Assembly: GCA_041242255.1 (NCBI GenBank)
Contig: JBESAV010000001.1
Span: 603,449-667,448 of the forward strand
Source: Candidatus Altimarinota bacterium
Lineage (GTDB): Bacteria > Patescibacteriota > Gracilibacteria > UBA1369 > GCA-2718715
Reading direction: 5' to 3'
Length of the DNA stretch: 64,000 nucleotides
Shown: positions 1-64,000 of the stretch, one piece after another
How the letters are laid out: each line of letters begins with the position of its first letter
Numbering within the stretch: position 1 is the stretch's first letter
Made by a program: the position numbers and the translations under genes
The notes under the pieces: model-generated
What the model was told of the DNA's origin: nothing
Databases searched by the model: none
Seen by the model: only the letters and a program-made list of their open reading frames with translations

Positions 1-38
1 AAGATCATTACCACAAATCCTAAAGATCTTATCAAGAA

Positions 39-1793
39 TTAATTTCTTACCTCAAATATAGCTTTATTTAACTGAGCATCATTCCCAGATGCAATATCTT
101 CATCAGTGATCTCAACCTCAAAATCAGGTCTTATCCCAACTTTATCGATTGTTCTGAATCCTAAATCAGAAGGAACCATCCATTCTGCAACTGTAATTTT
201 TAGAGATGACTTATCAGTATAATTCACTAATTCTTGTACAGTACCTTTCCCAAAACTCTTTTTTCCAACCACAACAGCATCTAAATGATAATCCAAAGTC
301 CCAGTCAAAATCTCTGAAGCTGATGCACTTCCTTCATTTATAAGTATTCCCATTGGAATCCCACTAACTTTAGCAGAGGAGTCAGTTCTCAAAGTCTGAG
401 AAGATCTATTATTGTAGTTTACTTGAACTACATCAGCACTTGGTCCAACAAACAAATCAGCCACATCAACAGCCTCATTCACGAAGCCACCTGGATTATT
501 TCTAAGGTCTAAAATTATTCCATTCAGATCTTCAGTATCGATACTATCAAGCACAGACTCAATGCTATTTGCTAAACCAGACCCAAAAGTATTAATTTTC
601 AAAATCAATATGTTATCAAGCGTCTGTTCAGCCGTAACAAATTCAACTTTCACCATTGCTCTTACAATATTAAAGTTCAATTCACGACCGTCTCTTAAAA
701 CAGTAATCTGAACAGAGGTTCCAGCCTCACCCTTAATCAAGCTGATAGCCTCATCTAAATTCATACCTTCAAGACTTTGACCATCTACTCTCGTAATGAT
801 ATCTCCAGACTTGATCCCAGCTTTTTCCGCAGGAGAATTTAAAATAGGGGATACAACAATCACTTGACCATTTTCAAAATGCAATGATGCCCCAATACCT
901 TCATAACTATCACTCAGTGTATTCTCTAGAGCTCTAGCCTCAGTCGGTATTTGAAAAGTAGTGTATGGATCATCCAAAGCTTCAACTAGACCATCAATTG
1001 CACCATATAAAAGTTGATCTTTTTTCACATCATCCGCGTACAAAAAGTCACTATTAGCTCTCAACCATACATCTTCAAGTATCTTGAATTGCTCTACTCT
1101 AGCTAAGCTTGAGTTAACATTTGAACCTTGCTCCACATTTATAACTACCTCCTTGTCTGCTCCAACAGCAGCATCTACTATCGCAAACCTATATACAAGT
1201 TTAGCAAAATCCCTTCTAGTAAAGAAACCAAAGGTGTCATATCTTCTATTCTCAGCCTCAATTATACCAAGCTTAAGCCCACGATCTACAAACGGAGCAT
1301 AAACAGATTTATAGTAAATATTATCTATTTGAGACTCCAGATAAGAGCTATCAGTTAGAACTTTCTGAACTGGTACACCCTTGTATCTAAAGAAATATCT
1401 CAATGCATTCCAATTTTTAAGTTTAACTTCTTGATTCGACAAGATGTCACCAACTTGATAATCAAACACACCTAAATCATACATCCGCTCAAAGTAAGGT
1501 TCATATTCAGGCCCAAGATCTTGCAGGTCTAGTTCTATTGAATTTGGCGTATTGATATCATATCCATCTGCTCTCAAAAGCATTTCAAAGAGCTCACCCT
1601 TAGTCATAACTTTATCAGGCATAAACTCATCATTTCCAAAAAGCCCTAAACTCTCAACGTAGCTAATGGCTTCAAAATCCTTATCTAGATTATTTATATC
1701 ACTATAAGCAGCTGCTGAAAGGCCCCCGATTGAAGATAAATACACTCCTACCATTGCTGAAACTAATAATTTTCTTTTAAACATTCTTACCAA
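39..1793 (-). CDS. S41 family C-terminal processing peptidase with PDZ domain, signal peptide and N-terminal SLH-like repeats
   Basis: 584-aa ORF. PDZ segment GIKSGDIITRVDGQSLEGM. S41 motifs ILDLRNNPGGF, GSASASEI and GKKSFGKGTVQ. Hydrophobic N-terminus. Confidence 0.9.
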   Translation of the reverse strand: MVRMFKRKLLVSAMVGVYLSSIGGLSAAAYSDINNLDKDFEAISYVESLGLFGNDEFMPDKVMTKGELFEMLLRADGYDINTPNSIELDLQDLGPEYEPYFERMYDLGVFDYQVGDILSNQEVKLKNWNALRYFFRYKGVPVQKVLTDSSYLESQIDNIYYKSVYAPFVDRGLKLGIIEAENRRYDTFGFFTRRDFAKLVYRFAIVDAAVGADKEVVINVEQGSNVNSSLARVEQFKILEDVWLRANSDFLYADDVKKDQLLYGAIDGLVEALDDPYTTFQIPTEARALENTLSDSYEGIGASLHFENGQVIVVSPILNSPAEKAGIKSGDIITRVDGQSLEGMNLDEAISLIKGEAGTSVQITVLRDGRELNFNIVRAMVKVEFVTAEQTLDNILILKINTFGSGLANSIESVLDSIDTEDLNGIILDLRNNPGGFVNEAVDVADLFVGPSADVVQVNYNNRSSQTLRTDSSAKVSGIPMGILINEGSASASEILTGTLDYHLDAVVVGKKSFGKGTVQELVNYTDKSSLKITVAEWMVPSDLGFRTIDKVGIRPDFEVEITDEDIASGNDAQLNKAIFEVRN

Positions 1794-1873
1794 TTAAATC
1801 ATGCCAATTATATAGCCAACTAATTGTAAAACCTAATCAATTATTGTATAATGATAAGATTTAATATTATGCT

Positions 1874-3391
1874 TTGTACACCAAGGATAGAAACCCAATA
1901 AAACCAATTCTAACTGGAGCCTTATGTCTAGTGTTTCTTATAGTTAGTCTCTTAGTCGAATCAAGCTTTGCTAACACAGTTCAATCCGAACCAGATTATA
2001 TTTTTAAGATCGAGTCTCAACCATCAGATTTTACTCTAACATTCAAAGATTCCGAGCCAGCTCAACCAAGTTCAAATTTTATTTTCAATTTCCCAACCAG
2101 CCTAAAAGCCAACAACAATCTATCGGTCATAAACTCTTTTAAAGACACAAGGTATGTCCTCAGCCAAGACACAGAACTTTCTACTCTTATTGCTAGAAAC
2201 GACGACCAAAGGCTTCATACCAAGCTAGAGTCAGGTCAGCTAATTCTTGATGCCAGGCAAACCTCTCAAAGCATCCAAACAATTCAAGTCGGAAATGTAT
2301 TCTTGAAACCTTTCACAAACGGAATCTACTACCTTTCCAAAAGTGAAAACAACACAACCATAGGATCGATCCAAGGTTCATTTGTGCTTGGAGTTTACGG
2401 TAGTAACGGTAGCCTTCAGAGCACCTTACTAATCCATAGATACCAAGAAGTAAATTTTGGTTCATTTCTTGATCCAAACTCAGTAGAGGTAAGCTCACTT
2501 TCAAGCAACAATTTCACTGACGATTTTAGATTCTCCCAATTTTACAACATAGATCAAAGCGTACTAGAAGGAGAACTATTCACACTTACATTCAAAGGTA
2601 AAACATTAAAAGCAACCAACTCAAATCCAATCCAAGCCTCATTAAGCCCACTAAATTTTAATCAAAGAAAAGAAAATTTCCTTATTGTTTATCCTTTCTA
2701 CAAAAAGCTAGAAGACGCTAAGCAACTAATAAAAGCCAACAACACAGAAAATCTAAGTCAAACTTTAGCAGAAGCCCGTCAGATATATTCTGCAGCTATC
2801 ACTGAAGATCCAACGGGCCAATCTCTCTTCCGAGAAACAGCGAACATGAACCTTCAGCTAATCTCTGGTTTAAACCCACTTTCAAAATACAACTCCTTGA
2901 AGATTTTTTTAGCAGACACTTTCAGTAATTCGTTAGATAGTGTCACTGCCTTGAAACTTTCCTTATCTTTATTGGAAGACATAAATTATGGATATGATAA
3001 TTCTAAACCAGATATATCAGTTAGATCTGAGCAAGTTTTATTAAAAGTCATCTCTTCATCAGGTTTAAAAGAAATCCAAACCAGCGACAAGATCAATTTA
3101 GTCGTAGTTATGGATAATATTATTGATACATATCCCCAGTCACTAACCTCAACACTTTTTAGAGCAAGAGAACAGGTGGTTCAAGAAATAATGTCAGAAA
3201 CAGATGACCAGGATCTTATAAATCAATTTGAAGCCAGAAAAATAACTTTCATTCAAGAAGTAATTAACCGTGCTCAATCCGGAGATATTGAAATTGAAAA
3301 GGCTAAGAATATAAGTTTTACAATTATTGAAACCCTTCCAGAAGACCTACAAGACACATACAGACTTCAACTTAATGAAATAGATCAGTAA
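1874..3391 (+). CDS. hypothetical secreted or membrane-anchored protein
   Basis: 505-aa ORF with TTG start and an N-terminal hydrophobic segment (ILTGALCLVFLIVSLLV). No recognisable domain. Confidence 0.55.
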   Translation: MYTKDRNPIKPILTGALCLVFLIVSLLVESSFANTVQSEPDYIFKIESQPSDFTLTFKDSEPAQPSSNFIFNFPTSLKANNNLSVINSFKDTRYVLSQDTELSTLIARNDDQRLHTKLESGQLILDARQTSQSIQTIQVGNVFLKPFTNGIYYLSKSENNTTIGSIQGSFVLGVYGSNGSLQSTLLIHRYQEVNFGSFLDPNSVEVSSLSSNNFTDDFRFSQFYNIDQSVLEGELFTLTFKGKTLKATNSNPIQASLSPLNFNQRKENFLIVYPFYKKLEDAKQLIKANNTENLSQTLAEARQIYSAAITEDPTGQSLFRETANMNLQLISGLNPLSKYNSLKIFLADTFSNSLDSVTALKLSLSLLEDINYGYDNSKPDISVRSEQVLLKVISSSGLKEIQTSDKINLVVVMDNIIDTYPQSLTSTLFRAREQVVQEIMSETDDQDLINQFEARKITFIQEVINRAQSGDIEIEKAKNISFTIIETLPEDLQDTYRLQLNEIDQ

Positions 3392-3402
3392 AGAGATAAA
3401 TT

Positions 3403-3430
3403 TTTGCAATCGTTCTAATAGTGCTATACT
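3403..3430 (+). promoter_or_regulatory. candidate sigma70-type promoter upstream of gyrB
   Basis: TTTGCA/TTGCAA -35, 15-16 nt spacer, extended -10 TGcTATACT about 30 nt before the gyrB ATG. Confidence 0.35.
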
Positions 3431-3449
3431 AGGCGGGACAAAAATATAA

Positions 3450-5372
<1,923 letters not shown>

Positions 5373-5379
5373 GAAAACC

Positions 5380-5407
5380 TTGAAAAAAACAAATAAATTC
5401 CTATAAT
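5380..5407 (+). promoter_or_regulatory. candidate promoter upstream of rpsU
   Basis: TTGAAA, 16 nt spacer, TATAAT, ending 25 nt before the rpsU ATG. Confidence 0.4.
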
Positions 5408-5432
5408 ACCACCAAAATATTAATTATTAGCA

Positions 5433-5642
5433 ATGACATTAGTTCACGTTAAAAGAGATCCGAAAGAAAGTTTCGAAAGAATGCTATCAAGATTCAAAAA
5501 ACTTCTGCAAAGAAGTCACAAGATTCAAGACGCAAAAGAAAACCAATTTCACCAAAAAAATCCTACTAAAAGGTACCAAAGACAAGCTGCAATCATGAGA
5601 GAGTACTACAGAGCTAAAAAAGCCAAAAGACAACTTTACTAG
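5433..5642 (+). CDS. rpsU: 30S ribosomal protein S21
   Basis: 69-aa very basic ORF. ESFERMLSRFKK and the C-terminal basic tail are typical of bS21. Confidence 0.85.
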   Translation: MTLVHVKRDPKESFERMLSRFKKLLQRSHKIQDAKENQFHQKNPTKRYQRQAAIMREYYRAKKAKRQLY

Positions 5643-5648
5643 TCTATC

Positions 5649-6449
5649 TTGAATAAAGCTCTATCCAAACTCGACCATATTATCCTCCTTCAAAAAGTAA
5701 CCCAACTTTCCAAGGAGGATCTTTTTATGTGTAACTACAAACCAAGACTATCATTCCTCCAAAAGGTAAAACTCAAACATTATACCAAGCAAAGACTCAA
5801 TGGTAAGCCGATTGCGTACATAACAAATTCAAAAGAATTCTATGGAAGAGAATTTTATGTAAACAAGAATACCCTTATCCCAAGACCAGAAACCGAACAA
5901 ATTGTAAACAAAGCATTATCTATAGAAAAAAATCCCAAGTCTATTTTAGATATTGGTACAGGCTCAGGGTGCCTTGCAGTTACTCTCAAAAAAGAATTCC
6001 CCAAAGCTAGTCTAACCGCTATTGATATTTCATCAAAAGCTCTAATTGTTGCTCGGAAAAATGCCAAACATCATAACGCCAAAATTAATTTCTTAAAATC
6101 AGACTACCTATCAAAAGTAGCACCAAAGACAAGTTTTGATCTCATTGTAACAAACCCACCATACATTGAAAAAAACAATACCAATCTAGTTAGCCCCGAA
6201 ACAAAGAAGTATGAGCCACACCAAGCTCTTTTCGCAGATCAGAAGGGACTTGGAGCCTTCCAGGAAATTTTTAAGCAAATCCAGCAAAAAAACATTCAGT
6301 TTCATCATCTGATAGGCGAATTTGGCTTTGGACAAAAACCAGCACTTGAGTTACTATTGCAACAAAATTTTAAAGGTTGCTCATTCGAGTTTTTCGATGA
6401 CTTAAACCAAATACCCAGAATCTTCTTAATCACAAAACATGGAACTTGA
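5649..6449 (+). CDS. prmC: release factor glutamine N5-methyltransferase (HemK/PrmC)
   Basis: 266 aa. SAM-binding ILDIGTGSGC and catalytic IVTNPPYI (NPPY). Sits immediately upstream of prfA and overlaps it. Confidence 0.9.
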   Translation: MNKALSKLDHIILLQKVTQLSKEDLFMCNYKPRLSFLQKVKLKHYTKQRLNGKPIAYITNSKEFYGREFYVNKNTLIPRPETEQIVNKALSIEKNPKSILDIGTGSGCLAVTLKKEFPKASLTAIDISSKALIVARKNAKHHNAKINFLKSDYLSKVAPKTSFDLIVTNPPYIEKNNTNLVSPETKKYEPHQALFADQKGLGAFQEIFKQIQQKNIQFHHLIGEFGFGQKPALELLLQQNFKGCSFEFFDDLNQIPRIFLITKHGT

Positions 6450-7521
6450 ATCAAAACTACAAACCCTAGTCGATGAACTTAAAGAAATCGACCAAGAACT
6501 AATGAACCCTGATGTAGTCAGTGATCAAAATAAGTACAAAAATCTAATGGTCCGAAGGAGCGAGCTAGAACCAGTTGTTGAAGCTTTCCAAAAATACAAA
6601 GCATCATCCAAGAACCGCAAAGACGCCGAACAAATGCTGCAAAACGAATCTGACGCAGACATGAAAGAGTTTTATCAATCCGAAATCGAATCTTCAACTC
6701 AAAAAATAGAAAAACTAGAAGAAGAGCTCAAAAAAGCTCTAATTCCAAAAGATCCAAAAGATTACAAAAATTGTATCATCGAAGTAAGAGCCGGTGCAGG
6801 TGGAGACGAAGCCTCACTTTTTGCTGGTGAGCTAGCTAGAATGTACATGAGATATGGTGAACAAAATGGTTTCACCTCAGAGATCCTTAGTCAAAGTGAC
6901 AATGATACAGGAGGAGTAAAAGAAATGATCATTCAAATGTCTGGTCCAAAACCATATGGAACCTTTAAGTTTGAAAGTGGTGTCCACAGAGTTCAAAGAG
7001 TTCCAGTAACAGAGTCACAAGGTAGAATTCACACATCAGCTGCTTCTGTAGTAGTTTTACCTGAGGTTGATGACATAGATATCAACCTTGATCCAAACGA
7101 CTTACGTATCGACGTATTCCGCTCTAGTGGACCAGGTGGACAATCTGTTAATACTACTGACTCCGCAATTCGTATAACCCATGAGCCAACCGGTATAACT
7201 GTTTCTTGTCAGGATGAAAAATCCCAACATAAAAACAAAGACAAAGCCATGGCTATTCTTAAATCACGTCTTTTCGACCTTGAGGAGGCAAAGCGTATGA
7301 AAGAATTAGGTGCCGCTAGACAATCAAGTATTGGGTCAGGTGATAGGTCAGAAAAAATTAGAACCTACAACTTCCCACAAGATAGAGTAACTGATCATCG
7401 TATTAAGCAATCATGGAACAACCTTCCATCAATCCTAGATGGAAACCTCCAAGAGATAATCGAGGCAATCCAAGTTGAAGAACAAGCTAAGCTCCTTGCT
7501 GAAGCATCAAAGACTGAGTAA
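6439..7521 (+). CDS. prfA: peptide chain release factor 1
   Basis: 360 aa. GGQ motif (SSGPGGQSVNTTDSAIRITH) and the RF1-type tripeptide PVT in RVQRVPVTESQGRIHTS. Confidence 0.97.
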   Translation: MELESKLQTLVDELKEIDQELMNPDVVSDQNKYKNLMVRRSELEPVVEAFQKYKASSKNRKDAEQMLQNESDADMKEFYQSEIESSTQKIEKLEEELKKALIPKDPKDYKNCIIEVRAGAGGDEASLFAGELARMYMRYGEQNGFTSEILSQSDNDTGGVKEMIIQMSGPKPYGTFKFESGVHRVQRVPVTESQGRIHTSAASVVVLPEVDDIDINLDPNDLRIDVFRSSGPGGQSVNTTDSAIRITHEPTGITVSCQDEKSQHKNKDKAMAILKSRLFDLEEAKRMKELGAARQSSIGSGDRSEKIRTYNFPQDRVTDHRIKQSWNNLPSILDGNLQEIIEAIQVEEQAKLLAEASKTE

Positions 7522-7890
7522 CCAGTTCTTAAGTTCAGCATTTTCAATCTTTTTCTTAAAAACATGAGCCCCGCTCATTAGTTGTTTAAGCTTTTCTGGG
7601 TTGGCTGATGAAACAATACATCTTTTTGATATATCATTTTTTTCACATACTTTCATGACTTCATCACCATTCCTTATGGGCATATTAAAGTCAGAAATTA
7701 CAACCCACTCAGAAGGTTCAAAGCTCCCCAAAGCTTTAGCTTCCAAAAAACTACAAGCTTCGAAACCATTTATAAATTCATAAATTTTATTTTCTGGATA
7801 TTTATCTCTGATTAATTCACGGTGCATTCGAATCCAATCAATATCGTCATCCACCACAACAAACTTGATATCCAGGTTTATATCAACCAT
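7507..7890 (-). CDS. stand-alone response regulator receiver (CheY-like) domain protein
   Basis: Receiver fold motifs FVVVDDD and VISDFNMP. I prefer the internal ATG at 7890 (MVDINLDIKF...) because the ORF-track start at 7968 overlaps the tatD start. Confidence 0.75.
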   Translation of the reverse strand: MVDINLDIKFVVVDDDIDWIRMHRELIRDKYPENKIYEFINGFEACSFLEAKALGSFEPSEWVVISDFNMPIRNGDEVMKVCEKNDISKRCIVSSANPEKLKQLMSGAHVFKKKIENAELKNWLLSL

Positions 7891-7926
7891 ACTACAACTA
7901 ATTATTTTTCCTAATTTATCACAAAA

Positions 7927-8670
7927 ATGTCTAATTCTCCATCTGTCCCAGAGATTTTCAAGTTTCAAAAGTCACCAACTAAAAAATCAGATGTTTTTTT
8001 CGACTCACACGCTCACATCCAGTATCCAGAATTTAAAGATTTAGATCCATTTATACAAAGAGCTAAGCAAATTGGACTAAGAGGAGTTGTCTGTGTCGGA
8101 ATTGATCATAAAACATCTCAACAAGCCCTTGAGATTCATAAAGCTAACTCAGACTACATTTACCCAACTATCGGAAACCACCCATACAATGCCGATCAAG
8201 ACTTCCAACCAATCTACGATCAAGCCCATCAATACAAAGATTCCTTTATAGGAATAGGGGAAACTGGACTAGATTATTTCAAAAACAAACTTTCAAAAAG
8301 CGTCCAAAAAGAATCACTCTTAAATCACGCCAAACTAGCCAAAGAATTAGACCTTCCTATCATCCTTCATCTAAGAGAGCTAGATGATTGCTGGGCAGAT
8401 TGTTGGGATATTCTAAAAAAAGCGCAATACCCCAAAGCTATATTCCATTGTTTTACAGGTTCATTAGACCAAGCTAAAGAAATCTGGTCACATGGCTACA
8501 AAACATCCTTTTCTCTACTTATTACTTATCCAAAAAACCAAGTACTAAAAGAAATCTATCAAAACTGCCCGCCAGAACATCTACTTATTGAGACTGACTC
8601 TCCTTACCTCCCACCACAAGATCTAAGAGGTCAAACAAACGAACCCTCTTATCTCTCGAATCTATCCTAG
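7927..8670 (+). CDS. tatD: TatD family metal-dependent hydrolase/DNase
   Basis: 247 aa. FDSHAHI, GETGLDY, HLRE, FHCFTGS and ETDSPYL motifs. The C-terminus looks short after NEPSY. Confidence 0.85.
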   Translation: MSNSPSVPEIFKFQKSPTKKSDVFFDSHAHIQYPEFKDLDPFIQRAKQIGLRGVVCVGIDHKTSQQALEIHKANSDYIYPTIGNHPYNADQDFQPIYDQAHQYKDSFIGIGETGLDYFKNKLSKSVQKESLLNHAKLAKELDLPIILHLRELDDCWADCWDILKKAQYPKAIFHCFTGSLDQAKEIWSHGYKTSFSLLITYPKNQVLKEIYQNCPPEHLLIETDSPYLPPQDLRGQTNEPSYLSNLS

Positions 8671-10888
8671 AGTGGATACTTAAAACACACGCAAATGTCT
8701 CCAAATCAGTCCTATCCTGAACTGATAAATTAACATTGTATAGGGCGGTAGAGTTATGGATACTCAAAACTGTCTCTATATGCCCAGGCTCAAATTCACA
8801 TGAGGTTTCGATATACATATTCTTCATTTCATCTATTTCTTCAATCAGCCTTTTCCTTTCATTTAGAGCAGAGTTAAGAAGGATTTCCCTAATAATTGCA
8901 GTCTGGTACTGCTCTTCCATAAACTTATTAGAAAACTTTCGACATAGATTTTTCAATGCATCACATACACTTTGATCCTCTAACACAACTTCGCTATCTT
9001 CATTTACAATAGTTGCTACAATTGAGTTAAACCTCAGTATGTCAATCTCTGAAATCTCACCCTCAAAAGCATATTTCCAGCTTAAGTACTCAATAGCTTT
9101 TTTAATCTCAGCTTCTGCAGGAAGCAGTCCAAGTTTATTTCTGGTATTTTCACATTGTCTAGCTTTATATGAAGAGTGATCTTCTGGATAAAAAAGTATC
9201 ATCATAATTTCTAATGGTACTGTTTCACCATCAACATCAAGATCCACAATATATTTAAAAGTCCTAATATTCTTAGAAAATTTATTCAAATGTGGTTCAT
9301 CATTCAGCAAAGAAGTCTTAACTTTTCTAATCTTCACTAGTGAAGCCCCAAGTTTTTTTACCAAAACATGAGTCATTCCTAAACAAAACTGTTTCAACTG
9401 CGCGTTATCTTGAGCAATCTCAATCTCATATGGTATTCCAACTCTACACCTAAAGGTATCATCAACTCTATCGCTACCCCTCAAGATTTTCTCTACTGCT
9501 GAGTACTTGGTCTTAGGCTGACCAAATTCAAGTACCACTGGGTTCGTATGGCCATTATGCCTTATTTTAGACAGATATACTCTATTGTTATCATTAGTTT
9601 TTACTTCGATCATCTGAGTTTCCACATTAGAGCTTAGTCTCCTTTCTATCTCTGAATCTATTTCTCTAATCCTATCTTCAGATCCATAGTATTCAGGTAG
9701 CTGTGTTTGAGCCATCATATGACGTAAAATATAAGAACAAACTGAAACATTGTTCCAATCGCAAAAACTCTCAATGATTTTCTTAGATTCCAAAAACTCC
9801 CTTAGCTCAACTAAAAGTTCTCCATTCACAGCTCGAGCAATATCCAGCTTAAAGTTACCACTTAAGATAGTTATCTTCTTATCAAACTTATCAAACATAT
9901 TTGCGTAACCTTCTTCAAAGCTTAAAGTTTCATCTTCAAGGTATCTAAAGTTATTAGCTAACCCTAAAATTGCATCCGCCAACATATTTCGGTTCCTTTC
10001 ATTATCCTCCAGCATTGTTTCATGTAGCTCAGAATCATTCAAAAACTCAAACTTATTTGCCTTAGGCTTATCAAATAAAAGGTTGATAATAAACCTAGTC
10101 TCAGCTTGTGTAAGGGCTCTACCAATAAAATCATTAAAAATCTCAGAAGTCTGAAAGTGATCCAAAGTATCTTCCAATGAGTTCAACCAATCATTTAAGA
10201 TATAAGTGGCTTTAAACAAATCACCAAGCTCTTCATCAGCTCTAAGACCTAGCCTTTCACTTATTTGCTTATTTTTTTCAATTAAGTCCCTCCTTTCATT
10301 AGTGCTATATTCAAGTCCTAATCTAACACTATCAGTAAGCTCAACGAAAATCTCTACATACTTCCTAGTCTGCCCTCTATTCAGTTTGTCTAATGTATAG
10401 TTGTCTTGTTCAACAATGGCCGCAATAACTTTTTCAGCAATATCATCATCTGCTACAATTCCATACCTTTCATACAAGTTTTTTGCCCCAATCATATAAA
10501 ACTTTGAGTGGATCGGCTCTTCTAATTCTTGTTCCTCTCTAGTCTCGGTAATAATTTTCTCCTCAAGTTGCTTCATAGTAGCCATACTCAAAGGCCTATT
10601 AGAGCTAATATTTATGCTGTCATAAAGTTCTCTATACTTACTCATTGGAGCATTTAAGTATGGGTGAGCTAATCTATTTTCAGAATACAATTCTAATTTC
10701 TCCAGCTCATGGCATAACCTTTCATGATCCTCAAGTGAACTACTAGAGTCCAAAACTCTAAGCACAGATGGATTAATACCCATTTGACTTACGATATCAG
10801 AATAACTAGATTCATCATCTAAACTACTAAAATCATCATCTTCGATACTCATATTTCTAAGTAATCTGTCGATATCTTTCTCAGTCAT
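8585..10888 (-). CDS. large hypothetical protein with a possible RelA/SpoT-like nucleotidyltransferase core (residues ~455-578)
   Basis: 767-aa ORF with an acidic N-terminus. Motifs PKTKYSAVEKILRG, DDTFRCRVGI, FKYIVDLDV and PLEIMMILFYPEDHSSYK resemble Syn1-Syn4 of RSH synthetases. Recognised by eye only. Confidence 0.6.
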   Translation of the reverse strand: MTEKDIDRLLRNMSIEDDDFSSLDDESSYSDIVSQMGINPSVLRVLDSSSSLEDHERLCHELEKLELYSENRLAHPYLNAPMSKYRELYDSINISSNRPLSMATMKQLEEKIITETREEQELEEPIHSKFYMIGAKNLYERYGIVADDDIAEKVIAAIVEQDNYTLDKLNRGQTRKYVEIFVELTDSVRLGLEYSTNERRDLIEKNKQISERLGLRADEELGDLFKATYILNDWLNSLEDTLDHFQTSEIFNDFIGRALTQAETRFIINLLFDKPKANKFEFLNDSELHETMLEDNERNRNMLADAILGLANNFRYLEDETLSFEEGYANMFDKFDKKITILSGNFKLDIARAVNGELLVELREFLESKKIIESFCDWNNVSVCSYILRHMMAQTQLPEYYGSEDRIREIDSEIERRLSSNVETQMIEVKTNDNNRVYLSKIRHNGHTNPVVLEFGQPKTKYSAVEKILRGSDRVDDTFRCRVGIPYEIEIAQDNAQLKQFCLGMTHVLVKKLGASLVKIRKVKTSLLNDEPHLNKFSKNIRTFKYIVDLDVDGETVPLEIMMILFYPEDHSSYKARQCENTRNKLGLLPAEAEIKKAIEYLSWKYAFEGEISEIDILRFNSIVATIVNEDSEVVLEDQSVCDALKNLCRKFSNKFMEEQYQTAIIREILLNSALNERKRLIEEIDEMKNMYIETSCEFEPGHIETVLSIHNSTALYNVNLSVQDRTDLETFACVLSIHSRIDSRDKRVRLFDLLDLVVGGKESQSQ

Positions 10889-10999
10889 TCTTGAATTTTA
10901 ATATACAGCATCATAATAATCATTTCGCAATATGTCAAGTCTCATCAACATGTAAATTACTTCAAATTCTTGTTAAGATTAGATAAATAATTTCAAAAC

Positions 11000-12205
11000 A
11001 TGAACTACCACCAAATCCAACCAATAGGCGACAAAAAAAACTCAGAATTTTTCAACGAAACACTACACAAAATATACAAACATAGAGACAAAAGTGGACT
11101 CACTCAAAACATTCAAAAAATCCACAGTTTTCATATTCAAGTAGATCCTGGAACAGCAGAACAATACATAAGCGAGCTAATTCTGATGACTCCATTCCAG
11201 TACCAAAACTCATACCTTTTAGAAAATTACAAATTTCACGTATTAAAAGTTACAGACCAAAACCCTTTATATATCATTCGTGAACCACATAATTCAGACA
11301 TAGATCAAACCACAGAAAGCTATCACCTTAACAACTTATCTAAAGTTGGCAAAACAAAATCCCACACTCGTTACTTAGGTGAAGTTTATCAAGTACATGA
11401 TCTCCAAGAGCTTCAACAAAAACTTTTAGACCAAGAAGTATACTTTGAACCACAATATGATCACACAAACGTTCTTTGGACCGAAGCCTCCCCATTTACA
11501 TGGAACAAACTCGGTTATATCCAAGAAGGAGTAAGTATTTTTCCAGACAATGCAAAACCTTATGTGTTTGCAGAAAAAACCGTGAATCAATTTCATAAAT
11601 CCAAACAGCTTCAACACAAGTATCAAATAGACCAGTATGTATTACCAATCGACCACTTCGCAACCAGAGTCTACTCACACGATAGGGAACACGCCATCTT
11701 AGAATACCTAACTTTAACCAATTACTATTTCTGGGGAGCCTACAATATTGGAGACCAAAACTCCTCTACAAATATTTGCCGAAACACAAATTCACTCCCA
11801 GAATCAATCTCGCCAGCTAAAGTGTTCACAGCCAACAACACACCTTATTACATAAATCACATCACAAAACTCCCATCGCCAACCGAAAATTTCGTCAGAA
11901 ACTATGGCCGAAGACTTCATCACATAGCCTATGCAGTAAGAGATGGTTACATTGGAGATGAAAAAGATGACATAAAAAATGTTGATTTCGTTGTGACTCA
12001 ACTCCAAAAATGTGAAGCAGAATTCCTCCAACATGTAATCGGAAGCTGTGCAGAAGGTCTTAAGCAAATTTTCTCAAAACCATCAAAATATAGTTTGCTC
12101 ATAACTGAATACATTCAAAGATGTGATGATTTTCAAGGATTCTTTACCAAAGAAAACGTTGCTGCCCTTACCGAAGCAGCAGGCCACGACGACCTTATAA
12201 CTTAG
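11000..12205 (+). CDS. VOC-superfamily protein, 4-hydroxyphenylpyruvate dioxygenase-like
   Basis: 401 aa. The C-terminal pattern RRLHHIAYAV ... GLKQIFSK ... LITEYIQRCDDFQGFFTKENVAALTEAAG parallels the HPPD HIA / LLQIFT / FFEIIQR / GFGxGNFxALFE motifs. Confidence 0.55.
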   Translation: MNYHQIQPIGDKKNSEFFNETLHKIYKHRDKSGLTQNIQKIHSFHIQVDPGTAEQYISELILMTPFQYQNSYLLENYKFHVLKVTDQNPLYIIREPHNSDIDQTTESYHLNNLSKVGKTKSHTRYLGEVYQVHDLQELQQKLLDQEVYFEPQYDHTNVLWTEASPFTWNKLGYIQEGVSIFPDNAKPYVFAEKTVNQFHKSKQLQHKYQIDQYVLPIDHFATRVYSHDREHAILEYLTLTNYYFWGAYNIGDQNSSTNICRNTNSLPESISPAKVFTANNTPYYINHITKLPSPTENFVRNYGRRLHHIAYAVRDGYIGDEKDDIKNVDFVVTQLQKCEAEFLQHVIGSCAEGLKQIFSKPSKYSLLITEYIQRCDDFQGFFTKENVAALTEAAGHDDLIT

Positions 12206-13481
12206 TAGCAAGTTTAAAACCTAGCCTTTGCACTTCTAAAGATCTCTGATCAAAGTAGCTACACTTACGAGTCTCACCTGTCAAACTTACTTCACCTATA
12301 AAAACATTGTTTAGTTTCTGAGGTCTCTTCTTGTATGAGTTTATCAAGCTATTCATCACAGCAAGGTCTGCAGCAGTATCTTTTATCTTAAATCCGCCAG
12401 AGATATTCACAAACACGTCCTGCTGAGACAAATCAACTCCATAATACTTCTGAAGCACCGCAATTATCATCGACAGTCTATTCGTATCAAATCCAACTGA
12501 AGATCTCTTAGGATACCCAAAACTACTCGGAGCTGTCAAAGCCTGAACCTCAACTATAAAAGGTCTATTACCCTCCATTGTGCAAGTCAAACTAGACCCA
12601 ATCAATTCCTTGGATCTTTCTTCCAGAAACTCCTTCGCTGGATCCTCAACTTGTCTTAATCCATTCGATTCCATGTGAAACAACCCAACCTCTTCAGTAG
12701 AACCAAAACGATTTTTTACTGATTTCAAAAAACGATACCTAGCTACTCTATCTCCTTCAATATACAAAACTGTATCAACCAAATGCTCTAGAACCTTAGG
12801 TCCAGCAAGCTCACCATCCTTAGTCACATGGCCAATTATCAAAACCGGAACTCCTCTTGATTTAGCCCAGTTTAGTATAGCTTCTGTTACATGGCGTATA
12901 TTTGAAGTACTTCCTGCAAAACTATTCGAACTGGCAGTTTTAATAGTCTGAATCGAATCAATTACCAAAAAACCAACTCGTTCTGAGTTTTTTTCAATGT
13001 CTTCCAAACACATCAAAACCTCTTCCAAAATATTAGATTCAATAAACTGTAATCCATCCAGAGTACAGTCCATTCTATCAGCTCTTATCTTAATTTGCTC
13101 CATAGACTCTTCTCCAGCTACATACACCATGTTTGCAAGATTTAGTTTATCCAACACTTGCAGAGTTAAAGTCGATTTACCAATCCCTGGTTCACCCCCA
13201 AGTAACATCAAAGCTCCAGGCACAACACCTCCTCCTAGCACTCTATCAATCTCACGGATATTTGTAGGTATCCTTTTGTATGAAATCTCTCTTGCTTCAG
13301 CTAGAGTTCGAGGCGATATACCCCTTATGTTTGAGTTAGAAGCAATACCCCCACTAGTCTTTTTAACCTTTTCTCTTTCCTCTAGGGTATGCCATTCTTT
13401 ACACTCAGAGCATTGCCCAGACCATTTCAAATGTGTTGCTTGACAACTAACACATACAAATTCCGTTTTAACTTTAGCCAT
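12195..13481 (-). CDS. radA: DNA repair protein RadA/Sms
   Basis: 428 aa. N-terminal CxxC...CxxC zinc finger, Walker A GGEPGIGKST, the KNRFG motif and a Lon-like C-terminal part. Confidence 0.95.
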   Translation of the reverse strand: MAKVKTEFVCVSCQATHLKWSGQCSECKEWHTLEEREKVKKTSGGIASNSNIRGISPRTLAEAREISYKRIPTNIREIDRVLGGGVVPGALMLLGGEPGIGKSTLTLQVLDKLNLANMVYVAGEESMEQIKIRADRMDCTLDGLQFIESNILEEVLMCLEDIEKNSERVGFLVIDSIQTIKTASSNSFAGSTSNIRHVTEAILNWAKSRGVPVLIIGHVTKDGELAGPKVLEHLVDTVLYIEGDRVARYRFLKSVKNRFGSTEEVGLFHMESNGLRQVEDPAKEFLEERSKELIGSSLTCTMEGNRPFIVEVQALTAPSSFGYPKRSSVGFDTNRLSMIIAVLQKYYGVDLSQQDVFVNISGGFKIKDTAADLAVMNSLINSYKKRPQKLNNVFIGEVSLTGETRKCSYFDQRSLEVQRLGFKLATKL

Positions 13482-13532
13482 ATAAAAGAATTAATTTGCT
13501 CAAATAATATCACAAATTATACATCCCTTAAA

Positions 13533-14030
13533 TTAACCAAATCTAAAATTATCCAAACTCCCATCTCTTCCTACTTCATCTAAAAACTCACAATTCATTA
13601 TTCTATTTCTCAAACTACCATGTGAAACCACATGTAATTTAAGTTTTTTATCTTTAGGAGCACCCAAAATATCCAAAAATTCTTCAGAAAAAATCAAATG
13701 CCATAAAACTATTTTTTCTGAACCATCAAGCGAGCATAAGAATTCATATAACCATTCTAAATGGATCCTACGATCTAAAACCCAATTAACTTCTCTAACA
13801 TTAGAAATAACTTCTTCAGGAATAAAATTAAAATTCTTGGCAATCTCAAAAGGCAAAACTGCACCATCCAATAAGCCAATAATTTCATCATTATATTTCC
13901 TCATTTCTACTTTAATTTCAGAAGCATTATGAGAAAAAGCCATTAGCTCATCTAGTTTCTGTTGGTAATCCGAAAAATCAAAACTATTTTCTTTCTGTCC
14001 AACGAATTGATTAATACCTGGTATAAACAT
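13533..14030 (-). CDS. hypothetical protein
   Basis: 165-aa ORF with no recognisable motif. Confidence 0.45.
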   Translation of the reverse strand: MFIPGINQFVGQKENSFDFSDYQQKLDELMAFSHNASEIKVEMRKYNDEIIGLLDGAVLPFEIAKNFNFIPEEVISNVREVNWVLDRRIHLEWLYEFLCSLDGSEKIVLWHLIFSEEFLDILGAPKDKKLKLHVVSHGSLRNRIMNCEFLDEVGRDGSLDNFRFG

Positions 14031-14140
14031 TTTTTCACAAACCTAAGTCTAAATCTTGAATATGTCAACAATTGACATGCAATCTTTTTAAGAAATCTCT
14101 TAAATAAATCTGTTAATATATTTAAAATAGCTCAAAGCAT

Positions 14141-14653
14141 ATGAAAAAATCACTAATCTTACTAACTATCCCACTCTTGGCCGGATGCATAAGCTGGAAT
14201 AATCAAGCAACCCTTACTACAAAGTACGCCAATACAACAAAATCAGTTCAGGATTTAAATCAAAGTTTTGAGTCAGACAAAAGCCTAAAATTTCACGATA
14301 AAGAAGCAGGAACAGTAGTAGATTTCCACTATCAGGATGAGCCAACCATAGAGAACCTCCAAAAGGCAATAGTTACTTACCAACCAAATTTTGCCGAAAA
14401 AGAAATTACGCACATCTTTTTTGAAAAAGGAAAACCTGTAAAAGCAAAATTGGAAACTCACTCCATGGAATCAAACGAGACAAAACTCCATAACCATACT
14501 TTCAATTTTGAAGATAGCCAAATCAAATCTGTCTACTTCCAAAACTCACTCATCCAGACAGAATCAGCCAACTCAGAGGAGATCGCGGCACTTACCCAAA
14601 AAGTCGAAGCAACCCTAGCTTATGTCACTAGCGCTTTCTTGTCTGAATCTTAA
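14141..14653 (+). CDS. putative lipoprotein
   Basis: 170 aa with signal peptide plus lipobox LLAGC. Confidence 0.65.
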   Translation: MKKSLILLTIPLLAGCISWNNQATLTTKYANTTKSVQDLNQSFESDKSLKFHDKEAGTVVDFHYQDEPTIENLQKAIVTYQPNFAEKEITHIFFEKGKPVKAKLETHSMESNETKLHNHTFNFEDSQIKSVYFQNSLIQTESANSEEIAALTQKVEATLAYVTSAFLSES

Positions 14654-15436
14654 AACAACAATTACTAAGCCAATTAATATCAATCCAAAGCTTAAAAATT
14701 GACCTCTACTTAGGCCAAGAACTAGTCCCAAGTGCGAGTCAGGTTCTCTAAAAAACTCAACTAAAAACCTAGCTCCTCCAAACCACATCAATGCTACCCC
14801 TAAAAGCTTACCTTCAAGCTTTTCTTTATTGTACAAGAAGCTCAACACCACAAACAAAATCAACCCCTCCAAAACTCCTTGATACAACTGGGAGGCATAC
14901 CTCAAGTTTTCAGGATCATCCAAAAACCTCATCCCAAAAGGGGAGTTAGTCACCCGACCATACAGCTCATTATTTAAGAAGTTTCCTATTCTTCCCAAAA
15001 AATAACCAACCGGTGCCACACTTATTATTAGATCTGAAACTTTCCAGAAATCTACTTTGTGTTTCCTCAAAAACCACCATCCAAACAACAAGCAAGCTAC
15101 CAGACCCCCATGAAAACTCATTCCACTTATTCCCACAAATTCACCACCACTAAAAGGCCAAACAATCTTCAAAGGATTTCTCAGATAGTAATCAAAGTTA
15201 TAAAACAAAACATAGCCAATCCTCCCACCAACCACCACCGAAGCAATCAAACCAAAAAACAAATCCTCTAGTTGTTTACTGCTCAAAATATCATTTCTTC
15301 TTTTGATCAACAAATAACAAACCAAAAAAGCAACCAAATACATAAAACCGTAGTACTGAACTTCAAATCCCAGAATACTAACCAATACTCCATCAAAGCT
15401 AAGAGGTAGATTCTGCCACCATTCAAAAAATCCCAT
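14615..15436 (-). CDS. lgt: prolipoprotein diacylglyceryl transferase
   Basis: 273-aa polytopic membrane protein with the Lgt signature GRIGNFLNNELYGR. Confidence 0.93.
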   Translation of the reverse strand: MGFFEWWQNLPLSFDGVLVSILGFEVQYYGFMYLVAFLVCYLLIKRRNDILSSKQLEDLFFGLIASVVVGGRIGYVLFYNFDYYLRNPLKIVWPFSGGEFVGISGMSFHGGLVACLLFGWWFLRKHKVDFWKVSDLIISVAPVGYFLGRIGNFLNNELYGRVTNSPFGMRFLDDPENLRYASQLYQGVLEGLILFVVLSFLYNKEKLEGKLLGVALMWFGGARFLVEFFREPDSHLGLVLGLSRGQFLSFGLILIGLVIVVLRFRQESASDIS

Positions 15437-15466
15437 AAACCCATTTAAATTAGGTTTATTTTACAC

Positions 15467-15709
15467 TTATTCCACCTCCTTCCCAACTAATTCCTTCAAT
15501 TCCATTTCATATTTCAGCTCCAACCTCGACACATCAGACTTAAATTTTTCCTCTTCCTGATGAAGCTTTATCACAGCATTCTTCAGCTGAACCATTTTCC
15601 ATTCAGGCATATATCTCAAACGTTCTATCATAGACTTCTTTTCGTCTATATCCAGAATTTCTAGATTCTTTATAAGACTAACTAACTCATCAACTAATTT
15701 TCTATTCAT
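15467..15709 (-). CDS. small coiled-coil hypothetical protein
   Basis: Internal ATG (MNRKLVDELVSL...) chosen. It overlaps the stop of the upstream 1204-aa ORF by 8 nt, suggesting translational coupling. 80 aa, charged and helical. Confidence 0.45.
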   Translation of the reverse strand: MNRKLVDELVSLIKNLEILDIDEKKSMIERLRYMPEWKMVQLKNAVIKLHQEEEKFKSDVSRLELKYEMELKELVGKEVE

Positions 15710-18700
15710 AGCTAATCTTAGTAAACTTATTGATGTCACCGGCAAAGATTCCGTAACCAAGCCCAGCAACAGCTACTCCAGACCCAGCTTTAGCAGCTTT
15801 TGAAGTGACTTTTGATACCTTCGAAAGATCAGAAGCACTACTCAAAATCGAACCAAGTTTCTCTAGTTTCTTAAAGTCACCAGCTTTAGTCAAAAGCTTG
15901 GCAGCACCACCAGCAGTTTTCGCTCCGAGCAAGAAATCTGTGGCAAGACTGGATACTCCAAACGAAACCTTCTCTGCCATTAATTCATCATTCCCAACCT
16001 TATAAGCATCGTAACCTTCAGAAAGATCTTTATAAGTTCCCACAAATGGCACAAGCCCCATTCCAAGACCAGTATATCCTTCTTTTTGAAAGCGAGCCAT
16101 AAAAGTCATATTATTTTCAAATACATCAGCTGTTTGACGACCAAGCTCTATACTCCCATCTGGATTCTCAACTATCTGAATCGTTCCAGCCGCAATATTC
16201 AAAACCTTACGAGAACCCCCTAGCCACCCTTTCTCAACTTCAACTTTATACTGAGCTTTTGGATATTTCTTTTGTAGGGCCTCAACTACTAGATCCAAGT
16301 TACCTTCAAACTTAGACTTATTCTTAAATATAAAATTCATAAACTCGTTATGGGCACTCAAGTACTCTCCTTTCATAGACCTCAAAGTTTCTGCTCTAAC
16401 CCCATGATCTTCATCCAGTATTTTATTTAGATTCTTCTTACTCATAAGCTCAAGGATCTTATTTTCTACATCCACCACACCATCCAAGATTTCTCCTGGC
16501 ACTTCTGAGGCATTTTCTTTTCGCTCAATGTCTTTATCTTTCTGATAAGCTTCATTCAAAGCCACAGCCCCACCAAAAGCAAGTGCTCCTGCTGCTCCCA
16601 TCTTAGCCATTTTGGCACCCTTACTTAGTTTGGCGATCCTGTTTGCCTCAGCGGCCCTTTGAGCTCTTCGAATATCACCAAGTTTTTGACCAACTTTAGT
16701 TCCTTTCATATATGTAGAGGCTTCACGTATACTCTCGACGATCTTCAGATTCTTCATAGAGGAAACAGGTTGTAATGCAGCTAAGATCCTTTTTTCCACA
16801 TCCAAAGCTATCTCAAAACTTCCCAAGATAGCCCTTAGTTGATCTCTATCAATTTCCTTAAGAGATTTCAAACTTGCATAATTCTCTACACCCATAATCT
16901 TTACCATTTCATCAGACAATCCTCCAACTTCAATCTTCTCAATAAGTCCTTTTATGACTTTCGGATCAGTCACTCCATCAGGATATCTATTAAGTACATT
17001 ACTTGAAAATATCTTCCCATCTCTTAGAGCAATAACCTCCCTTCTACTTTTCAGAATTAAATCCATACTTTCTTTAGCTTTTGAACTCAAGAGTTTCGAC
17101 TTATGCTGAGCTAATTTAAGTCTACTCGAATCATTAATATTCCTCATACTTGAAACAAGCTCTCCATAACTAGATCTTTGCACCAATTTCTTAAATCCAT
17201 CCGCCCTCAAGTTTTGAAACATCTCCCTAGCAGACATAGCAGTACTTACAGGCTTAGTAATAGGGTATGTCACCTTACTTGCAAGACTTTTACCTTTATC
17301 AATAAGACCTTTCTGGGCCACTCGTTCGTAGCCCACTACATGTTTGTAAGCATTATCAATTACAACCTTCCCAAGTGCCTTTCCACTTCCAATCACTGTC
17401 ATCACAGCCAGCCCACCTGCATATACTTTAGCGACATCCATCACATCATAGTCTTCATCCACAGCTGCTCTATAAACTTCTCCCCATACTGTATATGGCA
17501 ACAAGATATACTCTGTTCCAATACTCAAGAAAAAGTTTTCTCCATCACTCACTAGTACAGCTTCACCAGACTTCATTTTTTCATTTATAGCTCCACTCAA
17601 TTCTTCAGGACTTCCAGTTAAAAATTCTCCAGCACGCCCTAAAAGTTCTCGCATTTTTTGCATATATGCATCTCCCAAACTGTATCCCTCTCCTAAGGTT
17701 GCAAGAAAATCTATAGTATTCATATCAGAATACATCTTCAACCCAGGTGCTAGTAATTCTTTATCAGCCTGGCTGAGCTCAGAGTTTAAACCAATTTTTC
17801 TGGTTACAATACTTTCTTCAGGATTAATAGGTTTGTATACAAGGTTCAAATAGTTGTCACTGATCACAATCTCATATCTACTAATTTCTTTAAACTTATT
17901 AAATGCTTCAATCTTTTCTTTACTAACCTCACCTAGCTCATCTTGTCTAGATTCACTCAAGAGCTCATAAGTTACTTTGCTAAACTCTTTTGCTCCATCT
18001 TCCCCCATCATTTTCTCTAAATATTCTGAGTGTTCTTTGCTTAGCACCTCTGACTCCAAAAGCTTAATCCCTTTAAAATTCTCATATTTCACCTTTTGCT
18101 TAGGTGTTTGCCCCACCACATCCAATGTTGACTTAGCCACATTGGTCAGAGTGATGCTTTCCAAAATCTCATCTAAGCTTTTCTCTAGTTTCTCTTCGGA
18201 CTTCATAACTCCCATAGCCTGCTCAAATTCACCCTTACTAATAGTCATACCTTGCACTAACTCTTTGTACATAGGGTTAGTTGATATAACTTTATTAAAT
18301 TCTTCATAATCTTTCGGAAGGGGAGTGTTATATAAAACCTTCTCACCAATCTCATCCCATCTAGTGTTTTGCTGCATCAATCTTCCTCCAACCAAAAGCA
18401 AGATAACCTTTTTAGGATTATTCTTTGCATATTTTAGAGGCGCTAAACCAGTAGTCAGCATAAGCTTACCTGTCATTCCCACCGCATTTAGACCCTTGGT
18501 TGGTCCCATTTTGTAAGCCATGTAAGCTGCAACAGTAGACGACATAGCTGGATTATCTCGCAAGATAGCTATTGTTTCTTTAGAATAAGTTTTCACTTTT
18601 TTAGTAAATTTTCCAGCAGTTACTCCAAGCTTCTCTCCAGTAAAAGGCCATTCCTTATACATCTCCCCAGACTCAATTTTCTTATCAATTTTTTTCTCAT

Positions 18701-19316
18701 ATTTCTCTCCACTCACAGTTTCAACAAGATTATCCCTTATATCAGTCCAGTTCTTTCTTTTAGCCAAAAGCTCCAGAAGGTTCTTATGAACTAATTCTCC
18801 TTCATCCACACCCGCACTCCTCAAGATATCTTTCCACCACACTAACTTAGCTTTTTCATCTTCAGGCATCTCAGCAGCTTTGATGGCATTCTTAACCAAA
18901 TAATCCTTCACCTTCACCGCAGAAGCCAACATCGATCCAGCCAAAGGAATCTTCTTCAAATCATCCGGAATACCATCTATAACTCCTTTTACTTGATCAA
19001 CAGCAGTCTTAGACACTTCCATCACATTTTCTTTTGCTGCAGTAACATTTTTCTTAGCTTCATCCAACTCATACATGAATTCACTAATCTTTTCCCCAAA
19101 AAGCCTACTACTAAGATACTTAATACCTGCATAGGGATTTTCAAAAAAATCTTTAACCTTATCAAAAAAACTCAACTTCCATTCCTTGGTCTTACGATCT
19201 GCAATCTCTACCAATGAACCTTTTTCAGCTACAAAATCCTTTTCTATTGCTTCAAAAAAGTTCTCCCGCTCTTGAGTAACACTCTCATTTTTTACTTCAA
19301 TATTTCTGGCAGCCAT
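15702..19316 (-). CDS. giant hypothetical protein (1204 aa) with several Gly/Ala-rich hydrophobic segments
   Basis: Uninterrupted 3.6-kb ORF. Lys/Glu-rich helical regions are interspersed with hydrophobic stretches (AGGLAVMTVIGSG, MGAAGALAFGGAVAL, GSGVAVAGLGYGIFAG). No signal peptide and no known domain recognised. Confidence 0.7.
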   Translation of the reverse strand: MAARNIEVKNESVTQERENFFEAIEKDFVAEKGSLVEIADRKTKEWKLSFFDKVKDFFENPYAGIKYLSSRLFGEKISEFMYELDEAKKNVTAAKENVMEVSKTAVDQVKGVIDGIPDDLKKIPLAGSMLASAVKVKDYLVKNAIKAAEMPEDEKAKLVWWKDILRSAGVDEGELVHKNLLELLAKRKNWTDIRDNLVETVSGEKYEKKIDKKIESGEMYKEWPFTGEKLGVTAGKFTKKVKTYSKETIAILRDNPAMSSTVAAYMAYKMGPTKGLNAVGMTGKLMLTTGLAPLKYAKNNPKKVILLLVGGRLMQQNTRWDEIGEKVLYNTPLPKDYEEFNKVISTNPMYKELVQGMTISKGEFEQAMGVMKSEEKLEKSLDEILESITLTNVAKSTLDVVGQTPKQKVKYENFKGIKLLESEVLSKEHSEYLEKMMGEDGAKEFSKVTYELLSESRQDELGEVSKEKIEAFNKFKEISRYEIVISDNYLNLVYKPINPEESIVTRKIGLNSELSQADKELLAPGLKMYSDMNTIDFLATLGEGYSLGDAYMQKMRELLGRAGEFLTGSPEELSGAINEKMKSGEAVLVSDGENFFLSIGTEYILLPYTVWGEVYRAAVDEDYDVMDVAKVYAGGLAVMTVIGSGKALGKVVIDNAYKHVVGYERVAQKGLIDKGKSLASKVTYPITKPVSTAMSAREMFQNLRADGFKKLVQRSSYGELVSSMRNINDSSRLKLAQHKSKLLSSKAKESMDLILKSRREVIALRDGKIFSSNVLNRYPDGVTDPKVIKGLIEKIEVGGLSDEMVKIMGVENYASLKSLKEIDRDQLRAILGSFEIALDVEKRILAALQPVSSMKNLKIVESIREASTYMKGTKVGQKLGDIRRAQRAAEANRIAKLSKGAKMAKMGAAGALAFGGAVALNEAYQKDKDIERKENASEVPGEILDGVVDVENKILELMSKKNLNKILDEDHGVRAETLRSMKGEYLSAHNEFMNFIFKNKSKFEGNLDLVVEALQKKYPKAQYKVEVEKGWLGGSRKVLNIAAGTIQIVENPDGSIELGRQTADVFENNMTFMARFQKEGYTGLGMGLVPFVGTYKDLSEGYDAYKVGNDELMAEKVSFGVSSLATDFLLGAKTAGGAAKLLTKAGDFKKLEKLGSILSSASDLSKVSKVTSKAAKAGSGVAVAGLGYGIFAGDINKFTKISYE

Positions 19317-19460
19317 TCATATAATTTATTTATCATATAATTATACAATAAATAGCTGATTAAATAAACACTAACATGCATCGATTAGTATAAATCTATA
19401 GATAAGATTTCGCATCTGTAACCGAAGCATATATAATCAAGCAAAATCTAACACAATACT

Positions 19461-22094
19461 ATGAAATTAAAGTCTTATTTAAGTTTAATCATAGCAGTAC
19501 TGGCTATGACTACTTCCTTGGCTTTAGCAGCCATCTCAGCAAACTATCCATTTGATGTTGCCGTAAACTACGTTATATCCAATGATGACCTTATTGTGGT
19601 TTCTGGTGGTACAGCTGACTCGCAGATCGTTGATGAGTATCAGGTAAATGATACTACTGCCAGTTTTCAAACCCCACAATCTGCTACCCTCTTAACTGAT
19701 GGTAATAATTTTGTAACTTATACGAGCGGTGGAGATATATATGCAAAAGTGATAAATCAAGATGGTGAAACAATTGTTGCAGAAACCATAGTTAACTCAG
19801 TAACAAATGCCACCCAGTTCGAAGCAAACTCATCCCTGATTACCACAGATAGCGGAGACGACATTGTTCTAGTTACTTGGACATCTTTTGATACCGCAAC
19901 TGATACTTCTTTCGCTGGTGATACCCAGGATACTACTTTAAATCACATTGCTGCTAGAGGTTTTAGGTATGATGGAACATCACTAGCCGAAGAAATAGCT
20001 GAGTTTCAAGTTAATGAAAACGTTGACTCACTACAAAATGAGTCAAGCTCTACATCTTATAATGACGGAGCAAATGATAAAATTCTAATCACATGGCACA
20101 GTGCTGATGACGCTCTAGAAGCAAATAATGGAAGTACAAATATCGCCGCTCGTACTTTTGATATCGATGGAACAAATCCCGGAACAGAATTTTTAGTAAA
20201 TTCAATTTCAATCAATGACGAATACTATCCAGAAGTTCAAACTTTAGACAATGGAGATGTAGCTTTTACGTACCAAACTAGTATTAACATTGCCATAAAA
20301 ATCCTAGACAACGGAGACTTAAATGGAGCACCAGCACTAGCACAAACTATAGTAAATACGACAGCAACAGCCACAGATGCATACCCACAATTCGAACAAA
20401 CATATGATGGCAATCTATTCATCACTTGGATTATGGAAGATGATGGTGACATTGATGGTATAGCTAGAAGTGTATATCAAACAGATGGAACACAAGTAGC
20501 AGCAGAAGCTGTAGTTAATACACAAACTGACAGTGTTCAGGAGGCTCATTCAACTGCACTATTAAATGATCCTAGTAATCCTGGTCAAGATATAGTGTTT
20601 ATTGCTTACTACACTGAGTCTTCAACTTACAATGGAGGAACAGATTCCGAAATAGTCGGTAAAGTATATAACCCAGATGGGTCAGCCTCTTCAGGTGAAG
20701 TCTTAATAAACCAAAACCTAACTAATTTCCAATACAGCCCAGTAGTTTCTCCAACCAATGATGGAGTAGTCCTAGTATTATGGGAGTCAGAGGATGTTGC
20801 CGCAGTCGTTGATGGTGATGGCTCTTATGTTGCAGCGATACCTCTAGGCGATGAAGTAAATAACGTATATCCAACTACCAACCCTTACATTCAACCAGTA
20901 ACAGCATATTCATACTCAGAACCATTAAGAGCCTTCATCGAAACTGAACTAGCCCTTGAAAATAGCGGTACAAATTATCAAATCTCAGATGATGCTGGTA
21001 CGACTTGGTACTACTATGACGGATTTAACTGGGTGACAACTGAAGAGTTAGACTCAGAGTTTAACTCAGCTTCAACAGTAACTACAAACATCTCAGACTT
21101 TACATCCAATGGTACATTCTTATGGAGAGCCTATATAAACTCAGATGATGCAGTAAGATTCGGTAATGCTGCTACTTCATTAGACAATATTGAAATTCAA
21201 GAAAATGAAGCTCCAGTTATCACTTCCGAAGCAGGTCAAGACACTGTAAACAAAACTTTAAATCCTGGAGATACAGAAGTATCAACTCTTGAATACACCA
21301 CTGACTCACTTGCTAGTATGGTGTCCGAAGATCTATCTGGTGCAGATGCAGCACTATTCCAGTTAGCAAGTGGTGGTCTGCTAAACCCTGATCCAGTACT
21401 TTCTTTCTTATCAGCAAGTCCAGCTGCAGATGCCAATGCTGATGGAACTTATGAAGTTACGATCACTGTTACAGATGATGTAGGTTCAACAGACACCCAA
21501 AGCTTTTTGATATCTTTCGCATCAAGCGGAGGTAGTTCATCTGGAGGTGGGTCAGCTTCATCAAATGTTGACACTTCAAGCCCATTCGCAAACCAGACAT
21601 CAACACCAAGTAATCCATCTTCGCCACAAGAACAAGCCGATGTTTGTGATAAAGAAGAAATGCTTAAAGACATCAATAAATTCAAAGACTTCGACAAAGA
21701 AATATCTAGATATGAAGCTGTTAAATACGTACTTCTAATTAACTGTATTGGTCTAGACGAGTTGCCAGCAGACGGAAGCTATCCTTTCTCAGATATCAAT
21801 ACATCTGAAGAAAACTTAGCTAGAGTCCTTTACACTGCCTTCAACCGCGGAATAATCTACGGATACCCAGATGGAGAATTCAAGCCAAACAGAACTATCA
21901 ATTACGTTGAACTTCTAGCTATTAACTCAAGAGCTCAAGGTCTTGCCGATGACAATTCAGTAGGGGAGAACTGGTTCCAAAGTTACCTCTCACTAAGAAT
22001 AACAATCGAGCTAGCAATTAGTGGGGTAGGTTACGAAGACCCAATCCTAGGTAGAAACTTCTATGTAATTACTAAATCTTTCTTAGAAAGTTAA
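19461..22094 (+). CDS. large secreted surface protein: repeat (propeller-like) region, cadherin-like domain, Gly/Ser linker, C-terminal SLH-type module
   Basis: 877 aa with a signal peptide. Contains about 60-70-aa repeats each ending xDGxxxxxExxVN. A cadherin-like segment is APVITSEAG...TYEVTITVTDDVGSTD. The C-terminus carries the SLH motif GYPDGEFKPNRTINYVEL. Confidence 0.8.
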   Translation: MKLKSYLSLIIAVLAMTTSLALAAISANYPFDVAVNYVISNDDLIVVSGGTADSQIVDEYQVNDTTASFQTPQSATLLTDGNNFVTYTSGGDIYAKVINQDGETIVAETIVNSVTNATQFEANSSLITTDSGDDIVLVTWTSFDTATDTSFAGDTQDTTLNHIAARGFRYDGTSLAEEIAEFQVNENVDSLQNESSSTSYNDGANDKILITWHSADDALEANNGSTNIAARTFDIDGTNPGTEFLVNSISINDEYYPEVQTLDNGDVAFTYQTSINIAIKILDNGDLNGAPALAQTIVNTTATATDAYPQFEQTYDGNLFITWIMEDDGDIDGIARSVYQTDGTQVAAEAVVNTQTDSVQEAHSTALLNDPSNPGQDIVFIAYYTESSTYNGGTDSEIVGKVYNPDGSASSGEVLINQNLTNFQYSPVVSPTNDGVVLVLWESEDVAAVVDGDGSYVAAIPLGDEVNNVYPTTNPYIQPVTAYSYSEPLRAFIETELALENSGTNYQISDDAGTTWYYYDGFNWVTTEELDSEFNSASTVTTNISDFTSNGTFLWRAYINSDDAVRFGNAATSLDNIEIQENEAPVITSEAGQDTVNKTLNPGDTEVSTLEYTTDSLASMVSEDLSGADAALFQLASGGLLNPDPVLSFLSASPAADANADGTYEVTITVTDDVGSTDTQSFLISFASSGGSSSGGGSASSNVDTSSPFANQTSTPSNPSSPQEQADVCDKEEMLKDINKFKDFDKEISRYEAVKYVLLINCIGLDELPADGSYPFSDINTSEENLARVLYTAFNRGIIYGYPDGEFKPNRTINYVELLAINSRAQGLADDNSVGENWFQSYLSLRITIELAISGVGYEDPILGRNFYVITKSFLES

Positions 22095-22111
22095 TCCTAA
22101 ACTACACACAA

Positions 22112-22150
22112 CAAAAAAGCTTATCTTCACAAAAAAGGTAAGCTTTTTTA
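22112..22150. terminator. hairpin flanked by A-run and T-run between convergent genes (bidirectional terminator)
   Basis: aaaaaAGCTTAtcttcacaaaaaaggTAAGCTTtttt. Confidence 0.55.
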
Positions 22151-22618
22151 GGTACCTATTACAAAACCAGTTTTATCATGATCTCGAGCATAGTCATTCA
22201 GGATCTTATAAAGTTTCCATACTGAGTCCAAGTTTTTGATAACTATAGACGTATTAATTGTCGGCGCACTAATCTTAAGATCTCCATATTTCAAGTATCT
22301 TCCAACTATACTTTGGCTAACTTCAATTTCCTGAATGTATTCCATCGAAAAACTTTTTTTCTGTTGAAACAAGAACCCTTTATTTATCTCAAGAATATTA
22401 TCTTTTACCTTAACAACATTGAAATGCCATAAAATACAAAGCCAACTCATCCCAATAGCCATAGTTCCTAAAAAGAAAAAGATCCCTGTCAAATCAGTCC
22501 CTGCATTTAGGAGGTAGGAAACTATTCCCAAAACTACAGCAAGTTTCATAAAATCTCCCAAAAGACTAAACACACTTTTCCTAAACTTCAACGACGTTCT
22601 TATCTTAACTTCAGTCAC
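22148..22618 (-). CDS. membrane protein with bacterial PH (YdbS/YdbT-like) domain
   Basis: 156 aa. Two TM helices are followed by a short beta-rich domain (FSMEYIQEIEVSQSIVGRYLKYGDLKI) typical of bPH_2. Confidence 0.55.
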   Translation of the reverse strand: MTEVKIRTSLKFRKSVFSLLGDFMKLAVVLGIVSYLLNAGTDLTGIFFFLGTMAIGMSWLCILWHFNVVKVKDNILEINKGFLFQQKKSFSMEYIQEIEVSQSIVGRYLKYGDLKISAPTINTSIVIKNLDSVWKLYKILNDYARDHDKTGFVIGT

Positions 22619-22669
22619 AATCTAAATTTAAACTACCAAAATTGTAACTGATTTAATTAAAACCCACAA

Positions 22670-23215
22670 TCATCTATATAGATCCAAATAGTTAGCCACC
22701 AGCCTTCTATTCGTATTCCAGCTATACGTAAAGTCAGAAGTAGTCTCTAAGGAATTAAAATCCTCTAGATCCATTCTCTCATCAATCTGTGCGATAGAAA
22801 CATTAAAATCACGTTCTTTTTTTCCTTGTAGTTCCAAATAGAAATCGTATTTTTTACCATCAATAAATCTAGACAGCTCTCCAGTTTTAAACTCTTCCAA
22901 GTCTCCAGCATGATAACAAATACTCAACTGACCCATGCTCACAACTCTAATTCCGTTAACAGTCGTATACTTTAGTCTTAACCTAATCGACATACCAAGT
23001 GCCGTAAAAATAACATAAGAAAGAGCCAACTTATTAAAGCACATAACAAATATCAAACCAGTTATCAAAGTACTATCAATCATTATTATTTCAGATTCTT
23101 TTACAATTTCTTCATTTTGTCTTCTTTTTTCAGCTTTTTCACGATTAGCATTTTTACGTATCTCTAGCTGATCTTGATCTGGCTCATGACTTAAAAGCTT
23201 CCTTTCTACAACCAT
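22670..23215 (-). CDS. hypothetical membrane protein
   Basis: 181 aa with a charged N-terminus and one or two TM segments. Its first 8 codons and its promoter lie inside the 75-bp direct repeat. Confidence 0.55.
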   Translation of the reverse strand: MVVERKLLSHEPDQDQLEIRKNANREKAEKRRQNEEIVKESEIIMIDSTLITGLIFVMCFNKLALSYVIFTALGMSIRLRLKYTTVNGIRVVSMGQLSICYHAGDLEEFKTGELSRFIDGKKYDFYLELQGKKERDFNVSIAQIDERMDLEDFNSLETTSDFTYSWNTNRRLVANYLDLYR

Positions 23216-23267
23216 ATAATTCTTATTAACTCACTAAATTTACAAAACAAATCCCTTTTTGGCAAGC
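23193..23267. repeat. 75-bp direct repeat, copy 1 (identical to 25046-25120)
   Basis: aaaagcttcctttctacaaccatataattcttattaactcactaaatttacaaaacaaatccctttttggcaagc is found twice with no mismatch. Confidence 0.95.
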
Positions 23268-23273
23268 AAGCCG

Positions 23274-23302
23274 TTGACAAAAGTAGAATCTGTAAGTAGT
23301 AT
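23274..23302 (+). promoter_or_regulatory. candidate promoter of the ABC-F cassette
   Basis: TTGACA, 17 nt spacer, TAGTAT, starting 7 nt after repeat copy 1. Confidence 0.5.
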
Positions 23303-23532
23303 TTGAACATATAAACACAAACATGACAAACGTCCTAGAATTATATATATCAAAAACAACCAACCAAGCGTATTTAGCATGGAAGTCTAGGTCGTGTAGT
23401 CTTTGTCGAACTGTTGCTCATTTACAAGTGTAAATGAGGGTAATAAAACAAAGGTTTTATCATCTCTTTCACGCTTGTTAAACATTTACACCGTACTATA
23501 GGTGTTTTTATTTATATGAGTAACTAAACAAG
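23303..23532 (+). promoter_or_regulatory. long 5' leader with 36-codon uORF (23323-23433) and alternative hairpins ending in a hairpin plus T-run (attenuator-like)
   Basis: Stem 23417-25/23430-38 (9 bp). Alternative stem 23428-36/23483-91 (9 bp). Terminator-like stem 23488-92/23501-05 followed by TTTTT. Confidence 0.45.
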
Positions 23533-24975
23533 ATGTTAATTATCAAAAATTTAAACCTTAAAGTCCTAGACAACCACAAGGAAACCTTAATCAAAGAGGT
23601 GAATTTATCCTTAGATTCTAGTTCAAAGTCTAAGGTAGCCCTCATCGGAGAAAATGGCTCAGGAAAATCAACTCTCTTAAAAGCAATTTATAATAATCTA
23701 AACAGTTGTATAAATATTCAAAATGAAAAGATATTATACTTAGAACAAACAAAAAAATTTCCAGAAAATCAACTTTTTGGCGAGATTCTTGAACAGCACA
23801 TTGATATTAATTCAGAATATTACAAAATTGATATAATTTTAGACGAATTTTCTCTTCAAGAAGATATAGTACTGAAGCCCGTGAAACATCTAAGTGGAGG
23901 AGAGCTTCTTAAACTACAGCTTGCTGAGCTAATGATTCAAGACCCTACTATACTTTTATTAGACGAACCTACAAATCATTTAGATCAAGATGCAAAAATA
24001 TTTTTATCAAATTTTATTAAAAATTTTACAGGTTCAATTCTACTAGTAACTCACGATAGGGAATTTATTCAAAACACAACAAATCAAATTTGGGATATTG
24101 ACCCTGTGACTAAGACTCTTCATAAGTTTACAGGCACTTTTAAAGATTGGCGTATTCAAAAAGCAAACAAAATACAAAAATCTAATCATATGCATAATAG
24201 TATTCAATCTGAGATTCAAAGCATTCAGAGTTGGTTAACTGCAAATCAATCACATCCAAAGTACAGATTTAGCGCCATTGTAAAAACAAAAAAACAAAAA
24301 ATTGAAAAGCTTAAGGCAAAATTAGATGATATTCAAAAATATAAAGATAAAAAAATAACTCTTACAAAAAATTCAAATCTAACTTATAAACAAAACCTAC
24401 TTATCTCATACGAGTTCATAGAGCATCCTTTGTACGGTAATTTAAAAGGTAAAATTTACAACCAAGACCAAATTTTACTTACAGGTAAAAATGGTTCCGG
24501 GAAATCAACACTTTTAAAGTATTTATCAAATCCAGTTAATATCCAATCAGTTTATCCAATTAAAAATCCTAAAACTAGAGTTAACATATTTCATAATAAA
24601 GAATTAAAAATATTTACTTTGAGTCAGTCTTCAAAGCTTCCACAAAGTAAAACTGTATATGAAATATTAGTAAGCAATAACAAGTTTAATCACACAAAGG
24701 TTTTCCAATCTATGGCAGATTTACGCCTAAAACATTTATTAAAGCATAAATTATCTGATCTTAGTGGAGGAGAACAAAAAAGAGTTGAGTTAGCAATTTT
24801 AAGTGCTCATCAACCTGACATGATTTTACTGGATGAACCAACAAATCATTTGGATATCTATACGCAGGAACAAATTCAAAATTTCCTTAAAGACACACAA
24901 GTAACTTTTATTATAGCTTCTCACGACAATTTCTTGATAGACAATCTGAATTTCAAAAAATACATTCAATTGTAA
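23533..24975 (+). CDS. ABC-F family ATPase (two tandem ABC domains, no transmembrane domain)
   Basis: 480 aa. Walker A GENGSGKST and GKNGSGKST. Signatures LSGGELLK and LSGGEQKR. Walker B LLLDEPTNHLD occurs twice. A basic helical inter-domain linker is present. Confidence 0.9.
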   Translation: MLIIKNLNLKVLDNHKETLIKEVNLSLDSSSKSKVALIGENGSGKSTLLKAIYNNLNSCINIQNEKILYLEQTKKFPENQLFGEILEQHIDINSEYYKIDIILDEFSLQEDIVLKPVKHLSGGELLKLQLAELMIQDPTILLLDEPTNHLDQDAKIFLSNFIKNFTGSILLVTHDREFIQNTTNQIWDIDPVTKTLHKFTGTFKDWRIQKANKIQKSNHMHNSIQSEIQSIQSWLTANQSHPKYRFSAIVKTKKQKIEKLKAKLDDIQKYKDKKITLTKNSNLTYKQNLLISYEFIEHPLYGNLKGKIYNQDQILLTGKNGSGKSTLLKYLSNPVNIQSVYPIKNPKTRVNIFHNKELKIFTLSQSSKLPQSKTVYEILVSNNKFNHTKVFQSMADLRLKHLLKHKLSDLSGGEQKRVELAILSAHQPDMILLDEPTNHLDIYTQEQIQNFLKDTQVTFIIASHDNFLIDNLNFKKYIQL

Positions 24976-24988
24976 GAATTATTAATAC

Positions 24989-25017
24989 AAAAGATCGCCT
25001 TTTGGGTGATCTTTTTG
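24989..25017 (+). terminator. intrinsic terminator after the ABC-F gene
   Basis: aaAGATCGCCttttGGGTGATCTtttt. Confidence 0.6.
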
Positions 25018-25038
25018 TAATGATTCATGTAGACCTAT

Positions 25039-25068
25039 TTAACTCAAAAGCTTCCTTTCTACAACCAT
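25039..25068 (-). pseudogene. duplicated 5' fragment (MVVERKLLS*) of the 22670-23215 gene inside repeat copy 2
   Basis: The ATG and first 8 codons are identical to the intact gene, followed by a stop. The same upstream TTGCCA-17-TAAATT promoter-like sequence is retained. Confidence 0.6.
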
Positions 25069-25120
25069 ATAATTCTTATTAACTCACTAAATTTACAAAA
25101 CAAATCCCTTTTTGGCAAGC
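25046..25120. repeat. 75-bp direct repeat, copy 2
   Basis: Identical to 23193-23267. Confidence 0.95.
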
Positions 25121-25233
25121 TGACCCATCTAAACCAAGAAAACAATCCCATACTTAGCCAAACTATATTCATCAAAAAAACTTGTTTGGACAAATATTTA
25201 CAAATATTGTTGATACGAATTTAAGACAATTCA

Positions 25234-25638
25234 ATGTCCATACTAAAATTTGAAAACGCAACTAAATATCCATCTAAATATCCAGAGATTGAAGCTGTAA
25301 GTTTGGGAGAACCTATTTTCTCATCTCGCTCAGAAGAAATACAAGCAAAACTCTTAGGTGTCCTTATAAAAGACCTTAAGGCATTATACCCTGACAAAAA
25401 TCCTGAACCGACCAATATAAATACTCAAGATCCAGAAAGTGACTCTACAGTTTTTTATGGTATAAAATCTGAAACAAATAATGATTCAAATTACGAGACA
25501 ACAATAAGCTTTGACCATAAAGAAGACCCTCACAACCCAGGGCAGCAAATCTACCGCACTTTAACAGCAACATTCAAGTCTAACCAAATTACCTCTCTAG
25601 GAGTATCTTGGTCCTGGGAGCCAAACCTAAAAGCCTAA
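25234..25638 (+). CDS. hypothetical protein
   Basis: 134-aa ORF followed directly by a strong terminator hairpin. Confidence 0.5.
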   Translation: MSILKFENATKYPSKYPEIEAVSLGEPIFSSRSEEIQAKLLGVLIKDLKALYPDKNPEPTNINTQDPESDSTVFYGIKSETNNDSNYETTISFDHKEDPHNPGQQIYRTLTATFKSNQITSLGVSWSWEPNLKA

Positions 25639-25670
25639 AAAAAGACCACCATTCCAAGGTGGTCTTTTTT
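25637..25670. terminator. bidirectional intrinsic terminator
   Basis: aaaaAAGACCACCattccaaGGTGGTCTTtttt between convergent genes. Confidence 0.75.
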
Positions 25671-25685
25671 ATGATTAATTTGAAA

Positions 25686-26783
25686 CTAAACCTTATCAAC
25701 ATAGTCACCATAACCTCTTTCTTCCATCTCAGCTAAAGGTACAAATTCAAGCGCTGCACCATTCATACACCATCTTTCTCCAGTTGGTTCAGGCCCATCT
25801 TGAAACACATGACCTATATGATTATCTCCGTACTTAGATCTCACCTCAGTTCTAGGAAGAATAAGTTTATAATCAGGCTTAGTTACAACAAACTCATTCG
25901 AAATAGGGCGAACAAATGAAGGCCAACCAGTCCCTGAATCAAATTTATCCTTTGATGAAAACAAAGGCTCTCCAGATAATATATCTACATAAATTCCATC
26001 TTCATAGTTTTTATCCAAGTTCCCCTCACTGAAAGGTTTTTCAGTACTGTCTTTTTGTGTAACTTTATATTCAATCTCACTTAGCTCTTCTTTCAAAACC
26101 TCATCAGAAGGCTTTTGATAAGACGCCCAAACACTTTTACTATTCCCAAATTCATCTAATCGATCACCCCAAACCCCCTCGATAAAAGCATCTCTTCCAC
26201 TAGCTCTTCTATAAGTATTGTATCTTCCAGGATTCTTCAGATAATAATCTTGATGATATTCTTCAGCTCTGTAAAAGTCATACCCCATCTCTACAGCAGT
26301 AACTATTTCAGATTCAAAAACACCTTCTTCATTTATTTCATCAATGACTCTCAAAGCAATCTCTTCCTCTGATTCATTGTTTGGGTAGATAGCAGAAGTA
26401 TAAGAGTACCCCCTATCTCTAAAAGAACCACCTTCATCAGTTGGATCGTGGTGTCTAAAGAAATACTGCACTAACGTTTCATAATCTACTACCTCAGGGT
26501 CATAAACAACTCTTACAGTTTCACGATACCCTTCATGAGATTTATATGTAGGGTTTTCAGCTTCTCCACCCATAAATCCTGAAATAGCTTCTTCAACTCC
26601 CACTAATTTTTCAAAGTCTCTCTCCACACACCAAAAACAACCACCAGCAAAGTAAGCACTTTCAAGTTCATCATAATCTTTCACCTCCAAAATAGAGGTA
26701 TCTCTAGTTAAACGGTCGTGAGCATAAAACCCACCAACAAATACAATAAAAGCCACAATAATACCTATCAAAATTTTCCCCAT
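25686..26783 (-). CDS. msrAB: membrane-anchored bifunctional methionine sulfoxide reductase MsrA-MsrB fusion
   Basis: 365 aa with an N-terminal TM helix. MsrA motif GGCFWCVE. MsrB motifs GTGWPSF and HIGHVFQDGP. Confidence 0.93.
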   Translation of the reverse strand: MGKILIGIIVAFIVFVGGFYAHDRLTRDTSILEVKDYDELESAYFAGGCFWCVERDFEKLVGVEEAISGFMGGEAENPTYKSHEGYRETVRVVYDPEVVDYETLVQYFFRHHDPTDEGGSFRDRGYSYTSAIYPNNESEEEIALRVIDEINEEGVFESEIVTAVEMGYDFYRAEEYHQDYYLKNPGRYNTYRRASGRDAFIEGVWGDRLDEFGNSKSVWASYQKPSDEVLKEELSEIEYKVTQKDSTEKPFSEGNLDKNYEDGIYVDILSGEPLFSSKDKFDSGTGWPSFVRPISNEFVVTKPDYKLILPRTEVRSKYGDNHIGHVFQDGPEPTGERWCMNGAALEFVPLAEMEERGYGDYVDKV

Positions 26784-26939
26784 ATACGCCTATTAAATTA
26801 AACTAAATCTAAAATAACAAATTTTCAGATAAAACTCCTTTATCAAGCTATAAGTTCTTGACCTGTAAACTAAAATGCAACTTTAGCCCTATTAAAAAAG
26901 GTTTTACTTTCATAAAATACAAAAAAATTAACAAAACAA

Positions 26940-29900
26940 ATGTTTTACACAAAACAAATCAAAAAAGGCTTAATGCTCTTTTTGTTTTTGGGAGTTCTTT
27001 CGCTTACTTCCATAGCAAGTGCCGCCACAATCACAGTTAATACCGATGCCGATAACACCACAGCAGGTGATGGTGTATGTACATTAAGAGAGGCGATAAA
27101 TAATTCTAATGGTGATGTAGACACCACTTCAAGCGATTGTACACCGGGAGCAGGCGCAGACACTATTGTATTTGATCTCCCAGGAGCAACTAGAATAACA
27201 GTAGCCACTGAATTACCAGCTATTACAGACACAGTTGATATTGTAGGTCAATCTCAAGGAGCCTCTTCATGTCTAGATAAAAACACTTTAGAAATGGAGC
27301 TCACTACTAGTCAGCAGGGAATATCAGGTTTAATCTTTGACTCTGGTTCAAATGGGAGTTCACTCAGTGGGTTTTACATTCATAATTTTACAGCTGCATC
27401 TTTTTCAGGTTTCGGAGCAGTCGAATTAAACACAGAGGTACAAGTTTCATGTAATGTTTTCGGTATAGACGCTACCGGATCTGTTTCAGAAAATATGTAT
27501 GGGATAATTGTTGAAGGAGCAAATTCTGTAATCGGAGGGCCAAATCCAGAAGATGGAAATGTAATTTCAGGTAGTGCTATAGATGGAGTCAGAATTTCTG
27601 GTGCTTCTACAACAAATGTAACCGTATCGAATAACTATATTGGTACTAACATAGCTGGATCTTCTGAAATACCCAATCAAAGTCAAGGTGTAAGAACAGT
27701 TTTAAGTTCTCAGGCAGAGATAGGACCCAACAATGTTATCTCAGGTAACAACTCATCAGGGATAAGAATTACTTCACCAAATGTAAATGTATTTGGGAAT
27801 ATTGTTGGTCTTAATGCAGCTGGAGATGCAGCTATACCAAACAGCACTGGAATATTCTCAACTGCAGGTGACTTAATTATAGGAGGTGGTACTGAAGCTG
27901 ATAGGAATATTATCTCTGGTAATGATGCGTCTGGTATATTTATTGACACTTCAGATTCTAACATCCAAATCCAAGGTAATTATATAGGAGTTAGTCAAGA
28001 TGGCTCAGCTTCTATAAGTAATGGCGGTGATGGAGTTAACATCGAAGCTATTGCCCCAATTTTAATTGGAGGTGATACCCTTGGACAGGGTAATGTTATT
28101 TCAGGGAATTCCGGTAATGGTATTCATACTCAAAACAATAGTAATGGTGCAGAAATTAAAGGGAATATAATAGGTTTAAATGCTGCTGGTGATACTGCAG
28201 TTCCTAATTTATTTGACGGGATACTTGGTAGAGCTAACAACCTAGTTATAGGTGGAGACACTATTGCCGAAAGAAATATTATTTCAGGAAATGGTAGCGA
28301 TGGTATTGAAAGTTCATTTTTCTACTCTGGTCATACAATCCAAGGTAATTATATAGGAGTTAGTCAAGATGGCTCTTCAGATATTGGTAATGGAAGTACT
28401 GGTATCACAGCAACAGATAGCCAAATTGGAGGTCTCAATCCTGGTGAAGGAAACATAATTTCAGGAAATGGTGATGTAGGTCTAGACATTTCATCAGGTA
28501 CGATTCAAGGTAATTTAGTTGGACTAAACGCATCTGGAACCTCTGCTATACCAAACGACACTGGTGGAATATCTGCATTTGGAACAGCAGTTGAAGAAAA
28601 TATAATCTCAGGAAACACAGGTGTAGGTTTGGAGCTTGGAGGTGACAATGCAACTATATTTGGTAATTACATTGGAACAAGTTCAGATGGTACATTTGCA
28701 GTACCCAACACATCTCATGGAGTAGTTTTATCAGGTGATTCTATTCAGGTAGGTAGTACTGTCTCAGGTGAAGAAAATATAATCTCAGGAAACGGAGGTT
28801 CAGGTATAGTTTTAGATGGTACCAACATTGATATAATAGGTAATCTGATCGGTGTTTCAATCACTGAAGACGCAACAGGAAACGAGGAGTCTGGTATACA
28901 GGTTATACAGCAGTCGGAACAAGTATTTGATGGTGACGGATTTGTTACCGAATTTTCTCCATCAAATAACATCACTATCGGTGGATTAACTTCTGACCAC
29001 TCTAATACAATATCCGCAAATAGTATTGCAGGAATTTTAGTAGATGATTCAAACACTAATATTTCAATTTTAGGAAATAATATCGGAACTGATAGTTTAG
29101 GTAACGTAGTCCCAGGTGACTTGGTAAATGATGCATTAGGTAATGGGCAATTCGCTTCAGCAGGAGAAGATTTCGGAGGTATCATTGCTAGATCTTCTTC
29201 AAGTGTATCAATAGGTAACGCAGACGGTTCAGGAGCAAATGTAATAGCTGGTAATACTGGTCCTGGAATCTTAGTTTCGCAAAATCTAACTCTTGCCGAA
29301 TCAACAGTTACAATATTATCTAATTCAATATTTAGTAATTCTGGTCTTGGGATCGACTTAGCAAATGACAGTGACGGTGACGGATTCTCAGAGTTAGAAC
29401 AGGATGCCACATTAAACGACGCTGGCGATGTAGATACTGGTGCTAACTCACTACAAAACTTTATAGAATTAACAGCTAAAACCGACAACGGTGCCAACTA
29501 CACTGTAGACTATACTTTGGATACAATCTCAGGTGACTATCTTGTTCAGTTTTACGAAAGTTCACAAGCAGATCCAAGTAATTATGGAGAAGGTGAAACT
29601 TTATTAACTTCAGAAAGCATTACTCATACAGGTGGTGGTTCTGAGTCTTTCACTGCAACTTTCTCAGTTACTGAACCAACTACATTAGTAGCAACTGTAA
29701 CTCAAGACCTAGGTGGAGGATCATACGGAGCGACTTCAGAGTTCAGCTCAAATGAAATTATAGTAGAGGAACCAGCTCCTGCTCCAAGCGGAGGAGGAAG
29801 CAATGGTTCAGGTGTTGATGCAAGCAATACAAATCCATTTGGAGGAGAAGACCAAGGTTCATCTGAGCCTGACCAAGAAACTCAACCAGACGTAGCCGAC

Positions 29901-30374
29901 AATTTCTTACCAGATGAATGTAATTACGAAAGAGCCTTAAAAGAAATAGAAAAGTTCGACGGATTTGATCAAGAAATCTCAAGGTACGAAGCTCTTCAAT
30001 ATGTTCTTATCATTAACTGTATTGGACTTGATGAACTTCCACAAAACCCAGCTGACTATCCTTTCTCAGATATCAATCTAGAAAGCGAAAAACTAGCTAG
30101 AGTTTTATATACAGGATACAACAGAGGAATAGTAAAAGGATATCCAGACGGAACATTCCGCCCAGCAGATCCAATTAACTACGTTGAGCTTCTCGCTATC
30201 AATGCTAGAGCTCAAGGCCTAGCTACTGACTCTCAGGAGGACGGTACAGAGTGGTATAGCTCATACTTAACTCTTGGTCTAACTATCCGTCTAGCCATCT
30301 CAGGAATAGATTATGCAGACCCAATCACAGGTGACACTTTCTACCTAATCACTACAACCTTCCTAAACAGCTAA
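26940..30374 (+). CDS. giant secreted surface protein: CSLREA-type N-terminal domain, many parallel beta-helix repeats, Gly/Ser/Pro linker, C-terminal SLH-type module
   Basis: 1144 aa with a signal peptide. N-terminal GDGVCTLREAINNSN. More than 15 repeats of NxISGNxxxGI / IQGNYIG. The C-terminus is homologous to that of 19461-22094 (GYPDGTFRPADPINYVEL). Confidence 0.85.
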   Translation: MFYTKQIKKGLMLFLFLGVLSLTSIASAATITVNTDADNTTAGDGVCTLREAINNSNGDVDTTSSDCTPGAGADTIVFDLPGATRITVATELPAITDTVDIVGQSQGASSCLDKNTLEMELTTSQQGISGLIFDSGSNGSSLSGFYIHNFTAASFSGFGAVELNTEVQVSCNVFGIDATGSVSENMYGIIVEGANSVIGGPNPEDGNVISGSAIDGVRISGASTTNVTVSNNYIGTNIAGSSEIPNQSQGVRTVLSSQAEIGPNNVISGNNSSGIRITSPNVNVFGNIVGLNAAGDAAIPNSTGIFSTAGDLIIGGGTEADRNIISGNDASGIFIDTSDSNIQIQGNYIGVSQDGSASISNGGDGVNIEAIAPILIGGDTLGQGNVISGNSGNGIHTQNNSNGAEIKGNIIGLNAAGDTAVPNLFDGILGRANNLVIGGDTIAERNIISGNGSDGIESSFFYSGHTIQGNYIGVSQDGSSDIGNGSTGITATDSQIGGLNPGEGNIISGNGDVGLDISSGTIQGNLVGLNASGTSAIPNDTGGISAFGTAVEENIISGNTGVGLELGGDNATIFGNYIGTSSDGTFAVPNTSHGVVLSGDSIQVGSTVSGEENIISGNGGSGIVLDGTNIDIIGNLIGVSITEDATGNEESGIQVIQQSEQVFDGDGFVTEFSPSNNITIGGLTSDHSNTISANSIAGILVDDSNTNISILGNNIGTDSLGNVVPGDLVNDALGNGQFASAGEDFGGIIARSSSSVSIGNADGSGANVIAGNTGPGILVSQNLTLAESTVTILSNSIFSNSGLGIDLANDSDGDGFSELEQDATLNDAGDVDTGANSLQNFIELTAKTDNGANYTVDYTLDTISGDYLVQFYESSQADPSNYGEGETLLTSESITHTGGGSESFTATFSVTEPTTLVATVTQDLGGGSYGATSEFSSNEIIVEEPAPAPSGGGSNGSGVDASNTNPFGGEDQGSSEPDQETQPDVADNFLPDECNYERALKEIEKFDGFDQEISRYEALQYVLIINCIGLDELPQNPADYPFSDINLESEKLARVLYTGYNRGIVKGYPDGTFRPADPINYVELLAINARAQGLATDSQEDGTEWYSSYLTLGLTIRLAISGIDYADPITGDTFYLITTTFLNS

Positions 30375-30392
30375 AGCCAAAAATCAACAACT

Positions 30393-30419
30393 AAAAAAGC
30401 CCCGTGTGGGGCTTTTTTT
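30393..30419 (+). terminator. intrinsic terminator
   Basis: aaaaAGCCCCgtgtGGGGCTttttttt. Confidence 0.8.
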
Positions 30420-30672
30420 GTACTCTAAATTAAAATCAGTAAAAACTTAAAAGCAAGAATGATCTTCTTTATACAAATCACAATTGGCAGGCGACCTACA
30501 GCAATGTCTAAACACCTATGTTGATCAGCTTATAGAAAAGCCAGAACTAATAGATGAGTACCAAGAGTTCTTCCAATCAGTACGCGAGGCTATTACTAAA
30601 GAGTCTCTGCATACTCGGAAAAAGTCATCCCTAATATACTAATCCACATCAGGTTCTAAACCCATTATGCAT

Positions 30673-31527
30673 TTATTGGTCTAGGAATTCTTGAAGATTC
30701 TTGTAAGGCTGTTCCCCTGATATGCTTAAACCATCTAAAAGCTGCCTTAAGATATCTCTATTTTCATCAAACAAGTTAGAATAGGTAAATGTCATAGCCT
30801 GTATACTGCCCTCATCACCAGCATAATATCTGTTGTAGTAGGTAAAGTCTGTACCATCGAGCTTAATCTTAGTAATTAGATCTACAAACGCTGTACCATC
30901 TTTGTTCACAATGCTTTCTTCTATTATTTCAAAACTCTCACTCTCTTCTTGTAGATTGCTTTTAGCTATGCTGACTAAATTTTCTAAACCTACATTAGGC
31001 TTTTCTGCAATAATGATTGCGTAAGAGTCATTACTTGAGTTTAGCTCATACTCGGCGTCACTATTAAAGCTTTCTCTTGATACAGACCACTCTGACGCAT
31101 TGTATTTAAGTGAATAGTTTACTTCTTCCCCAATCAATGTATCTATTACATACATTCCGGTTTCTTCGTATAAATTATCAAAATTTAATGTTGCATCTGT
31201 TTCATCGTATCCTTTCAAACTTAAAAGGACTGACAAAATAAGAGCAATTATCAGCCCAAACCCAAGAAGGAATTTTATCAATATCTCACTTTTTATACTT
31301 TTCTTTACTGCGTATATCACAAGACTTAATCCCATTATTGGGAAAAACAAAGTGGCAAAGTTATAACCCAGAGCTTCTGCATTATCTAATGTGACAAGTC
31401 CAAAGTTAGGTTCTTGAATGTTAGTTATTATTGAAAAGCTAAAAAACAAACCAATAACACCAGCTAGATCTCTCTTATTTAAAGACATAATAAAACTTAT
31501 ATTTAAAAATACCATACAGCTTTGCAA
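30673..31527 (-). CDS. hypothetical membrane protein with extracytoplasmic C-terminal domain
   Basis: 284-aa maximal ORF with TTG start. ATG alternatives at 31515 and 31488 are more likely starts. Four or so TM helices then a soluble domain. Confidence 0.55.
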   Translation of the reverse strand: MQSCMVFLNISFIMSLNKRDLAGVIGLFFSFSIITNIQEPNFGLVTLDNAEALGYNFATLFFPIMGLSLVIYAVKKSIKSEILIKFLLGFGLIIALILSVLLSLKGYDETDATLNFDNLYEETGMYVIDTLIGEEVNYSLKYNASEWSVSRESFNSDAEYELNSSNDSYAIIIAEKPNVGLENLVSIAKSNLQEESESFEIIEESIVNKDGTAFVDLITKIKLDGTDFTYYNRYYAGDEGSIQAMTFTYSNLFDENRDILRQLLDGLSISGEQPYKNLQEFLDQ

Positions 31528-31573
31528 CGGATAAAGTAATTGAAAAAAAACAAGTTGAGTGTATTATTTAAGC

Positions 31574-31690
31574 GTCTCTCAATTAGAATTTATGGCCAAG
31601 GGCTCGCTCACTTTTTGTCTGATATGGACAATGGTGGGCACCTAGCCATATCGGTAGCCCTTCGTGGATTCTGATTGGGAGACCTAGGTG
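31574..31690 (+). ncRNA. unclassified structured RNA element (candidate cis-regulatory leader) upstream of the SLH-nuclease gene
   Basis: 16-bp closing stem 31574-89/31668-83. Inner stems 31596-604/31656-67 and 31621-27/31646-52. Loop segment 31639-45 is complementary to 31684-90. No Rfam family recognised by eye. Confidence 0.45.
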
Positions 31691-31726
31691 TCCTCTTTTG
31701 GAACTGTAATAGATTTAATAAATTTT

Positions 31727-33019
31727 ATGTTTAAGAAAGCTTTATCCAGTACAATTGCTCTTATGCTTTTTGCTACTGCAATCCCTGTTCAAGCACAGCA
31801 GGCAAATGTGCTTAGTGATATCTCACTAGAATCAGATTATTTCGTATCAGTGAATCATCTATACGCCAACGGTGTAATTGGCGGTTATCCTGATGGAACC
31901 TTTAAGCCAGAGAAAACTATCAGCCGAGCAGAGCTCATGAAGGTTGTAGTTGAATCAAACACTGACAACATCGATGAAACCCAGTACCAAAATTGTTTCC
32001 CTGATGTTAAAGAGGACTGGTACGCAAAATATGTTTGCTATGCCCAAGAACAAGGTTGGGTGTCAGGTTATCCTGATGGTACATTTCAACCTGCAAATCC
32101 AGTAAAGAGAGCAGAGGCAGTTAAAATGATAGTAAACGCCTTTAAACTAGACCTAACCTCTACAACAGAACTACCACTTGATGTCCCAGCAGATTCATGG
32201 TTTGCTCCTTTTGTAATTGAAGCACAGTCGAGAGGATCACTAGATCTAGTAGTTGATTCTTTTGGTCCCGCAGAGGATGCAACCAGAGGCTACGTATCAG
32301 ATATTCTATACAAACTCCTCACTGTTGAAGAAACAGGCCTACAATCCTTCGATGAGTACATGATAGAAGGACCTTACTTAGTTACTAGAGTTGTAGACGG
32401 AGATACAGTCGACGTCGAAGCAAACGGTGAGACCATGAGACTCAGGTTGATTGGTGTAGATACACCCGAAACAGTTCATCCCAACAAAGATGTAGAGCTA
32501 TACGGTCCTGAGGCATCTGCGAAGGTAACAGCTGACTTACTCAATACTTACATTCTGCTTGAATCAGACATCACTCAATCGGACAAGGATGTATACGACA
32601 GATACTTAAGATACGTTCGCCTGCTAGATGGAACCAATTACAACGAGCAACTCATTAAAGAGGGTTACGGATTCGAATACACATACGACAACAATCCTTA
32701 CATTTACAAAGACCGCTTTGACGAGGCAGAGCTATTTGCTAACACAAACGGTATCGGACTATGGAATCCTGATTTAGTTGAGGGACAAACCCTGGAAGAC
32801 CTCATCGAGGAAGAGCCAACAGAGAAAAATGATGAACCAACAACTGACAGCAACAGTAATGGTCACGTGTTCTATGTAAGTAGTAAGGCTAGAACTAAAT
32901 ATTACTGTGACACAGACCCATCATGGGAAGATCTCTCGAAGGATAATCTTCTTAGATACGAATCAGAAGCTGAACTAAAAGCTGATTTTCCGGGTTTAGA
33001 GCTTAATCAAGCTTGTTAG
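31727..33019 (+). CDS. secreted SLH-domain thermonuclease (staphylococcal nuclease family)
   Basis: Signal peptide MFKKALSSTIALMLFATAIPVQA, reached from the ATG at 31727 (the ORF track uses GTG 31688). Two SLH motifs (GGYPDGTFKPEKTISRAEL and SGYPDGTFQPANPVKRAEA). SNase core VVDGDTVDV...RLRLIGVDTPET...YGPEAS...DRYLRYV. Confidence 0.85.
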   Translation: MFKKALSSTIALMLFATAIPVQAQQANVLSDISLESDYFVSVNHLYANGVIGGYPDGTFKPEKTISRAELMKVVVESNTDNIDETQYQNCFPDVKEDWYAKYVCYAQEQGWVSGYPDGTFQPANPVKRAEAVKMIVNAFKLDLTSTTELPLDVPADSWFAPFVIEAQSRGSLDLVVDSFGPAEDATRGYVSDILYKLLTVEETGLQSFDEYMIEGPYLVTRVVDGDTVDVEANGETMRLRLIGVDTPETVHPNKDVELYGPEASAKVTADLLNTYILLESDITQSDKDVYDRYLRYVRLLDGTNYNEQLIKEGYGFEYTYDNNPYIYKDRFDEAELFANTNGIGLWNPDLVEGQTLEDLIEEEPTEKNDEPTTDSNSNGHVFYVSSKARTKYYCDTDPSWEDLSKDNLLRYESEAELKADFPGLELNQAC

Positions 33020-33544
33020 AAGACCGGAAATATACAATAATACTCCTAATTTATAAATTAACCATCAATAATGATAGATACAATAATGACAATAATATAC
33101 TTAGTAGGGAAATTTATAATTGGGTTAGTTATTATTGTACTACTCATTTCTATAGTACTTGGAGCAGAGGCAGAATATGAGGAGTCGATAAATAGAGATA
33201 GCAATGATAATTCTTAGATTACTTACTTCGAAGAGCTTACCTTACAAATGGCCACATATTCACAGACAAAGAGGTTAATATATTAAGTAGCTTAAAAGAC
33301 AAAGTAGAAAAATTAAAAGAAATAGAGACCACATACAGATACAACAAGATGATTTAGTACCCTCATACGAAAGTTTTTTTGAACTCGGTGAAAACGTTAT
33401 GTACATGGTATTCTGAGGCCGATGGAGAGTCCAGGATTGAATTAGCAGAAATAATCATTTCGAACTTTTATGTACACGCCGGAGAGGTCTTAGCTGTCGA
33501 GCTAAAAGAACCTTTTCATCTCTTGATAGGCGAAAAATCTCGAC

Positions 33545-33619
33545 TGGCAGGGCTATCAGGATTCGAACCCGACCTTGCGGTTTTGGAGACCGACGTGCTA
33601 CCACTGACACTATAGCCCT
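33545..33619 (-). tRNA. trnW: tRNA-Trp(CCA)
   Basis: Cloverleaf folded by hand. Anticodon loop CTCCAAA, T-loop TTCGAAT, encoded 3' CCA. Confidence 0.9.
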
Positions 33620-33742
33620 TTCTGAACGCAACTAAACTAAACCATCCTGCCACCAAATTCAAGCTAATTCCACACAAAACACAAACACATAACCTCATCC
33701 AATTCTCAACACCAAATACTCCGATCACAACCCCCACAACTC

Positions 33743-34201
33743 CTACTCAAACCAAACAGTGATCTCATAAGCCTCATCATTTTCGACCATTCCACTCGGA
33801 TTTGCCTTTTGAAGTATCAAGCTCCCTCTCTTGCTAAACTCTTCCTCCCAGCTAGGATTCTCAAATTCCAATTCACCCTCAAACCCCACAAATTCTTCCG
33901 TCATCCAGGTCTCTTCACCATCTGCCAGTTCCACGTAACCTTCAATGATGATCAGCCCATCCCAATTGGTCAAACTAACCGGAAAACTCCCTTCAAAAAA
34001 CCAACTACCTCTAGCCATTCCGCTTATCTGGAGTGGGGAAGTCACAGTATCCCCATCAGAAGGTTCTTCAAGGGTAAGAGTTGCATCACCCACTTCATCA
34101 GTAATTACATCAGTATCTCCATCTACCACAACATCCATTTCCTCTTGAGCACAACCAGCCAATACAAAAGCAAAGATACTCAACAACAATAATTTTTTCA
34201 T
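33743..34201 (-). CDS. lipoprotein with Gmad2-type immunoglobulin-like domain
   Basis: 152 aa with lipobox LAGC. SPLQISGMARGSWFFEGSFPVSL...EGYVEL is typical of the Gmad2 Ig-like fold. Confidence 0.6.
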   Translation of the reverse strand: MKKLLLLSIFAFVLAGCAQEEMDVVVDGDTDVITDEVGDATLTLEEPSDGDTVTSPLQISGMARGSWFFEGSFPVSLTNWDGLIIIEGYVELADGEETWMTEEFVGFEGELEFENPSWEEEFSKRGSLILQKANPSGMVENDEAYEITVWFE

Positions 34202-34262
34202 AATAATATCAAATTAATAGCAACACGATTATATCATGCAACCACTATAAAAAGACAATCAA

Positions 34263-34336
34263 TGGAGGCGGCACCCGGAATCGAACCGGGGATAAAGGCT
34301 TTGCAGGCCCCTGCCTTACCACTTGGCCATGCCGCC
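34263..34336 (-). tRNA. trnC: tRNA-Cys(GCA)
   Basis: Anticodon loop CTGCAAA, discriminator U, encoded CCA. Confidence 0.9.
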
Positions 34337-34449
34337 ATTGATAGAACGCAAACAAATTAAACCAAAAACCCGACAAATTCAAGCCAATACTACCGCATTG
34401 ACAAAATCTGTTAAAGTTCTTAAAATTAGCAAAAATAACTTCTCCAAAC

Positions 34450-35169
34450 ATGTCCAACCACAAAAAACCAAATTCACCTGACCACAGCCAATCAAGTGAA
34501 GATTTCTCTAGTGAAACTCACCCAAAAACACCAGATCAAAGAACTCAAAGAAGATTACCAAATAGAAAGGTGGACCAAGGCGGAGGAACATGGGTTGGAG
34601 GACCTAACCGAAGTACTACTACTCCTATTCCACAAAGAAGTAGCCTCGCCAATAAAACTCTTGGTGGCTTAAGACATTTAGCCCAAGAGCTTGGTAAAGA
34701 AGAGCCAATCCTTTCAACACCAGAATTTGATTTATTTGATATTTCAGAACCATCAAATGATCCAGTTGATGAAACTCAACTAATACCCGAAAACTACAAG
34801 AAAAGAATTCAAGCTATTTTAGATAATAATTATTACAAACCACTTCAAACAAATACTGACCCAGAAACAGAATCGGTAATACCAGTGTTATATGACGTGG
34901 ACAGCTACACAGCTTCACAAGTCCCTCATGCTCTTTTAGCTATCTCCCTAATGCTTAACTATATCATAGAAGATATTGAAATATTCAAAGACTACAGTCA
35001 ATTTGTTTCTTCACAGACTAACTACAAATTCAATACAAGCTACATTTTCCATATGGCATCCGAAGAAGAATCCGGTAAAGCTCTAATAAAACAAGTTTTC
35101 GATAACTTCCGATATCAAAACTCAGATTACGAAAACATTCAATACCTAAAAAAATCATCCAACAGCTAA
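34450..35169 (+). CDS. hypothetical protein
   Basis: 239-aa ORF with a low-complexity Pro/Ser/Thr-rich N-terminus. Confidence 0.5.
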   Translation: MSNHKKPNSPDHSQSSEDFSSETHPKTPDQRTQRRLPNRKVDQGGGTWVGGPNRSTTTPIPQRSSLANKTLGGLRHLAQELGKEEPILSTPEFDLFDISEPSNDPVDETQLIPENYKKRIQAILDNNYYKPLQTNTDPETESVIPVLYDVDSYTASQVPHALLAISLMLNYIIEDIEIFKDYSQFVSSQTNYKFNTSYIFHMASEEESGKALIKQVFDNFRYQNSDYENIQYLKKSSNS

Positions 35170-35182
35170 GCTGAATGATTTT

Positions 35183-35268
35183 TGGTACTCGGAGTGGGAA
35201 TCGAACCCACACTCACTAGGTGAACAGGATTTTAAGTCCTGCGCGTCTACCAATTCCGCCATCCGAGC
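35183..35268 (-). tRNA. trnL: tRNA-Leu(UAA)
   Basis: Class II tRNA with a long variable arm. Anticodon loop CTTAAAA, encoded CCA. Confidence 0.9.
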
Positions 35269-35345
35269 AGAAACATCTAGAGGACAAGCCTGCTAAATGC
35301 ACAGAGATATTACAAACCTTTTCCCAAAAACTCAAATCAAAATTT

Positions 35346-35924
35346 CTACTTCACCGCCAAAGTCTTCAAAGCTTCCACCATTTCAGCAGATTGAGCCTCA
35401 GTATCAAGCTCATCAAAAGCTCCAGTTGCTAGCCAAGCTTCATTTTCAGCTACCACCAAAGCTTGCAAGTAAACTAACACATCTCCTTCTAGTTTTCTTT
35501 TTCCAGTAAACTCTACCAACAATCCATTACTAACACTTCCATTTGCTACAGTAGTAAATCTTTCTCGACCAACTTCTTCAGCAATCAGCAGGGATTCTTC
35601 GTTATCTTCCCAAACCGACTCATATGTTTTTTCTAGGCCGCTACTCTCATCAACTGAAAAACTCTCCACTACTATATTAGGTGTAAAAAAAGCATCCTTA
35701 TCATCTTGAACTAAAACAAGCTTAGCACTGCTTTTGTATCTTTCCTGAACCAGCTCTCCATCCAGCAGGTCCCAATTTTTTGGATATTGCATCCTAAACT
35801 CTTCAGTATCATACAAATCATAACTCTCAATAGGTAACTCATTATAGCTTACCAATGCCTCATCCGCTCCACCACATCCACTCAGAAAAACCACGCCTAC
35901 TAATAAAGTCAAAAATTTTCTCAT
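35346..35924 (-). CDS. putative lipoprotein
   Basis: 192 aa with lipobox LSGC. Soluble domain of unknown function. Confidence 0.65.
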   Translation of the reverse strand: MRKFLTLLVGVVFLSGCGGADEALVSYNELPIESYDLYDTEEFRMQYPKNWDLLDGELVQERYKSSAKLVLVQDDKDAFFTPNIVVESFSVDESSGLEKTYESVWEDNEESLLIAEEVGRERFTTVANGSVSNGLLVEFTGKRKLEGDVLVYLQALVVAENEAWLATGAFDELDTEAQSAEMVEALKTLAVK

Positions 35925-35994
35925 TTCATAACATTAAAACACTCATATTATACATGAGTAATACTCAATTTACAGAAAATCAAAGGCTCAACCT

Positions 35995-36156
35995 CTAAGC
36001 CAAACCTTTGATTCTATCCATCAAGTTTTCCGCTTGGTCATAGTCTTCACCTGCAACCGCCTCATTGTATTGTGCTCCAAGTAAAGAACTCTGAAAATTT
36101 TTATTGAGTTCGAAGTTATTATCACCCTCGAACACTATTCTGAAGTAAATATCCAT
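35995..36156 (-). CDS. unannotated 53-codon ORF (or small RNA) behind a CIRCE-controlled promoter
   Basis: MDIYFRIVFEGDNNFELNKNFQSSLLGAQYNEAVAGEDYDQAENLMDRIKGLA, too short for the ORF track. It has its own promoter plus operator upstream and a hairpin spanning its stop codon (36012-36005/35986-35979). Confidence 0.35.
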   Translation of the reverse strand: MDIYFRIVFEGDNNFELNKNFQSSLLGAQYNEAVAGEDYDQAENLMDRIKGLA

Positions 36157-36170
36157 AAGGTAATATTAAA

Positions 36171-36211
36171 TTAGCACTCCAGATTATAGAGTGCTAATTT
36201 GAATTCGTCAA
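36171..36211 (-). promoter_or_regulatory. CIRCE (HrcA operator) overlapping a consensus sigma70 promoter, minus strand
   Basis: TTAGCACTC-N9-GAGTGCTAA at 36171-36197 is a perfect match to the CIRCE consensus. On the minus strand, TTGACG (36211-36206), 17 nt spacer, TATAAT (36188-36183). The -10 lies in the CIRCE spacer. Confidence 0.75.
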
Positions 36212-36221
36212 TATTTTAACT

Positions 36222-36914
36222 CTATCTACTTTCAATTATCTTATCTACCAAACCATACTTTTTAGCAGCTTCAGCTGGCATGAAGTTATCTCTATCTGTG
36301 TCTTTCTCAACTTGAGAAATCTTCTGACCAGTGTGCTTAGCAATAATCCCATTCAATCTATCTCTAGTCTTAAGAATGTGCTCAGCATGGATAGATATAT
36401 CAGATGCTTGACCCTGAGCTCCACCAAGAGGTTGATGGATCATTACTTCAGCGTTTGGTAAGCAGTACCTCTTTCCGGCAGCACCACCACATAGAAGTAC
36501 AGCTCCCATAGAAGCTGCAATCCCCATACAAACTGTAACTACATCGGGTTTAATCAATTGCATAGTATCATATATAGCCAACCCAGCAGTCACATGCCCA
36601 CCCGGACTTTGTATATACATAGTTATATCTTTCTCAGGATCTTCTTGTTCCAAAAATAAAAGCTGCGAAACAATACTATTAGCAACTTGATCATTTATTC
36701 CACTTCCCAAAACAATAATTCTATCTTTTAAAAGTCTTGAATATATATCGTATGCCCTCTCTCCATTTGCACTCTTTTCAATAACCATTGGAGTCAGAAC
36801 AGTATTTGTCACCGGATTAGCACTTCCATGACCACTATCATTCATAGAAAATCCACTCCCATTATTATGTACAGATGTTAGTACCATATTTTGTTCATTT
36901 AAATCTAACAACAA
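36222..36914 (-). CDS. clpP: ATP-dependent Clp protease proteolytic subunit
   Basis: [17 protein letters not shown], Ser in [11 protein letters not shown] and His in MIHQP. The maximal ORF starts at TTG 36914. ATG alternatives at 36887 or 36845 are more likely, so the start is uncertain. Confidence 0.92.
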
Positions 36915-37014
36915 ACATTATAATTCCCATATCTAAAAAAGCCAGCCATCCCACATTTTTAAGAAACTTAAAGAATTACTTTCATGATCCTAAAGCCAAA
37001 ACCCAACTTTAATA

Positions 37015-37114
37015 AAAAAAGTCACAAAAAAGGTTTGACTTAACAACTCCTCTGAGTATAATGCCTATGCTTTCAAACAACAGAGAGACGGAAGGAAGCC
37101 AAGATCATTAACAG
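37015..37114 (+). promoter_or_regulatory. rRNA promoter/leader module copy 1 (16S): TTGACT-16-TATAAT plus boxA-like element
   Basis: -35 at 37035-40 and -10 at 37057-62. boxA-like TGCTTTCAAACAA at 37068-80. Near-identical to 40731-40830. Confidence 0.75.
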
Positions 37115-37206
37115 TTAGTTCACAACAGAGAATTAATCTTGATTGTATTTTAAAAACAATTGAACATTTATAGTTCAGGATTTTAAGCATTATGCTTAGA
37201 ACTTTT

Positions 37207-38688
<1,482 letters not shown>

Positions 38689-38806
38689 TATAGGAGATGC
38701 CACACTCTAGTAATAGAAGTGTCAGGTATGATTGAACGGTAGACTTCATGTCTACGAGACATTCAAGTAATTATTTCTCTGTTGTGCACTGATTGTTAAA
38801 ACATTA

Positions 38807-38832
38807 AAACTACCCTAATAGGTAGTTTTTTT
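38807..38832 (+). terminator. intrinsic terminator downstream of 16S
   Basis: AAACTACCctaataGGTAGTTTttttt, directly after the 16S leader/trailer processing-stem partner (38768-38795). Confidence 0.7.
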
Positions 38833-38872
38833 TGTGTTTTATGTTATAATTATAAGATTTAAATAAATCTTC

Positions 38873-39703
38873 ATGGTTATGATGCCATCATATAGTGATT
38901 TCGAAAGCAATGAAGGAGCTAACCTAAGTCTAGATAACCAAAGTCTTGAGCCAGGAACAGAACTTCTAGATCAAGCAGATATTAATTTTCTGATGGAAGA
39001 GATAGTATCAGTATTAGACGATCCAAAGATAAATAGCCAAGCAATATTCTTAAACAACACCCCTCAAACAAAAGGTGAACTATATGAGTACACTGAAACT
39101 ATATATGGTATTGCTCAGCAAGCATTAATAAATGATTCTGACCTACTAGGAAACGCTCAGCTTTTTAGTCTTTTAGATAAATGTACTCAGATGCTTAAGC
39201 AAAATCTACCAGAATCAGAGCACAAAAACTATCAGACTGCACTTGTTGAATCTTATATGATAGGACTCCAGGCGGGATTATTTCTAGAGGAATCTACAGA
39301 TACAAACCAGACTGAAGAATCACTAGATTTTCAAGATCATTTTTTCTCTCCTGAAGAAGTAGTTAGGGCTATGCAAATGTATGAAAGTTTTGGTCTAAAA
39401 AGAGATGGTGCAATCATCGATAGTATTAATGAGATTAATGTAATTGGGGCTAATGAGTTAAGAACACTAGGCGAAACAATTTATAAATCGTATTCCACTG
39501 CACTAGAAAGAGGTTACCGTCCAACTCCGCTAGACTACGAACTACTATCCGGGATATCAAAAAACCTCAATATACTATCGAGGTCTAATAATTATAACTA
39601 TGCTAATGATATTCTAATTCAAGCTGAGCTTGGTGGAATAGCAGAGCAGACTAGTAAAGCTACAGCTAAGGTACTAAACCAAGATGCTAACTCTTCTTCC
39701 TAA
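38873..39703 (+). CDS. hypothetical protein encoded between 16S and 23S
   Basis: 276-aa ORF with no recognisable domain. Confidence 0.5.
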   Translation: MVMMPSYSDFESNEGANLSLDNQSLEPGTELLDQADINFLMEEIVSVLDDPKINSQAIFLNNTPQTKGELYEYTETIYGIAQQALINDSDLLGNAQLFSLLDKCTQMLKQNLPESEHKNYQTALVESYMIGLQAGLFLEESTDTNQTEESLDFQDHFFSPEEVVRAMQMYESFGLKRDGAIIDSINEINVIGANELRTLGETIYKSYSTALERGYRPTPLDYELLSGISKNLNILSRSNNYNYANDILIQAELGGIAEQTSKATAKVLNQDANSSS

Positions 39704-40088
39704 AGATTTCATTATAAAAATCAACTGAATTAGCTTTGAAGATAAGTCTCCAAGTAAAGAAAACTAAGACAAAAGTTATAAGAATAAATGCTTTTTTGAT
39801 AGGTAAAAATATAGCTAGTATAGGATAACTATATCCACAGAAAGCACAGAAGATAAACACCCCTATTAAACTCATATAAGCCTCAGATACCTCATCTTTT
39901 TCTGCTTTATCTTTATTATACCTTTTATAGGCTTGGTAATTTCTCCGAGCAAACTCAAAGTATCCAAGTATTACAGTAGTATTTGCTAAAACCATCAAGC
40001 CAACCCAAAACCAGTCATTTTGCATACAATCAATAAGAGTCATATACATGCCTTCAGGCCCAGTCATCATCCATTCAATAATACCCAT
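39687..40088 (-). CDS. hypothetical membrane protein
   Basis: 133 aa with three or four predicted TM helices. Confidence 0.5.
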   Translation of the reverse strand: MGIIEWMMTGPEGMYMTLIDCMQNDWFWVGLMVLANTTVILGYFEFARRNYQAYKRYNKDKAEKDEVSEAYMSLIGVFIFCAFCGYSYPILAIFLPIKKAFILITFVLVFFTWRLIFKANSVDFYNEIFRKKS

Positions 40089-40201
40089 TAATAAATATTA
40101 AATTATTCCTAAAATTTATAACTCAAAAACTCTAATCCACAAAGGATTTAAAGCCTCAATAAAGTCAATAGCCTATACAAAAAACACCACTATTTTATAA
40201 G

Positions 40202-40279
40202 TGGTGGGCGATGGAAGACTTGAACTTCCGACCTCTACATTATCAGTGTAGCGCTCTAACCAGGCTGAGCTAATCGCCC
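40202..40279 (-). tRNA. trnI: tRNA-Ile(GAU)
   Basis: GGGCGATTAGCTCAGCCTGGTTAGAGC... with anticodon loop CTGATAA and encoded CCA. Confidence 0.92.
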
Positions 40280-40304
40280 ATGCTTAATCATCAGAATATA
40301 AAAG

Positions 40305-40381
40305 TGGTGGAGCATAACGGAGTCGAACCGTTGACCTCCTGCGTGCAAAGCAGGCGCTCTAGCCAGCTGAGCTAATGCCCC
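40305..40381 (-). tRNA. trnA: tRNA-Ala(UGC)
   Basis: GGGGCATTAGCTCAGCTGG... with the G3:U70 pair, anticodon loop TTTGCAC and encoded CCA. Confidence 0.92.
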
Positions 40382-40498
40382 ACAAATCGGTCTTTAATGA
40401 TCAAAGCACGGTCATCTTACCAATAATCTTTTAAACTGCAAGTAAATTTTCATAAAAATTACATATATAATGAACCTATAATATTTCACATAACAGTA

Positions 40499-40732
40499 AT
40501 GAGAATTTTACTATCTATATTAGGTATCATATCTGGTCTTTTAATAATTAAATATAGAGAACCTATATATAGATTCACTGGAAAGTTTGGTTTTGCAGAG
40601 AAATATTTTGGGAGCGGAGGCACTCTTTCCTTCTATCTAATATTCGGATCTTTTTTAGTCATTTTATCTATAGTTTATGGCTCAGGATTTCTAGAAAATA
40701 TAATCAGTAAGCTCTTTTCTAGGTTTTTCTAA
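40499..40732 (+). CDS. small hypothetical membrane protein
   Basis: 77 aa with two hydrophobic helices. Its stop abuts rRNA promoter copy 2. Confidence 0.4.
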   Translation: MRILLSILGIISGLLIIKYREPIYRFTGKFGFAEKYFGSGGTLSFYLIFGSFLVILSIVYGSGFLENIISKLFSRFF

Positions 40733-40830
40733 AAAAGTCACAAAAAAGGTTTGACTTACTCTTTCGCCTGAGTATAATGCCTATGCTTTCAAACAACAGA
40801 GAGACGGAAGGAAGCCAAGATCATTGACAG
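40731..40830 (+). promoter_or_regulatory. rRNA promoter/leader module copy 2 (23S-5S)
   Basis: -35 TTGACT at 40751-56 and -10 TATAAT at 40773-78. boxA-like TGCTTTCAAACAA at 40784-96. Identical to copy 1 except for the block inside the spacer and 1 nt near the 3' end. Confidence 0.75.
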
Positions 40831-40917
40831 AAAGATGTGAAAAGTAATTTTACTGAAATAACGATAGTAATGATAATTAAAAGACACCAAAAACAAGTAC
40901 TTGTTGAAACAAGTGCT

Positions 40918-43894
<2,977 letters not shown>

Positions 43895-44031
43895 TCAGCT
43901 CAGAGATTTACTTATAAGATCTTGTAGGTAAAAACTTTGTGCTGACATTTAACCAGCTCTTGTCTTAACAAGTTGAGTTAAAAACTATTACTTTTCACAA
44001 TCTTTCTTCAATACTAAGAAGAGAGATTTTA

Positions 44032-44140
44032 CCTTGGTGCTTATAGATGGTGGGGTACACCTGTTCCCATTTCGAACACAGAAGTTAAGCCACTATTCGC
44101 CGATGATACTGTTCAACGGTAAAGTAGGGCGGCGCCAAGG
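44032..44140 (+). rRNA. rrf: 5S ribosomal RNA
   Basis: CCTTGGTGC...CCTGTTCCCATTTCGAACACAGAAGTTAAGC...GGCGCCAAGG with terminal helix complementarity. Confidence 0.92.
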
Positions 44141-44367
44141 TAAAGTCTCTCTTTTTTATTTACAAAAAATACATAATTCTTAATAATAAATTTATATTAA
44201 GAATTTTTTTTATGTCTGAGAAATTACCAGAATCAACGAGTACCGATAAGAATACTGAGAAGAAAGATGTTAATAAAAAAAGACCAGAAGATTTAAGAAG
44301 ATCTTTTAGAGAAGCTTTTGGCAGTCTAATAGATAAAGTAAATATTCCTAAAGACTCAGAAAATAAC

Positions 44368-45105
44368 TCACTTAGCGAAGAAGAGTAAAAACTTCTTATT
44401 TAGCTCTACTAGCATTTTCATAAACATTACATAGACATACACCCTTTCATATAGGTATTCAGATTCAATACCCTCATAGTCCTCAAAATGGGGTTCAACA
44501 GCAATTCTAGCATTTATAATAAGAAATCTAGTAATTCTTTTATAGTGTGATAGCACAAAATCTAACTCAATAGAATTAGGATTTTCGATATATTGCTTCG
44601 TTACCCTTTCCACAAGGATATACAAAGTCTCAAGTTCTTTTAAGTGACGAAATTCTCTTCTCTTAATAAATTCACCTATTTTGTTTGCATGGCTTTGAGA
44701 CATATTAAACACATCACTATCCAATAGATTAGCTATTGCAGGTCTAGTTGATCTCAAGTTAGGAGAGTAAGACAACAAATCTTCAATACCTTTATCCTTG
44801 AACTCGTCTATAACCTCTTTAAAGCAATGCTTTATCTCTATAATTTCTGGATTTAATCCTACATAGTCTAAATCATCCTTAATTTTAGAACCTGGTTTAG
44901 TATCAAGTATAGAATCTTCAATACCATTGAGTACTTCAATAAAACTATAAAAAAGATCAACATCTGTATCCTCTTCTAGAGTTTCTTGTTCAGCCTTATG
45001 GAACTCTTCAAGGTACATTCTCATCTTAGGTTCATGCTCAAACAAAAAATTTCTCATCTCAACAATCCTTTCTTGAAGCTTATTACCTTCTTTTATTCTT
45101 TCCAT
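44368..45105 (-). CDS. hypothetical protein
   Basis: 245-aa acidic, helical ORF, 2 nt downstream of the VirB4-N-like ORF. No P-loop. Confidence 0.5.
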   Translation of the reverse strand: MERIKEGNKLQERIVEMRNFLFEHEPKMRMYLEEFHKAEQETLEEDTDVDLFYSFIEVLNGIEDSILDTKPGSKIKDDLDYVGLNPEIIEIKHCFKEVIDEFKDKGIEDLLSYSPNLRSTRPAIANLLDSDVFNMSQSHANKIGEFIKRREFRHLKELETLYILVERVTKQYIENPNSIELDFVLSHYKRITRFLIINARIAVEPHFEDYEGIESEYLYERVYVYVMFMKMLVELNKKFLLFFAK

Positions 45106-45107
45106 TT

Positions 45108-45797
45108 CTACAGATTTACATCTTGATTTCTTGAAACCTCAGGGTTGTATGAAGAGTAATAAAGCTTAACCAATTCAAGAGTGTTAAGTCTCTTAATTTT
45201 CAAACCACAATTCTCAAGTCCAGATTCAATCGTACTAACTCTTGAATCAAGGCCTTTTTTCAATCTACTAAAATTTTTCTTCTTATAAACATAATCTGAA
45301 TAAGATTCTTTACCTTTCATCCGATCCAAGAATTTACCTAGTAGCGAGCTTTTTTTCTTCACCAAGGCTTCATATGGCACTACTACATAAAATTTCTTTT
45401 CCATAATATCAGCATATTCAAGCAACCTTTTAATGTAATCAACATACTCCAAAGTCTGCTGCTTCAAAAGTTCATTAGTTTGATCATTAGACTTAGCAGA
45501 TAAACTATTCAAATAAGTATCAAGCTCCAGCTTTCTAGACTGAATAACTATCTGAACTGGATGCTCTAGAGTATTTAGAAAAGATTGATAAGAGCTTATA
45601 ATCGCAGTTTGCTCAGCTTCTGATTTTAGATTGAAATTAACAGCACTCACCTCAAGTACAGCCCTAACACCACCATTCTTCAATATAACAGTGTCATTTG
45701 TAATCTCAGATATTCTTAAGTGTCTCTGAGTTGATGAGTTAGCAGCATTTTTTGCTGATTTAACTTTGGCTTTCTTTTCATTCAGAATGGTATTCAT
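45108..45797 (-). CDS. protein resembling the N-terminal (non-ATPase) domain of Gram-positive/CPR VirB4-type T4SS ATPases
   Basis: 229 aa. ITNDTVILKNGGVRAVLEVSAVNFNLKSEAEQTAIISSYQSFLNTLEHPVQIVIQSRKLELDTYL, FYVVVPYE and LELVKLYYSSYNP match, from memory, the conserved N-domain pattern. No Walker motifs. Confidence 0.5.
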   Translation of the reverse strand: MNTILNEKKAKVKSAKNAANSSTQRHLRISEITNDTVILKNGGVRAVLEVSAVNFNLKSEAEQTAIISSYQSFLNTLEHPVQIVIQSRKLELDTYLNSLSAKSNDQTNELLKQQTLEYVDYIKRLLEYADIMEKKFYVVVPYEALVKKKSSLLGKFLDRMKGKESYSDYVYKKKNFSRLKKGLDSRVSTIESGLENCGLKIKRLNTLELVKLYYSSYNPEVSRNQDVNL

Positions 45798-45800
45798 ATT

Positions 45801-46220
45801 TTATAAGTCTAATTTTTTACTAATTTCCTCCAACTCTTCTCGGTTAGTTTTTTTTGGTTCTAAATTAATTTTATCAGATATTCCTACTTCTGGAACCTTG
45901 TTAAACACTGACAAGAAAAATTCATCTTTTTCTTTGAACCAATTTCTTTTTTTAGGCTTGAAAACGTATTCTAACATGTAAAAAAAGAACACATAGAACT
46001 TCATATCGAAAATCTTCACAAACGCCACTGTCAGCGTTATACCAGCCATTACAGCAACCACTGGCCCCCACACCGCAATTCCTATGCCTTGGCTAGCAAA
46101 AAACAAGTATGCGACATAAGTTAGACCTCCACCAATCAAACTTATCGCAAGCTGCATAAAGGTGACAGGACCAACAATAGTATCCTCCCTTTGAACATTT
46201 TGTGGAATTTGATATCTCAT
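45801..46220 (-). CDS. PrgI-like (VirB3-like) small membrane protein
   Basis: 139 aa. N-terminal YQIPQNVQREDTIVGPVTFMQL followed by two TM helices. Located immediately upstream of the VirB4-N-like ORF. Confidence 0.55.
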   Translation of the reverse strand: MRYQIPQNVQREDTIVGPVTFMQLAISLIGGGLTYVAYLFFASQGIGIAVWGPVVAVMAGITLTVAFVKIFDMKFYVFFFYMLEYVFKPKKRNWFKEKDEFFLSVFNKVPEVGISDKINLEPKKTNREELEEISKKLDL

Positions 46221-46338
46221 ACATTGAATTAATCATATAATTATACCAGAAAATAAGCATTGAAGCAAAACCCATACTAGCTTGAAGCAATAGACTTTTT
46301 CCCATTAATTCATTACATTACAGAAAAATAAACTTTAT

Positions 46339-48153
46339 ATGACAAAAAATATTAGAAATTTCTCCATCATTGCACATATTGACCATGGGAAATCAACACT
46401 TGCAGATCGTATGCTTGAAATGACAAGCACTCTAAATCAACATCAAATGAAGCATGATCAAATGCTTGATACTATGGATTTAGAGCAAGAAAGAGGAATT
46501 ACCATCAAACTTCAGCCGGTTCGCATGAAGCACAAAAAAGATGGGCAAGAGTATATTTTGAATCTTATTGATACTCCAGGTCATGTGGATTTTGCATATG
46601 AAGTATCTAGAAGTTTAGCCGCCTGTGAAGGAGCAATCCTAGTAGTTGACGCCAGTCAAGGAATAGAAGCCCAAACTTTGGCTAATACATACATGGCCTT
46701 AGAGCATGATCTAGAAATCATACCAGTCCTAAACAAAATAGATCTTCCTCAGGCAAACCCAGAAAAAGTTGCCCAAGAAATCTCCGATGTTCTTGGGATT
46801 GATACATCTGAAATATTGTCAATTTCTGCCAAAAACGGAACAAACGTAGACAAGTTACTTGACCAAATCATTGAAAAAGTTCCAGCTCCAAATCATACTG
46901 AAAGCCCAGAGAGTAAAGCTTTAGTCTTTGATTCAGTTTACGATCCATACAAAGGAGTAGTAACCTTTGTAAGGGTAGTTCAAGGAGAAATAGCCAAAAA
47001 AGATAAAGTAACACTTTTAAATACAAGAAATGATTTCGAAGTTCTAGAGGTTGGTTACTTTAGCCCATCATACTTAGAGTCAAAGTCCTTGAAAGAAGGT
47101 GAAGTTGGATATATTGTTACTGGGTTTAAATCAGTTGGTGAGGCCAGAGTAGGGGACACCATCTGGAAAACAACCGACAAAAAGTCTGCTCCTCTTGAGG
47201 AAGCTAAACCTCTTCCAGGTTATGAAAAAGTTAATCCATTTGTATTCGCAAGTATATATTGTACTGACTCAAGCGATTATCCATTACTTAGAGATGCCTT
47301 AGATAAACTAAGCCTTAACGACTCAGCCGTAACTTTTGAACCAGAAAGGTCTGGTGCACTAGGAAACGGATTCAGGTGCGGGTTCTTAGGGTTACTTCAT
47401 TTGGATATCGTTCAAGAAAGGTTAGAACGAGAGTATGACCTAGATCTAGTTGTGACAGCTCCATCCGTTTCGTATTACGTAAACAAAAATGATGGTGAAA
47501 AAATCCTAGTATCAAACCCTTCCCAACTACCAGATCCAGCTTATATAGATAGTTTAGAGGAGCCTTGGGTTAAGACAGAAATTATGGTTCCATCAGAGTA
47601 CATTGGACCAGTCATGACCCTTTGCCAAGATAAGCGAGGTGTGAGTAAAGGAATGGATTATCTAAATAACGACAGAGTAATCATCAAACATGAGCTACCT
47701 TTAGCTAGTTTAGTATTAGACTTTTACGATAGGTTAAAAAGCTCTACTTCAGGTTATGCTTCACTAAGTTACGAGTTCATGGAATACAGACAAGGTGATC
47801 TAGTTAAGCTAGACATATTAGTAAACAAAGAAACTGTTGATGCACTTGCCAACATTGTTCACAGATCTGAAAGTCAAACTTTAGGTAAAACCATTGCAAA
47901 AAGACTTAAAAAACTAATACCAAGAGCACAGTTTGAAATACCAATTCAAGCTTCAATTGGCTCACACGTTATCGCAAGGGAAACTATTCCTGCTTTCCGT
48001 AAAGATGTAACTGCCAAGTTATATGGAGGTGATGTTACTCGTAAAAACAAACTATTGAAAAAGCAGAAAGAAGGTAAAAAGAGAATGAAACAAGTTGGAA
48101 GTGTAAACATACCGCAAAAAGCCTTCCTAGCAGTTCTACAAAAAGATGATTAA
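46339..48153 (+). CDS. lepA: translation elongation factor 4
   Basis: 604 aa. [33 protein letters not shown] and the LepA-specific C-terminal domain. Confidence 0.98.
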
Positions 48154-48869
48154 GCCTTAGTATCTAAGAGCTTTTTCACATACTGCATTTCTTCGGTAGA
48201 AAGCTCTTTGTATTGACCAGGTTCAAGATCACCTATAGAAATTTCCCCAGCTCTTATCCTTTTTAGCTTATGTATCTTAATATCAAGCATTCTACACATC
48301 CTACGGATCTGTCTGTTTCTACCTTCTTTTAGAATTATCCCAAATTTCCTAGATGAAATTCTATATACCTCAGCTGGACGAGTTGTATATCCATCTAAAC
48401 GGAATTCATCACTTAGATCTTCCAACTCATAATCTTTAATAGGTCTAGCGGCTGTAACTTCATATTCTTTTTCTTTTTCAAACTTAGGATGAGTCATCTT
48501 ATAAACAAGACGTCCATCATTTGTCATTAAAAGTAGTCCTTCTGACATTTTATCAAGTCTCCCAACATAAGTAACACCATCAGGTATACCTTCAAGAACT
48601 TCGTAAATAGTACCTTTTACTTCATCTTTGATAACACACTCTAGTCCAACCGGTTTATTTAACTTTATGTAGACCCTTTCATCTTTCAGTCTCTCTAAAG
48701 TTTCTTCGTTTACAACAACTTCATCACTAGCAGGATCTATTTTTACCCCCATTTCAGTAACAACTTTTCCATTTACTTTAACACTACCATCAGCAATTAG
48801 ATCATCCGCACCTCTCCTTGATGCAATTCCTCTTTGCTGTATATATTTATTTAATCTTATTAAACTCAT
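48150..48869 (-). CDS. rluB: rRNA pseudouridine synthase, RsuA/RluB family
   Basis: 239 aa. S4 domain [21 protein letters not shown] and catalytic [17 protein letters not shown]. Confidence 0.88.
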
Positions 48870-48979
48870 CTATCTTTTTAAATCTATGCTAAATCATAAC
48901 ACACTTGTAAAAACTATCAATTTATTTGGTCAAAACAAATAATGAGTATAGATTATATAAAACATTTAACTTAAAATTT

Positions 48980-49891
48980 ATGGAATTCTTATTTGTAGGA
49001 TTTATCCTATTAGTAATGTTTATCTTTAGCTTCTTCTTTATTGTAAACACAAAAGAAGCTGCAGTTATTGAAACTTTTGGTAAATTCTCAAGTATCGCTG
49101 AAGCTGGTTTAAGAGTAAAAATACCTTTAATTCAAAGAATAGCAGGGAAGTTAAATCTAAAAATCCTAGAACTACCTGTAACGGTTGAAACTAAAACCAA
49201 AGATGACGTATTTGTAAAAGTAGTTATCAGTGTACAGTACATGGTTTCACCAGGTTTAGACAACATTGAGCAAGCTTTCTATTCACTAGATAACCCTGCT
49301 CGCCAGATAACAAGTTATGTATTTGATACTGTTAGATCTGAAGTTCCTGGACTAGAACTTGATGAGGTTTTTGAAGAAAAAGCCAGAATCGCTGTAAGTA
49401 TTGAGAAAGAGCTAAACGAAGTTATGAAAGGTTATGGATACACTATTGTTAAATCACTTGTAACAGACATCGACCCAGATCAAAAAGTTAAAAATGCAAT
49501 GAATGAAATCAATGCATCTAAACGTCTCAAGGAAGCAGCACGTGAAAAAGCAGAAGCCGAAAAAATTCAAGTGGTTGCAATAGCTGAAGCTGACGCAGAA
49601 AGTAAAAGACTTCAAGGTGAAGGTATAGCCAATCAAAGAAAAGCAATCGCCAACGGTCTTCAAGAGTCTGCCGAAGACTTACAACAGGCCATTCCTGGAA
49701 GTGACGCTATGACAGTTATGAACCTTCTAATGGTAACTCAATACTTCGACACACTACAGGAAATGGCTAAATCAGGAGTAAATACTGTTTTCATGCCATC
49801 TAACCCGGGTGCTATCAACAACTACAGTGATGAAATCATGAAAGCCATGATCGGAGCTGATGTACACAACACTACTCAAAAACAAAAATAA
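48980..49891 (+). CDS. SPFH/band-7 (stomatin/prohibitin-like) membrane protein
   Basis: N-terminal TM helix then an SPFH core (AAVIETFGKF...VKIPLIQRI...) and a coiled-coil tail. The ATG at 48980 is preferred over the TTG at 48926 in the ORF track. Confidence 0.85.
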   Translation: MEFLFVGFILLVMFIFSFFFIVNTKEAAVIETFGKFSSIAEAGLRVKIPLIQRIAGKLNLKILELPVTVETKTKDDVFVKVVISVQYMVSPGLDNIEQAFYSLDNPARQITSYVFDTVRSEVPGLELDEVFEEKARIAVSIEKELNEVMKGYGYTIVKSLVTDIDPDQKVKNAMNEINASKRLKEAAREKAEAEKIQVVAIAEADAESKRLQGEGIANQRKAIANGLQESAEDLQQAIPGSDAMTVMNLLMVTQYFDTLQEMAKSGVNTVFMPSNPGAINNYSDEIMKAMIGADVHNTTQKQK

Positions 49892-50328
49892 TGAGACATA
49901 AACTTATACCAGCCTGCTACATCATTTTAATTAAAGACAAAAAAGTTCTTATGGTAGAGCGCTTTAATACTGGATATAAAGATGGTTTCTTAAGCCTTCC
50001 AGCTGGACATGTCGAACACAAAGAAGATGTTAAAAAAGCTGTTATACGTGAAGCTAAAGAAGAAATTAATGTTGATTTAGAACCTGAAGACATTCAAGAA
50101 AAAATTATTCTACATAGATATAATGATCCTAAAGATTTTGAATACATCGATTTCTTCTTCACGGCAAATAAATGGTTAGGAGAAATAAAAAATAATGAAG
50201 CTGACAAGTGCAGCCAATTAGTATGGGCTGATTTAAATCACTTAGAAGAGTACAAAGTCATTCCGTATATAAAATATGTTCTAGATAATCTGGATGATAC
50301 TCTCAAATTTCTAGAAATAGAGAACTAG
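49891..50328 (+). CDS. NUDIX hydrolase
   Basis: 145 aa with Nudix box GHVEHKEDVKKAVIREAKEEINV. Confidence 0.88.
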   Translation: MRHKLIPACYIILIKDKKVLMVERFNTGYKDGFLSLPAGHVEHKEDVKKAVIREAKEEINVDLEPEDIQEKIILHRYNDPKDFEYIDFFFTANKWLGEIKNNEADKCSQLVWADLNHLEEYKVIPYIKYVLDNLDDTLKFLEIEN

Positions 50329-51224
50329 ATCTCCACCCTAAACCCAGCCGCCTTTTTATGTCCACCTCCCTCAAAGAGTTGGGCTATTTTACTTACATCA
50401 AAATAATCATTATTTGACCTCACAGAAAACTTCATATTATTCTCTGAAGTTTCAACACCAAGAAGAGCAATATTCTTCTCCTCAACTTGATTCAAATAAT
50501 CTATGACTTTTTTTACTTCAGTTTCTGAGCAGTTCATCTCTTTCAATTCCTCAGAGCTTATAATACACGATAAAACACCATTTTTATTCACTTTCATTCT
50601 TTTGAAAATCACACCAAACATCCTTAGATTTCTAACACTGTTTTTCTTAAACAGTAAATAGTTCAACCTTTGAATATCCACTCCATTCCTAACCAGCTCT
50701 CCAACCACCCTTAATGTCTCAGCTGAAGTATTGTCATGTGATAAACCACCAGTATCAAACAAGATTCCAGCCATCAAAAAGACGGAAATTCCATTTGTTA
50801 ATTCAAGGTCAAACTGCTCATATAATTTAAATATAATCTCACAAGTAGAGCTTACATCAAGAACCAAGTTTAAGTCACCAAAACCAGTATGTGAAGCGTG
50901 ATGATCTACGCTAATTATCGTCTTTCCCTGTAGAGAAGATTTACCTAAACCAGAAACACTAATAGAACTACAATCCACAAAAACAACTAGATCACATTCA
51001 TCCGAAATTTTTTTATCACAATCAATTCCTTTCCCAAAAATCAAATCTAAAGTCTCATCAAACTCATCTACACAAACTAGTTTCACACTCTTATCATAAG
51101 CCTCTTCCAGCAAATACTGCATAGTTAGCATACTCCCAACACAGTCGGCATCTGGACTTTTGTGACCTACAACACATATATTTTTAGACTCACTTACCAG
51201 TTTGGTAAAAACACTAAGCTCCAT
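50325..51224 (-). CDS. nrnA: DHH/DHHA1 family phosphoesterase (NrnA-like oligoribonuclease/pAp phosphatase)
   Basis: 299 aa. HKSPDADCVGS, DHH in SVDHHASH and the DHHA1 motif GGGHKKAAG. Confidence 0.85.
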   Translation of the reverse strand: MELSVFTKLVSESKNICVVGHKSPDADCVGSMLTMQYLLEEAYDKSVKLVCVDEFDETLDLIFGKGIDCDKKISDECDLVVFVDCSSISVSGLGKSSLQGKTIISVDHHASHTGFGDLNLVLDVSSTCEIIFKLYEQFDLELTNGISVFLMAGILFDTGGLSHDNTSAETLRVVGELVRNGVDIQRLNYLLFKKNSVRNLRMFGVIFKRMKVNKNGVLSCIISSEELKEMNCSETEVKKVIDYLNQVEEKNIALLGVETSENNMKFSVRSNNDYFDVSKIAQLFEGGGHKKAAGFRVEI

Positions 51225-51225
51225 A

Positions 51226-52959
51226 TTATTTCTTAATAGCTTTTACAAAATCTTTGTAGGGTAATGCATTCAACACGTCAGTTTTCTTAACCCAACCTCT
51301 TTTAGCATACTTAACACCTAGCTTCATCAACTCTAAACCATCAACATTATGTGCATCAGTAGTTATGGCAAACTTAAGACCATATTCGTGTATTCCTTCA
51401 TAAACTTGCTGGTAAGGTGTATCCAATCTTAATGGCTGACCATTTATCTCTAAGAAAGTGTTGTATTCCTTACACAGCTTAAAAATTTTTTTCCAATCCA
51501 AATCATTTCCCTTCCTTTTACCAATAAGCCTAGTAGTAGGATGCCCGATCATGTTCACAAACGGATTCTTGATTGCTGCTTCAATTCTCTCTTGAAAGTT
51601 ATTTTCTAATCCTACGTGGATAGATGCAATTACAAAATCAAACTCACCTAAAACATCATCACTGTAATCAATACTTCCATCAGCCAAAATATCAACTTCT
51701 GTCCCAAATAGTATTGGAAAGTCTAGGCCTTTAGAAACTTTCTCAATCTCTTGTTTTTTTTCTTTCAAAGCTTTTTCATCTAATCCATTTGCCACAGCTA
51801 AGTTTGGCGAATGATCAGTGATTGCAATATATTCATACCCTAGTTCCATGGCCTTTTTTGCCATATCTTCAATGCTATTCTGACCATCGGAGTAAGTCGA
51901 ATGGCAATGCAATTCACCTTTTATATCGCTTACATCAATTAACTCGGGAATCTTACCTTCCAAAGCTAAATCAATCTCTCTATTACCTTGTCTGATCTCT
52001 GGTGGAATAAACTGCATCCCTAGTACTTCATACACATCCTTCTCTTCTCTACCACCAACTTTTATCTCTTTCTCACCCTCTAGTTTAAAGATACCGTATT
52101 CATTAATCTTATAATTTTCTTTTTTTGCTAATGTTCTTAAAACAACATTATGTGATTGGCTTCCTGTAAAGTACTGCAGCGCAGCCCCAAACTCATCCTC
52201 TGAAACAACCCTAAGATCAATTTGAACTCCCGAATGTAATCTACCTGTTATCTTGGTATCACCCGAAACTTCAACCTGCATCAAAAAGTCTTGCTCTTCG
52301 AAAAAGCTCAACACATCTTTTCTATCTTCATCTTTACAACTAACCAGTATATCAATATCACCAATAGTTTCTTTACCTCTTCTAGCAGACCCAGCAATCT
52401 CTACTCTTAAACTTTTGGGATGAGTTAACATTATTTGCTTAATATCTTCCAAGTCACTGAATATAACTCCAAGAGGAGTCCTTTTAGAATACTCTTCATG
52501 ATGCTTTAAACTTTCCAGAATCTTTTCAGAGCTTTTCTTTCCCATTCCTTTTAGTCCAGCAATACTTCCATCTTCAAGACCTTTTTTTAATTTATCAATA
52601 TTGTCAATTCCTAATTCTTTATAAAATTTCTTAACTTTTTTAGGACCAAGATTTTTAATTTCAAGCATATCCAATAATCCTTGTGGAACATTTTTTTTAA
52701 GTTCCTGTAACTCTTTTATTTCTCTTGTTTTTAGATATTCAACAATCTTGTGCTCAATAGCATCTCCAATACCTGGAATCTTTTCCTTCATATGTTCTTC
52801 TTCCAGGTCAACATATTCAGAAATATCTTTGGGCAAATTCCTAAGAATTTCAGAAACCTTGTTGTATGAGCGAACTCTAAAGAAATCATTTTTAGCATCA
52901 CGAATCTCATGTATATGAGCAAAAGTATCAAAAATCTTAGCTAATTCCTCATTTATCAT
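51226..52959 (-). CDS. polX: family X DNA polymerase with C-terminal PHP domain
   Basis: 577 aa. HhH motifs, the nucleotidyltransferase segment GSARRGKETIGDIDIL and PHP motifs HCHSTYSDG and ITDH. Confidence 0.92.
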   Translation of the reverse strand: MINEELAKIFDTFAHIHEIRDAKNDFFRVRSYNKVSEILRNLPKDISEYVDLEEEHMKEKIPGIGDAIEHKIVEYLKTREIKELQELKKNVPQGLLDMLEIKNLGPKKVKKFYKELGIDNIDKLKKGLEDGSIAGLKGMGKKSSEKILESLKHHEEYSKRTPLGVIFSDLEDIKQIMLTHPKSLRVEIAGSARRGKETIGDIDILVSCKDEDRKDVLSFFEEQDFLMQVEVSGDTKITGRLHSGVQIDLRVVSEDEFGAALQYFTGSQSHNVVLRTLAKKENYKINEYGIFKLEGEKEIKVGGREEKDVYEVLGMQFIPPEIRQGNREIDLALEGKIPELIDVSDIKGELHCHSTYSDGQNSIEDMAKKAMELGYEYIAITDHSPNLAVANGLDEKALKEKKQEIEKVSKGLDFPILFGTEVDILADGSIDYSDDVLGEFDFVIASIHVGLENNFQERIEAAIKNPFVNMIGHPTTRLIGKRKGNDLDWKKIFKLCKEYNTFLEINGQPLRLDTPYQQVYEGIHEYGLKFAITTDAHNVDGLELMKLGVKYAKRGWVKKTDVLNALPYKDFVKAIKK

Positions 52960-52986
52960 ACTAATAGTTAAACTAAGTACAACATA

Positions 52987-54945
52987 CTAAATTCCTTGCA
53001 ACTTTGTCTTCATAAAAGCAAATATAGGCTTGCGAAAATAAAAAGCTATGCTTCCTGACAAAAAGTAAATTAAAATATAGACCCAAAAAATATTAAAAGT
53101 TTCATCACTCTCAACATCCTTAATAAAACCTAAGGGGACCTTTTGTTCAGTTTCAATCTTAGCAATTTTCAAAAGCTCACCTTCAAGATACTCATATTCA
53201 ACTTCATCACCAACCACAAATTCACCTTCAAGATCATCATAGATAAAGTCAGCCCCAGAAATATTAATAAGCTGATTCACTATGTCTAATTCTTTTATAT
53301 ACCCAATATCATTTTTAATAATAGGATTCGCCTGACTTTTACTTATGTACTTAGTCCAAGTCCACTCACCAAGGTCAGCATAAGACTGACCTTCAATTGA
53401 TTTACCATATTCTAATTTCTGGATTACTTTTCCTCCTCCATCAATTATTTCTACAGTACCACCAGAATTTGAAAAACCTGTAACCTCAACTACTAAGTAG
53501 TCAGATGACTCTACATTCATTCCATCAAGCTTTACGGTTTTATTATTGAGACCAATACTCCAACCATTAAGCTCCAAATCACCTTCACCATAGTTATACA
53601 GCTCTATCCACTCATTCCCAGAATCTTTTCCCTCAGGATTAGGCAAAATTTCACTTATACTAATATCTGAATATTTCATATAATTTTTTTCTGATAAATC
53701 CTCATCCTCACTTAATTCTTTTGTATCCTCTTTAATTTCTTCAGAAAGATTACTTATTTGCATTTGATAAGTCTGTCCACTTTCTGAATTTTCATACTTT
53801 ATCTCTTCAACCAGTTCACCATCCTTAAATAATCTTACCGAATCTCCAGAATTATTTAGACCAATTCCACTCAAAGAATTATAAATTTCAACTTCTTGAC
53901 CAGCCTCAAAAAACACCTCACTTAGATCAAACTCAGCACTTTGACCCTCTGAGTCATCTAACACCCAACCAGCACCATATCCATCAACATCTGAAATATT
54001 TCTTAATCTAATCCACTCGTTTCCAGTGTCTGAACCTTCTGGATTCGCAATAAAGTCAACAATTTTTAGATCCAATATAGCAACATCCTCAAAATCATCA
54101 TCAACCTCCTCAACTACCTCCTCCTCAGTCACAATTTCATCAGCACTCCCTTCAGAGGAAGAAATCTCAGGTAGAACAGATACAAATAAATTAGTCGTAT
54201 CTTTTTTCCCAAGGGAATTCATAACCTGCAATTCAACTACATAATTACCAACATTATCAAAGCTTACAGCAGCAGGATTTTCTTTGTCTGATAATTCACC
54301 ATTACCAAAATCCCATTTGAATTCTAAATCCAATCCATTCGGATCCAAGCTAGAGCTCCCATCTAAATTTATAGCCACCTCTCCATACCCCACAGTTTCA
54401 CCAGTTTGGATTTCAATTTTAGCCTCTGGTTCACTAATGTCATTAATATTTTTATCTCCTGGAGTATCTTCAACTATAAGTATCCAATCATTTTCAAGAT
54501 AATTCAGTCTTCCAACGTGCGTTCCATCTTCTATATTTTCTGAATTAAAACATTCACCAAGTCCAAAACTCTCAAACGCTTCAACTTCCTCAATCTCATT
54601 TTTACTCACCTCTTCAGATTTCCAACAAAAGCCATCAATTAACTCATTTCCATAGTAAATCAAAATTTGCTCAGTAGTACTAACAAGATCTTTTTCTATC
54701 ACATTATATTTATCTAAAGTCTGTCCCTCATAAACATTTTTGCCATCTATTATCACGCTTACAAGATTAGCATCAACATCCTCAGGTCTATTAACAAAAA
54801 ATTCCAAATAATCACCATCATCATAGTCAAAATTAATCTCACTTAAACCTATATAAGTTTTGCTAGGTAGTTCAACACTGCAGGCTAAAGTAAAGCTACT
54901 TTGAAAACACATAATCCCGATAAGTCCAATCAAAATTCTCTTCAT
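52987..54945 (-). CDS. secreted protein with PKD domain and lamin-tail (LTD) domains, C-terminal TM anchor
   Basis: 652 aa with a signal peptide. PKD segment EFKWDFGNGELSDKENP...YVVELQV. LTD signatures NPEGSDTGNEWIRLRN and NPEGKDSGNEWIELYN. C-terminal hydrophobic helix. Confidence 0.75.
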   Translation of the reverse strand: MKRILIGLIGIMCFQSSFTLACSVELPSKTYIGLSEINFDYDDGDYLEFFVNRPEDVDANLVSVIIDGKNVYEGQTLDKYNVIEKDLVSTTEQILIYYGNELIDGFCWKSEEVSKNEIEEVEAFESFGLGECFNSENIEDGTHVGRLNYLENDWILIVEDTPGDKNINDISEPEAKIEIQTGETVGYGEVAINLDGSSSLDPNGLDLEFKWDFGNGELSDKENPAAVSFDNVGNYVVELQVMNSLGKKDTTNLFVSVLPEISSSEGSADEIVTEEEVVEEVDDDFEDVAILDLKIVDFIANPEGSDTGNEWIRLRNISDVDGYGAGWVLDDSEGQSAEFDLSEVFFEAGQEVEIYNSLSGIGLNNSGDSVRLFKDGELVEEIKYENSESGQTYQMQISNLSEEIKEDTKELSEDEDLSEKNYMKYSDISISEILPNPEGKDSGNEWIELYNYGEGDLELNGWSIGLNNKTVKLDGMNVESSDYLVVEVTGFSNSGGTVEIIDGGGKVIQKLEYGKSIEGQSYADLGEWTWTKYISKSQANPIIKNDIGYIKELDIVNQLINISGADFIYDDLEGEFVVGDEVEYEYLEGELLKIAKIETEQKVPLGFIKDVESDETFNIFWVYILIYFLSGSIAFYFRKPIFAFMKTKLQGI

Positions 54946-55011
54946 ATAATACTAAAATTAGATACTTATCAAACATACTCAAACCACTTTACCAAAATAA
55001 AAAAACCTTAG

Positions 55012-55040
55012 TTGACCATATGTGCAAAACTATTTAAACT
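55012..55040 (+). promoter_or_regulatory. candidate promoter upstream of rny
   Basis: TTGACC, 17 nt spacer, TAAACT, about 95 nt before the rny ATG. Confidence 0.4.
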
Positions 55041-55134
55041 AAATCTGACCTTTGTGGAGCGATTGCAACGATTTCTGAAAAAACAAAAATGATACAAACA
55101 GCTTCGTAAGGGCGTAGTACCCTAAACCAAAACT

Positions 55135-56652
55135 ATGGAAACTTTATATATGATAATCGCGGGTATTGCTGGCTTGATTTTTGGTGGTTTCGTTACTTAT
55201 AAAATGTTAACAAACAAGCACAAAAGCCTCGCAGCAAAATCTGATGAAATTATACAAGACGCAAAGAAAAAAGCTCAGCAACAGATAGCTGAAGCCAAAA
55301 AACAACGTGATCAAATGCTCAAAGAAATAAGAAAAAAAGAGCAAGATAAAAGAAATGATTTAAGAAACAATGAAAGCCGACTCATCAAAAAAGAAAACGA
55401 GTTAGAAGAAAAGATTGAACAAATAGACCACAAAAGAGAAAAACTAGAGCAAGAGCTAAAAACTATCGAATCTCAAAAGAAAGATTTAAACTCAAAAGTT
55501 CAAGAGCAGCAAAAAGAACTAGAAAGAATCGCTTCACTAAGTAAAACGGATGCACAACAAGAATTAATAAAAAAGGTAGAACAAGAATTCAACCCCGATC
55601 TAGTTAAGTATGTTAAAGACCTAGAGGAAAAAGCCAAGAAAGAAGCCAATGAAAAAGCCAAAGCTATCATGGTTTCAGCTATGCAAAAATATGCTGCTGA
55701 AACAGCATCTGAAAGCACAGCTACAATAGTACAACTTCCATCTGATGAAATGAAAGGACGAATCATCGGGCGTGAGGGTCGAAACATCAACACCTTCGAA
55801 CACATGACCGGAGTTGATGTAATTGTAGACGATACTCCAGGAACAGTTATAATTGCCGGTTTTGATTTGATGAGAAGGTATATTGCAAAAGTATCACTAG
55901 AAAGGCTAGTAACTGATGGAAGAATCCATCCAGGTCGAATCGAAGAGGTTGTAGCCAAAGTAGAATCTGAGGTCGAACATCTTGTTAAAGATTTAGGTGA
56001 GAAAGCAGCGTACGAAGTAGGTGTTGTAGGTTTACCATCAGATATGATCAGACTTCTTGGGAAATTGAAATTCAAAACTTCTTATGGACAGAATCTCCTC
56101 AAACAATCTGTAGAGATAGCGAACCTATCAGGAATAATGGCTTCACAAATAGGAGCTGACGCTTCTTTAGCTAAAAAGGCTGGTTTACTTCATGCTATTG
56201 GAAGATCAGTTGATCATGAAGTATCTGGAAACTTCTTCCAAATAGGAGCAGATATTTGTAAAAAATATGGTTTATCTGAGAAACTAACAAAAATCATTGA
56301 AAACATGCAAGACATGCATGATCAGACTTCAGCAGAGGGAGCTATTGTTGAGTCTGCTTATCAGATCTCATGTAACAGACCAGGGGTAGATAAAACTAAT
56401 CTAGAGTCATTTATAAAAAGAATGGAGGAGCTAGAAAACATTGCTAAATCATTTGAAGGAGTAACAGGTGCTTACGCTGTTCACACAGGAAACGAAGTCC
56501 GAGTAATAGTTGATTCTGAGAAAATTGATGATCTAAAAACTATTAAACTATCTCATCAGATAGCTAAAAAAATAGAAGAAGACACGCAATTTAGCGGTCT
56601 TGTAAAAGTAACAGTACTAAGAGAGCGTAGAATAGAAGCTATCGCAGAATAA
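55135..56652 (+). CDS. rny: ribonuclease Y
   Basis: 505 aa. N-terminal TM helix, Lys/Glu coiled coil, KH motif GRIIGREGRNI and an HD domain. Confidence 0.93.
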   Translation: METLYMIIAGIAGLIFGGFVTYKMLTNKHKSLAAKSDEIIQDAKKKAQQQIAEAKKQRDQMLKEIRKKEQDKRNDLRNNESRLIKKENELEEKIEQIDHKREKLEQELKTIESQKKDLNSKVQEQQKELERIASLSKTDAQQELIKKVEQEFNPDLVKYVKDLEEKAKKEANEKAKAIMVSAMQKYAAETASESTATIVQLPSDEMKGRIIGREGRNINTFEHMTGVDVIVDDTPGTVIIAGFDLMRRYIAKVSLERLVTDGRIHPGRIEEVVAKVESEVEHLVKDLGEKAAYEVGVVGLPSDMIRLLGKLKFKTSYGQNLLKQSVEIANLSGIMASQIGADASLAKKAGLLHAIGRSVDHEVSGNFFQIGADICKKYGLSEKLTKIIENMQDMHDQTSAEGAIVESAYQISCNRPGVDKTNLESFIKRMEELENIAKSFEGVTGAYAVHTGNEVRVIVDSEKIDDLKTIKLSHQIAKKIEEDTQFSGLVKVTVLRERRIEAIAE

Positions 56653-56675
56653 CTAAGTTAACAGAATTATATAAA

Positions 56676-56702
56676 TTAGCACTTCAGGTTGAGGAGTGCT
56701 AT
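56676..56702 (+). promoter_or_regulatory. CIRCE (HrcA operator) upstream of groES-groEL
   Basis: TTAGCACTT-N9-GAGTGCTAT, two deviations from consensus, 44 nt before the groES ATG. Confidence 0.8.
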
Positions 56703-56745
56703 TTTTCATGATAATTTTTAGTCATCACAATTTAACATATATGAT

Positions 56746-57042
56746 ATGTCGAAACTTATACCATTAAGTGACTTCATTGTTGTAAAGCCATCAGGTGGTC
56801 AAGAAAAAACAGCATCTGGTATTTATATTCCAGATTCAGCAAGTAAAGAGAAACCACAAGAAGGTGAAATTCTTGCAGTTGGACCAGGTCGAAAAAATGA
56901 GGACGGTTCAAGACAATCAATGGATCTAGAAGTAGGGGACATAGTTATGTTCAAAAAATACGCCCCAGATGAATTCAAAAAAGACGGACAAGATTTACTT
57001 GTTTTGAGAGAAACCGATGTTATCGCAAAACTACAAAAATAA
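56746..57042 (+). CDS. groES: co-chaperonin GroES
   Basis: 98 aa. PLSDFIVVKP...TASGIYIP...GEILAVGPG. Confidence 0.95.
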   Translation: MSKLIPLSDFIVVKPSGGQEKTASGIYIPDSASKEKPQEGEILAVGPGRKNEDGSRQSMDLEVGDIVMFKKYAPDEFKKDGQDLLVLRETDVIAKLQK

Positions 57043-57056
57043 TCTAACTCTAATAA

Positions 57057-58691
<1,635 letters not shown>

Positions 58692-58717
58692 AAGAGTACA
58701 TAAAAGCAATACTTCCT

Positions 58718-58746
58718 AAACACCTAGTAAATGCTGGGTGTTTTTA
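58718..58746 (+). terminator. intrinsic terminator after groEL
   Basis: AAACACCTAGtaaatgCTGGGTGTTTtt. Confidence 0.65.
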
Positions 58747-58799
58747 AAATACAATTGACTACTTTTAAAGCCTAATATAATATCTCACCACAAACACAT

Positions 58800-58874
58800 T
58801 GGGGTATGGCCAAGTGGTAAGGCAGCGGATTTTGGTTCCGCCATTCGGGGGTTCGAATCCCTCTACCCCAGCCA
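58800..58874 (+). tRNA. trnQ: tRNA-Gln(UUG)
   Basis: U1:A72 acceptor pair, anticodon loop TTTTGGT, T-loop TTCGAAT, encoded CCA. Confidence 0.9.
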
Positions 58875-58957
58875 TTTACTTCCTATGTAGGGAGTTTTTG
58901 TTTTACAAGTAAATATTTTTTGGTTATTAATTAGTTAGATAAAATAACCAAAAAGCA

Positions 58958-59629
58958 GTGGTTAAAAAGTTATCTAATACCAGATCAACAGAAGTTGCAG
59001 CCAAATTATGGGATCTCAATGCCCAAGCTTCTTTTGAGAATGGTCAAATTAAAGGCTATGATCTTCTCAGGTCTCAAGAAGAATTAGCAGAATCAATTCA
59101 AGATCAACAAGTAAAACAAGAAATTAAATCTATCAGTAAAGATATATCCAGCTCAATCAATGAAGTTACCCTATCCAAGCAACCTGATGGTGTCGGAGGA
59201 CTTTATAACAAATATCAAGAAATTCACCTCAATCAAAACCTAATCAACTTTTCTCAAAGAAGATCAGGTCAATCCATCAATGATTCAATCAAAGAAACCT
59301 CTGAAAGAATCCAACACGTCTATCAGCATGAGAATCAACATGCAGAACAAAACGACCACCAAGCACTTCGTTTACCAAAAGATGGTCTTCTTTTGGGTGG
59401 GGTACTACTCTCTGCAACTGAACTAATCGAAGGATCAAACATGCATATAACAGGAACTCATTCCTCTAATGGAAAACAATTAGTATCAAATGATTACTTG
59501 GCTATATACAAAAAATTTCAAAAAGCCCTAGCCAACTCAGGTCATTCTATCAACAAAGTTCTAAAATCATTACAAGACAGAGACATTACTCATTTAGATG
59601 ATAGGTTTACAGACCAATTCGCTGCCTAA
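58958..59629 (+). CDS. hypothetical protein
   Basis: 223-aa ORF with GTG start, Gln/Ser-rich, no secure domain. Confidence 0.45.
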   Translation: MVKKLSNTRSTEVAAKLWDLNAQASFENGQIKGYDLLRSQEELAESIQDQQVKQEIKSISKDISSSINEVTLSKQPDGVGGLYNKYQEIHLNQNLINFSQRRSGQSINDSIKETSERIQHVYQHENQHAEQNDHQALRLPKDGLLLGGVLLSATELIEGSNMHITGTHSSNGKQLVSNDYLAIYKKFQKALANSGHSINKVLKSLQDRDITHLDDRFTDQFAA

Positions 59630-60431
59630 ATTTATCAACCATTTTTCTTATCTCTGTATGCTCATTAGGTGCAACAGGTATGTATTCCTCGTCTCCTATT
59701 TTTAGGTTACCATCAACACCACTTTGATCTACTAATGCCGAGTGAGTGGCATGTCTACCATCTTCAGTCCTGGCACTTAGTTTTACCACATGTGTAGCTC
59801 TTGCCATTATATCTCCAACATTCACATTTCTCACAAATTCCTCAGCTCCAATCAACGATGCAACAGATTTCAAAATCTTATATTGAAGCTCTTTTCGTAT
59901 TCTACCTAGTTCAAAAGGTCTCGCCATAAAGTCAGTATCTATACCAGAAACAACAACGTGAGCCCCATCCAACCTCAAGCTTTCAATAACCTCCACGATT
60001 TCACCATCATAAAACTGAACTTCATCAATAAAAACTATTGCATCTGATAAATCATAGTTGTTTTCTTGAAAGTAATACAATATCTCTCTGGCCATTTCAT
60101 TTTTAACAGCTTCAATACTTTCACCCTTATATTCTCTACTACGTATATTCTCATCACGAGTATCAGCCGAAGGCTTAAAATAAAAAACCTTTCTTTGCTC
60201 TAAGTCTTCAGACATTGTCTCACGAAACTTAAAAAAAAAAGAACTCTTCCCAGAGCGCATAGGTCCCGTTATAAAAGTCACTGTACCACCTTCAAGAGAG
60301 AAGTGCTCTTTAAGACAGTCTATTATATGTTCTACTCTTGTAGTTTTTGACTCCTGATGAGCCAAGCGAACTTCCGCTCTAAATTCATTAAATTTAACCA
60401 TCATATAATTTACATCCACAATAATATACAC
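59607..60431 (-). CDS. thymidine kinase-like P-loop protein (atypical)
   Basis: 274 aa. Walker A GPMRSGKS, Walker B/acceptor region FIDEVQFYD and VVVSGIDTDFMARPF follow the TK1-type layout. It has an N-terminal ~45-aa extension and no Cys zinc ribbon. Confidence 0.65.
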   Translation of the reverse strand: MYIIVDVNYMMVKFNEFRAEVRLAHQESKTTRVEHIIDCLKEHFSLEGGTVTFITGPMRSGKSSFFFKFRETMSEDLEQRKVFYFKPSADTRDENIRSREYKGESIEAVKNEMAREILYYFQENNYDLSDAIVFIDEVQFYDGEIVEVIESLRLDGAHVVVSGIDTDFMARPFELGRIRKELQYKILKSVASLIGAEEFVRNVNVGDIMARATHVVKLSARTEDGRHATHSALVDQSGVDGNLKIGDEEYIPVAPNEHTEIRKMVDKFRQRIGL

Positions 60432-60518
60432 CTCAAAATTTATCTAAAAACTTAAAACACAAAATCTATAGTGAAAAACTTGTCAAAATTTGGTATAATT
60501 AAATGATTAACACCAAAC

Positions 60519-61586
60519 ATGAACTACTTAAAAGAGCAGTTTACATTAATTCAAGAAAGCCAAATCTGGCAAAGCTTCGCTGCACAATACACAACAAGCC
60601 TTGTACTATTCGTCCTAACCTGGTTTTTATTAAAACTTATAAAGGTAAATATAATTACAAAGCTTTATAATTCAGCACAAGTTAGCCGTTACAAGTACGA
60701 TAACCTAGTAACAAATATCCTAAATGACATTACAACCTTTACTTATCTTGTTGTAAGTTTTTATGTTGCCTCTTTTCCAGTCCAACTATCAGAAAAATCA
60801 ACTCTAATCATCCAAGGACTATTACTTTTCAGTCTTGTATTAGAGATATCTCGTGCCTCTACTAAAACAGTAGACTTCTACTTTAGGCAAAAGCACCAAA
60901 GGTACACCAAGCATCAAAAAACCAATGTAAACGCAATCAAGAAAATCATTCAAATTTTCTTATTCACATTCGGAGTTCTAGCTATAATCGACAATCTAGG
61001 TTTCGATATAACTACCTTAGTAGCTTCATTAGGTATAGGTGGTATTGCTGTCGCCCTTGCTGCTCAAAGCATATTGGGAGATCTATTTAGTTCAGTCGCC
61101 ATATATCTAGACAGACCGTTTGAAGTTGGTGATTTCATTAAGATCAATGAAGAAATAAAAGGTAAAATCAAATCAATCGGTATTAAATCAACTAGACTTA
61201 AAGGACCAAAAGGTCAAGAAATCATTATCTCCAACAACAATCTAACCTCAGCCTTCGTCCAAAACACAGGCCGAATCAACAAGCGCCGGGTCAAAATAAT
61301 CTTAGGCGTAGACTACAAAACCCCAGATAAAACCCTTGCTAACATTCCAGCAATCCTTGAAAAAATAGTAGATTCAGTTGAAAACACTGAATTTAAACTA
61401 GCTTTCGTAAAAGAGTTAGGAGATTTCAGTATAAACTATAAATTTGTATATAATGTGCTAACCGGTAAGTATGCAGACTATACAAAAGCTCACAACGAAA
61501 TCATGTTACAGATCAAGAAGGAATTCGATAAGAAAAACATCGTACTAAGTTACCCTACTCAAACAATTATCATCGAAAAAAATTAA
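60519..61586 (+). CDS. MscS-family mechanosensitive channel
   Basis: 355 aa. TM helices then the pore-lining GIGGIAVALAAQSILGDLFSS and beta-domain PFEVGDFIKI. Confidence 0.88.
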   Translation: MNYLKEQFTLIQESQIWQSFAAQYTTSLVLFVLTWFLLKLIKVNIITKLYNSAQVSRYKYDNLVTNILNDITTFTYLVVSFYVASFPVQLSEKSTLIIQGLLLFSLVLEISRASTKTVDFYFRQKHQRYTKHQKTNVNAIKKIIQIFLFTFGVLAIIDNLGFDITTLVASLGIGGIAVALAAQSILGDLFSSVAIYLDRPFEVGDFIKINEEIKGKIKSIGIKSTRLKGPKGQEIIISNNNLTSAFVQNTGRINKRRVKIILGVDYKTPDKTLANIPAILEKIVDSVENTEFKLAFVKELGDFSINYKFVYNVLTGKYADYTKAHNEIMLQIKKEFDKKNIVLSYPTQTIIIEKN

Positions 61587-61624
61587 TTCATATGCTAGTC
61601 TGTAGCCACTTTTAAACTAACTAA

Positions 61625-62548
61625 ATGGCTAAAAAAACAGCAGCAATTTCCATCAAAAACCTAGATAAAACTTATCTCACTGGAACCAAAGCCCTCCAAA
61701 ACGTATCACTCGATATAAAGCAAGGAGACTTTTTTGGTTTACTAGGATCAAACGGAGCAGGAAAAACAACTATGATCGGATGTATCACAAGTCTAGTCCA
61801 AAAAACTGGAGGAAAGATTCAGGTCCACGGAATAGATATAGATAAAGATTTTGGTAAAGCTAAAAGCTTCATAGGTGTCGTTCCTCAAGAATTCAATTTT
61901 CATATTTTTGAAACTGTCTTAAACATTGTTTGTTATCAAGCAGGGTTTTATGGTATCGAAAGAGATGAAGCAGAGAAAAGAGCTGAACCTATTCTAAAGC
62001 GCCTAAATCTTTGGCAAAAAAAAGATGAGCAAGCCCGTAATTTATCAGGAGGGATGAAAAGACGCCTTATGATTGCAAGAGCCCTGATTCATAAACCAAA
62101 GCTACTTATACTAGATGAACCCACAGCAGGGGTCGATGTAGAACTTAGGGTTGATATGTGGGAATATTTAAAAAAACTCAATAAAGAAGGTCTAACTATC
62201 CTACTCACAACTCATTACCTAGAGGAAGCCGAGCAACTAACTAATCAAATCGCAATCCTCCAAAACGGTAAGCTTATAGAGAATAAGCCAACTAAGGAAC
62301 TACTCACTACCCTCAACGAAGAAACTTATGTTATAAATTTCTCCAAGAAGCCATCCAAAAAGCTAATCCAGAAACTCAATCTTACTCAAGTTGATGATGA
62401 AACAACTTTCGAGGTAACTCTAAAACAGAAAGATACAATCTCTAGCTTTATATCAAAAATACCATCGTCAGATGCCGAAGTTCTAGACATTCGACCTAAA
62501 GGAAATCGCCTAGAACAACTTTACTTACAATTAACTTCTAAAAAATAA
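61625..62548 (+). CDS. ABC transporter ATP-binding protein (ABC-2 type exporter)
   Basis: 307 aa. GSNGAGKTT, LSGGMKRRL and LILDEPTAGVD. Confidence 0.93.
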   Translation: MAKKTAAISIKNLDKTYLTGTKALQNVSLDIKQGDFFGLLGSNGAGKTTMIGCITSLVQKTGGKIQVHGIDIDKDFGKAKSFIGVVPQEFNFHIFETVLNIVCYQAGFYGIERDEAEKRAEPILKRLNLWQKKDEQARNLSGGMKRRLMIARALIHKPKLLILDEPTAGVDVELRVDMWEYLKKLNKEGLTILLTTHYLEEAEQLTNQIAILQNGKLIENKPTKELLTTLNEETYVINFSKKPSKKLIQKLNLTQVDDETTFEVTLKQKDTISSFISKIPSSDAEVLDIRPKGNRLEQLYLQLTSKK

Positions 62549-63318
62549 TGCTATCTCAACAACTGATTTCTTACAAAACAATTGTCACGAAAGAAATAAA
62601 AAGATACATCCGCATTTGGACTCAAACTCTACTTCCTCCAGTTATCAACCAAACACTGTATTTCTTGATCTTTGGTTCATTCATCGGAAGCCAAATAGGG
62701 GACTTAGACGGATTCACCTACATGGAGTTCATAGTTCCTGGTCTGATAATGATGTCTATCATAAATTCAAGTTTCCAAAACGTCGTAGGATCATTCTACA
62801 TAGCTAAATTTCAAAACAGTATTGAAGAATTACTCGTTTCTCCAACTAGCAACCTTACCATAATTGCCGGATACATAACAGGTGGTGTCACTAGAGGATT
62901 GTTGGTAGGATTCCTAGTTTTCCTTGTCTCATTATTCTTCACAGATATAAGTGTCTACAGTCCAATCACAGTCATAATATTCTCAACACTTACAAGTTGC
63001 CTTTTCTCAATGCTAGCCTTAATCAACGCAATTTTCGCAAAAAACTTCGACCATACTAGTATAGTAACTACTTTTGTGCTTACACCTCTCACCTATCTTG
63101 GTGGAGTATTTTACTCAATCGACAGATTACCTCAAATCTGGCAAACCATTTCCCAATTCAACCCGATTGTATATATGATTGATGGAATTAGATTTGGATT
63201 CCTAGGAATAAACACATATTCAGTCTATTTAAGCATCTCAATAATCACACTGCTTTTAGTATTCACAACAGTATTAGCCTATTACTTTATCAAAAAGAGT
63301 CACGGCCTAAGAAGTTAA
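62548..63318 (+). CDS. ABC-2 type transporter permease
   Basis: 256 aa with six TM helices. Its start overlaps the ATPase stop (ATGA-type coupling). Confidence 0.88.
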   Translation: MLSQQLISYKTIVTKEIKRYIRIWTQTLLPPVINQTLYFLIFGSFIGSQIGDLDGFTYMEFIVPGLIMMSIINSSFQNVVGSFYIAKFQNSIEELLVSPTSNLTIIAGYITGGVTRGLLVGFLVFLVSLFFTDISVYSPITVIIFSTLTSCLFSMLALINAIFAKNFDHTSIVTTFVLTPLTYLGGVFYSIDRLPQIWQTISQFNPIVYMIDGIRFGFLGINTYSVYLSISIITLLLVFTTVLAYYFIKKSHGLRS

Positions 63319-64000
63319 TCCAGCTCAGAAGCATCCAAATAAGGCATGGGGTCAACATTGACTCCATCTTTTATGACTTCAAAGTGCAAGTGAGCCCCTG
63401 TAGTCAGGTAACCCGCTCCACGAGTGCCAGGAGCACCACCAGATAAACCTATTATGTCTCCTCTGGCTACAGTATCACCCTCTTCTAGGAAGATATCATA
63501 CATGTGACCATACAGAGTCATTAGTCCATCAGAATGACCAATCAATATATAATGATAGTCGTTTCCTTCGCCACCTTTTACCTTGAATACAACTCCAGGT
63601 GCAGCAGCCTGTACAGACGTACCAGAGTTCGTAGGTATATCAATTGCATAATGATCAATACCCAAGGCAGCCCTGTATCCAGAATCTTTAAAAGTAGCAG
63701 ATAAACCTAAAGTCGGAAGAACCGGCCAACTCAAAAAAGTTGCATCATCTTCTAGCTCTTCAGCTCCAGTAAGTTCTTCTATTAAACCTCTGTACTCCTT
63801 ATACTTAGATATTTGGGAAACTATCTCCTGCCTTAGTACAGCTTGCTCAGTCTTAGCTTTCTGTATCAAGTTCTCATAAATAGCTTGTTCACCCCTTGTA
63901 GCTTCCAAAAGATTATCTTTAGCAATACGTTGAATCTGCAATTCAGACTTTTGCACCTTAAGGCTTTCAGCTAAAGCTAGTTTCTCTTCTTTTAGGTTAG
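63315..64000 (-). CDS. M23 family peptidase with N-terminal coiled coil (5' end outside window)
   Basis: HYAIDIP, LYGHM and GAHLHFEV motifs. The reading frame stays open upstream of the ORF-track GTG at 63956 through position 64000, so the gene is partial. Confidence 0.85.
   Translation of the reverse strand, partial: NLKEEKLALAESLKVQKSELQIQRIAKDNLLEATRGEQAIYENLIQKAKTEQAVLRQEIVSQISKYKEYRGLIEELTGAEELEDDATFLSWPVLPTLGLSATFKDSGYRAALGIDHYAIDIPTNSGTSVQAAAPGVVFKVKGGEGNDYHYILIGHSDGLMTLYGHMYDIFLEEGDTVARGDIIGLSGGAPGTRGAGYLTTGAHLHFEVIKDGVNVDPMPYLDASELD

Follow-up and report, generated by a model that had tools for sequence, protein, structure and literature searches.

A leader-controlled ABC-F gene bracketed by perfect 75-bp direct repeats is probably a long-standing resident next to a rearrangement scar

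The window analyzed here, a stretch of DNA of 64 kb, contains a gene for a 480-aa ABC-F ATPase (23533-24975, plus strand) that lies between two copies of a 75-bp sequence. Upstream of it are gene C, which encodes an 877-aa SLH-family surface protein (19461-22094, plus strand), and two genes on the minus strand, a bPH_2-domain gene (hereinafter bPH; 22148-22618) and its partner, gene X (181 aa; 22670-23215). Gene X has no Pfam or NCBIfam match, and a large word-index protein search recovered no relative besides X itself; direct BLASTP comparison, in contrast, revealed weak homology (31-35% identity, E=4e-14 and 4e-11) to 133-aa and 154-aa genes located next to bPH in two related lineages, L006 and L009. 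Downstream of the ABC-F gene is gene F (134 aa; 25234-25638, plus strand), which is weakly homologous to the small gene that, in related genomes, separates an exporter gene from msrAB.

The two repeat copies, copy 1 at 23193-23267 and copy 2 at 25046-25120, are identical at 75 of 75 positions, with a start-to-start spacing of 1853 nt, and the match can be extended to 79 nt (starting at 23189 and 25042) at the cost of one T/C mismatch, which directly follows an ACT common to the left side of both copies. By chance, ~1e-34 pairs of this kind would be expected in 64 kb, and no third copy was detected within the window. Copy 1 holds the native promoter, the 5'UTR and, from the ATG on, the first ~8 codons of the minus-strand gene X, and is contiguous with the intact X open reading frame (ORF). 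Copy 2 is an ectopic, dead 5' fragment, as proposed in the sequence-only reading that first drew attention to this region: its minus strand includes a promoter-like site along with a mini-ORF, MVVERKLLS followed by a stop codon (25068-25039). The promoter-like site, TTGCCA-17-TAAATT, was detected by the promoter scan in both copies. Judging from its context, copy 1 appears to be the original because it is joined to intact X and because the AAGCCG that flanks it on the right is also seen 5' of X in L006, where the sequence reads GGCAAGC-TC-AAGCCG; copy 1 is also homologous to the upstream region of X in both L006 and L009, with the -35 element TTGCCA equally spaced. The same arrangement is seen in three other assemblies: an independent MAG contig (L001) differs by 6 SNPs over 12 kb and hence comes from a different dataset, L003 crosses copy 1, and a Logan contig (L002) corresponds exactly to positions 23238-25075, that is, to the unique interior extended by 30 nt into either repeat, which is what a k=31 graph should give. 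All available copies of the arrangement belong to one near-clonal population.

The 1778 nt between the copies indeed form a complete promoter-leader-gene-terminator unit. The encoded protein contains two PF00005 (ABC_tran) stretches and no transmembrane domain, an architecture that it shares with the single-chain antibiotic resistance (ARE) ABC-F proteins. Among the family models, ribosomal-protection-like ABC-F (NF000355) fits best and is matched over the full length but, unlike in ARE ABC-F proteins, with 286 bits against an NCBIfam cut-off of 380; the scores with the specific ARE subfamily models are far under their cut-offs. The best matches among solved structures are all ABC-F proteins (Uup, YheS, VmlR/ExpZ and PoxtA).

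The promoter of the unit, TTGACA-17-TAGTAT (23274-23302), is followed by a leader of ~223 nt. The TTGACA element is invariant in four aligned lineages (the window, L004, L006 and L009), and the corresponding element is TTGACG in L022 and L026. The leader contains an ORF of 36 codons, MTNVLELYISKTTNQAYLAWKSRSCSLCRTVAHLQV (23323-23433), that has the same length in 7 of 7 lineages, with synonymous and last-codon changes; the C-terminal half of the predicted peptide is conserved and conforms to W..R.CSL[CS][HR]T[VA]AHLQx. A CXXCH heme motif considered for this peptide was dropped because it is not conserved (CSLCR in the window, CSLSH in L004). Overlapping the end of the ORF is a putative switch region (23417-23477), in which helix H1 (23417-25/23430-38) includes the stop codon and is mutually exclusive with an alternative helix formed by CAAGTG at 23425-30 and CGCTTG at 23472-77; a small hairpin, H2, is predicted at 23443-60. 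Both H1 and the alternative helix are 100% paired in each of the 7 sequences, compared to 38-59% in slid controls, and the alternative helix includes two covarying pairs. Next comes an attenuator terminator (23488-23512), a stem with a U-run ~20 nt upstream of the ABC-F start codon, and this stem also covaries across the lineages. Rfam searches yielded no match for the leader even at E<=10, and for leader plus repeat region nothing but two sub-threshold chance hits.

Leader-peptide attenuation controls the ARE-type ABC-F genes vmlR, vga(A) and lmo0919. The same form of regulation is documented for msrD, with its leader peptide MsrDL (PMC10314930), and the leader described here shares several features with msrD-type attenuation: the short upstream ORF and a hairpin overlap, alternative helices can form, and an intrinsic terminator immediately precedes the gene. 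Most likely, this leader responds to ribosome stalling, and the locus might respond to antibiotics. Unlike in the known ARE leaders, the ORF has a considerable and invariant length of 36 codons, with a distinct conserved C-terminal half.

Comparison with related genomes is the key to the history of this locus. An ABC-F orthologue is located at the same site, between the SLH-protein gene and msrAB, in six related lineages with genomes of ~1 Mb, in each case behind an equivalent promoter and leader, and all window genes of the region have orthologues in the respective loci of these relatives. The gene order in L004, L025, L006, L009 and L022 is a 1204-aa gene, bPH (in some lineages with X), the SLH gene, ABC-F, an MsbA-like exporter gene, F and msrAB, and the start of the exporter gene overlaps the ABC-F stop codon. 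The operon of the relatives thus differs from ARE ABC-F systems in that it also encodes an exporter, and in belonging to an uncultured small-genome lineage; the host clade of the locus is probably Patescibacteria/CPR. In L026, the order is SLH gene, ABC-F, F and msrAB, with a 3' remnant of the exporter gene retained, which indicates an independent loss, so that the exporter appears to be dispensable. In L021, which is among the closest relatives by MsrAB (80%), the locus is devoid of bPH, X, ABC-F and the exporter gene alike. Nucleotide-level breakpoints could not be placed in comparisons with L021 and L022, in which intergenic DNA is too diverged. A search of genome contigs with MsrAB returned only distant taxa, such as Alcanivorax and Planctomycetota, from a collection that did not yield even the source species. 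Across these genomes, the locus is a hotspot, with changes of gene order, recurrent exporter loss and exchange of ABC-F alleles between lineages.

The window departs from the arrangement in the relatives in two respects. First, the bPH-X pair, which in the relatives separates the 1204-aa gene from the SLH gene, is found here on the other side of the SLH gene, immediately 5' of the ABC-F promoter, a position that in the relatives is occupied by the SLH gene; the junction is at 23273|23274 and abuts the ABC-F -35 element. Second, the exporter gene downstream of ABC-F is missing, and ~160 nt are found in its stead, namely, a bidirectional terminator and then copy 2. The terminator (24989-25017), a stable hairpin with U-runs on both strands that a simple terminator scan did not flag, is part of a 70-nt segment (24976-25045) that adjoins copy 2 on the left and stands where the start of the exporter gene overlaps the ABC-F stop codon in the relatives. 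On the right, copy 2 is followed by the ancestral exporter-to-F spacer (25134-25233, plus strand), which marks the right edge of the exporter deletion: positions 25134-25228 align over the full length of the corresponding spacer in L025 and L004, with local alignment scores of 42 and 34, compared to a shuffle mean of ~17.6, and none of 300 shuffles reached these scores. The closest ABC-F (64% identity) and the closest leader also come from the L004/L025 lineage, with the leader 3' end identical to that of the window over ~24 nt. Because the spacer, ABC-F and leader all have an L004/L025-like ancestry, ABC-F and its right flank appear to have been contiguous before the exporter was lost.

The composition and phylogeny of the ABC-F gene are less straightforward. 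With 28.6% GC, compared to the window mean of 36.8%, it is the most A/T-rich gene in the window, which bears out the by-eye impression of the sequence-only reading; at third codon positions, the gene does not look foreign, with a GC3 of 22.5% that is within the range of the other genes (20-39%, except for one ORF of 49% that overlaps the 23S rRNA gene). The same gap in the relatives ranges from none to ~4 points, compared to the 8 points seen here. The identity of the window's ABC-F to its orthologues in the six lineages, 49-64%, is within the range for the neighboring genes (26-81%); homologues down to 49% identity are syntenic, and only those of ~40% identity are located elsewhere. The ABC-F tree is nevertheless incongruent with those of the flanking genes, and the alleles form two deep classes; for example, L006 and L009 are 50% identical at ABC-F and 83-92% at the neighboring genes compared. 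The suggestion that ABC-F has a history of its own is correct to this extent, but all the alleles are found at the same locus, which points to exchange of alleles at that site rather than to insertion of a cassette. Given that the two deep allele classes disagree with the flanking genes, ABC-F apparently moves between lineages, by replacement at the same site.

Taken together, these findings make it probable, in our view, that the ABC-F unit is a long-resident, attenuator-controlled locus and that copy 2 is a rearrangement scar at the site of the exporter deletion: the exporter is lost, a copy of the X 5' end is in its place, and the ancestral spacer is intact, which points to a local event. 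The synteny, the conservation of the leader, the position of the deletion and the repeat are seen directly; the order and mechanism of events we infer as follows. In the ancestor, as in the extant relatives, ABC-F would have been co-transcribed with the MsbA-like exporter, between the SLH-protein gene and msrAB. The bPH-X pair would have been brought directly 5' of the ABC-F promoter, and the exporter ORF would have been deleted almost exactly, leaving ~160 nt of filler that consists of the bidirectional terminator and a 75-79-nt copy of the X promoter and first codons, the source of which lies 1.85 kb upstream. Copy 2 might be templated filler at an illegitimate deletion junction or, alternatively, the stub of a tandem duplication. 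As an outcome of these events, ABC-F would now be monocistronic and insulated. An intermediate genome, with the bPH-X pair moved and the exporter kept, was not found, and so the order and number of the events are guesses.

The best-documented cases of filler or templated DNA at the junctions of illegitimate deletions come from eukaryotic end-joining; in bacteria, the counterparts are template switching and microhomology-mediated events, the mechanism of which is poorly characterized. The likeness is that a short patch copied from neighboring sequence fills a gene-sized deletion, with a possible 3-nt microhomology at one junction. Unlike typical filler, the patch is compound, and its terminator segment, positions 24976-25045, has no detectable source: no match was found in the fetched loci, in the window or, with tblastn, in the exporter proteins. 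Other observations also sit uneasily with the scar model, namely, the incongruent ABC-F tree, the L021 locus that lacks ABC-F and the 8-point GC gap. Furthermore, the right ends of the two X-derived pieces are only 6 nt apart (...GGCAAGC and ...GGCAAGCAAGCCG), a coincidence without explanation if the events were independent. Single-step models (one tandem duplication, one inversion or one circle) were considered and rejected: to arrive at the present order (1204-aa gene, SLH gene, bPH-X, ABC-F, repeat stub, F), at least two or three events are needed under any of these.

A specific version of the scar model, rather unlikely in our estimate, is that the 1853-bp ABC-F unit was duplicated in tandem or amplified, for example, under antibiotic selection, and that the second ABC-F copy was later lost together with the exporter, in a deletion that spared just the first 75-79 nt of the second copy. 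We keep it separate because it predicts past or present variation of copy number. The layout is that of one unit followed by the first 75 nt of a second, the ACT to the left of both copies would suit a microhomology junction, and the exporter, as shown by L026, can be dispensed with. It is well documented that recombination can amplify weak resistance genes in tandem (PMC12892994), and the present locus resembles the tandem-amplification units of heteroresistance in having a resistance-type gene between repeats long enough for RecA-dependent unequal crossing-over; unlike in those units, the repeats are no longer than 75 bp and represent neither IS nor rRNA sequences, and the host is an environmental, CPR-like bacterium. 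Against this scenario, two events are required, the terminator segment must have been located 3' of ABC-F beforehand, and the T/C mismatch falls right after the proposed microhomology.

It is improbable that copy 2 has been kept because it is useful, either as the source of a short, terminated antisense transcript or mini-ORF, or as a promoter, TCAAAA-18-TATAAT, for gene F after the operon was broken. In favor of such a role, the 75 nt show no mismatch, whereas the orthologous intergenic DNA of the relatives is unalignable; the TCAAAA-18-TATAAT site is the best-scoring plus-strand promoter-like site of the scan and falls in the repeat; and the predicted minus-strand transcript from copy 2 folds stably and ends at the bidirectional terminator (z=-3.4). 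The latter feature also qualifies the original suggestion that copy 2 directs an antisense promoter into ABC-F: the promoter-like site is there, but unhindered reading into the gene is not to be expected given the U-runs on both strands of the hairpin at 24989-25017. The evidence for utility is offset by the number of promoter-like sites, 17 compared to 17.1 expected in shuffles, and by the intact ancestral spacer upstream of F, which may hold a promoter of its own; in addition, with only near-clonal copies at hand, perfect identity may simply mean that the event was recent.

Most of the observations on which the sequence-only reading was based proved accurate, but its central claim, that the unit was inserted or captured and 75 bp of target were duplicated in the process, is contradicted. 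In its explicit form, ABC-F would have arrived together with the 75-bp segment on a circular or linear DNA that integrated at the X promoter, by a Campbell-type single crossover or capture, in a genome without ABC-F at that site; we consider this very unlikely. The case for it includes the perfect direct repeats around a self-contained unit, the lowest GC content among the window genes, the phylogeny of ABC-F that is at odds with those of the flanking genes and the existence of a genome, L021, without ABC-F at the locus. The layout resembles att-flanked islands, Campbell circles and IS26-type translocatable units, and, as in integrated circles, the target gene has its 5' end restored by one repeat, with the other left as a truncated duplicate. 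All these features notwithstanding, ABC-F and its leader are ancestral at the locus, being present at the equivalent position in six lineages; ABC-F is about as diverged as its neighbors; its GC3 is host-like; and the sequence to the right of copy 2 shares its L004/L025-like ancestry with ABC-F and the leader. L021 is not an empty site since it also lacks X and bPH, and exact-identity look-ups of ABC-F and X returned only the filled arrangement, with the identical ABC-F protein found solely in this context. ABC-F is the only gene of the unit, and no integrase or transposase domain (Pfam) is encoded among the genes checked within ~10 kb on either side, as noted originally; unlike att-flanked islands and IS26-type units, the region has no recombinase or IS, and the repeat is a promoter of a neighboring gene rather than a tRNA gene or an att core. 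Neither an empty site nor a circle was found, and metagenome scans with the 43-nt repeat core and with a degenerate leader motif gave no match; the JGI relative L006 should have matched the latter, and hence the collection evidently lacks the relevant samples, making both results weak negatives.

An even bolder proposal, to which we assign a very small chance, is that the 1853-bp unit is a translocatable or amplifiable module free of IS and recombinase, and that the 36-codon leader ORF is a new CPR sensor of ribosome arrest. If so, RecA recombination between the 75-bp repeats would pop the unit out as a circle or amplify it, and ABC-F alleles would spread as the unit reintegrated at the X promoter of sibling cells, accounting for the incongruence of the ABC-F tree. 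Finally, an assembly artefact, be it a chimeric or collapsed path or the mis-joining of an empty chromosome and a free circle, can be all but dismissed: the k=31 graph does break exactly at the repeat in L002, so that short-k graphs cannot separate an integrated unit from a circle, but the repeat is shorter than typical reads, and two independent assemblies, L001 and L003, cross copy 1 from gene X into ABC-F, with L001 additionally crossing copy 2 into gene F.

The candidacy of the ABC-F unit as a mobile element thus fails, and the locus illustrates how perfect direct repeats around a complete resistance-type gene can mimic an insertion and yet, as is probable here, mark the scar of a deletion or rearrangement. 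The present layout could nevertheless affect the fate of the gene: as anticipated, recombination between the repeats would remove the unit precisely, and 75 bp of perfect flanking homology could support RecA-mediated loss or amplification of ABC-F. The most useful by-product of this analysis is the leader ORF, with its conserved length of 36 codons. In a clade of uncultured bacteria with small genomes, an ABC-F gene, usually accompanied by an exporter gene, has been maintained downstream of this ORF and an RNA switch, and this leader, which belongs to no Rfam family, is a concrete candidate for antibiotic- or stall-sensing regulation in CPR bacteria.

The 75-bp segments at 23193-23267 and 25046-25120 (copies 1 and 2) are identical without a mismatch in pairwise comparison, as the sequence-only reading had claimed (chance expectation ~1e-34); the match extends leftwards by 4 bases, ACT[T/C], to 79 nt with 1 mismatch, and no third sequence resembling the 75-mer was found in the 64-kb window. 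That reading was also right on the content: on the minus strand, the repeat comprises a promoter-like site (TTGCCA-17-TAAATT), then the 5'UTR, the start codon and the first ~8 codons of X, a 181-aa ORF (22670-23215, minus strand) paired with a bPH_2-domain gene (22148-22618, minus strand). Copy 2 encodes MVVERKLLS followed by a stop codon. The 1778 nt that separate the copies contain a promoter-like TTGACA-17-TAGTAT (23274-23302), a leader of ~223 nt ahead of a gene for a 480-aa ABC-F protein with two ABC domains, and a strong hairpin with a U-run (24989-25017). Because this hairpin has U-tracts on both strands, the promoter-like site of copy 2, previously considered to point antisense into the ABC-F gene, is present but would not read freely into it. 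The NCBIfam model for ribosomal-protection-like ABC-F proteins fits best and over the full length, at 286 bits, below the cut-off of 380, and the best-ranked solved-structure matches are ABC-F factors. The gene is indeed the most A/T-rich in the window (28.6% GC vs 36.8% for the window), but its GC at third codon positions, 22.5%, is not unusual in the host genome.

Direct BLASTP identified an orthologue of every window gene of this region in the loci of relatives. The ABC-F relatives form a graded series (64, 54, 52 and 49% identity) on contigs of 0.77-1.03 Mb, and the named MsrAB homologues (52-57% identity) belong to Candidatus Liptonbacteria and Uhrbacteria; the host is therefore probably a member of the Patescibacteria/CPR. 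Five loci (L004, L025, L006, L009 and L022) share a common gene order: LGT, an ~80-aa gene, gene A (~1210 aa), bPH_2, gene C (an SLH protein of ~875 aa), ABC-F, exporter E (an MsbA-like permease-ATPase of ~595 aa), small gene F, and msrAB. In L006 and L009, bPH_2 is accompanied by an X homologue (31-35% identity by direct BLASTP); a large word-index protein search found no relatives of X. In the window, the genes run A, C, bPH-X, ABC-F, copy 2, F, msrAB. ABC-F has kept its place relative to the ancestral order, from which the window differs in two respects: the bPH-X pair is now located between C and ABC-F, and E is absent, with copy 2 exactly at its former position. In all five relatives, the start of E (L004 11440-13230; L006 11403-13184; L009 11409-13190; L022 11504-13303; L025 6757-8547) overlaps the ABC-F stop codon; the two genes are apparently translationally coupled by this overlap, and therefore, the leader would control a protection-plus-export operon. 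E was independently lost in L026 and L027 by a simple internal deletion that left a recognizable 3' remnant. L021 (4219-12352), among the closest loci by MsrAB (80%), shares the A-C adjacency with the window and has the order A (1212 aa), C, F, msrAB. Because bPH, X, ABC-F and E are all missing there, L021 does not qualify as an empty site of the repeat, and the search for such a site, proposed earlier, yielded none among the related loci or in pattern scans of a metagenome collection.

Several other features of these loci were observed. A 28-nt A/T-rich element at 19326-19353, just upstream of the start of the 1204-aa gene, has counterparts in L004 (6362-6389), L025 (1619-1641) and L021 (8684-8705); it is identical in 28 of 28 positions in L004, although the proteins are only ~28% identical, and probably represents a conserved signal of the promoter or 5'UTR. 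Beyond msrAB/uppS, relatives carry a variable island (L022 1662-8395; L004 16074-21443; L009 15716-21416) with restriction-modification, Abi/HEPN and Fic genes, a serine recombinase and a phage CRI-type replication gene, in place of which the window has a 1144-aa SLH gene. The 2.2-kb gap between the 16S and 23S rRNA genes (38689-40931) contains a 276-aa ORF without a Pfam match (38873-39703, plus strand) and, on the opposite strand, two tRNA genes (40205-40381).

In the alignment of ABC-F upstream regions (window, L004, L006 and L009), the -35 TTGACA is invariant; in the relatives, the gene C terminator is directly upstream of it, a position that, in the window, is occupied by ...GGCAAGC AAGCCG. 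In L006, the sequence upstream of X is ...TTTTGGCAAGC-TC-AAGCCG-AAAAACC, and given the AAGCCG match, copy 1 is contiguous with ancestral X-upstream sequence 6 bases past the repeat. The bPH-X/ABC-F junction falls at ~23273|23274, abutting the -35 element. On the right, the whole of 25134-25228 can be aligned to the E-to-F spacers of L025 (score 42) and L004 (34), with shuffle means of ~17.6 and 0 of 300 shuffles as high, and to none of the X-to-C spacers. The closest ABC-F (64%) is that of the L004/L025 lineage, which is also identical to the window over ~24 nt at the 3' end of the leader; ABC-F and the spacer to the right of copy 2 therefore have a common ancestry and were formerly linked through E. 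In the window, E (~1.8 kb) is replaced by ~160 nt, namely, the terminator segment (24976-25045), for which no matching source was found, the 75-79-nt X fragment that is copy 2, and ~13 nt that perhaps represent the 3' end of E.

On balance, a resident ABC-F unit, with the repeat as the scar of a local rearrangement, seems probable; 75-79 nt copied from the promoter and 5' end of X would have been put down, along with the terminator segment, at the site of the exporter deletion. In coordinates of the X upstream region, the full bPH-X block and the 75-nt stub end on the right within just 6 nt of each other, a coincidence that this scenario does not account for. A rather doubtful variant of this scenario, that the 1853-bp unit was once in tandem and then lost its second ABC-F, together with the exporter, in a later deletion, fits a possible ACT microhomology, but the T/C mismatch beside ACT is of no help and the terminator segment is not accounted for. 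Retention of copy 2 for a selected function is improbable, the perfect identity being the sole point in its favor, and that in a near-clonal sample. Insertion or capture of ABC-F with a 75-bp target duplication, as originally proposed, is disfavored and quite unlikely: ABC-F resides at the same, ancestral locus in six related lineages, and the spacer to the right of copy 2 shares its L004/L025 ancestry. The repeat and ABC-F resemble an att-flanked island in appearance, but they show no recombinase in the unit or among the neighboring genes checked within ~10 kb, no empty site and no foreign context; composition and phylogeny point neither way, the GC being low with ordinary GC3, and the tree being incongruent with all alleles at one locus. 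An assembly artefact is very unlikely because L001, an independent MAG contig (6 SNPs in 12 kb), runs across both copies, and L003 passes through copy 1 into ABC-F; L002, a Logan contig, consists of exactly the interior plus 30 nt from each repeat, as expected at k=31.

The ABC-F tree disagrees with those of the flanking genes: the window groups with L026, L021 and L022 by MsrAB, with L006 and L009 by bPH, and with L004 and L025 by ABC-F. Between L006 and L009, identity is 83-92% for MsrAB, gene C and bPH, vs 50% for ABC-F (10001-11410 and 10001-11416, respectively). The ABC-F alleles form two deep classes, {L004, L025, window, L009} and {L006, L022, L026}, both at the same locus with the same leader ahead. 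This pattern, obtained in a check that the sequence-only reading had proposed, indicates that alleles were replaced in situ or that rates were highly uneven; it does not indicate cassette insertion. Gene C is mosaic, too, the window protein being 72% identical to that of L025 but 58% to that of L004, with L004 and L025 84-93% identical outside this gene. Surface-protein genes appear to have been shuffled around the ABC-F locus. The two SLH proteins of 877 and 1144 aa are paralogous over their C-terminal ~150 aa (21650-22094, 29919-30374), and it is the 1144-aa protein, not the 877-aa one, that the L026 gene upstream of ABC-F (2-1876) resembles (60% over 628 aa).

The leader contains an ORF (23323-23433 in the window) of exactly 36 codons in 7 of 7 lineages (window, L004, L025, L006, L009, L022 and L026), with the C-terminal half conserved as W..R.CSL[CS][HR]T[VA]AHLQx-stop. 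A 9-bp hairpin, H1, includes the stop codon in its 3' arm; alternatively, the last two codons, CAARYG, can pair with YRYTTG ~45 nt downstream. Both helices are 100% paired in all seven sequences, compared with 38-59% in slid-partner controls, and two positions of the alternative helix covary (AU/GC/GU and CG/UA/UG), hence the variable last amino acid of the leader (V/A/M/T). Downstream are a small hairpin, H2, and a covarying terminator with a U-run that ends ~20 nt ahead of the ABC-F ATG. The leader has no match in Rfam. The leader shares its predicted architecture with msrD/MsrDL (PMC10314930), one of the ARE ABC-F genes known to be under ribosome-mediated attenuation. Two ABC-F homologues at a greater distance (40%) and with unrelated surroundings, L028 (5677-6000) and L029 (5744-6000), also have ~260-320-nt leaders with 30-34-codon ORFs that share ..R[IL]AFT[GA].. 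and a DNA core, TTGCATTTAC, resembling TTGCTCATTTAC of the window. The ABC-F unit would work like the leader-attenuated ARE-type ABC-F systems, to which it probably belongs as a divergent member; the 36-codon leader ORF is a new example among them.

As posed, the repeat around ABC-F is an ordinary feature, a probable rearrangement scar; the interest of the locus is modest and comes from the by-products of the analysis, namely, the conserved CPR ABC-F leader, the recurrent loss of the exporter, and apparent allele exchange at the locus.

Follow-up and report, generated by a model that had tools for sequence, protein, structure and literature searches.

The window, that is, the whole analysed stretch of 64,000 nucleotides, sits in a single-contig genome of 1.0 Mb and carries on its forward strand a compact unit built around a gene for an ABC-F ATPase of 480 amino acids (23533–24975). 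The unit opens with a predicted promoter at 23274–23302 (TTGACA at 23274, a 17-nt spacer and TAGTAT at 23297) and continues with a leader containing an upstream open reading frame (uORF) of 36 codons at 23323–23433 (ATG at 23323, TAA at 23431–23433), whose deduced peptide is MTNVLELYISKTTNQAYLAWKSRSCSLCRTVAHLQV. An intrinsic-terminator-like hairpin (23488–23510) follows 22 nt upstream of the ABC-F ATG, and a strong terminator at 24990–25018 (AAAGATCGCC...GGGTGATCTTTTTG) closes the cassette. The unit of promoter, leader, ABC-F gene and terminator stands alone in the window and is bracketed by direct repeats of 79 nt. The first copy (23189–23267) ends 6 nt upstream of the -35 box, and the second (25042–25120) is identical to it at 78 of 79 positions. 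Transcription is predicted to start at about 23309, which places a 5′ UTR of about 14 nt ahead of the uORF. The transcript of this single predicted promoter is one that encodes a 36-residue putative leader peptide first. The interval from the uORF to the ABC-F gene is too short to hold another promoter, and for this reason expression of the ABC-F gene needs read-through of the hairpin and its U-run.

The ABC-F protein has two NBDs, with Walker A motifs at 39 and 318 and LSGGE motifs at 120 and 410, joined by an interdomain linker of about 95 aa. It has no arm insertion, C-terminal extension or membrane domain. The best NCBIfam model is NF000355, “ribosomal protection-like ABC-F”, which aligns end to end with an E value of 5.7e-85 and a score of 286 bits, under the curated cutoff of 380. 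Against the Msr, Vga, Sal, Lsa and OptrA models, the protein scores far under each cutoff, while EttA (197 bits) and Uup (191 bits) match over partial stretches only. The marks of a housekeeping ABC-F, namely a best match to EttA, Uup, YheS or YbiT and near-universal presence, were not found for the window protein. Its distribution is patchy: of 41 related genomes, 8 have an ortholog. The window's own genome also encodes a separate Uup-like ABC-F paralog of 597 aa. Because the best profile is NF000355, the orthologs are limited to these 8 of 41 genomes and a separate Uup-like paralog exists, the profile evidence indicates that the window protein is an accessory, ARE-like ABC-F that could not be placed in any of the named subfamilies. 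A sequence search of the PDB did not resolve its subfamily. The concern that the protein might prove to be of the EttA/Uup type is thus answered by the best score of the ribosomal-protection-like profile. What suggests a function in antibiotic resistance is solely this profile similarity.

Relatives of the ABC-F protein were obtained from a protein database, followed by the contigs that encode them. Seven closer homologs, 46–64% identical (L023, L024, L025, L026, L028, L029 and L032), give, together with the window, eight leaders that represent about five independent lineages (at least four). More distant orthologs, in which the ABC-F is 39–43% identical, were found at L035, L036 and L004/L006. 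A non-coding stretch of 296–435 nt lies ahead of the ABC-F gene at every homologous locus, and each stretch aligns with the window leader, including the promoter, the uORF, the stop-codon hairpin and a hairpin followed by T5–T7. In the relatives, the leader is positioned after an SLH-domain gene, and a gene for an ABC_membrane+ABC_tran exporter overlaps the ABC-F stop codon in L023, L024, L025, L028, L029 and L032, though not in L026. Since the leader is kept in these differing contexts and also in the isolated unit of the window, it travels with the ABC-F gene. A search with a peptide profile through 205 genomes of the order found it only in G000, G004 and G007, always adjoining an ABC-F gene. 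A degenerate DNA pattern of P1 (described below) plus GAGGGTAA was found across the same 205 genomes in the window's own genome only. In metagenomes, this pattern had one match (L033), which was rejected as an unrelated palindromic terminator. A back-translated scan for close ABC-F relatives returned two distant matches from genome contigs and none from metagenome contigs. Between genomes in which GroEL is probably about 91% identical, the ABC-F protein is only 49% identical. The leader core remains fixed while the ABC-F evolves fast, and the constraint on the regulatory element thus appears to exceed that on the protein it regulates.

In the window sequence alone, matches to promoter and terminator patterns are not enriched over shuffles, and therefore the case rests on comparison between loci. 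The features exceed chance because they are conserved in the seven homologous loci. A promoter of the form TTGAC[AG]-16/17-TAnnAT is aligned across all relatives. The 241-nt leader of the window folds more stably than 200 of 200 dinucleotide shuffles (z = -3.79), and no match to the covariance models of Rfam 15 was obtained inside 23216–23532, even at E ≤ 10. The coordinates given in a preliminary description for the promoter, the uORF, the hairpins and the ABC-F ATG were all exact on re-checking. That description had made conservation and covariation of the stems in homologous loci the check on its proposal, and in these loci the uORF, the hairpin around its stop codon (hairpin 1:2) and the terminator hairpin with its U-run are kept, with compensatory changes.

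The 36-codon frame proposed at the outset (ATG 23323, TAA 23431) stood up to this comparison: it is open in 7/7 sequences, with no internal stops, and the other two frames hold 1–4 stops each. The chance of an open 35-codon frame is about 0.07–0.22 per sequence. The length is exactly 36 codons in seven sequences and 37 in L032. Codons 2–19 are variable at 15, 15 and 17 of 18 sites (codon positions 1, 2 and 3), with the length remaining invariant. The corresponding numbers for codons 20–36 are 6, 4 and 11 of 17 sites; these codons encode W..R.CSLCHTVAHLQx, and their variation is mainly third-position. R23 (AGG/AGA/CGA), C25 (TGT/TGC), S26 (AGT/AGC) and L27 (CTT/CTA) undergo synonymous changes only. 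In the leaders of L035, L036 and L004/L006, the nucleotides can no longer be aligned, and a homologous peptide core, [WY]-x2-[RK]-x2-x-L-x2-T, is retained. As judged from these comparisons, the uORF is a translated sequence, and its conserved half (W20-x2-R23-x-C-S-L27-x2-T30) is under selection at the amino-acid level. Codons 20–30 form the conserved core of the peptide and its likely sensor.

The missing SD had been held as a caveat against the uORF. In this genome, GGAG or GAGG stands upstream of only about 2% of the genes, below the level at control positions, and the ABC-F gene itself is also without an SD. A weak T-T-A-A signal is present at -13 to -10 upstream of genes. Since the genome does not use SD sequences, the absence of one is no argument against translation of the uORF, and the caveat is moot. 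A GAGGG motif after the uORF stop was considered as the SD of a hidden ORF and rejected, as no start codon lies at a suitable distance and the genome is without SD use.

Two predicted and mutually exclusive helices, P1 and P2, take up the 3′ end of the uORF. P1 (23417–23438), the hairpin 1:2 of the preliminary description, pairs CTCATTTAC at 23417–23425 with GTAAATGAG at 23430–23438 over 9 bp (-8.9 kcal/mol), and the uORF stop codon lies inside its 3′ arm. It was confirmed at these positions and is paired in 7/7 sequences (100% of cells), with one two-sided change and wobble variants; a P1 hairpin of different sequence persists in L032, L035 and L036. P2 is a long imperfect hairpin (23424–23478, with an apical hairpin at 23443–23460; -17.4 kcal/mol). 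It extends from uORF codon 35 across the stop codon and the invariant GAGGG to stop+10, and the partner strand, CACGCTTGT, lies about 50 nt downstream. All seven pairs of the basal stem are 100% paired, and three of them show compensatory (two-sided) changes. The covariation score of P2 was reached by 2 of 500 shuffles, and slid controls gave about 45% pairing. Minimum-free-energy (MFE) folding selects P2 in most of the eight leaders. Codon 36 (V/A/M/T), the sole non-conserved codon of the C-terminal half of the peptide, covaries with the P2 partner strand.

The body of the uORF takes part in further pairings. H1 joins the uORF start region (ACAAACATGAC, 23317–23327) with codons 26–28 (GTCTTTGT, 23399–23406), and its pair 60:143 is G-C in six sequences and A-U in the window (GCA to ACA with AGC to AGT). 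P0 is a hairpin inside the uORF (23364–23382, CCAAGC...GCATGG) that ends in the W20 codon; its pairs 99–101 and 110–112 with 120–125 show several two-sided changes among relatives. H2 is a long-range helix in which uORF codons 31–33 (GTTGCTCAT, 23413–23421) pair with ATGAGTAAC at 23516–23524, corresponding to -17 to -9 of the ABC-F start (-11.4 kcal/mol). Its 3′ strand covers the TAA signal of the lineage at -12 to -10. In the window, 0.7% of shuffles give a helix as good (p = 0.007). Among the eight leaders, H2 reaches -10.6 to -12.8 kcal/mol with p ≤ 0.05 in five and is absent in L026, L029 and L032; its partner is the AUG itself in L025 and L028. The global MFE structure of the window leader combines H2, P2 and the terminator in a three-way junction.

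The effect of a ribosome on this fold was simulated by masking a 29-nt footprint at each codon, followed by equilibrium folding. In these simulations, the ABC-F initiation region becomes most accessible when codons 28–31 are in the P site. The gain is modest in the window (from 0.39 to 0.57), and accessibility rises from 0.38 to 0.87 in L025 and from 0.42 to 0.66 in L028. In silico, therefore, H2 behaves as expected of erm-type control, with a start region that is sequestered and then relieved by a ribosome stalled on the leader. Also tried was a 3:4 pairing of the ermC type, in which the P2 3′ strand would bind the ABC-F start codon; it is suggestive by eye in the eight leaders and was rejected with shuffle p values of 0.11–0.41. 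Taken together, the predicted P2 and H2 helices favour translational unmasking no less than antitermination.

The terminator-like element itself was described from the start as a 5-bp hairpin followed by TTTTT, and this description holds. ACACC at 23488–23492 pairs with GGTGT at 23501–23505, and the 8/8 leaders each have a hairpin of 5–9 bp with T5–T7, 22–30 nt ahead of the ABC-F ATG; such an element is also present in L036. The stems differ between lineages and yet pair (ACACC/GGTGT, ACACCTT/AAGGTGT, AGTCTCT/AGAGGCT, GCACCTA/TAGGTGT and AAACTAGA/TCTAGTTT). More difficult to judge is the proposed antiterminator, in which segment 2 (GTGTAAATG, 23428–23436) would pair with segment 3 (CATTTACAC, 23483–23491), which overlaps the 5′ arm of the terminator. 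If this 2:3 pairing were the switch, the leader would be a pure transcription attenuator (1:2 / 2:3 / 3:4), as first drawn, without any translational component. Such an arrangement would account for the 2:3 helix of the window, which is present at the positions originally given as a perfect 9 bp (-8.7 kcal/mol), for the terminator 5′ arm having its best upstream partner in segment 2 in 6/8 leaders, and for the TAAATG variant of segment 2 in the window being matched by CATTTA in segments 1 and 3. Nevertheless, 2:3 is marginal against shuffles (p = 0.07 in the window, 0.03 in L029 and 0.2–0.8 in the others), is weakly conserved and is absent in L025, L028 and L032. P2 is more stable and would capture segment 2 before the terminator arm is made. 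In the equilibrium ribosome-mask simulations, no stall position gave antitermination; the terminator persisted throughout with P ≥ 0.54, mostly > 0.85. Simulations with truncated transcripts gave inconsistent occupancy of the terminator 5′ arm. H2 would also be left unexplained, and a purely transcriptional switch is accordingly considered unlikely.

The reading preferred here is that 23274–23532 is a ribosome-dependent cis-regulatory leader, or attenuator, of the ABC-F gene, to which a probability of about 70% can be assigned. The idea of a uORF-coupled attenuator thus survives in its core when confronted with homologues, but the specific 2:3 switch is not robust, and P2 and H2 had been overlooked. 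It is improbable that the RNA acts without its peptide, as a structured 5′ UTR bound by a protein or small ligand or as a constitutive damper in the form of a leaky terminator, with the open frame as a by-product. Much of the 3′ half of the uORF indeed keeps its nucleotides, even at third positions (ACT GTT GCT CAT CAA), it lies in H1, H2, P1 and P2, and the simulated terminator forms whatever the position of the ribosome. Against such a regulator, however, a 35-codon frame is open in about five independent lineages, neither the ATG nor the length varies although substitutions have saturated the first 19 codons, only synonymous variation is seen at R23, C25, S26 and L27, and the peptide core outlives the alignability of the nucleotides; Rfam offers no match either. 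A similarly small chance is given to the uORF being a gene for a functional small protein, for example, a metal-binding Cys/His or exported one, that is co-expressed with the ABC-F, with the hairpin and U-run serving as an intra-operon terminator that sets stoichiometry. The conserved peptide has a CxxCH...H pattern, the exporter gene overlaps the ABC-F stop codon in relatives, and partial terminators after small precursor genes are known. On the other hand, the homologous peptides of L035, L036 and L004 lack these Cys and His residues, the N-terminal half shows no sequence conservation, and no modification or processing genes lie nearby; nor would a mere small-protein gene need its stop and last codons to be placed in two exclusive, covarying helices. 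An amino-acid-starvation attenuator of the trp/his/leu type, sensing charged tRNA for Cys or His, is highly improbable. Two Cys and two His codons do fall within codons 25–33 in most close relatives, but the leader contains no tandem run of one codon, and the regulated gene encodes a translation-factor ATPase and does not belong to a biosynthetic operon. The matches to Thr and Phe leader models lie elsewhere (25570–25705) and are far below threshold. Cys and His are moreover replaced in homologous leaders, and on that basis such sensing was rejected.

For the ribosome-dependent attenuator, the following course of events can be proposed. Without a stalled ribosome, the RNA would settle as the three-way junction of H2, P2 and the terminator, and most transcripts would end at the U-run. 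In the transcripts that read through, uORF codons 31–33 would mask the ABC-F initiation region by means of H2. A ribosome arrested with approximately codon 28–31 in the P site would have residues 20–30 filling the upper exit tunnel. It would cover the 5′ strands of H2 and P1 and consequently expose the initiation region of the ABC-F gene. In the window, the freed segment 2 (23428–23436) may pair with 23483–23491 and so compete with the terminator. Most likely, the switch would be triggered by a compound that targets the ribosome or by some other translation stress; relief of this stress by the ABC-F would create feedback. The folding models are thus consistent with an attenuator that has a translational output, the unmasking of H2, and probably a transcriptional output as well, which lies beyond the reach of equilibrium folding. 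Lineages may differ in how much weight each output carries. A more specific version can be offered tentatively, at somewhat less than even odds: the uORF would encode an undescribed, deeply conserved arrest peptide of 36 residues that acts on SD-independent CPR ribosomes, senses either a natural compound that targets ribosomes or a translation stress of intrinsic origin, and switches the ABC-F gene, and in relatives also the ABC exporter, by means of a three-way-junction RNA with dual output. The arrest-peptide core would then be [WY]-x2-[RK]-x-[CL]-x-L-x2-T, in a peptide of fixed length, and this assignment shares the tentative standing of the arrest peptide itself.

Leader-peptide attenuators are a means by which bacteria sense ribosome-targeting antibiotics, and new arrest peptides are informative on the exit tunnel. 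The host in the present case is an uncultured, ultra-small CPR bacterium (Peregrinibacteria) with a genome that does not use SD sequences. Its GroEL has its nearest matches, at about 70% identity, among proteins labelled Candidatus Peregrinibacteria. If the leader is a drug sensor, it would mean that these episymbiotic bacteria meet translation inhibitors in nature and respond to them, and the element would represent a compact, portable sensor module of about 220 nt. If the arrest-peptide reading is true, no cis-acting translation-stress sensor would have been described in CPR before this one.

There are several known systems with which the leader can be compared. In the Firmicutes, the vmlR, vga(A) and lmo0919 leaders place a short uORF and a terminator/antiterminator before ARE ABC-F genes, which are induced by the antibiotics that the factor protects against. 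The window leader differs from them in that it belongs to CPR, in that its peptide is much longer and length-invariant, and in the lack of any Rfam or sequence relationship. In ermC and ermB, a ribosome stalled on leader segment 1 makes downstream segments re-pair and so frees the start region of the resistance gene. The topology of P1, P2 and a masked start is the same in the window leader. The erm leaders mask an SD and are without a terminator, whereas there is no SD here; the masked element is the AU-rich stretch at -17 to -9 (the AUG itself in L025 and L028), and the terminator lies within the long-range helix.

Experimental precedents for control of ABC-F and ABC exporter genes by a leader peptide (PMC10314930, PMC4191407) come from two systems with a terminator ahead of these genes. 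For msrDL-msrD, which involves a streptococcal ARE ABC-F, arrest on MsrDL is described as preventing a Rho-independent terminator (Fostier et al. 2023, PMC10314930). The arrangement resembles that of the window, with a translated leader ORF that is co-transcribed with an ABC-F gene and a terminator between the two; there, arrest relieves attenuation, and the ABC-F is proposed to feed back on the stalled complex (PMC10314930). As that account presents it, MsrDL is very short and its stalled ribosome itself obstructs the terminator (PMC10314930). The window peptide, in contrast, has 36 residues, its stop lies about 55 nt upstream of the terminator, the additional P1, P2 and H2 helices are present and there is no SD. 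In the bmrB-bmrCD system of Bacillus subtilis, translation of the leader is reported to be required for antibiotic-induced read-through into the ABC genes (Reilman et al. 2014, PMC4191407). This system shares with the window a comparatively long leader ORF and an intrinsic terminator, and it is described with three alternative stem-loops (PMC4191407). The presence of an ABC exporter after the ABC-F in the same operon of the window's relatives offers a further parallel to bmrCD. According to the description of bmrB, its terminator lies inside the leader coding region, whereas the terminator of the window is downstream of the stop; moreover, the first regulated gene here is an ABC-F and not a transporter, and there is no sequence similarity. 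On the features compared here, the leader is of the same kind as the leader-peptide control of msrD, bmrB and erm, in a new and unusually long form. What would be new with respect to these known systems is the CPR phylum, the independence from an SD, the long peptide of invariant length with a new core, and the placement of a predicted terminator inside the helix that masks the start.

The unit of promoter, leader, ABC-F gene and terminator is enclosed in the window by a pair of 79-nt direct repeats (23189-23267 and 25042-25120), which are identical at 78 of 79 positions. Since the first copy spans the start and first nine codons of a gene encoding 181 aa (22670-23215, minus strand), together with the region upstream of that gene, the second copy is a dead duplicate. 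In relatives, ABC-F lies immediately 3' of an SLH gene and the 79-nt repeats are absent; therefore, the unit appears, from this comparison of gene order, to have been relocated to or inserted at its site in the window. The 181-aa ORF is one of three small ORFs that border the cassette, together with a 156-aa ORF carrying a bPH_2 domain (minus strand, within 22148-23215) and a 134-aa ORF (plus strand, within 25234-25638). None of the three has an NCBIfam match, and the 156- and 181-aa genes are missing at the syntenic position in relatives.

In relatives, the ABC-F stop codon lies in a 4–11-nt overlap with a half-transporter gene (ABC_membrane and ABC_tran, 593–599 aa; loci L023, L024, L025, L028 and L029 at 3403-5230; L032 at 1862-2695), an arrangement that suggests that ABC-F and the exporter form one operon under leader control. 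Neither the homologous locus L026 nor the window has this gene after ABC-F. In the window, ABC-F has its own terminator, with the second repeat copy downstream of it.

Shine-Dalgarno sequences are, by motif counts, not used by this genome. Genome-wide, a GGAG or GAGG motif lies upstream of about 2% of starts, which is rarer than at control positions, and CCTCC is still kept at the 16S 3' end (38650-38688). Instead, start codons across the genome follow a weak T-T-A-A signal that is position-specific (-13 to -10).

The leaders of the more distant loci L004 and L006 (genus g5), about 258 nt long, are a divergent version of the window's leader family. They carry a 30-codon uORF (MFSSTFLKDRK...GRALRLAFTAS), whose stop codon falls on the 5' side of an 8-bp hairpin stem, and hold no convincing terminator. 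In L036 (1-207), another of the more distant leaders, the homologous counterpart of the stop codon in P1 (the hairpin around the uORF stop) is CAG, not TAG, and the peptide extends eight codons beyond it. Base pairing (CATTCGT with ACGAATG) joins the strand directly 3' of this later stop to the start of ABC-F and encloses a strong terminator (AAGCCG TTTT CGGCTT T6).

ABC-F evolves, as judged from protein identities, much faster than housekeeping proteins. When P0006 and P0129, both located on one 972,823-bp JGI contig, were compared with the window's genome, GroEL was 91% identical and ABC-F only 49%; both figures probably come from the same two genomes. Unlike the fast-changing ABC-F, the core of the leader is nearly invariant.

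Follow-up and report, generated by a model that had tools for sequence, protein, structure and literature searches.

The window analysed here is the whole stretch of 64,000 nucleotides. Its plus strand carries a gene for a secreted protein that combines two SLH domains with an SNase nuclease domain, and the region upstream of this gene holds a sigma-70-like promoter followed by a long fold (Table 1). On the plus strand, the segment 31574-31701 has a folding energy of -57.1 kcal/mol (z = -6.2 against 200 dinucleotide shuffles, none of them equally stable). The minus strand of the same segment reaches only -36.2 kcal/mol, with z = -2.9.

An earlier note on this DNA had proposed a structured RNA, with a pseudoknot, in the 5' leader of the SLH-nuclease gene. 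All of the pairings it listed were found at their positions, and both the location and the structured-RNA claim are borne out, the latter by conservation and abundant covariation that extend to the proposed pseudoknot. The note had also regarded the RNA as belonging to no known class and had suggested a covariance-model search of Rfam. This search was run and no family matched: Rfam 15 (4227 models) gave no match at the element at the gathering score and nothing relevant between 31400 and 31850 at E <= 10, and ten diverse members of the family described below gave no match at E <= 1. On the sequence evidence, the fold in the window is one copy of a previously undescribed family of structured leader RNAs.

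Table 1. Features of the leader RNA and its surroundings, in positions of the window.
Feature	Start	End	Strand	Description
Sigma-70-like promoter	31540	31567	+	TTGAAA and TATTAT with a 16-nt spacer; 6 nt between the end of the -10 box and P1
P1, 5' strand and extension	31574	31595	+	P1 at 31574-86; weak AU/GU-rich extension at 31587-95
P2, 5' strand	31599	31604	+	AGGGCU; partner at 31656-61; covaries in the family
Hairpin P3	31606	31639	+	P3a 31606-12/31633-39; P3b 31615-20/31626-31; loop L3 GAUAU at 31621-25
Pseudoknot, 5' strand	31636	31645	+	GGGCACCUAG; junction J3/4 and the last P3a bases; covariation
Hairpin P4	31645	31655	+	GCC/GGU, 31645-47 with 31653-55; loop L4 AUAUC at 31648-52, kisses L3
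3' strands	31656	31683	+	P2 31656-61; hinge extension 31662-70; P1 31671-83
Pseudoknot, 3' strand	31684	31693	+	CUAGGUGUCC; begins right after P1; covariation
U-run	31694	31701	+	UCUUUUGG; next to the pseudoknot helix; proposed termination point
Secreted SLH-SNase protein gene	31727	33019	+	two SLH domains (Pfam 2.6e-27), SNase (2.4e-17); ATG at 31727

Pairings conserved across the RNA family

A BLAST-type search of relatives provided one partial homologue, in genome G021, with the same fold and compensatory changes. A covariance model was built from these two sequences and rebuilt from 24. In total, 46 unique copies of the element, each about 125-135 nt long, were collected from Peribacteria/Peregrinibacteria genomes and metagenomes.

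All share one architecture, a long P1-P2 stem leading to a three-way junction that carries the hairpins P3 and P4, whose loops kiss. Across 38 distinct sequences 93% of the cells of the secondary structure are paired, and 34 of its 37 pairs have changes on both sides. None of 500 shuffles attained the observed values, and slid controls were at most 47% paired. Of the 46 unique copies, 34 have a TAnnnT hexamer, resembling a -10 box, whose end lies exactly 6 nt upstream of nucleotide 1. This implies that the RNA is base-paired from +1; in the window, transcription would start at G31574, the first base of P1. The family helices contain many G-U pairs, and these, together with the -10 box at its fixed distance, set the strand and the start of the RNA.

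The base of P1 is 99% paired in the family alignment, and all six of its pairs have changed on both sides. Its family form is GUCGCUC/GGGCGAC, with GACACCC/GGGUGUC, GUUGACC/GGUCAAC and others as variants. The GGGAGA that the earlier note had singled out in P1 is merely this conserved, covarying base, which reads GGGCGAC, GGGUGUC or otherwise in other members. Beyond P1 lies, in most members, a large internal loop whose 5' strand is U-rich and whose 3' strand carries AGCAAG. In its place, the window copy has a weak AU/GU helix (31587-95 with 31662-70), and P1 and P2 form a near-continuous helix of about 28 bp.

The P3 helices are paired in 96-97% of cells and have changes on both sides. The segment 31605-20, previously described as a 16-nt pyrimidine-rich asymmetric loop, is instead the 5' strand of this conserved and covarying hairpin. 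In each RNA the loops L3 and L4 complement one another fully, with a mean best duplex of 4.5 nt within sequences against 3.1 nt between them, and they covary as GAUAU/AUAUC, GAAUU/AAUUC, UAACU/AGUUA, AAACU/AGUUU, CUAUU/AAUAG and UUACU/AGUAA. Because of this covariation, the 7-bp helix GAUAUGG/CCAUAUC that had been called P3 is read here as a kissing-loop interaction. Its loop-loop part is conserved, whereas the two additional G-C pairs lack conservation among the members and compete with the covarying P3b and with P4; as a helix of 7 bp it was therefore rejected. Few unpaired nucleotides are strongly conserved in the family consensus, with conservation lying mainly in the P1 base, P3a, P4 and the flanks of the pseudoknot.

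The pseudoknot was left out of the covariance search model. Its ten pairs are nevertheless 96.5% paired, with 73 cells changed on both sides compared with 20.6 in shuffles (0 of 500 attain the observed value), and slid controls reach at most 62%. The 7-bp pairing CACCTAG/CTAGGTG noted earlier thus exists and covaries, and its length has to be corrected from 7 to 10 bp (31636-45 with 31684-93). The central four pairs are nearly free to vary (CACC, CCAC, CUAC, GCGA, CGUC, UACG and so on), within a family pattern of GGG-NNNNN-AG for J3/4. Genome G062 contains two near-identical copies that differ by a compensated change in this helix. Only 0-1 nt separate P1 from the 3' strand of the pseudoknot; this near contiguity means that the two helices must stack, with the 5' end of the RNA at the nick.

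The U-run lies 0-2 nt past the pseudoknot helix in every copy, with the consensus CC-N-Y-UUUU-G. UUUU is invariant among the 38 sequences and begins, in the window copy, 2 nt beyond the 10-bp helix GGGCACCUAG/CUAGGUGUCC. The pseudoknot and UUUU together have the order of an intrinsic terminator, a GC-rich helix and then a U-run. A local hairpin with a loop of 3-8 nt was not found, and a simple terminator scan was empty at this site. In some copies the P1 3' strand and the tail could form a local terminator hairpin; this candidate was rejected, as it has no covariation, with observed values equal to those of shuffles. The pseudoknot is the sole conserved helix adjoining the U-run. Its arms are 38 nt apart in the window copy and about 40-50 nt apart in the family, with P4 and the 3' strands of P2 and P1 lying between them. 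We know of no established precedent for an intrinsic terminator with arms about 40 nt apart that enclose other helices.

Elsewhere in the window, a perfect bidirectional terminator, AAAAAAGCCCCACACGGGGCTTTTTT, lies at 30393-30418 between convergent genes (a 1144-aa ORF ending at 30374 and a minus-strand ORF ending at 30673), which indicates that canonical intrinsic terminators of hairpin plus U-run are used in this genome.

The segment GGGC (31636-39) forms the end of the pseudoknot nearest to the U-run and is also part of the 3' strand of P3a, so that its two partners are mutually exclusive. When GGGC changes, both partners change along with it in three independent cases (C-G-C, A-U-A and U-A-U). 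A G at column 132 faces C in both partners (L032), a U in one copy faces A in both, and an A at column 131 faces U in both (L037). Furthermore, P3a often has U-G at exactly those positions where the pseudoknot has C-G. Since both partners covary with GGGC, two mutually exclusive pairings are both maintained, and one of these completes the GC-rich helix beside the U-run. As in riboswitches, a covarying structured 5' leader is found here together with a predicted expression platform of mutually exclusive pairings.

Distribution and genes under the leader

The rebuilt model found 34 copies in 29 of the 205 genomes of the order (22 of 118 genera). The distribution is patchy, with the RNA present in 14% of these genomes and absent from 86%. 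In a class-wide sample 15 of 401 genomes had matches, a few of them from other orders, and 400 further genomes from across the phylum gave two weak matches, with the pseudoknot retained in one of them at least. When 185,579 species genomes were scanned with an exact pattern, 15 loci were found, and apart from one contig all belong to assemblies of Candidatus Peribacteria, Peregrinibacteria or Gracilibacteria. This contig (L080, CAZYOE010000250.1, 5.2 kb) carries a typical member and a Peribacteria-like downstream gene and is binned as Pseudobdellovibrionaceae; its position outside the CPR is probably a binning error and not a true occurrence. The same scan found 11 true members in JGI and ENA metagenomes and no copies in viral contigs. 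Judging by these searches, the RNA is a new family, confined almost entirely to Candidatus Peribacteria/Peregrinibacteria.

In the complete 1.0-Mb genome to which the window belongs, two further copies, C1:577868 and C1:86567, accompany that of the window, making three in all. Each of the three has its closest relatives in the other two, which points to duplication within the lineage rather than recent transfer. Nine other genomes of the same taxonomic family were searched and no copy was found.

Identity with SRP or 6S RNA was considered and rejected, with the RNA being multi-copy (three divergent copies), patchy and always a leader, and RF00169 giving no match. In the same genome (98.5% complete, single contig), neither SRP RNA (RF00169) nor 6S RNA (RF00013) was found at E <= 10, while controls were detected; these RNAs are either very divergent or were missed by the first-look filter.

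An ORF on the same strand follows all 38 copies examined, with its ATG 5-43 nt past the modelled element. The usual distance is 13-18 nt, about 20 nt beyond the U-run. This spacing leaves no space for a second promoter. The downstream products include seven SLH proteins, three of which are SLH-SNase nucleases, seven Zn-ribbon/transmembrane/tRNA_anti-like OB-fold proteins, three proteins of a "WYKKWW" membrane family, three DNA methylases and one Ogg-like glycosylase. The remainder includes many uncharacterised proteins with a signal peptide or a transmembrane segment, and about half of all downstream genes have no recognisable function. A crude test for hydrophobic segments is passed by 31 of the 38 downstream proteins, against about 40% of the ORFs of the genome to which the window belongs. 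Counting two SLH proteins just under the threshold of this test, 33 of 38 are envelope proteins. The same gene families (SLH, Zn-ribbon/OB-fold and "WYKKWW") recur beneath the element across different taxonomic families.

The earlier note had linked the element to SLH-nuclease genes and had proposed a comparison with such loci in relatives. Covariation and conservation were indeed found in the family, whereas only one of 24 SLH-gene loci of relatives has the element, and this is the copy already known. It is not specific to SLH-nuclease genes, as many unrelated genes also follow it, and it is not typical of SLH genes as a whole, most of which are without it.

The note had further pointed to GTG 31688, which the list of open reading frames uses as the start, and had suggested that the fold could occlude a translation start. 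The gene instead begins with the ATG at 31727 (MFKKALSS..., with a signal-peptide-like N-terminus, as in the orthologues), 34 nt past the pseudoknot, and the genome is nearly without Shine-Dalgarno sequences. As GGAG was seen upstream of merely 15 of 589 long ORFs, masking of a Shine-Dalgarno sequence was rejected. The invariant U-run directly past the pseudoknot also favours transcription termination over translational masking. The earlier interpretation is thus partly supported, as an unclassified riboswitch-like leader, yet one that does not mask a translation start. The 3' end of the 16S rRNA in this genome retains CCUCC (window 38680-38688), and the upstream regions of its ORFs are simply AT-rich.

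In most copies the motif UUAACC(C) occurs about 12 nt before the ATG, and the spacing from U-run to ATG is near-constant (e.g. L027 1648-1675). The window copy lacks this motif, which is rare ahead of other ORFs in the family loci (5 of 57). A pairing partner for UUAACC was sought inside the element and none was consistent. The first codons also recur (MATK..., ...LKKG) in unrelated protein families under the element. These recurring codons and the near-constant UUAACC spacing suggest that promoter, leader and start may have been copied together as a module.

The gene family most often found under the leader encodes proteins of about 175 aa (loci L021, L023, L028, L033, L045, L057, L118 and L120). 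Each combines a zinc ribbon at the N-terminus with a single transmembrane segment and, outside the cytoplasm, a tRNA_anti-like OB fold (PF12869); they are likely to be nucleic-acid-binding proteins of the cell surface.

In terms of genomic setting, four copies in taxonomic family f6 are followed, at 0.6-1.3 kb, by a co-directional Phage_integrase gene, and three copies, including C1:86567, lie 3-6 kb from a tRNA-Thr(GGT) gene and an integrase hotspot. In three genomes (G000:C1:83186-89400, which is L066 4620-10825; L063; L064) the tRNA-Thr(GGT) gene has a XerC-like integrase directly after it, and then variable cargo. Among this cargo are an AAA_15/AAA_21 (AbiEii-like) ATPase, DUF4238 and a second integrase family. 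This locus looks like a shared integration hotspot or defence island that also hosts copies of the leader.

A predicted attenuator and other readings

With slightly better than even confidence, we read the element as a transcription attenuator in which the pseudoknot serves as the terminator. A promoter, a folded RNA, a GC-rich helix with its U-run, a gene without a promoter of its own and a conserved competing pairing are found in succession, and attenuation is the simplest reading of this combination. Termination, switching and the existence of a signal are parts of the model that we infer from sequence.

Transcription would begin at the first base of P1, and the RNA would fold into the P1-P2 stem and the three-way junction. 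J3/4 could then pair with the ten nucleotides that follow P1, giving a GC-rich helix stacked on the base of P1 and abutting the U-run. This helix would have the anatomy of an intrinsic terminator, with its upstream arm supplied from within the folded RNA. If GGGC were held in P3a instead, P3a would act as an anti-terminator. The tail would dock first, through CUAGGU, on the free toehold of J3/4, and whether GCCC then displaces P3a or not would decide between termination at the U-run and read-through into the gene. An input would tip this balance by setting how stable the junction, P3 and the kissing loop are. The input could be a small ligand, a protein, or ions or temperature acting on the kissing loop and P3. 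In the window copy, the P1-P2 helix of about 28 bp implies that the tail can reach J3/4 only if the weak AU/GU hinge opens.

Several observations stand against attenuation. There are few strongly conserved unpaired nucleotides, unlike in most metabolite aptamers. The targets are heterogeneous, with DNA methylases and an Ogg-like glycosylase beside the envelope proteins. The geometry of the terminator, with distant arms that enclose other helices, is unusual. The conserved UUAACC between U-run and ATG is left unaccounted for.

A special case of attenuation, which we regard as possible though rather doubtful, is a metabolite riboswitch with a small-molecule binding site in the three-way junction. 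One candidate would be a nucleotide, nucleoside or nucleobase that controls the scavenging of extracellular nucleic acids. The complex tertiary fold, with a three-way junction, kissing loops as in purine riboswitches and a pseudoknot, agrees with it, as does an alternative pairing coupled to the U-run. CPR bacteria are generally without nucleotide synthesis, and the recurring targets include secreted SNase nucleases, surface OB-fold (tRNA_anti-like) proteins, DNA methylases and the Ogg-like enzyme. On the other hand, conservation of unpaired nucleotides is very sparse, no function can be recognised for about half of the downstream genes, and the RNA is present in only 14% of the genomes of the order. 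As for second messengers, c-di-GMP and c-di-AMP are unlikely inputs, because the own genome, complete and with three copies of the RNA, has neither a GGDEF nor a DAC domain, and because GGDEF does not track the RNA (15 of 29 genomes with the RNA against 70 of 176 others). GGDEF occurs in 85 of the order's 205 genomes, so that cyclic-dinucleotide signalling has a patchy distribution in the lineage.

S-layer genes have long, structured 5' UTRs that have been proposed to act as 5' stabilisers, and a constitutive expression module of this kind, with no sensing, is in our view an unlikely explanation. The 5' end would be buried in the stack of P1 and pseudoknot, and the mRNA would be shielded from decay that depends on the 5' end, giving strong expression of surface proteins. 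In its favour, the RNA appears to be base-paired from +1, the pseudoknot stacks directly upon the 5' end, envelope proteins make up most of the downstream genes (33 of 38, seven of them SLH proteins), few junction nucleotides are conserved, and the module, first codons included, has apparently been copied onto unrelated genes within a genome. However, a simple 5' hairpin would suffice for protection. This explanation accounts neither for the invariant U-run past a GC-rich helix nor for the upkeep of both partners of GGGC, and a terminator-like signal between promoter and gene would be counter-productive for constitutive expression.

A stand-alone small RNA is very unlikely. Here the pseudoknot and U-run would be a constitutive terminator, the product of 130 nt would act in trans or bind a protein, and the downstream gene would be a mere neighbour. 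In its favour are the promoter of its own, the terminator-like end and the compactness and stability of the fold. Against it, all 38 copies have a co-oriented ORF 5-43 nt further on, with near-constant spacing, UUAACC and no space for a promoter, so that the downstream genes would be left without one of their own. Copies within a genome also differ in sequence, which is unexpected for a single trans-acting species.

Lastly, an RNA of mobile elements, whether a self-cleaving ribozyme of a new kind, a recombination site or a regulatory RNA belonging to integrative islands, seems highly improbable: the patchy distribution, the several copies per genome and the integrase and tRNA-Thr(GGT) neighbourhoods would agree with it, but no Rfam ribozyme matched, viral contigs gave no copies, the G-U pairs and the RNA-only pseudoknot and kissing loop speak against a DNA recombination site, most copies, that of the window included, have no nearby integrase, and the mutual closeness of the own-genome copies points to duplication within the lineage.

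Relation to known RNAs and significance

Read as an attenuator, the RNA would belong to a general kind already known, the cis-regulatory leaders, and its unusual part would be the pseudoknot terminator. The fluoride (crcB), ZTP and preQ1-I riboswitches are also promoter-proximal leaders in which a long-range pseudoknot and an alternative pairing compete, with the result read out at a U-run. Their pseudoknot prevents the formation of a separate local terminator hairpin, whereas in the new RNA the pseudoknot helix itself abuts the U-run and no local hairpin is conserved. There is no sequence or model match to any of the three. The purine riboswitch (RF00167) shares the three-way junction with two distal hairpin loops that kiss. 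In the new RNA, however, the kiss is a freely covarying Watson-Crick duplex of 5-7 bp, the junction strands are not conserved, and the long P1-P2 stem and the pseudoknot are additional; RF00167 did not match even at E <= 10.

The 5' UTRs of S-layer and outer-membrane protein genes (the slpA and ompA stabilisers) are similar in having a 5'-terminal stem paired from +1 upstream of abundant surface (SLH) proteins. The new RNA is far more elaborate, with conserved tertiary pairings and a terminator-like helix with its U-run, and it also precedes genes for proteins that are not at the surface, such as DNA methylases. Phage HK022 put and the EAR element of Bacillales (Rfam epsC) are promoter-proximal structured RNAs before envelope-related or horizontally acquired genes, and EAR is pseudoknotted. 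They make RNA polymerase ignore distant terminators, whereas the new RNA has a terminator-like signal within itself, and no similarity in sequence or fold was seen (no Rfam match). Finally, in flavivirus xrRNA the interior of a three-way junction pairs with a strand 3' of the closing helix and encloses the region of the 5' end. The new RNA uses another junction strand, is not homologous, occurs in a different host and context, and begins at the helix.

Gene regulation in CPR/Patescibacteria is poorly understood, and almost none of these bacteria can be cultured. In the literature that we searched, nothing relevant was found on riboswitches or ncRNAs of Peregrinibacteria, Peribacteria or Patescibacteria, and no description of a native structured regulatory RNA of the CPR. 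The family described here is a well-defined CPR RNA, supported by covariation and with a rich tertiary architecture. It may represent a new design of terminator, made from a long-range pseudoknot, and it offers a handle on surface and nucleic-acid-handling genes that these episymbionts may co-regulate. A further use of the element could be as a native expression switch in the genetic tools being developed for Patescibacteria.

A more far-reaching proposal, which we put forward tentatively and hold to be rather improbable, is that these RNAs constitute a class of riboswitches or RNA sensors native to CPR/Patescibacteria. Such a class would combine a pseudoknot terminator, toehold docking and strand displacement of an internal hairpin, and would control a regulon of surface nucleases, OB-fold proteins and envelope proteins. 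If so, this regulon would be the machinery with which ultra-small symbionts scavenge from their hosts and interact with them, and the sensor might respond to nucleotide status or to a cue derived from the host. Should the RNA prove to sense a ligand, the identity of this ligand would indicate a signal that is central to life as a symbiont.
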